Shown one piece after another: positions 1 through 35,908 of a stretch of DNA of 35,908 bases. The stretch's first letter is position 1. Each line of letters opens with the position of its first letter. The notes beneath the pieces were generated by a model that was not told where the DNA came from, ran no database searches, and was given only the letters and a program-made list of their open reading frames with translations. Source of the DNA: a virus. Lineage: Duplodnaviria; Caudoviricetes. The position numbers and the translations under genes were made by a program. The DNA is taken from positions 1 to 35,908 of IMG/VR virus record IMGVR_UViG_3300017589_000136; one strand, given 5' to 3'.

Positions 1-45
1 AAATACTTCCTCGCAATAATTTCGGAAAATTCTTGTATAATCGAC

Positions 46-81
46 AAAACGAAATGTGATTTTTTCAAAAACAAATTGTGA
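46..81 (+). repeat. Left-end tandem transposase-binding sites
   Basis: AAAACGAAATGTGA (46-59) and AAAACAAATTGTGA (68-81), 22 bp apart, with related inverted copies near the right end. Confidence 0.7.
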
Positions 82-101
82 CATTTTTTCGCAAGAAACA
101 C

Positions 102-143
102 AAAAAAACAGAAAAGCACACCTGATTGGTGTGCTTTTCTGTT
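102..143 (-). terminator. Intrinsic terminator closing the leftward late operon
   Basis: 16-bp perfect stem AACAGAAAAGCACACC (107-122) / GGTGTGCTTTTCTGTT (128-143), U-tract on the - strand, just after the m5C MTase stop. Confidence 0.85.
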
Positions 144-160
144 CTAACTATTTGATAATG

Positions 161-1228
161 TCAGCCATTATTGCTATCTTTAACTATTGGTTTGAGCCAT
201 TGGCGGCTGATTTCGGTGGCTATTCTTGCAGTCATTATCGGTGGCACGCTCATGCCACAAACATACCGAACGTCTGCACCGCAAAAGTCGTAATCGTTGG
301 GGAAACTGCTCATTCTGCAATACTCAGTGGGGTTAACGTTGCGCACCTCGTCGTAGTATATCGTTGTCCCCGAACTTGTGAGCGCACCAGGCACAACATC
401 GTCATACACTATACACGTTGAAAAGAAAGCGTTGTAGGTGTTTTTTCCTCTTAACTTTGCGTCTGCAAACTTTAGGTTCTGGTCTCCCTTCTCAACGTAT
501 GGCCACCGGGCAATAACTGAAGGCCACAGCGGCTTTGGTTGGCTAGTTTTACACCCCCTATCCACAATTTCGCCAAAACGTATAGGTTTTTCGTTGAACT
601 CAAGCCGAAGCGGGGGAAAATCTAGGTCTCGCCGTCTGGCGATAAAAAACACCCTTTCCCTTGCCTGTGGGACGCCCATAGTGGCACTGTTGAGCATGAA
701 TATTTGCACATCGTAGCCCGCCTCCTGCATGCGCTCAACTATCCCAATTGCGTAGCCCTTCGCCTTGCCCGCAATAATACCAGGAACATTCTCCAGAATG
801 GCCACCTTTGGCTTTAGCTTGGCAATGGTGTCGCAGTAGACAAACACCAAATCGTCGAGCGTTTGCTTTGCTTGCCCCTCGTTAAACCGCTTCTCTTTTC
901 CCCACGTTTCCTCGCGCTTGCCGCACATGGAAAAGGTCGTGCATGGCGGGGAGCCGTCTAATACATCAAGGTTGTATAACTCCTCCGGCAGGTCGGTGCG
1001 CTGGTTAAACACCCTTATATCTTCAAGGTAAAAATGTGTTGGCTGGTGGTTGGTCTGGTAAAGTTTAGCCATCTTAGGGTCAATCTCTACGCCTCCCAAG
1101 TGCTCAAACCCCGCCAGCTTGTAGCCCATCGTGCTACCACCACCGCAAACAAACGTTCCAAAAACCTTTAGCCCTGCTGTTGCCGGGTAATCCTCGCTTT
1201 TCTTCCAGCTAAAATTTAATTCGCTCAT
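161..1228 (-). CDS. DNA (cytosine-5)-methyltransferase, orphan
   Basis: Motif I FVCGGG, motif IV DGSPPC, motif VI ENV, motif VIII QARERVF. Confidence 0.93.
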   Translation of the reverse strand: MSELNFSWKKSEDYPATAGLKVFGTFVCGGGSTMGYKLAGFEHLGGVEIDPKMAKLYQTNHQPTHFYLEDIRVFNQRTDLPEELYNLDVLDGSPPCTTFSMCGKREETWGKEKRFNEGQAKQTLDDLVFVYCDTIAKLKPKVAILENVPGIIAGKAKGYAIGIVERMQEAGYDVQIFMLNSATMGVPQARERVFFIARRRDLDFPPLRLEFNEKPIRFGEIVDRGCKTSQPKPLWPSVIARWPYVEKGDQNLKFADAKLRGKNTYNAFFSTCIVYDDVVPGALTSSGTTIYYDEVRNVNPTEYCRMSSFPNDYDFCGADVRYVCGMSVPPIMTARIATEISRQWLKPIVKDSNNG

Positions 1229-2183
1229 ACTCCTTTTTAATCACATCATACTTAAGTTCCCTGTTGACGAACGGCCGTTGCGCCTTCCGCTGCTTCAATT
1301 CACTGCCGTTTAAACTCGGTTTAAACGTTGTTTTAATCTCAATCGCATCGCTTAAGGTGGTGCTAACCTTGTAGTGCATTACATCGGTGTAGGATGCTGC
1401 GCTGTTTAGCTGCACGACGGCCGCGTGCCGCGTGCTACCGCGTAGCGGGTTTTCGGCATTAAGGTTTTGCTCAATCCACCCAAGCAGTTCTTCAATGTTG
1501 CTTTTAGTGGATGTGAAGTAGAAAAAAGAGGTATCCTTTAGCACCTTCAGTACATCTAGGTAGTTCGACAACTTCCAGTAACATTTATAATTTCCTACTT
1601 CTGTTGATAGGTAGGGCGGATCGACAAAAAACACCACGTTTGCCTTTTTATACCGCTCAAACAAAACCTTGTAATCGACCGAAACAACTTCAACGCCCTC
1701 CAAGTAGCCAGGAATAGCATAATCCGCTTTACGAACGCAGTTATACAGCGTTGCTTTTTTCAGCGCAGCCAAGTTGGCAGCATAGTTCATGCTGTAAAGC
1801 AGCGATGAGGATAGCGTTATGTAGTCAACGTAACCTTCCTTTTCCTCTTCCTCCATCAAGCTAATAATTTGGCTGCACACCTCGTGGGGCAGCTTCCTGT
1901 CAACAGGGCAGTCGGCAACGATAATCCTCAACTTGCGCAGTATTTTATTGGTGCTTGCCACTCCACTTAAGCGAGTGGTATAGCCGTCGAAATCGTTGTA
2001 TATCACCCTTGCATTGGGGCGCTCTTGCTTGGTCACGTGGGATAGTAATCCACTGCCGCCAAATAGGTCAACAAACATAGCTCCCTCCGGAAATTCCCTA
2101 AGCGCACGCTTAAACTCACCTACAAATCTCCGCTTTTGCCCCATAAATGGTAGCGGCGCGGATGTGTAATTTTTTTGATTCAT
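1209..2183 (-). CDS. N6-adenine DNA methyltransferase (D12/Dam-like, alpha group)
   Basis: PLPFMGQKR, motif I FVDLFGGSG, motif IV DPPY. Start placed at MNQKNY (2183) after an A-rich leader. Confidence 0.9.
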   Translation of the reverse strand: MNQKNYTSAPLPFMGQKRRFVGEFKRALREFPEGAMFVDLFGGSGLLSHVTKQERPNARVIYNDFDGYTTRLSGVASTNKILRKLRIIVADCPVDRKLPHEVCSQIISLMEEEEKEGYVDYITLSSSLLYSMNYAANLAALKKATLYNCVRKADYAIPGYLEGVEVVSVDYKVLFERYKKANVVFFVDPPYLSTEVGNYKCYWKLSNYLDVLKVLKDTSFFYFTSTKSNIEELLGWIEQNLNAENPLRGSTRHAAVVQLNSAASYTDVMHYKVSTTLSDAIEIKTTFKPSLNGSELKQRKAQRPFVNRELKYDVIKKEYERIKF

Positions 2184-2206
2184 TCTTTTTTTCTTTTTCG
2201 GTTTTA

Positions 2207-2214
2207 TATCTTTG
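2207..2214 (+). promoter_or_regulatory. Bacteroidota -7 promoter element, antisense to the late operon
   Basis: TATCTTTG matches TAnnTTTG, 4 nt before the structured element at 2219; no clear -33 box. Confidence 0.6.
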
Positions 2215-2218
2215 CACC

Positions 2219-2352
2219 ATCTCACATTCCAAAAAGAAAAGGTGCCATAACACCGAGCGAAGGCTTTAGCCTCTGTCGTGGTGTTATGGCACCTTTAATT
2301 GTAAGCGGGGTGAGATACGCTTACAGTAGGCAGGGGCTTCTTTTTCCCCTGC
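2219..2352. ncRNA. Candidate structured RNA (three hairpins plus possible pseudoknot) upstream of the MTase genes
   Basis: 17-bp stem 2238-2254/2280-2296; 8-bp stem 2300-2307/2318-2325 whose loop GTGAGAT (2310-2316) complements ATCTCAC (2219-2225); 7-bp stem 2330-2336/2346-2352. Confidence 0.65.
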
Positions 2353-2361
2353 AATACTATT

Positions 2362-2610
2362 CTACACTGCCGAAGGTGTTAATATACAGGCTCCGCTGGT
2401 CATGTCAATTACCTGGACAAAACCGCCCGCTGGAACATCCCCTATAGTTATGCTGAGGCTTGCGCCAAGCAGGTTCAACGAGCCTTCATCTCTTGCTCTT
2501 ACGGAGGGAGTTATTACGCTTAAACTTGCACCTAGCAAACTAAACGATCCTTCATCCCTGGCCCTTACCGAGGGCGTGGTTACACCCAAACTTGCACCCA
2601 GCAGCATCAT
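2362..2610 (-). CDS. Small tail-associated protein with 22-aa internal repeats
   Basis: TAATG coupling to the upstream fibre gene; LLGASLxVxTPSVRARDEGS repeated about 2.5 times with synonymous divergence. Confidence 0.75.
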   Translation of the reverse strand: MMLLGASLGVTTPSVRARDEGSFSLLGASLSVITPSVRARDEGSLNLLGASLSITIGDVPAGGFVQVIDMTSGACILTPSAV

Positions 2611-4343
2611 TATTGGTTAAATATTGAGTTAATGGTAATCTTTAGTGCAACCCACGATGCGGATACGGTAAACTTTGCTCTTAACGTATTGGCCGATGAG
2701 TAGTATTCCGGGTGAGCATTGGTCAGCGGCCTACCGTCGGTGCCAACGTCTATTGCGCCAGCAGGAATATTGCCCACCCTCAAGCACCTAAGCCCGGTAT
2801 CCATGCCCTTGTCTCCCGACGTGCTCATCGCAGGGGAAGTAAGGTAAGGGTAGGTAGCGTCGTTGGTTAAAAAATCGGCGGGCAGAGTGCCGTTTTCCCA
2901 CACCTTCACCTGAACGGTTGAAAATACCACCGGTCGGCGTATGGGGTATAGGTAGGCTGCGCCAGCGCCGCCTAGCGTGGCTAGCGATGTTGCGTCCACG
3001 CCTGTAATAACGGTTCCCTGCGTGAACGCGTAGCCGCGGTAGCTTACCCATGCACCCTCATCGCACTTCACCACGTAAGCTTTATAATTTTCCAGCGCTA
3101 CACCGCCAACAGTGGCCGCTAATTTATTTGCCTCCTCAAGGCTGAGCAACTCCGTTGGCGTTAGGAAAACGCCCTTCGTTCCGCTGTCGCATACAAAGGG
3201 AACGCTAACCCCGTTGAAGTTAACGTAGCTTCCGGGCATTGGCATTGCCTTGGAGTATAGCACGGCTCCGGCAAAGTCAGCGTTCAGGCTTAACCTACCG
3301 CTAGTAATGGTAAGCCTGTCCGTTGGCTTGACCTCTATCTCGTAAGGGGAGGTGGTGAGGGTCGCCGTTTCCTTAAACTCGATTTTAACCGCCGGGGGAA
3401 ATGGGCCTACGTGCTTTCCTGCATCCATCCAGCAAGCGGGCTGTGCCTCTTTGGTTCCATAAATAAGGCTGTAGTCGAAATCGTAGCCATCCGTCGCACC
3501 GTCGGGAGCATTCACTATCTTATTGTCCGTTACTTGGCAGCTTACCCACGGTAGCTTAGTATAGCCCGTAGCAGCTACGCCATTGTTGAGCCAGCTTTGA
3601 ACGGCGGCGTATTTTTGCGCGGCGGTTTGGCTGTCGGCATCGATGCGAATGTCTGCGCTACCGTCCGCGTTTTTTGCCCAAAACGTGCAGTTAACCCGGA
3701 AAAGGCAGGTGTCCATTTTGCTGGCGGCCGCGAGCGTTGCGTTTACATCAAGGTAAATGCGGCAGTTGTCATAAATACTCTTGGTCATTACAACGCTTCC
3801 GGCGTTGCACCGAACCGCCTCGGGGAAATCCATAAACAGGGAGGAGGAGGCGTTGCAGGTTATGGGGATACAACTCCCGTTTTCCATCTTCACCCGGCGC
3901 AATACCGAATACTTGGCAGAGTAAGTAGTGGTCACCGCCATATTGACTCGCGCAGCGTTGACGAACAAAGACAGGTTAAATGACGTGTTTGCTATCCCCT
4001 CAATCGGTTTTGAGTTAACGTATATTAGCCCTGGTTTGTATATATTGTAGTTCGGGTAATCAATGCTGATATTGCCACCGGCAATTGAGTATAACCCCTT
4101 GCCATCAAATATCGCCTCGCCAAACTTATCCGCACCGATGTTTTTAACCGTAGAAACTTGCTCGCTAAAAAATCCCCTGCAAATAATATAATTACATCCA
4201 ACAACAGCTGCCTTGTTAAGGGACTGGTATGGTTTGTTAAATGTCCCATCACCGAGCAAGTCATCGCCGCCCCAGCTGTCAACATAGATGCAAACTGTGA
4301 CATTGGTTGTCCATGTTCGCTTGTAGTCTAATGCGTATGCCAT
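2610..4343 (-). CDS. Tail spike / receptor-binding protein, probable beta-helix
   Basis: Last large tail gene; N-terminal IYVDSWGGDDLLGDGTFNKPYQSL resembles the cap motif of pectin-lyase-fold proteins. Start MAYALD lies 2 bp after the upstream stop. Confidence 0.65.
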   Translation of the reverse strand: MAYALDYKRTWTTNVTVCIYVDSWGGDDLLGDGTFNKPYQSLNKAAVVGCNYIICRGFFSEQVSTVKNIGADKFGEAIFDGKGLYSIAGGNISIDYPNYNIYKPGLIYVNSKPIEGIANTSFNLSLFVNAARVNMAVTTTYSAKYSVLRRVKMENGSCIPITCNASSSLFMDFPEAVRCNAGSVVMTKSIYDNCRIYLDVNATLAAASKMDTCLFRVNCTFWAKNADGSADIRIDADSQTAAQKYAAVQSWLNNGVAATGYTKLPWVSCQVTDNKIVNAPDGATDGYDFDYSLIYGTKEAQPACWMDAGKHVGPFPPAVKIEFKETATLTTSPYEIEVKPTDRLTITSGRLSLNADFAGAVLYSKAMPMPGSYVNFNGVSVPFVCDSGTKGVFLTPTELLSLEEANKLAATVGGVALENYKAYVVKCDEGAWVSYRGYAFTQGTVITGVDATSLATLGGAGAAYLYPIRRPVVFSTVQVKVWENGTLPADFLTNDATYPYLTSPAMSTSGDKGMDTGLRCLRVGNIPAGAIDVGTDGRPLTNAHPEYYSSANTLRAKFTVSASWVALKITINSIFNQ

Positions 4344-4345
4344 AC

Positions 4346-4669
4346 CTACCCCTCCTCTATTAAAGTAAATACTTCCCTGTCCATGCGCCAGCATTGGCTT
4401 ACCTCGATGTAAACCCGCTCAGCGAGCAGGGTAAACCCTTCAAAGCGCACCTCCAGCATCCTTGGGCGGGCGAACACGTCGAAAGTCGTTTTTCGCGATT
4501 CCTCAGAAACGGTAACCTCCACGCCCAGCTGCCCGTTAGCGGCCACCTCCTGCTTAACTTGGTTGGTAGGCTCAAATAGGGCTGCATTGTAGAACGCCGC
4601 CACAATGGCTTGCTGCACCTCCGGCGCTTGCTCGGAGAATGCCTTTGTTTTGTCGATTGTTGCTTCCAT
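4346..4669 (-). CDS. Hypothetical tail-region protein
   Basis: Tightly packed ORF between fibre genes; start MEATID. Confidence 0.7.
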   Translation of the reverse strand: MEATIDKTKAFSEQAPEVQQAIVAAFYNAALFEPTNQVKQEVAANGQLGVEVTVSEESRKTTFDVFARPRMLEVRFEGFTLLAERVYIEVSQCWRMDREVFTLIEEG

Positions 4670-4676
4670 AATCGGA

Positions 4677-5600
4677 TTAGTTATAAGTCCCTTCAAGTAA
4701 AATGCTACCAAGGGTTTTCCCCGCTGCGTAGGTAACCCTCACCTGTAGCGGTGACCCAGCGGCCAGCGCAAGTGTTAGCGCGGTTCCGCTTGTTGCTGGC
4801 GAAAATGCGCCACCAGCAACGCTGACCTGCACCGTGGCAATATCGGTGGCACTCCACGTTAGCTTGCTAACCGTGGCCGCCGAAGGGAGGTAGGTTACCG
4901 CCTCGGTAGACACGGAAAATCCTATCGCTAAGCGTATGGCCTTGGATGTGGCGGAAAGCGCTTCAGAAAGCATGCGGCCTTGGTTTGCGCTCAGCGGCTT
5001 GTTTGCCGCGGTGCTGGTTAGACTGTCCACGATGTCGGCAATGGCCACCTTGCTGGTCGCAATGGTGTCGATTACGTCCTTGTTGTTCTTGATGAACGCC
5101 ACAATTTCCTTTACGGTATCGAGGTTCACGTCATCAGAGGATACGAGGCTTTGGAGAAGTGTAATTAAGTCATGCAGCTTTTTGAGCGTGTCACCCTCCG
5201 CTGGCACGCCACCGCGTAGGCCATCTACCGCTGCGCTTAGCTGCGTTTCCGCCTCTGCAATGGCTCCATTTTTAGCGGCATCGGCGGAGGTAGCTACCAG
5301 CAGCGGGGTAGCCGCCTCTGTTTCCGTTAGCCCCGGCGTGCTGCTCAGCTGCACTATTCCCTTCTGGGTGAGCGTTGCGTCGGGTATCGCAATGTGGCTA
5401 ATCGCCTCGTTTACGATACCCGCCACGGCCTCCCTATCTATCTTCTTGATGAGCGTTTCCTCCAGCCCCTCAATTTTTGAGGTGGGGATTTGCTCCTCCT
5501 TGTGCCAGTAGCTGTCAATCCAAGCCTCGAACTGGGAGGCGAGCGGTTTTAAACCGCGCTTAAACCACGATTTAAGGGTGTTTATGTCTGTTACTGCCAT
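4677..5600 (-). CDS. Tail fibre protein
   Basis: Tail-fibre repeat DATLTQKGIVQLSS...AATP; TLKSWFKRGLKP..QFEAWIDS N-terminus seen in Bacteroidota phage fibres; coiled-coil segments. Confidence 0.8.
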   Translation of the reverse strand: MAVTDINTLKSWFKRGLKPLASQFEAWIDSYWHKEEQIPTSKIEGLEETLIKKIDREAVAGIVNEAISHIAIPDATLTQKGIVQLSSTPGLTETEAATPLLVATSADAAKNGAIAEAETQLSAAVDGLRGGVPAEGDTLKKLHDLITLLQSLVSSDDVNLDTVKEIVAFIKNNKDVIDTIATSKVAIADIVDSLTSTAANKPLSANQGRMLSEALSATSKAIRLAIGFSVSTEAVTYLPSAATVSKLTWSATDIATVQVSVAGGAFSPATSGTALTLALAAGSPLQVRVTYAAGKTLGSILLEGTYN

Positions 5601-5602
5601 AC

Positions 5603-6436
5603 CTAAAATGCTATTATTGAAAAGCGAATACGCATATCATTTCGTGTGCCATCGTCGGCTACAGTTACCTTGCACTCACGTGCAAGAACATCAAACATTG
5701 CTCTTACGCTGCATTGCGTAACGCCTGCACCTACGCCTACGACAATGTAGTTCGTGTGGCCTATGTTGTGCGTTAGCTTGTATATCCCCTCTTGTACTCT
5801 TGCCACGTAGACTGCTGGCAAGCTTCCGGCTACCTTATCAACCGTGGTTCCGGCCGCATCGAACTCTCCAAGATACACTGCCATCCCCGTGTGGATGTGT
5901 GACTCCGGAGGATAAGCGGAGGGCTTTTCCGATATGGCCGACCAAGGGTGGCTATGTGTCACAGGGGTAAAGGCATTTGGCTTACCGGTAACCCTATCCC
6001 ACGCCACGGTGTGGTTGGTAATGTGGCTGGTTAGCGCGGTGTCTAGGTTAGTTATGGTTTGCGCCATGGTCAGCAGGCTGGGGAGGCGCTGGAAGCTACT
6101 CCACAGGAGCTGCGGGGTTCCTCCGCTGCCAAATATTACCTTGCGCTTGATGTAAAGGTTGGTGTAGGTGTCATCGTAAACCTGAACGCCCTCTTTTTCC
6201 TCCTGAATCACTACCTCCGCAATTTTCTGTCCGCTGACAAAAGGAAGTATCTCTCCGTTAATAATTACAGTCCCTGATGAAATGTAGTCGCCAACTTCCT
6301 CGCACCCCTCAAGGATGTAGCTGTTACCCCCAATCGATGCAAGCTTAGCCGTTAGCGTGACCATGTCCTGCATAAAGGCCAGCGTTTCGCTGCTCATCGG
6401 AAACTGCTGGTATTTTAGTAAGTCTATCCTGTTCAT
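5603..6436 (-). CDS. Baseplate-attached tail fibre protein
   Basis: Follows the baseplate wedge genes; HxHxW..KP fibre repeats (HTVAWDRVTGKP, HSHPWSAISEKP, HIH). Confidence 0.75.
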   Translation of the reverse strand: MNRIDLLKYQQFPMSSETLAFMQDMVTLTAKLASIGGNSYILEGCEEVGDYISSGTVIINGEILPFVSGQKIAEVVIQEEKEGVQVYDDTYTNLYIKRKVIFGSGGTPQLLWSSFQRLPSLLTMAQTITNLDTALTSHITNHTVAWDRVTGKPNAFTPVTHSHPWSAISEKPSAYPPESHIHTGMAVYLGEFDAAGTTVDKVAGSLPAVYVARVQEGIYKLTHNIGHTNYIVVGVGAGVTQCSVRAMFDVLARECKVTVADDGTRNDMRIRFSIIAF

Positions 6437-6447
6437 TGCTGAAATAT

Positions 6448-6993
6448 TTAGTAGAAGTTAATCATGTAGCGTTTGCTGGCCAACTTGTAAAAGTTGACCA
6501 GCGAAACGATGCGGCTCTCGTCAATTTTGCCGCGCATCGCCATGGGCACCATAACCGCGAAGTCAACACCCATAGCTCCGACTGTTCCCTGCTTTGGGAG
6601 TATCTTCACCCCTGCGTTACCGGCGCTGAACATGAGCCGTTTTTGCTGCCGCTCACTGGCAAATCCAAGGTATATGGGTTTCCCCTTTCCTTCGCTGGAA
6701 AATGTTTCCTTTTTGTAGAGGAAGCACCAGTCCAGCGACTCGGCGTCGGATATATAAATGCGCCGTAGGTCGGAATCAAAGGCATCGTTTAGACACCCGC
6801 GTAAGTAGCATACCTGCCCCGTGTGGTTTGTCTTATACAGCGCCTCCCGCCTTGCGGCCATAAATGCCGTGTGAACGCTTACCACCGGGCGAACCAGCGC
6901 CTTGATTAGCGCAAACAGAAGCGGCTTTCTCAAAAACGTTGGCAGCAAAAGCACCACTAACCGCTTAAAATCAACCTCAAAAACCTTGTTCAT
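6448..6993 (-). CDS. Baseplate wedge protein (gpI/gp48-like)
   Basis: Directly downstream of the J-like gene; LLPTFLRKP and GQVCYLRGCLND motifs. Confidence 0.7.
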   Translation of the reverse strand: MNKVFEVDFKRLVVLLLPTFLRKPLLFALIKALVRPVVSVHTAFMAARREALYKTNHTGQVCYLRGCLNDAFDSDLRRIYISDAESLDWCFLYKKETFSSEGKGKPIYLGFASERQQKRLMFSAGNAGVKILPKQGTVGAMGVDFAVMVPMAMRGKIDESRIVSLVNFYKLASKRYMINFY

Positions 6994-7865
6994 ACAGATT
7001 CAATAGTTTGGTAGGCCTTGAAGGTTAGCTGAAGGTCGCCATCCTCATTAATCTTGTAATACCCGGACACGGGAAGTGCCTTCGCCTGAACACTAATCCA
7101 TGGCTTCGCGCCCGTAGCCGCTTTATAGTCGGCATCCGATACCGTCAACGCTTGGCGCAGCTCCGGAATAACCACTCCGTCTAACGCCTGAAGCGCGTCA
7201 ATAAGCGCTGCATTTCGGTATTCTCCATTAAAGGGAAGGTTCTGTAGGTAACTCCTTATTGCCGTGCGCACGGCATCCTCGCCCGTGTCTAGGCGTAGCC
7301 CCGAAGGGGCAAACACCATAGGATCGTAGTATATGTCCATGCTTAGCTGCATGTGATCGGCTGGCAAGTTCACCACCTCAAGCACCACGCCCGCGTCCTT
7401 AATGTCTAAAAAATAGGCGGTAAGCGCAGTTTGCTCGGTGGTGCTCAAGGGTTGTTTATCGCCGCTACCCTTGGCCACCTTAATGTAAAGCCGCCCTTGA
7501 TACTCCACCGCGCTGGCGTACTTGACCACCTTTTCGCTGTCCACCACCTCGGCGTAGGTGTCCGCATCAAGCTCTAAGGATCGCCCCAGCTGAAAAGCCA
7601 TGGCCTTATCGCGGTACCACTTTAAGCGGTGGGGCTTCTTGGTGTCGAGCAGGTCTGAAACCTCCTTCTTATGAAGGTCAAAAAGGCTTTCGAGCATCCA
7701 CATGGCCGCCGCTACTACGTAGAATACAATACTTTCAAGCGACACCTTGGAAAAGACGTCCTCAAAAGCGGCTCCTACCGTAAAGCCATATCGAGCGGCC
7801 ACCGTTTCGTCCGCCATATAGGCCGTGGTCATCACCGCCTTTATTTGTGTTATCGCTTGTGCCAT
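6990..7865 (-). CDS. Baseplate J-like protein
   Basis: Size, position and C-terminal YLQNLPFNG...LIDALQALDGV typical of J-like wedge proteins. Confidence 0.78.
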   Translation of the reverse strand: MAQAITQIKAVMTTAYMADETVAARYGFTVGAAFEDVFSKVSLESIVFYVVAAAMWMLESLFDLHKKEVSDLLDTKKPHRLKWYRDKAMAFQLGRSLELDADTYAEVVDSEKVVKYASAVEYQGRLYIKVAKGSGDKQPLSTTEQTALTAYFLDIKDAGVVLEVVNLPADHMQLSMDIYYDPMVFAPSGLRLDTGEDAVRTAIRSYLQNLPFNGEYRNAALIDALQALDGVVIPELRQALTVSDADYKAATGAKPWISVQAKALPVSGYYKINEDGDLQLTFKAYQTIESV

Positions 7866-8162
7866 TTAGTTAATAATAAAGTCTTCCTCAATTGCCCAGA
7901 ATTCAATACCCTCGTCGGCTATGGTTTGTAACTCCTCGGCCTGCGTCACGGCGGTGGCTGGGATAATGCCGTTAACAGCGTAAAGGTTGGCCACCGCTCG
8001 GCTTGATGGCGCAGCGGTAGCGAATGCCGCGCCAGCCGTAAGCGTATCGGTTGGGCTTAACCCGTTAGCCTGTGCCAACTCAAGCAACGCCTCCACAGAG
8101 CCGCAATGCTGTAGCGAAATATCTATCAGGCTTTGTCCTGGCTCTACCCTTACTGCGTTCAT
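7866..8162 (-). CDS. LysM-like baseplate/tail X protein
   Basis: VEPGQSLIDISLQHCGSVEALLELAQANGL is a LysM pattern; TAATG coupling. Confidence 0.75.
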   Translation of the reverse strand: MNAVRVEPGQSLIDISLQHCGSVEALLELAQANGLSPTDTLTAGAAFATAAPSSRAVANLYAVNGIIPATAVTQAEELQTIADEGIEFWAIEEDFIIN

Positions 8163-8704
8163 TATCGTATAGCGTGTAGCCACTGCACCCCGGTGCTCCT
8201 GTTGAAGGGGTCAGCGGTAATGCCAAAGGCGTTGTTTTTTCGTGCGTATAGTAAAGTTACCCCGGCAGAGGGACGTCTGCCGTAGCTTGCAAATCCCCCG
8301 ACATACCATCGAGGAGGCGGGGTTTCAACGGTGGTAGTGTAAACTACCTGCGTAGGCCTCAAATTTTGGAATTGCATTTGCCGTTCAACGATTTGGTTCT
8401 GCGCAATAACCTCCCGTAGAATAGCCACAAACGAGCTATCCCGAATGGTGTCCTGGTAGGTGTACTGCGTAAAGAACCGCCGAAGGATGGCGGCCGTATC
8501 TACGTCGCGCCAAAAGGTGTCCACCACCACGCTGTCGTGGGGAACAGGAACCGCCACCGGCACGGGGTAGGGTATGCTATCACCGGGAACCGTTACCGTT
8601 TTGGTTACGGCTACCGTGGTTAGCGCAGGGGATGGCTTTAGCATCCAGCCCACAACAAGACCAACAAGGACGGCAATAGCCGCTAACGACAACCGCCCTC
8701 TCAT
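8162..8704 (-). CDS. Lysis-cassette membrane protein, spanin-like candidate
   Basis: N-terminal TM helix, Pro/Thr/Val-rich stalk, C-terminal amphipathic beta-strands; follows endolysin and holin with ATGA overlap. Confidence 0.55.
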   Translation of the reverse strand: MRGRLSLAAIAVLVGLVVGWMLKPSPALTTVAVTKTVTVPGDSIPYPVPVAVPVPHDSVVVDTFWRDVDTAAILRRFFTQYTYQDTIRDSSFVAILREVIAQNQIVERQMQFQNLRPTQVVYTTTVETPPPRWYVGGFASYGRRPSAGVTLLYARKNNAFGITADPFNRSTGVQWLHAIR

Positions 8705-8931
8705 GCGCTTGCATCCTCCTTGGTTAGCTGTGCCAGGAATGCCGATACAATGCCAGCCATCGCAAACACTTTTATAAACCATGCCGGTATAAAAGACATG
8801 ATCTCTAGCGGTAGTTGGCTGTAGAATAGCGCCGCGGCGGTGGACGCTCCGGAAATGGCAAGCGATACATTTCGGATGCGCTTAAATACCCTTGGGGTTT
8901 TAGCCCTCAAACGTTGAACTATCTTTTCCAC
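8701..8931 (-). CDS. Putative holin
   Basis: 76 aa, basic N-terminus, two hydrophobic helices, adjacent to the endolysin. Confidence 0.7.
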   Translation of the reverse strand: MEKIVQRLRAKTPRVFKRIRNVSLAISGASTAAALFYSQLPLEIMSFIPAWFIKVFAMAGIVSAFLAQLTKEDASA

Positions 8932-8943
8932 GGTGTATTGATT

Positions 8944-9486
8944 TTAAATGATAACTTTTTTAGCGATACTGTAACGGGCCATCCTGTCGTCAAGTCCGTT
9001 GTATCCACCATTAATTTTTTTGGTAATGGCCTTAATATCGTCCTGGTCTGCAAGTGTGCTTAGTCCGCGGGATTGCCAAAACCATGCAGCTGACTTTACC
9101 GCATTTTCAGGTAATTCTAGTAGCGTTGGATTATCGAGCAAGCGCCTGTCGCCAAATAGGGCGAGGCTGCACTTTTCGTAGTTTGCTCGGCCAGTGATTT
9201 GGATAAGCCCGCGTCCTTTAAACTTCGCTCCATCACCATCTTTTTCCGGGGTATTCCCAAGTCGTTTTGCTAAGTTGCCAGTGTCATAGCTTTCGCCGCT
9301 GGCAATCTCACGAACATATTGAAATGAGCCGCTTTCGTGAGCTAGCTGAGCAATGAAATGCCTCACCCGTAAAGGTGTTGATATGCCATAGCCTGCCATG
9401 AATTGGTTTAGAAGTGGCACGTATTGGGCTATTGTAGCCCGCTTAGTTGCTGGGCAAATGCTTCTTAAAATCTCCTCAGTTATCAT
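8944..9486 (-). CDS. Endolysin, glycoside hydrolase family 19
   Basis: FIAQLAHESG, YVREIASG, FKGRGLIQITGRANY and INGGYNGL motifs. Confidence 0.92.
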   Translation of the reverse strand: MITEEILRSICPATKRATIAQYVPLLNQFMAGYGISTPLRVRHFIAQLAHESGSFQYVREIASGESYDTGNLAKRLGNTPEKDGDGAKFKGRGLIQITGRANYEKCSLALFGDRRLLDNPTLLELPENAVKSAAWFWQSRGLSTLADQDDIKAITKKINGGYNGLDDRMARYSIAKKVII

Positions 9487-9779
9487 TTCAGCTCAAATGT
9501 TAGGTTAAAATCTCCGCTACTCATATCAAAGCCCGTGACTTTATAGCCGTCGGCCTTGAGGTTTATGTCTATTTCCCGCTTTAGCGAGTCAATGCTTGTG
9601 TTTTGCTTCTTTAGGTAGTTCACTAGGCCAACGCCAAGCATGGGAAACTCCTTAAACTCCCCCTTGCACGCCGAGACGAGCAGCTCAACCGACTGCGCAT
9701 CGCTCACGCCAACCGCAAGGCCTCCGCCCTCCACTAGCAAGTCCCCGTCGGCTCCAAGTAATAATCCCTTCCGTTCCAT
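9483..9779 (-). CDS. Baseplate sheath-initiator (gp25/gpW/gp46-like)
   Basis: GEFKEFPMLGVGL motif; follows the spike gene. Confidence 0.72.
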   Translation of the reverse strand: MERKGLLLGADGDLLVEGGGLAVGVSDAQSVELLVSACKGEFKEFPMLGVGLVNYLKKQNTSIDSLKREIDINLKADGYKVTGFDMSSGDFNLTFELK

Positions 9780-10342
9780 CAGTGCTTTACCTTTTCGTTT
9801 TCTAGCGATGAGAAGTTCTCCTTATCTGTCAGCGCAGCAAGCGCGGCATTGATTGACGCAATGAGCGCCGCGCCGCCGTCCTGCGCCACAGGTGTGCCAC
9901 CGTTCAGCGCGCTAATAATGCCGTCAACCCGTGCAGTTAGCTTGTTTAGCTGGGCTTCGAGCACTTTGGCCTTAACCAAGCCGCCAAGCTTGCCACCGTT
10001 AAGGATTACGCCCTCGGCGTTCCATAGGAGGCTTACTTCGCCAACCTTGCCGCTAACTTCCTCCACTTCGGTGGCCGTTAGCACAAAGGCATCCGCGGGC
10101 TGCCCCTCCACCAGCGCGCAGAGAACTCTGCTTCCTGACCTCGGGAAAATGGTTACCAGGTTATCTCCCGGATTTAGTATGGCGCTAAGCCGAACATCAA
10201 AGAGCGCTGGTAGGTCTTCGCGCTCTACAGTGCAAGTCCTTTCCGTTTTATTCACCTCTGTTACCGTTCCTTCGGTAACCTGCATTGGAATCGCCTTTGC
10301 CACTATTGCCCTAACGGCTTGCTCGAATAGCGTTTCGTTCAT
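9779..10342 (-). CDS. Baseplate spike (gpV/gp45-like)
   Basis: OB-fold-like N-terminus GTVTEVN...PRSGSRVLC; follows the hub gene. Confidence 0.72.
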   Translation of the reverse strand: MNETLFEQAVRAIVAKAIPMQVTEGTVTEVNKTERTCTVEREDLPALFDVRLSAILNPGDNLVTIFPRSGSRVLCALVEGQPADAFVLTATEVEEVSGKVGEVSLLWNAEGVILNGGKLGGLVKAKVLEAQLNKLTARVDGIISALNGGTPVAQDGGAALIASINAALAALTDKENFSSLENEKVKH

Positions 10343-11301
10343 ACCTTATAGCTTAGCTTGTTCTCGCGCTCAAACCCTTGCGTTAGGTCGTAGGTTATGG
10401 TCACGGCCTCTACTAGGTAATTTCCAGCCCGATCCGGTTCCTCCTTATCCTTAATCAAAAGCGAGTCACCCGCCTTTGTTCTTGGGGTGCCAAACCCTGT
10501 AATGCTGCCCGTATAGCCGTCAAAGCTTAGGCTTTTATACCACTTGTCGGCGTAGGTTTGTAGGTCGGCTTGGCTTAGCCCAGGAATGGACGCTTCGTAA
10601 ACGGCACCGTTCTCCCCATTTGCTCCAGCCCCGACCTCCGCTTTTAACTTTTTGCCGTTGCGCTGCGTAGACGTTACCCTAACCCGCACCTTGCAGTCCT
10701 CTGCACGCTGGTATTTTAAGCCGTTTCCGTTCTTAACCGTTGGGGTGTAGAAGGTGTAGGTGTGCTTTTCCCCGGTTCCTCTCATATCGTAGGGGAACTG
10801 GCACGTTATCGAACGCTCCCGAACAATGGCAATAAGCCCAAACTTCTGCTGTATCTCCATGAGGACGCGAAAAGCGCTCATGTTGGCAACCTGAAACTTC
10901 CCAAGGTTGATGTCTGGGCATTGAATAGCGTAGCCAGAGGCAACATGCAGCAACACCTCCCTAAGCGTTACAGCTGGCCAGCTGTGGCAGTAGTTAGTTC
11001 TCTTTAGCGGGTATAGCCCGTCATCAAGGTGAAGCACGAGGGGTGCACCACCCTCTACCTGCCGAACAAAGCCGCTGAACTCCTCCATAAGATTTCCGTC
11101 ATACCCCAGCCAAATTGTTACAGGGTCGCCGCTCTTAATAAGGTCCAGCACGCTTTTCCCGTTGAGAAGGGCATAGCCGCGGGGCAGCGTTACGGTAGCT
11201 TTGCCTCCCAACTCCTTTACGCTTTCCTCAATGGTGATTTTATTGAAGTTGGTAAAGGTTAGATTACCCACCTGCATTTTGGCTTGCGGCTCTAAGTACA
11301 T
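10339..11301 (-). CDS. Baseplate hub (gpD/gp44-like)
   Basis: GDPVTIWLGYDG..EFSGFV, GYTGSITGFG and GNYLVEAV motifs; position. Confidence 0.8.
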   Translation of the reverse strand: MYLEPQAKMQVGNLTFTNFNKITIEESVKELGGKATVTLPRGYALLNGKSVLDLIKSGDPVTIWLGYDGNLMEEFSGFVRQVEGGAPLVLHLDDGLYPLKRTNYCHSWPAVTLREVLLHVASGYAIQCPDINLGKFQVANMSAFRVLMEIQQKFGLIAIVRERSITCQFPYDMRGTGEKHTYTFYTPTVKNGNGLKYQRAEDCKVRVRVTSTQRNGKKLKAEVGAGANGENGAVYEASIPGLSQADLQTYADKWYKSLSFDGYTGSITGFGTPRTKAGDSLLIKDKEEPDRAGNYLVEAVTITYDLTQGFERENKLSYKV

Positions 11302-11303
11302 GG

Positions 11304-11951
11304 CTACCCTCCAACAGTTACAAGCTCCAGCGGTGTGGTGCTGGTGGCATCGACGCTAAACTTCACAGTGTCGGCGTAGCCCTCCACGAAGCTGATGTCG
11401 AGCCCATCCTCTAGGAATAGCTCGGTTATACCCAAATCGGAAAAAATGGTGCCCTCCACCTTGAAAGTTCCCGGCTCTTCAAACATATTGTGCACCTCCC
11501 TTAGCATGCGCTGGGGGTACTGGTGGCCGTCCATGTCTATCAAAATGCCTTGCACTTTTACGGCGTAAGGCTTGAGGCCGAAATACTCAATAACCTCTAC
11601 TTCGCTTCGGTCGATGGCTGTTTTAACCACGTTTTTTCCCCGCGAAAAGGAGAGCATGAGCGGTGGGGCAAGAAACTGCCGATCCTTACCGTAGGTGCTG
11701 TCGAACCCAAAGCGGTAAACGTTTCCGCTTTTGGAGTTCGTCAGCGTAACTTCGGCAAAGGAGGTGCTGGCAACCTCAAACACCTGTATTGGCTCGTCGG
11801 AACCGGGGCCACTCGCGTTGGTGGAGTATTGGGGCAAGTGCTTAAGCACCGACCACAGGCGGTTGCCCGCGGCTATGGCCACGTTGCCCGCCACGTAGCC
11901 GAATGACTGCTGGTAGCGTGCCAGTATACCGTTTATGCTTAGTGTTCCCAT
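11304..11951 (-). CDS. Tail tube initiator-like protein (DUF6046-like)
   Basis: KNVVKTAI..VIEY...VKVQGIL pattern; upstream of the hub gene. Confidence 0.65.
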   Translation of the reverse strand: MGTLSINGILARYQQSFGYVAGNVAIAAGNRLWSVLKHLPQYSTNASGPGSDEPIQVFEVASTSFAEVTLTNSKSGNVYRFGFDSTYGKDRQFLAPPLMLSFSRGKNVVKTAIDRSEVEVIEYFGLKPYAVKVQGILIDMDGHQYPQRMLREVHNMFEEPGTFKVEGTIFSDLGITELFLEDGLDISFVEGYADTVKFSVDATSTTPLELVTVGG

Positions 11952-12154
11952 TTTATTCCTGTTAGCCCTTTTTCAGACAGCCATTCCACCTGCCTGTATT
12001 TTTCCATCCAAACCTCGTCATCCAGCTCCTCCGGGAAGGGAATGTGCAAGTAAAATGATAAGAGCGCGTTGCCCTTCCGGATAAAGTTGGAGATTTCCCT
12101 ACGCTGGCTATCCTCGTCATCGACTAAGTCAATGGGCGGGTAGCCAGCTACAAG
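11939..12154 (-). CDS. -1 frameshift extension of the tail assembly chaperone (gpGT-like); absent from the ORF track
   Basis: Open -1 frame of 71 codons (LVAGYPPIDLVDDED...HIPFPEELDDEVWMEKYRQVEWLSEKG...WEH*) entered at A-AAA-AAC (12160-12154). Confidence 0.85.
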   Translation of the reverse strand, partial: LVAGYPPIDLVDDEDSQRREISNFIRKGNALLSFYLHIPFPEELDDEVWMEKYRQVEWLSEKGLTGIKWEH

Positions 12155-12528
12155 TTTTTTATGAGCGCCTTTCTTACGGGGAGAAGGTTGGCAATGGCGT
12201 CAAATGCGCCGTAGAACAGCCCGTCGTTGGCCTTAACCTCGTCCTTGCTAGTAAGGAGGCACGCGTTGATAAGAATCTCCTTGGCCTTGTTTGGATCGCG
12301 GTCTACCCACTTTTCAAACTCCCCAACGATTTTCCGGTCAGGCACCCGCACGACGACGTCGAGGAATTCGTTTCCGTCATCGTCTTTGGGCAACGAAGCC
12401 CCCTTTACCTTGTCCTCGCCGTAGCGCTCCTTCCAAGCGGTTACCATTTCTTCGGTTACCCCCGCAGGGAGCACAGATGCCTTTTTCTTTGCGGCTGCCT
12501 TAGCGCCACCAGCTTCTTCTCTTTCCAT
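12148..12528 (-). CDS. Tail assembly chaperone (gpG-like)
   Basis: Follows the tube gene; ends ATA AAA AAC TTG TAG with a slippery heptamer. Confidence 0.82.
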   Translation of the reverse strand: MEREEAGGAKAAAKKKASVLPAGVTEEMVTAWKERYGEDKVKGASLPKDDDGNEFLDVVVRVPDRKIVGEFEKWVDRDPNKAKEILINACLLTSKDEVKANDGLFYGAFDAIANLLPVRKALIKNL

Positions 12529-12532
12529 AGCT

Positions 12533-12952
12533 TTAAACGTTATTGTATTTTACATCCAGCACAAACAGGGTGTACTGCTTTTTTAAGTCCATGTCCCCGC
12601 CAACTTCTCGCCCTTGGGTTTGGAATTTGGCACAAACGGTGTCGTTTATGATGTCATTTTCATCATTCACGTAGGTCACGTTTATATTAAAGGGTTTTAC
12701 GCTTAGCAGGTTTCCTCCTGCCGCCTTTTCAATGGCGCTGGCGGAGGCGAGCCGAAGCGTAATATCTCCGTTGTGGCTAATCTTTCCCATGCTGAAGGAG
12801 GACATTTCGTTCCCCCCTAGCGAGTGGTTCGCCTGGTGTTCCTGCTCGGTGTTGTAGTTCATGGCGGTAACCTCCCAATCCAGCCTCCCGAATAGCGTTA
12901 CCTGCACGTCCCCCGAGTCGTAGGCCTTTCCGTTCTTAATAATTCGAGCCAT
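12533..12952 (-). CDS. Tail tube protein
   Basis: 139 aa, coupled to the sheath gene; NGKAYDSGDVQV N-terminus. Confidence 0.8.
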   Translation of the reverse strand: MARIIKNGKAYDSGDVQVTLFGRLDWEVTAMNYNTEQEHQANHSLGGNEMSSFSMGKISHNGDITLRLASASAIEKAAGGNLLSVKPFNINVTYVNDENDIINDTVCAKFQTQGREVGGDMDLKKQYTLFVLDVKYNNV

Positions 12953-14214
12953 TACACGGTTGTTTTAAGGTTAATTACTCCCCTGATTTTCTCAATGGTA
13001 GCGGTTGGAACAACGGTGAAGGATACCTCCAGCTCCTTGTTTCCGCTAAATAGGTTTGATTCGGGGTTAACATGCGTTGCCCCATCGCTTACCTCCCCGT
13101 CTTTTGACATGCGGTCAAACGCTTGGTCGGCTATGCCCTCAAAGTATTTCACAACGCCCACGGGCAGTTTCCCTGTGGCAGAGTCTACGGGCACGGTTGA
13201 CTTAATCTTTGGCAGCAACTTTGCGCGTATAAGGCGGGATGCCTTGTTTACCGTGGCCCCATGGCCAATGGTTGAGATGGATATAAACCCATCGTCGTCA
13301 ACCTTGGATTGGGAGCATACGTGGTCGCCGTTCCAGCGAATCCCTGACACGCCCGTATAGGATACGCCAAAAACGTAGCCCTTTTGGTCGTAATCCGAAA
13401 GGTCGGCGTCTACCTCAGCAAGCGTCTTGTGGTTTGAAAGCCCGCCAGTAAGCCAAACTCCCCTTACCGCGTCGCTAATGACAAGCGTTTCCACCTCGCC
13501 AATGTTACGATTTACGGAAATGGACGCTTTCGTGCCCAGCATGGTTCCTACGTCCGCAAACTTTTTGCCGATGGCGTCCTGTGTTTCTGCGTAGTCCCAG
13601 TCCTGACCAGCGCACAGCGAAACGTGCGTAGCGCTGAGAATGTCCGCCCCGGCCGAAATGTTACGAAGGTCAAGCGCGGTGGCACCGGGAGCGGACAACC
13701 CGCGCCCCTCTAAGAAAACGTTAACAGGGCGGTCGGTATTCCAGCTCCACTCGTGAAGCGCCTGTGCCGGGGCTAGCGCCTCGCGCACTTTATCCTCTAA
13801 ACCGTCGACAACGGTTGGAACATAACCCGTAGCGGGGTTAAAAGCTACGCCAACGTAAAACACGCTTCCCCCGGAGGCTACGATCAGCGCTTGCCCCAGC
13901 TCCTCAATTAGGTTTTTCATGGTTTTACCCGTGGCGCCTACGGCTATGTATAGTTTTTTGCCAGTGCCTGCCATGCGGTAAAACTCCGAAATGTGGCGGT
14001 GAACCCGCACGTTGTTTGTCTTGTCGTAAGCATCGGTAAGACCGAGTGCCTCAGCATCCGACAGCTTAGTTAGCGGGTAAACGGTTCCGTTTACAACTCC
14101 AGCGGCGGTAGCCGATGGCTCAACTGCTGGCCCGTTAACGATGAGCCCGCAAATGTTGTCAACGCTGCTGCTGGAGGATCCAACCTTACCCTTTTCTATT
14201 TTTACTGGTCTCAT
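12952..14214 (-). CDS. Tail sheath protein (DUF2586-like)
   Basis: 420 aa; HISEFYRMAG, NKASRLIRAKLLP and C-terminal VSFTVVP..I..I sheath pattern. Confidence 0.82.
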   Translation of the reverse strand: MRPVKIEKGKVGSSSSSVDNICGLIVNGPAVEPSATAAGVVNGTVYPLTKLSDAEALGLTDAYDKTNNVRVHRHISEFYRMAGTGKKLYIAVGATGKTMKNLIEELGQALIVASGGSVFYVGVAFNPATGYVPTVVDGLEDKVREALAPAQALHEWSWNTDRPVNVFLEGRGLSAPGATALDLRNISAGADILSATHVSLCAGQDWDYAETQDAIGKKFADVGTMLGTKASISVNRNIGEVETLVISDAVRGVWLTGGLSNHKTLAEVDADLSDYDQKGYVFGVSYTGVSGIRWNGDHVCSQSKVDDDGFISISTIGHGATVNKASRLIRAKLLPKIKSTVPVDSATGKLPVGVVKYFEGIADQAFDRMSKDGEVSDGATHVNPESNLFSGNKELEVSFTVVPTATIEKIRGVINLKTTV

Positions 14215-14219
14215 GGCGT

Positions 14220-14639
14220 CTAAGCGTTATCAATCGTTGCCTCAATGAGCTCGCGGGTGTGTTTTCTTACTCGCTCTTTTTCGCCTTTTTCGCTGAGCAG
14301 CGCAAGGTTATCCGAGGTAAAGAACTCACCGCTTTTGTTTTCCCACAGCACGTTGGCCTTGTTGGCATCCATAATGTCTAGGATTATTTTTGCCCGCGCG
14401 GTACTCTTCTTTTCTTGCTGCTTGTTCTTCTGCTTGCCCGCATTGGCGCTTTCGCCTTGCTGTTTTTCGTTTTCGTTTTCCTTTGGCTTGGTTTGGTTGG
14501 CCTCGCCTGAATCGCCTACGCCCGGCTTTCCCTGATCCTCTTTTGACGCGCCCCCGTTTTCTGCTGGCGCTGCGCCAGCGTTGCCCGGTTGCTGCTCGTT
14601 CAAGTTGTCTTCTCCTGGCTTGTTATCCTCTGGGTTCAT
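14220..14639 (-). CDS. Hypothetical protein, low-complexity N-terminus
   Basis: In-operon ORF, disordered N/E/K/G-rich half plus GEFFTSDNLA domain. Confidence 0.7.
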   Translation of the reverse strand: MNPEDNKPGEDNLNEQQPGNAGAAPAENGGASKEDQGKPGVGDSGEANQTKPKENENEKQQGESANAGKQKNKQQEKKSTARAKIILDIMDANKANVLWENKSGEFFTSDNLALLSEKGEKERVRKHTRELIEATIDNA

Positions 14640-14878
14640 TTTTTATACAAGGTTATAAGGGTTACTAATAGCGTGACAATTGCCGAGCCAATGCTCCAAG
14701 CGGCAGCGACAACCTGCATACGAGTTTCTAACTTTGCAACTCGCACGTGCAGGTCAATGTAGTCGGCTCCCAACTTTTCCACGTTTTTATTCATGACCTC
14801 CTGCCTGTCGGCCATAAGGATGAGCAGCTCACGCTGCGTTAGCTTACCGCTCTCTACTAGGTCATTTGGATGGCTCAT
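14636..14878 (-). CDS. Small coiled-coil protein with C-terminal TM helix
   Basis: 80 aa; coiled coil followed by VVAAAWSIGSAIVTLLVTLITLY. Confidence 0.65.
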   Translation of the reverse strand: MSHPNDLVESGKLTQRELLILMADRQEVMNKNVEKLGADYIDLHVRVAKLETRMQVVAAAWSIGSAIVTLLVTLITLYKK

Positions 14879-14903
14879 TGGCTCGGCTAATTATCGGTTT
14901 TAC

Positions 14904-15971
14904 CTAAACGCTTGCCGAAACAATGGCTCCGCGTGCTTCCTCGCGAGTTGGCATTACAATAAAGTTATGCCTAAAGTTGACGAGGTTTCGCTGGTTCTGT
15001 GGGTCGCTCTTGGCCTCGCTGAAATACATCTTAGTCCAGCCCTGCGCCTTGGCGGCTCTTTCCAGCGAAAAGAACACGGTGGCTTGCCGATCACCAGCAC
15101 CTGCCACTGCTCCAAACGCCTTTTTAGCCTTGGCTGCTACGGTGAAGTAGGGCATGTTGACGTAGTTGTGAAACTCAAACCCGTATCGGTTGTAGACTTG
15201 GCCGCTTACGGAAGAGTAAAACTGGTCTTTAAACTTTTCGTCACTCTCCAGCAGGTCGTTTAGGTGGTCGTTGCAGAGCACTAACCTACGCCCCTCGGCA
15301 GGAACTTCTAGCTTATCCAACTTTCTTTTCAAGGTAAGGATGTCAGGCCATACCAGCTTGCGCCTTCCCGTGCCGTCATCGGCACCCGTGGTTACAATTA
15401 CGGGCATCTTCTCGGTGTCTCCGCTTGGAGCCAGCGCGTGGATTGCCTTAGCAATTTTTGACTTGGCAATGGCCGAGGCGTGCTTATCCTTAACGGTGGC
15501 AATTTTTTCGTAGCTGAGGGCGTAGAGTTCGTCGTCGGTAACGGGCGTTACCTTCGTTTGATACTTGTCAAGCTGGATTACTATGTCCTCTTGGTCTAGC
15601 GCCTGTAGCGGAATTGGGTAGGTGGTGTTGTTGATGAGCACCTCTGGCTCTACGCCCATGTAAACGAGGTGAATCGCCTGCGCCTCATCACCCACCGCGC
15701 TAACGTAGCGGTCGTAGGCGGTTATGCCATCCAAGAAGGTTGCCTTTTCAGCCGTGCTAAGCGCTTTAACGACCTCGCCCGTCCAAACCTCCTTAAAAAC
15801 GGTTGCCATGGCCACACCGCCCATGAGGTTGAACGGAACAAACGACGCCGTAAAAAGAACGCCAATGGTGGGTAGCACGGGCAGAGATGCCGCCACCGCA
15901 ATGCCGCTACCCATTAACGCGCTAAAAAGCAGCGAGAGCACTACGGACTTTAAAATAACTAGTGATTTCAT
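14904..15971 (-). CDS. Major capsid protein with hydrophobic N-terminal extension
   Basis: Follows the protease/scaffold gene; KEVWTGE, LDKLEVPAEGRRLVLC and YGFEFH capsid-type motifs. Confidence 0.82.
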   Translation of the reverse strand: MKSLVILKSVVLSLLFSALMGSGIAVAASLPVLPTIGVLFTASFVPFNLMGGVAMATVFKEVWTGEVVKALSTAEKATFLDGITAYDRYVSAVGDEAQAIHLVYMGVEPEVLINNTTYPIPLQALDQEDIVIQLDKYQTKVTPVTDDELYALSYEKIATVKDKHASAIAKSKIAKAIHALAPSGDTEKMPVIVTTGADDGTGRRKLVWPDILTLKRKLDKLEVPAEGRRLVLCNDHLNDLLESDEKFKDQFYSSVSGQVYNRYGFEFHNYVNMPYFTVAAKAKKAFGAVAGAGDRQATVFFSLERAAKAQGWTKMYFSEAKSDPQNQRNLVNFRHNFIVMPTREEARGAIVSASV

Positions 15972-15990
15972 TTTTTATGGTTTTACTTGG

Positions 15991-17082
15991 TTAAACTTCT
16001 GGGTCAACTCCAAACTTTGCCTTGTAGAGCTGCTTAAACTTATCGGCGTTGGCCTTTGGCATGGCCTCCAGCTCCACCGGCGCTTTTGCTTGATACTCGT
16101 CAAAAGTCCAACTTTCGCTACCCTTAGCGTCCCCTCCGGTGCCTTTATCCCCTAGCTGGGAGCTAATAGGCTGGTAAACCTTCATATCGGCAAATACGGC
16201 GTTGAGCTCTTCGATTCCCAACTTTTCGCCACGGGCCACGTAACTTTCGCGCTGCTCCTTGGTGATTTTCTTTTCTTCTATAGCCTTATCCACCGAAGCC
16301 TCAATGGCCTTTTTGGTTACGGCCTTTGCCGTATCGTCCCCGGCCTTAATTTTTGCATCAATGGCGGCCATCACCTCCTCGTCCGAGCTGTTGGCGGTTA
16401 CGGTAGTCAGGCCATACCTGTTAATCAGTACTTCCTTGTTCATGTTGCTTTTTATTATTGGTTCGTTTGATAAAAGGCAAGCGGTAAATTTGTTGTAAAC
16501 CCCTTGCGCGCCTAGCGCGCTTAAGTCCTCCTTTTCAATTTTCGGAATTGGGGCTTTTGCAGCAAACTTATCGTTAACCAAGCCCAATGCGATACACTCG
16601 TCAGCGTCAAACCAGTAGTCGGTGCCATCCATCCAAGCGGCCACCTCCTGCTCGCTCTTTCCTGTTCGCTCGGTGAGCTTGGTGCGGAAATTTTTCTCAA
16701 TAGACCTTAATAGTTTGGCCGCCTGTTCTAGCTGTTTGGCTGTTCCTTGGGCACCACCCTGCGGGGCGTGCAGCATTACAAAACCGTTCTCTACAATGTG
16801 GATTCGAACCCCGGCCGTCATAATCACGCCTCCCATCGAGGCGGCTACGCCATCGATGTAAATGTCCACCTCGCCCTTGAAGCCTGCTATAAAGTTGTAG
16901 ATTAGGTTTCCCTCAAAAACAGAGCCTCCGTAGGTGTGTAGGTGAAAGTCCAGCTTGGTGTAACCTGCAGTGGCTATTTCATCAAGCGCGGAGGATACCG
17001 CCCTAAAGTCTAAATACATTCCACCCACGTAGCCGTAGATGGTTAGCACTGCCTTGTCTGTCTGTTTTTCTAACTTAAACAT
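15991..17082 (-). CDS. ClpP-like prohead protease fused to scaffold
   Basis: TYGGSVFEG, GVAASMGG (Ser), MLHAP (His), DYWFDADEC..LGLVN; helical scaffold-like C-terminus. Confidence 0.9.
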   Translation of the reverse strand: MFKLEKQTDKAVLTIYGYVGGMYLDFRAVSSALDEIATAGYTKLDFHLHTYGGSVFEGNLIYNFIAGFKGEVDIYIDGVAASMGGVIMTAGVRIHIVENGFVMLHAPQGGAQGTAKQLEQAAKLLRSIEKNFRTKLTERTGKSEQEVAAWMDGTDYWFDADECIALGLVNDKFAAKAPIPKIEKEDLSALGAQGVYNKFTACLLSNEPIIKSNMNKEVLINRYGLTTVTANSSDEEVMAAIDAKIKAGDDTAKAVTKKAIEASVDKAIEEKKITKEQRESYVARGEKLGIEELNAVFADMKVYQPISSQLGDKGTGGDAKGSESWTFDEYQAKAPVELEAMPKANADKFKQLYKAKFGVDPEV

Positions 17083-17107
17083 GCGTTGTTTCTTGCGTTT
17101 GCTGATG

Positions 17108-17217
17108 CAAGATTAAGGCCTTCGCAAGTTCCCCGCAAGCACTTGTGCAAGGCTTACACAAAACGCTGCAAGCCTTGCACAATCAATCGTCCCGCCGTTA
17201 TTTAAAAAGCATTTTTG
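17108..17217. promoter_or_regulatory. Symmetric divergent late promoters with central palindrome
   Basis: Inverted repeat TTGTGCAAGGCTT (17143-17155) / AAGCCTTGCACAA (17170-17182); near-consensus -7 boxes TAATCTTG (-, 17115-17108) and CATTTTTG (+, 17210-17217), equidistant from the dyad. Confidence 0.75.
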
Positions 17218-17230
17218 CAAGAAAAAGGGT

Positions 17231-17728
17231 ATGGCTAAGGAAAAGGAGATGCGGCTCGCGCGCATCTTGTACGTGGAGCAGGGCAAAACAGCCAAGGATA
17301 CAGCCGAGCTGGCTAGAGTATCCGAGGCTACCGTTTCCAAGTGGGTAAACAAGTTCAACTGGAAAGGGCAGCGCGCCGCACGTCTTTCCGCTCCCACCGC
17401 GCGCTCGGAGAACATCAAGCAAATCATTAACCAGCTCACGGAGGACCGGATTCAGTATAGCCAGGAGCAGAGGGAGGCCGAGCACAGTAAGGACGCCAAG
17501 CTAGTAATGGAGCTATTCCGCAAGATAGCGCAGGTTGATGACGCGGTGAGCAAGTGGAATAAGACGCTAACCACCATTGACAAGGAGAACCGCATCACGC
17601 TATCGGTTTACCTACAGGTTATGGAAATGCTGTTCGACGAGCTTAAGCGCTTCGACGAAACGCTTTACATCAAAATGCTGGATTTTCAGGAGGTGCATTT
17701 AAACGACGTTTCATTAAGGTTTAAATAG
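17231..17728 (+). CDS. Terminase small subunit (HTH, DUF1804-like)
   Basis: N-terminal HTH AKDTAELARVSEATVSKWV; precedes the large subunit. Confidence 0.78.
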   Translation: MAKEKEMRLARILYVEQGKTAKDTAELARVSEATVSKWVNKFNWKGQRAARLSAPTARSENIKQIINQLTEDRIQYSQEQREAEHSKDAKLVMELFRKIAQVDDAVSKWNKTLTTIDKENRITLSVYLQVMEMLFDELKRFDETLYIKMLDFQEVHLNDVSLRFK

Positions 17729-17730
17729 CC

Positions 17731-19263
17731 ATGCAAGTACAGGACAAGCAGGCGATCGAGCGCTACCGAGAAAAGCTCGAAATGATACGGCGGGGCAACG
17801 CCATAAACCCAAACGAAACCAAGGCCGAGCAGCGCGAGCGCATAGAGCGGGCTAAAAAGGACGTGCGCTACTTCGTGGCGACCTACTTCAAGCACTACGC
17901 CGATGCTGAAAGCGCCGACTTTCATGTGGCGTTAGCTAACCGTGTTAAGAAAAACCCCAAAAGCCGGGAGCTGGTGCGCTGGGGGCGTGGGCTTGCCAAG
18001 TCGGTTTGGTGCGACGTTATTATTCCAATTTGGCTTTGGGTTAACGGGGAGGACGTTTACATGGTTATCGTGGGCAATAACTACGATAAGGCGGCCATAC
18101 TTCTATCCGATACGCAAGCAGAGCTGGAGGCCAACCCGTTGCTGGTGCATGATTTTGGGGAGCAAAAGCTAAACGGCTCGTGGACGGATGGGGACTTTCG
18201 CTCCAGAGATGGGCGGTTTATTGGCAAGGCGCTAGGCATGGGGCAAAGTCCCCGCGGGCTTAGGGTTGGCTCAAAGCGGCCAAACTACATTGTTCCAGAC
18301 GACTTGGAGGACAAGGATACCTCCAAAAATCCAAAGCGACAGGACGAGGTGGTGGAGTGGATATTGCGCGACCTTATTCCAACTATGGACGGTCCGGTAC
18401 GTCGCTACCTTCACCCGAACAACGACCCGTGGCCGCGATCCATTCAAAACCTGCTGGAAAAGCGGAACGCAAAGTGGCACGTCGATTTAGTTAGAGCCTA
18501 TAACCCTATAACATATGCGCCTGCATGGCACCAGAAGTATCCCAGCACCTACTACAAGGAGGTGGAAGAGGATATCGGCTCCATCGCTGCGCTGGCAGAG
18601 TATAACCACGACCCGCACGTGGAGGGTAAAGTCTTTACCGATGACCTGATTCAGTGGGGCAAAGCGCCGCGCATCGACCACTTTCAGCATATTGTAGGCC
18701 ACTGGGATGTGGCGTTTTCGGGAAAAAATGACTACAACGCCGTCAAGGTATGGGCGCTGTATGGACGACAGTTTTGGCATTTAAAAGCTTTTTGTAAGCA
18801 GTGTAAAATGGCTGACGCTATTCGCTTTATGTATGACTACGAGGAAGAGCTAAAGCAGCGATCGGAAAAGCCAATAATTGTCCACTGGAAGGTGGAGGAG
18901 CAGTTTTGGAATGATCCCGTGCGGCAGGCTATTGCCGAGGTGGAAAAAGAGAAGGGACGCCCGCTTAACCTCGTGGTCAAAAAGCGTTCAACGGCCAACA
19001 AGTTTGACCGTATTCTCACGCTTCACCCTTACTATCAGAATGGGCGACCCTACTACGACGAGAGGGAAAAAAGCAGCAACGACATGCAGGTGGGTATTGC
19101 CCAGCTCAAGGGCATTGAGCCGGGATACCGCACGCATGACGACGGCCCCGACGCAGACCAGCAGGCTATGGAGGAGCTCGCCAGCTTCCTCCAGCAGGAC
19201 GCCTTCGAGCCACGCGTGACCTCAGCCGCCGAAATTCGTAAGTTTTCACGTAACCGCTTTTAA
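17731..19263 (+). CDS. Terminase large subunit
   Basis: Walker A-like WGRGLAKS, Walker B IVPDD, nuclease WDVA...DY and HDDGPDA. Confidence 0.9.
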   Translation: MQVQDKQAIERYREKLEMIRRGNAINPNETKAEQRERIERAKKDVRYFVATYFKHYADAESADFHVALANRVKKNPKSRELVRWGRGLAKSVWCDVIIPIWLWVNGEDVYMVIVGNNYDKAAILLSDTQAELEANPLLVHDFGEQKLNGSWTDGDFRSRDGRFIGKALGMGQSPRGLRVGSKRPNYIVPDDLEDKDTSKNPKRQDEVVEWILRDLIPTMDGPVRRYLHPNNDPWPRSIQNLLEKRNAKWHVDLVRAYNPITYAPAWHQKYPSTYYKEVEEDIGSIAALAEYNHDPHVEGKVFTDDLIQWGKAPRIDHFQHIVGHWDVAFSGKNDYNAVKVWALYGRQFWHLKAFCKQCKMADAIRFMYDYEEELKQRSEKPIIVHWKVEEQFWNDPVRQAIAEVEKEKGRPLNLVVKKRSTANKFDRILTLHPYYQNGRPYYDEREKSSNDMQVGIAQLKGIEPGYRTHDDGPDADQQAMEELASFLQQDAFEPRVTSAAEIRKFSRNRF

Positions 19264-19265
19264 AA

Positions 19266-19703
19266 ATGGCTAGATTCATAAGAGAGGATGACTATGACGT
19301 GCAAGTTCGCACGGAGATAGCCCGTATTATTGACCCAACCGCTGAGCGGCGCAAGCTGATGCGCGCCGAAGACATGGCCATTAGCCAAGTCCGCAACTTC
19401 ATTGCCAGCCGCTACGACTGCGATAAGGTTTTTACGCCTGCAGTTGAAGGTCAGCCGGACGACCGCAACCAGTATATTGTAATGCTGGTCATCGACCTTT
19501 CACTCTACCATCTATGGAGCAAAGAGGGCGGCAACAACATACCTAAAACTCGTGAGCTGCGCTACACCGATGCGCTGGACTGGCTTAAAGCGATTCAGGG
19601 GGGACAACCCGCTGACCTCCCAAAGCTAACGGACAGCAACGGTGCTACGGCCTCCGATATTCGTATTTGGTCACTTCGCACCCAAGAGGATAACCGCTTT
19701 TAA
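19266..19703 (+). CDS. Head-tail adaptor (Mu gp36/DUF1320-like)
   Basis: IDLSLYHL..RY.DALDWLKAI motif. Confidence 0.82.
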   Translation: MARFIREDDYDVQVRTEIARIIDPTAERRKLMRAEDMAISQVRNFIASRYDCDKVFTPAVEGQPDDRNQYIVMLVIDLSLYHLWSKEGGNNIPKTRELRYTDALDWLKAIQGGQPADLPKLTDSNGATASDIRIWSLRTQEDNRF

Positions 19704-19712
19704 CTAACGTAT

Positions 19713-20969
19713 ATGCGTAACCCATTCAATTTTTTCGCTCCACGGGCTGCCGCCCAGCCAAGCGCCCCGACAGGTAAGGGGGTCGGTATTATTATGCAAA
19801 TTGCCGGGGAGTTCTCCGACCGCTCCCGCGCCGATATACAGAAGTGGAGGCAGGCCATTCAAGCAGCCGACAACCCTGAAAATCCGCGCTGGGCTCTCAT
19901 TCAGGATATATACAGCAACCTGATGACCGACGGCCACCTAACCGCCGTGCTCAACCTCCGCAAGGCGGCCACCATGGCCAACCCTTTTTTCATAAAGGAT
20001 ACGAATACGGGGAAGGAAATACCGGAACTTACCGCTTTGCTCGAAACAGAGTGGTTTTACCACATGCTGGAGCACGTGCTGGATACCGTTTTTCATGGCT
20101 ACACGGTGCTGGAGCTGGTAGACCCTGTTACTATGCGGTGGGAGCTGATACCCCGCCGAAACTGTGTTCCCCAGCAGCAAAAGGTTTTGTTTGAAGCGTT
20201 TGGCGACCGTGGCCTTTGCTATGCTGATCCAGCCTACGCTAAGAACGTGCTGGAGGTAGTTAGCCTTAACCGCTTTGGACTACTAAACAACGTGGTGCAT
20301 CAGCTTATTTGGAAGCGCAACGCGCAGCAAACGTGGGCGGACTTTGCGGAGCGCTTCGGCATCCCTATGGTGACAGCGGAGACGGACAAAACGGGTAAGG
20401 ATGACCTAGATAAGCTGCAAAAATCGCTAATGATGCTTGGCCAAACGGCTCAAGGGATTTTACCAAGTGGCACGAAAATAACCATACACGACCAGGTGCA
20501 AAAGGGTGACCCATACAAGGTTTTTCAGGAGCAAATTTCTACGACCAACGGGGAGGTTTCCAAGGCCATTATTGGCGGCACCATGGTTGTCGATGACGGG
20601 AGTAGCCGCAGCCAATCCGAGGTGCATGAGCGAACGCTTGACTTTAAAATTGCCGAGGCTGACCGCCGCATGGTGGAGTTCTTCGTTAACGGCAAGCTAA
20701 TTCCTCTTTTGCGCCTTTACGGGCTTAAGTTCCCGGACACCTGCCGCTTTTCCTTCGACAGAACCGAGCGAATTAGCCTCAAGGAGCAGTGGGACATGGT
20801 TCAAGGTGCGCTTAACACCCTCGACATTCCTATAGACTGGATTTCGGACACCTTCAACATGCCGATTACGGGAGTAAAGGCTGCGGCAAGCGTAACCGTT
20901 CCCCCCGTCAGTGCGGACAAGAACAAAAACAAACCCGCCCCCAAGGGCATGACCAAAAATTTTCAGTAG
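19713..20969 (+). CDS. Portal protein (Mu gp29/DUF935)
   Basis: DGHL..RK, WADFAERFGIP, SKAIIGGT and GSSRSQSEVHE motifs. Confidence 0.9.
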   Translation: MRNPFNFFAPRAAAQPSAPTGKGVGIIMQIAGEFSDRSRADIQKWRQAIQAADNPENPRWALIQDIYSNLMTDGHLTAVLNLRKAATMANPFFIKDTNTGKEIPELTALLETEWFYHMLEHVLDTVFHGYTVLELVDPVTMRWELIPRRNCVPQQQKVLFEAFGDRGLCYADPAYAKNVLEVVSLNRFGLLNNVVHQLIWKRNAQQTWADFAERFGIPMVTAETDKTGKDDLDKLQKSLMMLGQTAQGILPSGTKITIHDQVQKGDPYKVFQEQISTTNGEVSKAIIGGTMVVDDGSSRSQSEVHERTLDFKIAEADRRMVEFFVNGKLIPLLRLYGLKFPDTCRFSFDRTERISLKEQWDMVQGALNTLDIPIDWISDTFNMPITGVKAAASVTVPPVSADKNKNKPAPKGMTKNFQ

Positions 20970-20977
20970 GGAGTAGC

Positions 20978-22321
20978 GTGCCGACGGCCGCCGCTGCTCC
21001 CCAGAAGCTATACGAGCCGTGCCCCTGCTGTGGGGGTGCTTTGCCATTCGCCGAAGGGGCAATACCACCAGACGCGGATGCTGCCCTGCGTAGGGAGGTT
21101 GAGCGTATAATTGTGGAGGTTTACAAGGGGACAAACGCTGTTGTGGACGTGCCCCTTTTCAAAATTGTAGGAGCGTTACTGGAGGGGGGCGTTGTTAAGG
21201 GCTATGGGAAACCGCTTGCTCAGGTAGACTTTGACACCCCAGATGCAGAAATGCTCCACCGCCTCACACGCGATACCTGGCACTTTGCAGCGGCAAAGAA
21301 CTACCAGCACATGCGAGACCTTACCCTTGCGCTGGTGGATGAAAACGGCAAGGCGCGCTCCTTTGGAGATTTTGCCGAGGCGGCTAATGCCGTAAGCGAA
21401 AAGTACAACCGAGGGTGGCTGCTTACGGAGTATAACAGCGCCGTTGGTTCCGCTACGATGGCGGCTCGCTGGGTGGACTTTAAGAAAAACGAAAAAACCA
21501 TGCCTTACCTGCAGTACCAAACGGTGGGCGATGACCGGGTAAGGGACTCCCATCAAGCGCTTGACGGCGTTATCCGAAAAATGGCCGACGGGTTTTGGGA
21601 TACGCACTACCCGCCAAACGGCTGGGGCTGCCGCTGCGACGTGCTACAGCTGGCCACCAGCATGGCTAAGGAAACCGAGAGCATTCCAGACGTTCCCGTA
21701 AACCCGCTGTTTCGCACTAACCTTGCAAAAACGGGGCTAGTATACCCTAAGAACCACCCATACTACGAGGGCGTGCCCTTTGAAGTCCTCCGTAAGGCGG
21801 TTGCCTACCTACCTCCCGATGCCGGGTATAAGCGCTGTAAGGCGGGTAACACAATGGTCGATGTTCACCTGCTACACTTTAAGGGTAACGAGCAGGGGGT
21901 GGCAGAGTTGACTAGGCACCTAAGCGTATGCAACGAGCTTAGTAAGTTGGGCTATAAAGATTTTAAGCTACTGCCAGACATCCACGAAAAAGACATTGCA
22001 ATCAAGCCCCGCTTTTACCCCAAAGGTTACAAACCGACAAATATCAAAAAGAACCCTGACTGCTGGATGCGTAGCGCAAAGGGTGAGGACATGGTTTGTG
22101 ACTTCAAGGTGCTGGAGGGTAGCGGTCGTAACTTTTCAACGCGTCTCAAAGAGGCAGCAGAGCAGGCAAATTACGCAGTAATTAAGGTAACGCACGAGCA
22201 CGAGGACAGCGTTGATAGGATTAAAGGGAAGATTGGCAAGGGGCTTGGTAGCTACGAATCACTACGCGGTGTAATTGTGCTCGATGGCGGTGGAGCACTG
22301 CTGTGCGAGGGCTTTAAATAA
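20978..22321 (+). CDS. MuF (gp30) minor head protein with C-terminal CdiA-like PD-(D/E)xK toxin domain
   Basis: MuF core YQTVGDDRVRDSH...PPNGWGCRC; C-terminal extension with KNPD...DFK and EAAEQA. Confidence 0.85.
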   Translation: MPTAAAAPQKLYEPCPCCGGALPFAEGAIPPDADAALRREVERIIVEVYKGTNAVVDVPLFKIVGALLEGGVVKGYGKPLAQVDFDTPDAEMLHRLTRDTWHFAAAKNYQHMRDLTLALVDENGKARSFGDFAEAANAVSEKYNRGWLLTEYNSAVGSATMAARWVDFKKNEKTMPYLQYQTVGDDRVRDSHQALDGVIRKMADGFWDTHYPPNGWGCRCDVLQLATSMAKETESIPDVPVNPLFRTNLAKTGLVYPKNHPYYEGVPFEVLRKAVAYLPPDAGYKRCKAGNTMVDVHLLHFKGNEQGVAELTRHLSVCNELSKLGYKDFKLLPDIHEKDIAIKPRFYPKGYKPTNIKKNPDCWMRSAKGEDMVCDFKVLEGSGRNFSTRLKEAAEQANYAVIKVTHEHEDSVDRIKGKIGKGLGSYESLRGVIVLDGGGALLCEGFK

Positions 22322-22385
22322 AAAAGCAACGAGCGTAAAACCGAAGTCTTAGCGCTCGCTGGGTCGCCCGTCTCGCAAGACCGGC
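22318..22385 (-). ncRNA. Candidate small RNA convergent with the MuF-toxin gene
   Basis: Two hairpins; the long one has a C(UUCG)G loop and two G-U pairs only on the - strand and is followed by a U-tract; consensus promoter directly upstream. Confidence 0.68.
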
Positions 22386-22388
22386 ATA

Positions 22389-22396
22389 CAAATATA
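22389..22396 (-). promoter_or_regulatory. -7 promoter element for the candidate sRNA
   Basis: TATATTTG on the - strand is a perfect TAnnTTTG match. Confidence 0.68.
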
Positions 22397-22435
22397 CGGT
22401 AAACCGCTTAAAAAGATGCAACAAACTGTAAAAAA

Positions 22436-24304
22436 ATGAATGGACAGGCAAAAGTTCAGCTTATTCTTGAGCTAAAGAACAGGCTTAAAACGGGGCTTTC
22501 CGAGGCAAAGCAACGGGTTTGCTCCACCGTGGACGAGATGAAGGGTAAGTTAGGCTCCCTAAAAGGCTCGTGGAAGAGCGGCCTTGGCTCCTTCGATGGC
22601 CTTATGGGTAAAGTTTCCTCCCTAAAGTTAGGCCACTCAAAGGCTTTTCAAGCGATGAAAAGCGAAGTGCCAGGACTTGGGAACGCAATAGGGCTGCTCA
22701 CAAACCCCTACGCCCTTGCTACGGCAGCAGCGGTAGCACTTGGGGCTGCCGGGTTAAAGGCCGCGTCCTGGTCTAACGAATGGGCCACCAACATGGCTAA
22801 GGTAAACGTTACCGCTCAGCTTTCCCATAAGGAGCTGGACGCACTTTCGCAAAAGCTCGTAACGATTGGGGAGCGGAACGTTACCCCGCTGGAGGAGGTG
22901 CCGCAAGCATTCAACCGAATTATATCGGCGGGGCTTGACGTTAACACCTCGCTCAAGGTGTTGGAGCCAACCCTTAGGGCTTCAAAGGCGGGTTTTGCCG
23001 ATCTCGAAACCGTGGCCGCGGCGGGGGTGGGTGTAATGGCCTCTTCCGGCGAGGATATAACGCGCGTTTACGACATTCTTTTCGCTACCCTAAATAAGGG
23101 TAACGCTGAGTTTAACGACATCGCGCAGTATCTTCCTAAAATTGTCCCCCTCGCCAAGGGTGCTGGTTTTGCCCTTGACGAAACAGCAGGGGCATGGGCC
23201 TTTCTAACGGCGCAGGGGCAAAAGGCGGAGCAGGCTACCACCGGCATAATGAATATGGTAAAGGCCTTTTCCACCAAGGATATTGTAAAGAACCTTGAAG
23301 CCAGCAACATCAAGGTATTCGACAAAGGGAAGATTATGCCAATTGTCTCCATTGTAGAGCAGCTGTCCGGTAAAATGGCCAAGCTGTCCGATAAGGGGAA
23401 AATGAACTTTTTGGATTCCATTGGGCTAAGGGACATGGAGGCAAAGGGGGCAATCCTATCCATGGTGCAGAACGTCGGCAAGCTAAAGGAAGTAACAAGC
23501 GCTACAGCCAATAGCGCAGGAGCGCTTGGGCAAGCTTACGAGAATGCGAAGACTCCGCTTGACGAGTGGAAAATAGTGGTAAACAACCTAAAGGGTTCGG
23601 TTATGAAGCCCATAGGTGACTTTCTCCTTCGCATCGCCAGCAGCGTTGGAAAGTGGGTGCTATCAATAGTTAACTACTTTAAAACGCTCTACCGAGAGTC
23701 AGCGCTATTCCGCGATATACTTTCCGGCATTGGGTTAGCCATTTCAGTGTCGTTTAAAGCGATTACTATGCCCATTAGGTTGGTGGTAAACCTTGTAAAG
23801 CACCTGTTCTCCCTCTTTAAAAATTCTAAAATTGGCGGATGGATTGAGAAAATGTATCTTAAAATTAGGCCTTACATAAAGTGGTTGACCAACATTTTAG
23901 GCCAGGTTGCGAGCATTCTCTACAAGTTTTTAACGGCCGATTTTAAGGGGGCTTGGAATGGGGTAAAGTCGTTTAAGATAACCAGTATTGAGGAGATAAA
24001 GAAAAGCCAAATCAGGGAGCAGCAGGATATGGCTAAGGAGGAAAAAGACCCCTTTTCTGCCAACGAAGGCTCGCCGACAGCCAACGCTAACGCCGACGGC
24101 ACCAAGCTAAACGACACAACTGATAAGATTACGGATAGGGGGCAAGCGCCGCGCAGCATAACGATCAACATTGACAGCTTTGTGAAGGGGGGCATCAATA
24201 CCCAAAACACCTCCATGCAGAAAATGGACGCGCGGGAGTTGGAGGCCTTTTTCCGCGACATGCTGCTGCGCACCATTGCCAACGTTCAAACCTCATACCA
24301 GTAG
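22436..24304 (+). CDS. Tail tape measure protein
   Basis: TP901-type core (MAKVNVTAQL, DILFATLNKG, QGQKAEQATT), hydrophobic helices, C-terminal RSITINIDS. Confidence 0.88.
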   Translation: MNGQAKVQLILELKNRLKTGLSEAKQRVCSTVDEMKGKLGSLKGSWKSGLGSFDGLMGKVSSLKLGHSKAFQAMKSEVPGLGNAIGLLTNPYALATAAAVALGAAGLKAASWSNEWATNMAKVNVTAQLSHKELDALSQKLVTIGERNVTPLEEVPQAFNRIISAGLDVNTSLKVLEPTLRASKAGFADLETVAAAGVGVMASSGEDITRVYDILFATLNKGNAEFNDIAQYLPKIVPLAKGAGFALDETAGAWAFLTAQGQKAEQATTGIMNMVKAFSTKDIVKNLEASNIKVFDKGKIMPIVSIVEQLSGKMAKLSDKGKMNFLDSIGLRDMEAKGAILSMVQNVGKLKEVTSATANSAGALGQAYENAKTPLDEWKIVVNNLKGSVMKPIGDFLLRIASSVGKWVLSIVNYFKTLYRESALFRDILSGIGLAISVSFKAITMPIRLVVNLVKHLFSLFKNSKIGGWIEKMYLKIRPYIKWLTNILGQVASILYKFLTADFKGAWNGVKSFKITSIEEIKKSQIREQQDMAKEEKDPFSANEGSPTANANADGTKLNDTTDKITDRGQAPRSITINIDSFVKGGINTQNTSMQKMDARELEAFFRDMLLRTIANVQTSYQ

Positions 24305-24307
24305 CCA

Positions 24308-24880
24308 ATGGGTGAGACAGCAGCGTTTATTGAGCTAATCAACAGGGTTACCGATGCTGTGGCCGCTATCCCCCAGCGCGCCGCAACCCTTGCCGTTAAC
24401 TTTAGCAAGGAGCGATTTCGGGCGCAGTGCTGGGTGGACACCACCTCCCAGCCCTGGGCAAAGCGTAGGGCTGTGCGATGGGGGCGCAAAGAGCGTGCCG
24501 GGCGTGCCTTGCTTGTGGATAGCGGACGCCTCAAACGCTCAATTAGAAAGGTGCTAGTCGATCCGGAGGTAGTTGTAATCGGAACCGATGCCCCCTATGC
24601 GCGAGTGCACAACGAGGGGTTTAGGGGCAAAATCACGCAAAAGGTAAGGTCGCACAAGCGCGCGCTTACCAAGTTTGGCGCTATACCGGGAAAGGAGCTA
24701 AAGCGCAGCAGCCGCGTAAGCTTCGGTCGCGTAAAGCACGGCGAGGCTTCGGTGAAGGCCTACAGCAGAACTATTCGCGTCAACATACCAAAGCGGCAGT
24801 TCATAGGGCCATCGGCGGTGCTGGATAGGCAACTCCAGCGCATGATGACGGCCGAAATAACCAAAGCAATAAAAGGTTAA
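24308..24880 (+). CDS. Virion morphogenesis protein (Mu gpG-like)
   Basis: LVDSGRLKRSI, GTDAPYARVHNEG and IPKRQFIG motifs. Confidence 0.88.
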   Translation: MGETAAFIELINRVTDAVAAIPQRAATLAVNFSKERFRAQCWVDTTSQPWAKRRAVRWGRKERAGRALLVDSGRLKRSIRKVLVDPEVVVIGTDAPYARVHNEGFRGKITQKVRSHKRALTKFGAIPGKELKRSSRVSFGRVKHGEASVKAYSRTIRVNIPKRQFIGPSAVLDRQLQRMMTAEITKAIKG

Positions 24881-24883
24881 AGC

Positions 24884-25444
24884 ATGGAAATTGTATATAA
24901 AAAAATCGTTGAAACATTCAACGCCCACCCGGAAGTGTTTACAAGCAGGGGGCTCCCTGTAGTTCGACAAATTGACCTGAACATTGGGCAACCCGACGAC
25001 CCCGAAAATTTCGAGGTATTTTGCCCCGCCATGTTTATATCGTGGAGCATTCGACCGGGAACGGGGGGCGAGTCTGACACCTTAACGCTAGACTTTCACT
25101 TGCTGCAAGAGCCGACAGCCAACACCGAAAACTTTAGCAACGTTGCCGTTGTTGGTGTTGAATACATTAAGCTAATGGAGGCAGTTAAATACCTTTTAAA
25201 CGACCTTAAAACGAGCGCTACCACGCCGCTAAGGTATGCAGGAGAGCAGCCAGCGGTTACACCATACTTTCGCTACCACGTTGTTAGCTATACGTGCAGC
25301 ATTGATGCCTACACCGATAGCATTCACAAGCCAGCGCTTGGTGAAGGGCAGCTGAGCGGAATAGTGTTAAAGGAGGGGAAATTGAGGGAAAAACAGGATA
25401 GTCCTAAAGTGGCTGCGCTGGAGGTTGACACCTATAGCCGCTAG
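24884..25444 (+). CDS. Putative tail terminator / neck protein (gp37-like)
   Basis: IDLNIGQ...PAMFI pattern; follows gpG. Confidence 0.6.
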   Translation: MEIVYKKIVETFNAHPEVFTSRGLPVVRQIDLNIGQPDDPENFEVFCPAMFISWSIRPGTGGESDTLTLDFHLLQEPTANTENFSNVAVVGVEYIKLMEAVKYLLNDLKTSATTPLRYAGEQPAVTPYFRYHVVSYTCSIDAYTDSIHKPALGEGQLSGIVLKEGKLREKQDSPKVAALEVDTYSR

Positions 25445-25662
25445 AATAGCGTGGCCTGTCTCGGCTGAGCATCTAGCTTGCAAAGTTCGCGCTTGGCCGG
25501 TGCAGAAAGGTAGTTGTAAAAGGTGCGCTTGCTAATGCGGTAGGCTGGGTGAATAAGGTTGAAAAACACCCACTCCTGCGACACTCCGCGGTTTGTGTAC
25601 GATAGGGTGGTGGTTTGTATGTCTATTATACGTTGCAGCCGGTTGCGTTGTGTGTAAGCCAT
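25441..25662 (-). CDS. Small HTH protein, putative late-gene activator (Mor/C analogue)
   Basis: YRISKRTFYNYL HTH-like motif; last leftward gene before the late genes; ends in QATLF. Confidence 0.62.
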   Translation of the reverse strand: MAYTQRNRLQRIIDIQTTTLSYTNRGVSQEWVFFNLIHPAYRISKRTFYNYLSAPAKRELCKLDAQPRQATLF

Positions 25663-25678
25663 CTCCCTAAGATTTATG

Positions 25679-25686
25679 CAAATATA
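25679..25686 (-). promoter_or_regulatory. -7 promoter element for the HTH gene
   Basis: TATATTTG on the - strand, 16 bp before the ATG. Confidence 0.62.
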
Positions 25687-25691
25687 AACAC

Positions 25692-25730
25692 AACAGCCGT
25701 GACTTTTCAAAAAATCACGGCTGTTTTTTT
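25692..25730. terminator. Intrinsic terminator, possibly bidirectional
   Basis: 11-bp stem AACAGCCGTGA/TCACGGCTGTT with a T-run on +; just past the stop of the T9SS gene. Confidence 0.75.
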
Positions 25731-25746
25731 ACACGGGGGAGAACGG

Positions 25747-26526
25747 CTATTGCTTAATGACCTTTTGGGTTATACCGTCTACCCGAACGTAGTAGATACC
25801 GGTGGGTATTTCCTGAACGCTAAAGCTCACTTTTTCGGAGTTGGGTTTCATAGTGGCGATTAGCATTCCTTTTACGTTGAACAGCTCCACCAGGCCCATC
25901 CTATCCGCGCTCGTAACCGTAACTACATCCTTCGTGGGGTTGGGGTAAACGTTAAACCTTGCGTTGCCAACCTCGCTTACGTTTGTTGGCGGGTCTGTTG
26001 GAGTTGTTGGGTTTGTTGGGATGTAAAATGGGTTTAACTTGCATACGGAGGAAAGTGGTGTGTTACCCTGCTGCTTATTATACGTATTCCAGTAAATGTA
26101 ACCTCCTAATATATTACCACATTCGCCAAAATGCAACGTCAACAATTCACCGTCCTCATCCAGTAAGAAGGTTACTCGCTCCAATGCTGGGCTATCAAAG
26201 GTAATTTCAAAGGCAATTTTCCCTTTTTGTAACGCATTATATAACGTGTTATTCATTGAAACAGCCTTATAGTTAACATTAAAACTTATGCCAAACTGTT
26301 GCGGAATTACAATCTCATGCTCCTTTACAAGGGCAAAGGTGGTGTCGTAAATGCTGAACATCCACTTGGTGTTAGCATCATTTTTATGGTAGGTTACAAA
26401 CATAACCCCCTGTGGGGTAGCGCAGGCGCTCATGTGAGCATTGGTAAAAGAGTTTTTCCAAACTATCTGAGCCTTAGCAGTCGTAATGGCTGCCGTAATT
26501 ACCATTAGCAATAATATCTTTTTCAT
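25747..26526 (-). CDS. Secreted protein with type IX secretion (type A) C-terminal sorting domain
   Basis: Signal peptide MKKILLLMVITAAITTAKA|Q, P/T linker, CTD VYPNP...LFNVKG...IPTGIYYVRV...KVIKQ. Confidence 0.9.
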   Translation of the reverse strand: MKKILLLMVITAAITTAKAQIVWKNSFTNAHMSACATPQGVMFVTYHKNDANTKWMFSIYDTTFALVKEHEIVIPQQFGISFNVNYKAVSMNNTLYNALQKGKIAFEITFDSPALERVTFLLDEDGELLTLHFGECGNILGGYIYWNTYNKQQGNTPLSSVCKLNPFYIPTNPTTPTDPPTNVSEVGNARFNVYPNPTKDVVTVTSADRMGLVELFNVKGMLIATMKPNSEKVSFSVQEIPTGIYYVRVDGITQKVIKQ

Positions 26527-26590
26527 CTTACTGGGTTTTGAATTGTAGTGTAAAGATAGCTGTAATTGGTCTAGCTGGTTCTGTGATTTA

Positions 26591-26914
26591 TTAAACGTTA
26601 TTGCTGGAGGATACAACGCAACCTAAGTGAAGCACAAAATACACTTTACCCTTAACCGCTCCCCACTCGGTAATGCCCTGTCGAATTGCGATGTATTGCA
26701 GCTCGACAACCATTTGCCGACGAGTTTTGGCGTAGCCATTTGAAAAAGTAACCGTTTGAACGTTTTTGTTCTTTGCGTTTGTCATCCTTGCTTTCCAGTA
26801 GTCTGTCAACTCGCGGTATTCCTCCTTCTTTTGACCAGAAAGCACCATATCAAACCACGTTTTGTGGAGGTTTAGGTGTATCGTTGCTGGTTCCTTTGCC
26901 CTGTGATATTTCAT
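26591..26914 (-). CDS. ASCH domain protein
   Basis: WFDMVLSGQKKEEYRE motif and VTFSNGY. Confidence 0.82.
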   Translation of the reverse strand: MKYHRAKEPATIHLNLHKTWFDMVLSGQKKEEYRELTDYWKARMTNAKNKNVQTVTFSNGYAKTRRQMVVELQYIAIRQGITEWGAVKGKVYFVLHLGCVVSSSNNV

Positions 26915-27419
26915 TTATAAATTGTTTACAAGTTGCTACTAAATCAACCTCGGATTTGCGCGGGGTGGACTCTAACTCCGCCTCCCACATGCGCCCGTGA
27001 AGGAATGAGGTGGCCAGCGGCTGGAACTCCTTCTTTGCCCCTTGGTGGCGGTGGACGTAACGCCCAACCATGCCCATAACATCCTCGCGGTCGGTTTGCG
27101 TTACGGGACGCTTGTTCAGCGTTTTTTTCTCTCCCTCCCAGTATTGGCGGGCGAGTTCCTTTGAACCGGCCTTCCTCCCGTATTTCCCCCAAAAGGCTTC
27201 AAACGATGTATCCTCTTGCAGCCTCGTTATCCGCACCTTGCTGTGCGCGCGGTAGTGGTCAAGCACCGACTCGTGCATGGGAAAACTCGTAGCGAAAAAT
27301 TCGGCGGCTTTCCTATCTATCACCTCCGGCAGCTCGGCAGCGGCAAGGTAGCCGTTGTCGTAAAAGGAGAGGGCGATTTCGCCCTCCCACTTGTCTGATA
27401 CTAGCGTGTAGCGTGTCAT
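26850..27419 (-). CDS. Hypothetical protein with replication-organiser-like C-terminal domain
   Basis: FEAFWGKYGRK...A..YW...ATSFLHGRMWE pattern. Confidence 0.6.
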   Translation of the reverse strand: MTRYTLVSDKWEGEIALSFYDNGYLAAAELPEVIDRKAAEFFATSFPMHESVLDHYRAHSKVRITRLQEDTSFEAFWGKYGRKAGSKELARQYWEGEKKTLNKRPVTQTDREDVMGMVGRYVHRHQGAKKEFQPLATSFLHGRMWEAELESTPRKSEVDLVATCKQFINEISQGKGTSNDTPKPPQNVV

Positions 27420-27423
27420 GCCC

Positions 27424-27663
27424 TTAGCCTTTTGTGTCGCTATTACTAGCCTCGCACACTTCCTCCCATACGGCGCTACCTAAGTCGCACTCCCAGTCGT
27501 CAACATCGGCTATTCCCTGCACTCCAAGCTGAATAAGCCGGATAAGGGCGGCAAGCATGAGCTTTGACTTAGGGTATGCTTTTAAAAAGGCATCAATCTC
27601 TTCGGGGGGTAGCCCCATGTCGGTTTCGACTATGGCCCCGTAGGCCTCGTTGTTGTATTCCAT
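27424..27663 (-). CDS. Hypothetical acidic protein
   Basis: In-operon ORF with A-rich leader. Confidence 0.6.
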   Translation of the reverse strand: MEYNNEAYGAIVETDMGLPPEEIDAFLKAYPKSKLMLAALIRLIQLGVQGIADVDDWECDLGSAVWEEVCEASNSDTKG

Positions 27664-27680
27664 AGAGTTATTTATTTGGG

Positions 27681-27893
27681 TTAATTAATCGTCAACTGAA
27701 TGCAGTAGCCAAGCGGCTTTAGCTCGTTGCACCAAGCCTCAGTAATTCCGGCTGGCGTTGATGCGCTGTAGATTGTTCTTTTTCTGACGTTAACGTCAAG
27801 CCCCTTGCGGCGGAGGTTGGCGTGAAGGCGATACCGCCTCCGCGCCTCTTTCCCGTCGCTGGGCAGCGGCTTAATCCGTGGGGGCTGGCTCAT
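27681..27893 (-). CDS. Hypothetical basic protein
   Basis: Start reassigned to MSQPPR, with a short overlap with the HAD gene; RRYRLHANLRRKG. Confidence 0.6.
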   Translation of the reverse strand: MSQPPRIKPLPSDGKEARRRYRLHANLRRKGLDVNVRKRTIYSASTPAGITEAWCNELKPLGYCIQLTIN

Positions 27894-28245
27894 TGCGCAG
27901 CGCCTTAAGCTTGCTAATCTCTGCCTCTGCAACCTTCCAACCGGGAAAACCGCCGAGGTTCTTGTCGTCAACGTAAACGTGGGCATACACCTTACGCCCA
28001 TCCTGTCCAAACTGGCGGAGGTTTTCCGGGCAACCCGCGTTTACCGAGTTAAACGGAACGCCCATTTCAAGGAGCCAATTTATCGCGGTGAGTAGCGCGT
28101 CCCCTGTACGGCACGTCCAAATAATTATGTAGTGCCCATCCTCACTCAGCCGCGTAATAACCTCACGCGCCTCCGGCTGTAGCCCATCAATGCAGGGGAA
28201 TGTTCCCCTGCATATTGTGCCGTCAAAGTCTATTGCTACTATCAT
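27871..28245 (-). CDS. HAD-superfamily hydrolase (capless)
   Basis: IAIDFDGTI-type motif I, WTCR, RKVYAHVYVDDK. Confidence 0.85.
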   Translation of the reverse strand: MIVAIDFDGTICRGTFPCIDGLQPEAREVITRLSEDGHYIIIWTCRTGDALLTAINWLLEMGVPFNSVNAGCPENLRQFGQDGRKVYAHVYVDDKNLGGFPGWKVAEAEISKLKALRNEPAPTD

Positions 28246-28247
28246 GG

Positions 28248-28904
28248 CTAAACTGCGCTCATGCTTAGTGATAGCCACTTATTGTTCCCGTCTGCATCCT
28301 TGAACTTGGCCTTTACGAACGTGGTTGTTTTTGCAGGGCGGTAGGCTTCCTTAATCATGGACACCTTTTCAATCAGCTCTCGGTCTCCTATTTTTTCAGC
28401 TTGGTTGTGCAGCTCCAGCACGCGGGGGGCTTTTAGTAGCCCATCCTTATTCGGTTTTAGCAGGTCTCTAATGATGTCAATAAAGGGCTTGCTTTCCTCC
28501 GTTATCCGCTTTGCCAGCCAATCGTTAACGCCTGAAATACCAGCGTTAGCAAGGTCAGTATCCCAACCATCTACCACGTTGTGACCAAGTATAATTGTTT
28601 TGCTGAAGTCCGCGTTGCTTAAGCTGTGGCTTTGCTGGCGGGAAAATTCATTGTCTGAAATACCGTAGGCCAACTTTTTAAGGTCAAGAATTGCTTCTAC
28701 GCTTTCGAATAGCTTCGCTTTTGCGCCGGATAGGCTAGACTCAATACCTACAAGTTCAGGGAAAAAAGCTTCTACAAAGTCGCATTGAAGGCTTTTGTAG
28801 GTTTCCTTTTCCTTTTTGATGTTTTCCTTTTTGGCCTTTTCCTCTGCCCCAAGCTGCGCCATCAGCTGCGCTTTTTCTTCCGGTGTTAAGTTTTCAATGT
28901 TCAT
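28248..28904 (-). CDS. DUF3164-like early protein
   Basis: MNIENLTPEEKAQL, QQSHSL, G.LKA.RVLEL, LSLSM; typical position in Mu-like early operons. Confidence 0.72.
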   Translation of the reverse strand: MNIENLTPEEKAQLMAQLGAEEKAKKENIKKEKETYKSLQCDFVEAFFPELVGIESSLSGAKAKLFESVEAILDLKKLAYGISDNEFSRQQSHSLSNADFSKTIILGHNVVDGWDTDLANAGISGVNDWLAKRITEESKPFIDIIRDLLKPNKDGLLKAPRVLELHNQAEKIGDRELIEKVSMIKEAYRPAKTTTFVKAKFKDADGNNKWLSLSMSAV

Positions 28905-28926
28905 TTTAATGGTATTTAAAGGTTGT

Positions 28927-29079
28927 TTAAATGGTGTTTTCTTCTCCCTCGCAAAGTTGCCGCTCCAGCTCCTTTGCATCCGCGGCCACAGCAGCGTAGT
29001 TAGGGCTCTCTCTGTTGGCCGGGTTGGACAACCACTCGCGCCGCTCTTCCAGCCTTTCGGCAATTCTCTCTTTGTTCAT
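28927..29079 (-). CDS. Small hypothetical protein (50 aa), absent from the ORF track
   Basis: MNKERIAERLEERREWLSNP...ENTI*; ATGA-coupled to the upstream ORF and fills the gap. Confidence 0.6.
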   Translation of the reverse strand: MNKERIAERLEERREWLSNPANRESPNYAAVAADAKELERQLCEGEENTI

Positions 29080-29330
29080 CGTGCAATAGTGAATGATGGG
29101 TCAAACTTGCTGTTCTGCGTGTGGCGAAACCCGCTGTCTTTTAATCGCCTTAGCCTATTCTCTAAGGCGCTTAGTTTAATGAATAAGCCGTTGATCAGGT
29201 GCGCTGCGGTAATGGCTTTATCCAAGTCCTTGCCGAACATTATTTTTTCCTGCTGGGTTATTTGGCGCTCGATAGAAGCGATCTGCCGCAATAGCGAGGC
29301 ATCCTCGCCCTTTATTTTCTTTGGCTTCAT
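29076..29330 (-). CDS. Hypothetical coiled-coil protein
   Basis: In-operon ORF. Confidence 0.6.
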   Translation of the reverse strand: MKPKKIKGEDASLLRQIASIERQITQQEKIMFGKDLDKAITAAHLINGLFIKLSALENRLRRLKDSGFRHTQNSKFDPSFTIAR

Positions 29331-29336
29331 ACACGG

Positions 29337-29807
29337 TTAGTTTAGGAATGACTTTAAATCAATTTCGCTGGCCGTTAGCTTATCGGCAAAGGCCAAATCC
29401 TTTTTCTTCTTGGTGAAGGCCGCGTATATGGAGCGCAACCGCTCAAGGGGGATGGCGTTAAACGCCTTGGCCTCGGTAGCGCGACAGGCCACGCCCTTAA
29501 TTATGCCTATGCTCTCCGCATTGTTCATGGCACGGAGCCACGCGCCAATGGCGGCAATAACGCGCTTGCGCCATCGGTCAAGTTCCTCATCGTGCTTTGT
29601 TTTTAGGGTTGTATTCCCCTCTAGTAACTCAATGGCGCGGAGTAAGTCCTCAATGCTGAGCTCAGACGAGCTGTAGGCATTAAAACCGCTGAGTAGGGCG
29701 CGATACTCATCGTCATTCATTGCGCGCTGTTTCTTTATCGCGTGAAGCTTGCCTACGAGCCTTGCTCGGTAGGCCTCCTGCTTTGGTGTTAGTGTTTTGC
29801 TTTTCAT
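29337..29807 (-). CDS. GemA/gp16 (DUF1018)-like regulator
   Basis: KLHAIKKQRAMNDDEYRALL...SSSELS pattern. Confidence 0.7.
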   Translation of the reverse strand: MKSKTLTPKQEAYRARLVGKLHAIKKQRAMNDDEYRALLSGFNAYSSSELSIEDLLRAIELLEGNTTLKTKHDEELDRWRKRVIAAIGAWLRAMNNAESIGIIKGVACRATEAKAFNAIPLERLRSIYAAFTKKKKDLAFADKLTASEIDLKSFLN

Positions 29808-29809
29808 GG

Positions 29810-30043
29810 CTAGCCCTTATCTTCAACAAGAATAAAACTGCACTCAAGCTTCTTATATGTAACCGTTATGGTCGCAGGTGCCCGATCTTGCTCATCACAT
29901 ATAATATTTTTGCGAATAAAATCAGCGCATTGTGTCCGGATTTTCTCACCGTCAGTAGTATCCGTTTTTGGAACAAACATCCCCTCTACGAGCACCTTAT
30001 TCTTGGCTTGCGGGTGCGAAATTTTGACAAATACTTTATACAT
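29810..30043 (-). CDS. Hypothetical protein
   Basis: In-operon ORF. Confidence 0.55.
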   Translation of the reverse strand: MYKVFVKISHPQAKNKVLVEGMFVPKTDTTDGEKIRTQCADFIRKNIICDEQDRAPATITVTYKKLECSFILVEDKG

Positions 30044-30058
30044 AAGATTGAGTTTAGG

Positions 30059-30685
30059 TTAGTTGCTGGCTATGACTGTGCCCCAGTATTTCGAGGCCAT
30101 GTCGGGGTTAATATCAATGGGGCTTCCACCACCGTAGCGGCTGACAGGGAAGGCACGAAACCCTTCAACCCGGAAGTAAACGTTGGCGTCGCGCCAAATT
30201 CGGCGGGCGGTGCTCCCATCCGGGTTTCGCCCTTTCACGTGGCTAATGTAGATGAACAGCTTGTTGGGAAAGGTGTGCTTAAGCCGCTTGTAGTCCGCAA
30301 ACGTTAGGTCAAGGAACTGCACCGAGTCTATTACCACCACATCCGGGCTCTTATGCTTCTTGAGTCGCGTTATCAGCTCATCTACGCCCTCCTTCTCCAG
30401 CAGCACCATCTTGCTTCCAGCCGCTGCCACCCCCGTGCGCTCTATAGTCATCTGGATAGTTAGACTGAGGCCTTCCTCCACGCTGTTGTAGGCAACGCGA
30501 CTAAAGCGCGTAAGATACTTGCTCAGCATCATGGCGAAGGTGGTTTTTCCATTTTTTGGAGCACCGTAGATAACCCAGCTTCCCGTTGGCTGAGGCTTGC
30601 CTACGGCCTCTAGCCATTCCCCTGTAAATTCAAGTGTTTTAAACTTAGTATTGAGCACATTGGGTATTGAGTAAGCCCTTGCCAT
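30059..30685 (-). CDS. P-loop ATPase (RecA/RadA-like)
   Basis: Walker A GAPKNGKT, SVEEG, Walker B VVIDSVQ; coupled to the MuB stop. Confidence 0.85.
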   Translation of the reverse strand: MARAYSIPNVLNTKFKTLEFTGEWLEAVGKPQPTGSWVIYGAPKNGKTTFAMMLSKYLTRFSRVAYNSVEEGLSLTIQMTIERTGVAAAGSKMVLLEKEGVDELITRLKKHKSPDVVVIDSVQFLDLTFADYKRLKHTFPNKLFIYISHVKGRNPDGSTARRIWRDANVYFRVEGFRAFPVSRYGGGSPIDINPDMASKYWGTVIASN

Positions 30686-31551
30686 TAGCCTTTCCTCCTT
30701 TTCTTGTTGGCAGCAAATACCTTCCTACGAACGCGGCGCAGGTCGCCCTCACAGTCGCTAGCGATGTCCTTTATGGCTGCTTTATCCACAATGCCATTCA
30801 CCACGCATATCTCGGCAACATCTTGCGTACCAACCCCTGGAAGCCCAATGAATTTCCGCCCAATGCGGCTGTATATTTCCTTATACCCCTTTTTGTTCAA
30901 GCGAAGGCCGCGCGACACCTTCTTTTCGAGGTGGTCGGTGGCCATGAGCACAATACCGCAATGGTCTTCGAGCTGGTTGTAGAGGGTTATGAAGAAGTAG
31001 AGCACCTGATCGCTCAGCTTGTCAGCCTCGTCGATAATCATAAGCGGAGCGTCCGCCTTCTTAAGAATGGACACTATTGTGCTCATCATTTCGCCCACAG
31101 TGTCGCCATTGGGGTTCTTGCCCATAGCCCTAAGCAGCTCCTGAAGGAATAGCTTACGGTTCCAAAACTCGTTGCATGAGAGTAGAAAAACGTTCTGGTT
31201 TTCTTCGGCGTAGCTGCGGGCGGTTACGCTTTTGCCGCTGCCGGCCTCGCCACATGCTGCCATTACGAGGGCGTTTTCCTGTGCATCGGTAAAAATGCCC
31301 TTGAGTATCTTATAGCCGGTTGTTTCTACAATCATCCATGTTTTTAGGTTAGTGCTATCGGTTGCCGTTTTGATTCCCGCGGCTACGGTGCGCCACATAT
31401 CGTCCGAAATGAGCTTCCACTCGCCGCTGCGCACGTGCGAAATGGTGGCGGGGCTAATGCTAAACTTGGCTGCCACCTTGTTGGCTGAGCCTACGGCCAG
31501 CACTAACTTTTCGAGGTCGGCTTGTATTGCCGTTTTTTCTTCGTTTGTCAT
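30685..31551 (-). CDS. MuB-like transposition AAA+ ATPase
   Basis: N-terminal HTH, GEAGSGKS, IIDEADKL, YSRIG, GDLRRV. Confidence 0.9.
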   Translation of the reverse strand: MTNEEKTAIQADLEKLVLAVGSANKVAAKFSISPATISHVRSGEWKLISDDMWRTVAAGIKTATDSTNLKTWMIVETTGYKILKGIFTDAQENALVMAACGEAGSGKSVTARSYAEENQNVFLLSCNEFWNRKLFLQELLRAMGKNPNGDTVGEMMSTIVSILKKADAPLMIIDEADKLSDQVLYFFITLYNQLEDHCGIVLMATDHLEKKVSRGLRLNKKGYKEIYSRIGRKFIGLPGVGTQDVAEICVVNGIVDKAAIKDIASDCEGDLRRVRRKVFAANKKRRKG

Positions 31552-31567
31552 CTCACTTAGTGTTAGG

Positions 31568-33565
31568 TTAGTATAAATCTTCTACATCCGCCGGTACCAT
31601 ATTCGATACCCGCTTGGTGTAGGTTCCTATATCGTCGCTCTTCTTGAGGTTGATGCCCTTTACCTTGGGCATGTTTAGCCCGTGCTGTGCCGGGTGCATT
31701 CCGTTGGCCTCCAAAATTTGCTCGGTGGCTTCCTGCATGCCGAGGCGCAGCTGCTTATTTTTTAGCTCCATGGCCTTGATAAAGGCATGGTCTAGCTCGT
31801 CCTGCTCCTGCTTGCCGCGGTGTACCTCGATGTATTTCTGAGCCATTGTCTCAAAGCGGTAGTCACCTCCAGCCGTTTTTGTGTATAGCGCCACCATTTC
31901 CATGTCGTAAGGGTCGTAGCCGACATGAAACTCCCGATCAACGTTTTTCCGTAGGAAATCGAAGTCAGGAACACCCTCGCTATCGAGCACCTCCCACGAG
32001 TATTTCAGCCCCTTAACCTCCATTTGAATGCCGCTTGCGCGGAAGGTGTTGGGCGTAGGCTTGATAATGCCGAACGTGGAAATCATCTCGAGCAGGTTCA
32101 CCTTTTTAGCACGCGGGTTTTCGCTGCTCCGATACATCTCCACATGCGCAAGGCCCGTTGCATAGTGGGGCGCAGCGTTCCACGCCTCACGGCATTTGAG
32201 GTAGGCCTTGAGAGCCTCGTCGAGCGTGGGGAGGTTGGTCAGATTCGCCAGTATGAACTCCATGTTTGACTTGCTCTCCTCCTTTTTGGCGGTGATGTTT
32301 TGCCCAGTGAAGTACCATAGCTGGTGCAAGAACTGGCTTTGAAAGCGGCCGAACGCGCTCTCTATCGTCTTGGAGCGGCCGCTGTAGGGGGCGGTGTTGA
32401 TGGCGAGGTGCGCCAGCTTCTTAAAAAACTCACCGGCTTGCAGCTTCTTGTGGCCGCCTTGGTTGTCGAACCGTATCTCGTAGGGCTTGCACCCGCTAAA
32501 CTGCATGGCCTTGCGGTAGGCAAAGTACTGCGCCTCAAAATCCTCGTGCTTGCTCACGTGGTAGCCCAGCAGGCACTCGCTGTAGACGTCCATCACTTCG
32601 TACACGCTGGTGGTAGATGTTTTGCCGTCGCTGTCGCGGTAGTAGAAGTTCAGCTTGGTGCCGTCGCCGTACCAAAGGCTGTCGCGCATGGTGGGCAGCA
32701 GCGTGCGGTGCTGGCGGGTGTACTTTTCCTTGGCCTTTAGCTCGCCATATCGCATCCCGAACCATAGGGGCATAACCTCGGGGCGGTCGAGAAACAGGCG
32801 GATGGTTTGCCCGCTCTTTAGCGGAGTCCAGTCCTCGCGTGCGGCGCACTCGGCGTTGTAGGCCTCGTGCAGCTGCTGCATGGTCAGCTTGTTTATCGGC
32901 GTTGCCCAGCGGGCTATCAGCCAAAACTTGGCCTCCTCCGTTAGCTTCTCGGTGTAGGTATTGCCAAAGTTGGGGTGAATGAGCATGGCGTAGCCACCCT
33001 CCTTGGAAAAAAACGCATCAAACCTGCGCTGGTATGCTTTAGCGTTGCGGGGCAGCTTGTTGGGCATTCGAGGGCTGCTATCGCCGTGCGGCTCGCTCAG
33101 CAGCTTCGCCTCCGCCACGCATTCAGCAAAAAATTCGCTTTTTTTCTTGCGGTCGCCGTTGGCGGCGCGGGAAGCTTGCATCCCGTCGAAGCGCCTCTTT
33201 TGATCCGCCAAAATGGAGGCCTCGTTGGTGTATAGTCGCTGGGTATCTTCAGGTATGTGCCTATTGTCGCCGTTTTTATCGGTATAGGTGTAGGTGGCGT
33301 AGAACGATTCAGCCTCATGGTCTACGGCAATGCTGCTGGCCTTGACAGCAACGGGGTCAATCTTGCCAAACGTGGCCTCAATGGCTTGGCGCCTGTCTGG
33401 CAGCTTAATGCTCCGCACGTCTATTAGGGTATTCCCGTTGATGCCTCGGTGAGCAATGGTTAGATAATCATTCTTTGAATCCTTCCATAGCATGTCCTTA
33501 GTTAAGCCTGCATCAAGCCACTGTTTTCGAGTGATTGTAAGTATGTCGCCGTATTCCTTATACAT
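31568..33565 (-). CDS. MuA-like DDE transposase
   Basis: WYGDGT (D), RFDNQGG (D), KTIESAFGRFQ (E); upstream of MuB. Confidence 0.92.
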   Translation of the reverse strand: MYKEYGDILTITRKQWLDAGLTKDMLWKDSKNDYLTIAHRGINGNTLIDVRSIKLPDRRQAIEATFGKIDPVAVKASSIAVDHEAESFYATYTYTDKNGDNRHIPEDTQRLYTNEASILADQKRRFDGMQASRAANGDRKKKSEFFAECVAEAKLLSEPHGDSSPRMPNKLPRNAKAYQRRFDAFFSKEGGYAMLIHPNFGNTYTEKLTEEAKFWLIARWATPINKLTMQQLHEAYNAECAAREDWTPLKSGQTIRLFLDRPEVMPLWFGMRYGELKAKEKYTRQHRTLLPTMRDSLWYGDGTKLNFYYRDSDGKTSTTSVYEVMDVYSECLLGYHVSKHEDFEAQYFAYRKAMQFSGCKPYEIRFDNQGGHKKLQAGEFFKKLAHLAINTAPYSGRSKTIESAFGRFQSQFLHQLWYFTGQNITAKKEESKSNMEFILANLTNLPTLDEALKAYLKCREAWNAAPHYATGLAHVEMYRSSENPRAKKVNLLEMISTFGIIKPTPNTFRASGIQMEVKGLKYSWEVLDSEGVPDFDFLRKNVDREFHVGYDPYDMEMVALYTKTAGGDYRFETMAQKYIEVHRGKQEQDELDHAFIKAMELKNKQLRLGMQEATEQILEANGMHPAQHGLNMPKVKGINLKKSDDIGTYTKRVSNMVPADVEDLY

Positions 33566-33692
33566 ACGCTACTGCGTTATTCGGTTAGTTTATTTAGGTG
33601 TTCCCCGGCGGGTTCCGGTGTGGCCGCTGGCTGCCCCGCGAATGAGGCGCGAGGCCGGGGATTTTGCTTAACTTTAGGGTCTCTAATCTTAA

Positions 33693-34049
33693 ATGTTAAG
33701 CAGTATGGAAAACTATTGTGGTATGTATGAGCAGCAGTTGTCCGTTTTAATCAAGGCAGATGACCACGAAATGTGCCTTGATGCGGCAAAGCATGTCAAG
33801 CAGTTGTGTGCCGCGTGGGGATTTTGCGTCTCCTATTCTGAGCATAAGTCAGCCAGAACCGGGGATGTCCTCTACCGTGAAATCATGATACGGCAGACAG
33901 CCCATGCTCGCAGCACTATTGCTTTCAGAGAAGCCTTGAGCTGCATTTGCTCACACTTCGACATCTATAGCAGGATCTCCGTTACAATTATTGACCACGG
34001 AACGTCTACCAAGGACGCACGCGTCAACCTCGTTAACCAAATCGTATAG
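33693..34049 (+). CDS. Hypothetical protein opposite to the early operon
   Basis: 118-aa ORF fills an otherwise empty gap; near-consensus promoter TAACTTTA at about 33668. Confidence 0.55.
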   Translation: MLSSMENYCGMYEQQLSVLIKADDHEMCLDAAKHVKQLCAAWGFCVSYSEHKSARTGDVLYREIMIRQTAHARSTIAFREALSCICSHFDIYSRISVTIIDHGTSTKDARVNLVNQIV

Positions 34050-34358
34050 CTCTTCGCAGGCTATGGTGGCAATTGCTATGTCGTCCGGAACCGTCTTTTC
34101 GGTTTCGGCGATAACTCTATTTGCCATATCCGAAACCTGCTGCATTAGCTCTCTTATTCGTTGGTAGTTTTTCATGGTTGGCTGTTTATATTTAATGACA
34201 CTACCAGATTTTGCTGACTTTTCCTGAACTCTAGCTTTAACCTTTACAAGCGCTTCTTCAACAACTTTGCTGATTTTTTCAACCGAATTACTATCGCTTA
34301 CCACGACAATACCGCCTATTAGCGTTTGAATGTTGAGAACTATTGTAGAATTACTCAT
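33951..34358 (-). CDS. Hypothetical early protein (start uncertain; may begin at MKNYQR)
   Basis: ORF between the Ner-like gene and the transposase. Confidence 0.5.
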   Translation of the reverse strand: MSNSTIVLNIQTLIGGIVVVSDSNSVEKISKVVEEALVKVKARVQEKSAKSGSVIKYKQPTMKNYQRIRELMQQVSDMANRVIAETEKTVPDDIAIATIACEELYDLVNEVDACVLGRRSVVNNCNGDPAIDVEV

Positions 34359-34432
34359 CGCTTCTTGCTGTTTAGTTTTTGAGCCCCCGCCCAATGAGGC
34401 AGCGTCGTGCTTTCTTCGATATTTAATGCTTA

Positions 34433-34612
34433 CTAATTAGTATGCGTTGGCTTATCCTCCACGCCGCCGCGCCCAATAGCCAGCAGCCGTATCCTTGCTG
34501 CTAGTTCCGATTTAGATTTGCCGTTCAACGCCTTACGAACTGTAACCACGCTTGTCTCAAGGAGCGTAGCGAGCCTTTTTCGTTCACCGTGTGCAACCAA
34601 AATTTTGTTCAT
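34433..34612 (-). CDS. Ner/Cro-like small HTH regulator (59 aa), absent from the ORF track
   Basis: MNKILVAHGERKRLATLLETSVVTVRKALNGKSKSELAARIRLLAIGRGG; first early gene, divergent from the repressor. Confidence 0.8.
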   Translation of the reverse strand: MNKILVAHGERKRLATLLETSVVTVRKALNGKSKSELAARIRLLAIGRGGVEDKPTHTN

Positions 34613-34677
34613 GTTTTTCAGTTTAGATTTTTACTACCTTTCTCCCCTGTTTCGTTATCGAAACACACCGCAATGAT

Positions 34678-34695
34678 AGTTGATAATTATCAACT
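34678..34695. promoter_or_regulatory. Operator palindrome in the lysis/lysogeny switch
   Basis: Perfect 18-bp palindrome AGTTGATAATTATCAACT abutting a leftward -7-like box TATCATTG (34678-34671). Confidence 0.72.
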
Positions 34696-34728
34696 CAACA
34701 AAAGAAAAAGGGGATAATTTTCTTCTTA

Positions 34729-35190
34729 ATGGAAAATATTTTAGAGATATTTATAAAAGTCGCTAATAATGAAGGGGTAACCATCACTGCACTCGAATCC
34801 ATAATAGGTGCGAGCAAGGGTGTACTATCTCGTGCCGTTGCTAAAAACACAGACATTCAAGCAAAGTGGTTACTTAAACTAGTTGAAAAATATCCCCTAT
34901 ATAATCCTGAATGGCTACTCACAGGAAAAGGGGAAATGATGCAAAAAGACACGAAAGAGAGAATATCTCCTGAGGTCACTGCGCCACAAGGAGTAGTTGC
35001 GATTTACGAAAAGTGGCTGGCTGATAAAGACCGAATAATAGAAGAGCAAAAAAGGGAACTGTTGGACATACATAAAGAATTAGGTCGGCTAGAGGCTGAA
35101 AACATGGCGATGAAGGAGGCGTTGGTGCAAAGGGCTGGTGGGGGAGCATCAAATGCCGGCGAGCAGGGGTCAGACCGTGCTGCCTCGTAG
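34729..35190 (+). CDS. Prophage repressor (XRE/CI-type HTH, no S24 peptidase domain)
   Basis: TITALESIIGASKGVLS...YP.YNPEWLLTGKGEM; coiled-coil C-terminus. Confidence 0.85.
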   Translation: MENILEIFIKVANNEGVTITALESIIGASKGVLSRAVAKNTDIQAKWLLKLVEKYPLYNPEWLLTGKGEMMQKDTKERISPEVTAPQGVVAIYEKWLADKDRIIEEQKRELLDIHKELGRLEAENMAMKEALVQRAGGGASNAGEQGSDRAAS

Positions 35191-35463
35191 CGCAGCCATT
35201 CTTGCCTGTGCTTAATGATGAGAGTTGCGTAGATAGCAGGGATGCACCAGTGGTGGTGCTCTGGCCAGAGAAGGTCACCGGATAGGCTTTAAAGCAGTGT
35301 TCACACACAATTTCACTCGCTTTTCTTCGTAAAGCCTTAATATTCAACACCTAGTTTATTTTCAATTAACCTATATTTAGTGGATTACGGGGGGGGGAAT
35401 CATTAAAAAACAATGCAATAATCCCTTTTTTTTATCCATATACCCAACTCAATTGCCATTTTT

Positions 35464-35514
35464 TGGCAGTAGTTTTGGCAGTAACTCGGCAGTAACTCGC
35501 GTAATTTTCGTTTT
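35464..35514 (+). repeat. Tandem 11-12 bp repeats near the right end
   Basis: GGCAGTAGTTTT GGCAGTAACTC GGCAGTAACTC followed by TTTCGTTTT. Confidence 0.7.
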
Positions 35515-35714
35515 TATGCACAAAATACCGGCGCAGGGGCTAGGCATAAAAAAAGCCCCATAAATGTGGGGCAAGGGATGTGTGTAAATACGGGCAAATG
35601 ATTAACTATTCAGGAGATTAAAGTAATTAGACATAGAGCCACAAACAAGCTAAAGTATCCCCACAAAAAGAGCCCATAGCGGGCTCAATAATTAAAGCAG
35701 TATTAAAGCAAAAT

Positions 35715-35818
35715 CCACAATTCGTTTTATTTCACGATTTCCACAAATAACCCCCAAGCCTATACTACATAAGGCTTTCGACAATTTTAACTAATCACAC
35801 AATGTTACTTTATGTTTT
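35715..35818 (-). repeat. Right-end transposase-binding sites (inverted relative to the left end)
   Basis: On the - strand AAAACGAATTGTGG (35728-35715) and AAAACATAAAGTAA (35818-35805). Confidence 0.6.
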
Positions 35819-35828
35819 ATAGCCCCTA

Positions 35829-35908
35829 TGCTTTGCAGCCTCTTCAGGTGTTTGGAAGAGCGGACCCATATCCACATCGAATCCTATGTCGGCATAACCG
35901 GTTGCCAC
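35829..35908 (-). CDS. scpA: Host methylmalonyl-CoA mutase, fragment of the B12-binding domain, interrupted by the phage end
   Basis: Translates [26 protein letters not shown], a conserved mutase stretch; the expected QAVEND continuation is replaced by phage DNA. Confidence 0.85.

Follow-up and report, generated by a model that had tools for sequence, protein, structure and literature searches.

Background

Polymorphic toxin systems keep protein immunity genes free of toxins in tandem, variant arrays, while the toxin of a type I system is usually a small hydrophobic peptide. For the MuF polymorphic toxins of phages, the available text of Jamet et al. 2017 (PMC5576092) describes a small downstream immunity ORF as usual, and lists fusions of MuF with the Bp1026b-like tRNase domain cd13442 as already known, including those from Bacteroidetes and Streptococcus. 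The CdiA-CT toxin of Burkholderia pseudomallei 1026b cleaves the acceptor stem of tRNA-Ala, and the protein CdiI blocks its active site (PMC9086364, available part). In type III systems (ToxIN, AbiQ, CptIN, TenpIN and AbiF/RCd22), some of which lie in prophages, an RNase-type toxin is combined with a structured ncRNA, the proposed inhibitor; as given in the available text, these RNAs are built of repeats, located upstream of and co-transcribed with toxins of the ToxN or AbiF families (10.1101/2025.04.15.648962). The DUF3800, drum and skipping-rope motifs are, in the accessible part of Weinberg 2017 (PMC5737381), terminator-ended RNAs of several unrelated shapes that accompany one protein family.

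In this work we are presenting the analysis of a muF locus in a 35.9-kb virus record with a Mu-like gene set (the window, i.e. the whole stretch of 35,908 nucleotides that was analysed). As in the MuF polymorphic toxins (PMC5576092), the N-terminal MuF domain is encoded in a phage head module, after terminase and portal, and is fused to a C-terminal toxin domain, here predicted, which is variable among homologs. Unlike in the systems described in the accessible part of that paper, the gap behind the window muF is filled by a putative convergent RNA gene and not by an immunity ORF. The tail resembles most closely CdiA-CT/CdiI of B. pseudomallei 1026b (4G6V), which is its best match by both profile and structure, although delivery of CdiA-CT is by CDI and its inhibitor is a protein (available text of PMC9086364).

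An RNase-type toxin, here predicted, together with a structured ncRNA, for which inhibition by direct binding is proposed, is common to our locus and type III systems as outlined in the source available (10.1101/2025.04.15.648962). The window RNA differs in being located downstream, convergent, equipped with its own putative promoter and single-unit when linked to a toxin gene, and its partners are PD-(D/E)xK, LPD3 or PBECR2 tails on a virion protein. Neither Pfam nor Foldseek gave a ToxN/AbiQ/CptN/TenpN or AbiF family match for the window MuF; with another toxin family, no upstream co-transcription and no tandem repeats, the system is not a member of the type III families defined in the text available to us. 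With type I systems it shares a convergent RNA, complementary here to the stop codon and to the intercistronic mRNA on its 3' side, but the putative toxin is a 447-aa virion protein with a nuclease tail. Terminator-ended structured RNA tied to a protein family is a feature of the DUF3800, drum and skipping-rope motifs as well, as far as their available description goes, although the proteins are other ones and the MuF-linked RNA has no Rfam match. Orphan immunity arrays, in turn, also consist of toxin-free modules in tandem, although in our case the units are ~110-nt promoter-plus-RNA modules and not proteins.

We found no description of a MuF-linked RNA in the literature searched, the supplements of Weinberg 2017 and of the bioRxiv papers being outside that search, and no mention of it in the available text of the Minerva and BECR preprints (10.64898/2026.08.28.747851, 10.64898/2026.09.22.753630). 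Judging from sequence comparisons, what is new here is a hairpin with an adjoining CC that resembles tRNA acceptor ends, and toxin-free copies of the RNA in arrays.

Results and discussion

The muF gene and its C-terminal tail

The features of the locus are as follows.

20978-22321, plus strand: MuF minor head protein with C-terminal nuclease tail (447-aa ORF)
21875-22318, plus strand: predicted PD-(D/E)xK domain, CdiA_C / Bp1026b-like tRNase type (about aa 300-447)
22389-22396, minus strand: putative -7 promoter box TATATTTG (by sequence; position kept in homologs)
22320-22385, minus strand: predicted ~66-nt small RNA, convergent to muF (fold z -3.93; covariance model 57 bits)
22366-22385, minus strand: hairpin 1, GCCGGUCU-UGCG-AGACGGGC (3 bp, 1x1 internal loop, 4 bp, UGCG tetraloop)
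22362-22365, minus strand: linker GACC, single-stranded, between hairpins 1 and 2
22320-22361, minus strand: hairpin 2 and U6, predicted intrinsic terminator (15 bp, C(UUCG)G loop)
22436-24304, plus strand: tape-measure-like gene, next in the late operon (PF10145, E 2e-27; 622 aa)

The MuF domain itself (PF04233, E 8e-18 in Pfam) spans aa 142-222. By Pfam and PHROG the operon runs rightward in the order terminase (17731), adaptor, portal, MuF, tape-measure-like gene and neck, the nearest MuF relatives are found in Bacteroidota prophages and, as judged from its genes, the virus is a Mu-like Bacteroidota phage. The tails of MuF homologs vary, being of the CdiA_C, LPD3, PBECR2, ART, zincin-like or papain type, or lacking altogether.

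The first-pass annotation of this DNA had pointed to a KNPD..DFK motif, located at MuF residues 358-377, and to a possible PD-(D/E)xK tRNase-like domain, and profile, structure and catalytic residues agree with that assignment. PF18451 (CdiA_C) matched the window tail with E 1e-4 to 5e-4 and 20.5-22.6 bits, below the curated cut-off of 26.6, which is exceeded by close homologs such as the one at locus L015 (29.5 bits). A profile of 32 tails matched PDB 4G6V at E 8e-5, and the structure model of the tail (pLDDT 94.6) gave in Foldseek 4g6v_A as the top match and the sole one below E 0.001 (E 4e-4, TM 0.60), at a sequence identity of ~22% to CdiA-CT Bp1026b. Residues D361, D375 and K391 of MuF align to D214, D223 and K242 of that toxin, with the equivalent of its E187 not placed; both acidic columns hold D or E in 32/32 rows of the tail alignment, and lysine occupies the K391 column in just 8 of the 32. 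The tail is thus predicted, from sequence profiles and the model, to be a tRNA-cutting PD-(D/E)xK domain of the CdiA_C / Bp1026b-like type. The tail profile found 2540 clusters at E<=1e-3, with a MuF part in 92 of the 149 top matches examined. Searches with the tail alone matched no viral contig and no GenBank phage.

A predicted transcription unit on the minus strand of the gap

The muF stop and the tape-measure-like gene are separated by 114 bp (22322-22435). On the plus strand of this gap no ATG ORF of at least 25 aa is present, so the small immunity ORF expected behind a MuF toxin was not found there, as the first reading had held. All elements that it had described on the opposite strand were recovered as well. 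TAnnTTTG is the -7 box consensus of Bacteroidota, and TATATTTG at 22396-22389 is what we take to be such a promoter box. Hairpin 1 begins 4 nt past it; the stem-loop of hairpin 2 (22361-22327, minus strand) contains two G-U pairs, and the U6 tract (22325-22320, minus strand) overlaps the muF TAA stop. The box, the hairpins and the U-tract together form a predicted transcription unit.

Folding is specific for the strand, as had also been proposed from the G-U pairs and the C(UUCG)G loop. The 71-nt minus strand gives -30.7 kcal/mol (z -3.93, none of 200 shuffles equally stable) versus -20.3 kcal/mol for the plus strand of the same stretch (z -1.40, 18/200 shuffles equally stable), and for hairpin 2 the z-scores are -4.94 and -0.99, respectively. 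A U-tract is absent from the plus strand of the gap. The generic terminator scan called nothing at hairpin 2 or elsewhere in the gap, and Rfam gave no match in the window and none above the gathering threshold in 20 homolog loci; identity with the Rfam family TD-1 was rejected (20.8 bits vs a threshold of 64.5, E 0.2). The box motif occurs 23 times across the window with 27 expected, its chance being ~3% per 86-nt single-strand stretch, and because the box alone is so common, its weight lies in its conserved position.

The minus strand does hold a 45-codon TTG-start ORF, which runs across the gap (22314-22451) and might be read as encoding a peptide antitoxin. Its start lies upstream of the box, none of the ten Bacteroidota loci examined showed a corresponding ORF, and the homologous gaps show indels of varied length and change as base pairs, not as codons. 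We regard a peptide antitoxin as highly improbable, and have rejected it on these grounds.

The box follows nuclease tails

The position of the box was scored in two sets of homologous loci, with few loci common to both, as a TAnnTTTG-type box on the convergent strand 30-115 nt past the muF stop. Among 81 viral loci scored in set 1 (nine duplicate or truncated ones, one without the MuF motif and two distant matches were left out; eight tails without fitting Pfam match were classed by eye), it was present behind 36/36 PD-(D/E)xK, 9/9 LPD3 and 2/4 PBECR2 tails, all classed here as nuclease tails, and behind 0/9 non-nuclease, 2/22 short and 0/1 unclear ones. Set 2 comprised GTDB loci, 77 out of 80 being scored, with the box behind 39/41 profile-positive tails, 0/11 short ones and 17/25 others; both boxless profile-positive tails are followed by one-mismatch boxes and hairpins.

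Pooling and dereplication within classes, at 70%, left 111 of the 158 loci (11 set-2 tails being classed by eye or via a weak match). In these, the convergent box was found behind 76/83 nuclease tails vs 1/27 short or non-nuclease ones (Fisher p 9e-18, the rows being related). A conserved convergent promoter downstream of homologous toxin domains was what the first-pass annotation had proposed to look for. For PD-(D/E)xK-tailed homologs alone the count is 57/59. It had been reasoned there that a plain terminator should follow toxin-less muF genes as well, and the box stood behind 1/21 short muF genes and 0/6 non-nuclease tails, so that the element survives this attempt at refutation. Short muF genes mostly abut the following gene, so presence of a gap and presence of a box are not independent and the comparison is partially confounded. 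In a FastTree phylogeny of the MuF core the tail state changes 15 times, and in eight independent tree pairs the box agrees with the tail in 6.6 on average and opposes it in none (median p 0.016, range 0.016-0.06).

Structure and covariation of the RNA

We aligned 21 CdiA_C-linked units, picked for similarity and including the window copy, with MAFFT; 80% of the cells are paired, and 20 out of 25 pairs have double changes. Neither the pairing nor the covariation score was reached by any of 500 shuffles, and slid controls pair in 37-53%. Covarying stems, for which the first-pass annotation had proposed a test, are thus indeed seen. The covariance model built from this alignment found 32 matches in the 80 GTDB loci plus the window (a single one in the latter), every one of which lies at the end of muF and on the minus strand, and all 25 pairs covary in the model-fitted alignment, which is biased towards the model. 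One 40-bit match, at locus L216, is a probable ordinary terminator and was treated as a false positive.

In the 5' half of a typical unit the box is followed by 4 nt, a pairing G, 3-4 bp, a 1x1 loop, 4 bp and a UNCG-type loop; the 3' half consists of a linker of 3-5 nt that contains CC, then a long stem and a U-tract. The unpaired parts are the more conserved ones, as the linker columns carry 1.03 bits vs about 0.6 for either hairpin. A free 5' hairpin is present in 40/57 units behind PD-(D/E)xK tails vs 1/17 behind LPD3 tails, the latter presumably nucleases too, where one closing stem takes its place. PBECR2 units have another motif in common, and a search with a pattern of that type gave six loci, five behind such tails (three distinct proteins) and one by chance. 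The expectation that the RNA varies with toxin type hence stood in these counts, but not in independent pairs, where the association of RNA shape with tail family was not significant (median p 0.06). We take the predicted small-RNA genes behind MuF nuclease tails for a family that is real, conserved and apparently uncatalogued.

Hairpin 1 resembles the end of a tRNA

Hairpin 1 is a putative mimic of the tRNA acceptor end. Among the 44 units with a 5' hairpin, CC lies within 5 nt of it in 29 and an exact N-CC follows in 18. As a reference we used 46 distinct tRNA genes of one host genome (G001), in which U73 occurs only in tRNAs for Cys (ACC-U), Thr (GGC-U) and Gly (CGC-U). In a test of post hoc design, with related rows and the tRNAs of one host, 14 of the 18 N-CC hairpins ended in a host tRNA acceptor 4-mer (null mean 6.1, reached in 0/20,000 draws) and 11/14 U-type ends matched Cys, Thr or Gly (null mean 4.3, 0/20,000 draws); collapsed to distinct 4-mers, 6/10 match host tRNA ends. 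The window copy belongs to the 8-bp subtype (GGC-GA-CCCA) and gives no exact tRNA-end match. Its CC starts 11 nt past the tetraloop, which is the commonest spacing in the family (12/30 tetraloop cases).

Toxin-free copies and arrays

An initial DNA pattern gave 39 loci, chiefly by chance, with four clear ones that were all MuF-CdiA_C. The pattern of hairpin 1 plus box was found at nine viral loci, all linked to MuF-CdiA_C, and at 44 metagenome loci, six of them linked, 15 with a model match and no CdiA_C-like ORF in the flanks, and 23 without a match. Ten of these 15 toxin-free loci are arrays of 2-4 units, nearly all units having their own box; tandem units were seen only in such orphan arrays and at locus L058. 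The metagenome orphans represent about seven independent contexts, with IS or phage-like genes next to them or housekeeping genes on either side, a few of the contigs giving just ~300 nt of flank. In an eighth context (genome G002) the RNA copy is carried by a satellite-like element; it has exactly the hairpin 1 of a toxin prophage present on a different contig, but another hairpin 2.

Orphan copies in host DNA would suit a plain terminator or spacer with a chance box, or a small selfish repeat spreading in Bacteroidota, as would the commonness of TAnnTTTG and the 40 bits that the model gives to the probable ordinary terminator mentioned above. In 150 other Bacteroidia genomes, however, no model match was found at E<=1e-4 under strict filters with 30 candidates scored per genome, and therefore the RNA is no repeat common among hosts. 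Both the box and the structure go with nuclease tails, hairpin 1 covaries and keeps its 4-nt distance from the box, and the opposite strand has no U-tract. A plain terminator or repeat is in our opinion very improbable, and on these grounds we have rejected the terminator.

The same orphans bear on the possibility that the RNA, or its transcription, acts in cis in a type I-like manner, pairing with or hindering the late mRNA behind muF and lowering the leaky synthesis of toxin. The orientation is convergent in every linked case, and in 37/57 the 3' stem takes in at least 5 nt of the antisense of the stop or final codons. The first-pass annotation had disfavored antisense action since the RNA barely overlaps the coding sequence; this part of its reasoning proved weak, since complementarity to the mRNA running from muF to the tape-measure gene extends over the whole RNA, so that the small overlap is no bar. 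Against a role in cis speak the toxin-free copies and arrays, which have no cis target and are for this reason the weightiest point in favor of a trans mode. The single-stranded part, moreover, comprises only 3-5 nt and the loops are tetraloops of the UNCG type, which are poor for initiation of pairing; conserved linker letters and tail-specific shapes would be superfluous for complementarity, and the element is absent from non-nuclease toxins. We consider cis-antisense action unlikely, if worth keeping in mind. The orphan copies could instead be remnants, or pair with the mRNA of an incoming phage.

Phages outside Bacteroidota and contrasting cases

The MuF tails of the Streptococcus phages P9 and SMP match the same profile, and behind both genes there is a convergent TATAAT and a long stem overlapping the muF stop. 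The convergent promoter of P9 (TTGATA-17-TATAAT) overlaps the start of an annotated small ORF. Of its relatives, 17/18 retain this layout, some with compensatory changes, the exception being a fragment that matches the last 26 residues only. According to the available text of an S. pyogenes sRNA study, prophage candidates were removed there (PMC3675131). Cultured phages whose tail is of the papain or zincin type have a small ORF at that position instead, and in phage Mu there is no gap behind muF.

The RNA might also be a partner or cargo of the tail, as an RNP in the head or after injection, or a decoy for anti-phage tRNases of the host. Family-specific shapes, tRNA-like ends and the tight linkage would all be accounted for in that way, and the PBECR tail of phage Mu, which is inactive, has been proposed to bind RNA (Iyer 2017, PMC5512222, available part). 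The lack of a gap in Mu itself counts against it, and copies without the protein, arrayed or lying amid housekeeping genes of the host, suit protection better. Also, nuclease tails lack a protein immunity gene and must therefore be restrained by something else. Such a role is to our mind rather doubtful.

Proposed role of the RNA

The reading that we prefer, with a probability of roughly 0.6, is that the RNA is a trans-acting, substrate-mimicking antitoxin that binds the tail as a decoy of the tRNA acceptor end. The tRNase-like tail, the lack of an immunity ORF and the conserved, covarying RNA are in keeping with the RNA antitoxin suggested in the first-pass annotation, apart from its overlap argument, and its preference for a protein-directed or tRNA-decoy mode in trans gains support from the toxin-free arrays and the tRNA-like hairpin ends. 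The RNA would be made constitutively from a promoter read by the host sigma factor while the late operon is silent, and hairpin 1 with its N-CC would occupy the active site of the tail, each tail family having an RNA shape of its own. In this way the lysogen or producer cell would be shielded from MuF made inside or delivered by the virion, and cells or elements with orphan arrays would be shielded likewise. A wider picture is offered tentatively. In it, a widespread class of virion RNases would be restrained by RNA immunity with family-specific decoys, those for CdiA_C tails being tRNA-acceptor mimics, and hosts, satellites and other elements would gather such RNAs, with their promoters, in tandem arrays as RNA-only acquired immunity, at least in Bacteroidota and Bacillota.

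Conclusions

If the antitoxin reading is true, it would account for the many MuF nuclease toxins restrained without an immunity protein, and the toxins countered by RNA would come to include PD-(D/E)xK RNases, and probably BECR-type ones, beside the ToxN and AbiF families, with a ~65-nt tRNA-end decoy as an added type of inhibitor. The decoy ends would then foretell which tRNAs are cut by each toxin, and the role of MuF tails during infection becomes directly testable. Toxin-free arrays would, in the same case, represent RNA-only acquired immunity against phage effectors.

The RNA behind CdiA_C tails

The cultured Elizabethkingia phage TCUEAP3 combines a CdiA_C-like tail with a match (32.8 bits) to R1, the covariance model of the RNA built from 21 CdiA_C-linked units. 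Downstream of the MuF-CdiA_C genes of Streptococcus lie a TATAAT promoter in convergent orientation and an RNA with a long closing stem; the interior of this RNA is conserved, and compensatory changes are present. The fold of this RNA is unlike that of the Bacteroidota RNA, and R1 gave no match on it.

L328:2688-2768, R1 match in Elizabethkingia phage TCUEAP3
L325:790-911, MuF-CdiA_C locus of Streptococcus phage P9
L326, MuF-CdiA_C locus of Streptococcus phage SMP
L334-L350, further Streptococcus MuF-CdiA_C loci

Copies of the RNA without a toxin gene

Toxin-free tandem arrays consist of 2-4 units, each comprising a promoter and the RNA, at a spacing of about 105-155 nt. In four-unit arrays a 9-bp form of hairpin 1, the 5' hairpin, alternates with an 8-bp form resembling that of the window. 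A c4-2 RNA (RF02944, 61 bits) lies at L248:754-829, near a three-unit orphan array.

L236, L239/L267, L244, L231/L233/L257, toxin-free tandem arrays
L241, L248, L254, L256, further toxin-free tandem arrays
G002:C24:77202-77286 (L215; also L272, L273), orphan RNA of a satellite-like element

The last of these sits behind the capsid gene of an element that also carries integrase, methylase/helicase, Clp protease and tape measure genes; no terminase, portal or MuF was found at 60-89 kb around it. A separate prophage, located at roughly 8-23 kb, encodes a short MuF and is devoid of the RNA. Another orphan (L251/L264/L230) is 85% identical across 152 nt to the phage-linked copy L221, and the common stretch takes in a few toxin-end codons. 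Its neighbours on the two sides are a tilS-like gene and one resembling a TonB receptor gene (names assigned by eye), and a cobalamin-riboswitch-like leader adjoins it.

Other features of the window

25747-26616, minus strand, gene carried by the phage and encoding a T9SS C-terminal sorting domain (PF18962)
25679-25686, minus strand, second TATATTTG box, within the start of a small ORF (25441-25710)

Other MuF tail families

Papain-tail MuFs, Bacteroides phage p00 included, lack the RNA (L330, L068, L072, L079, L091). Phage p00 has a convergent ORF of ~99 aa (L330:3097-3396), and a similar gene appears to be present in the other four; oriented like the RNA, it is a candidate protein immunity gene. 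RNAs of PBECR2 tails (L058, L060, L083) have in common the motifs GGA(A/U)AACCGC..CUGAAC..GGAGCGAC-like, located within a closing stem, and at L058 two tandem units appear to be present.

Behind LPD3 tails, a Pfam entry without assigned function, the same convergent box was present in 16 of 18 cases, together with an RNA that forms a single closing stem (loci include L022, L034, L077, L078, L093, L156, L167, L174, L194, L196 and L197). This suggests that LPD3 is an RNase.
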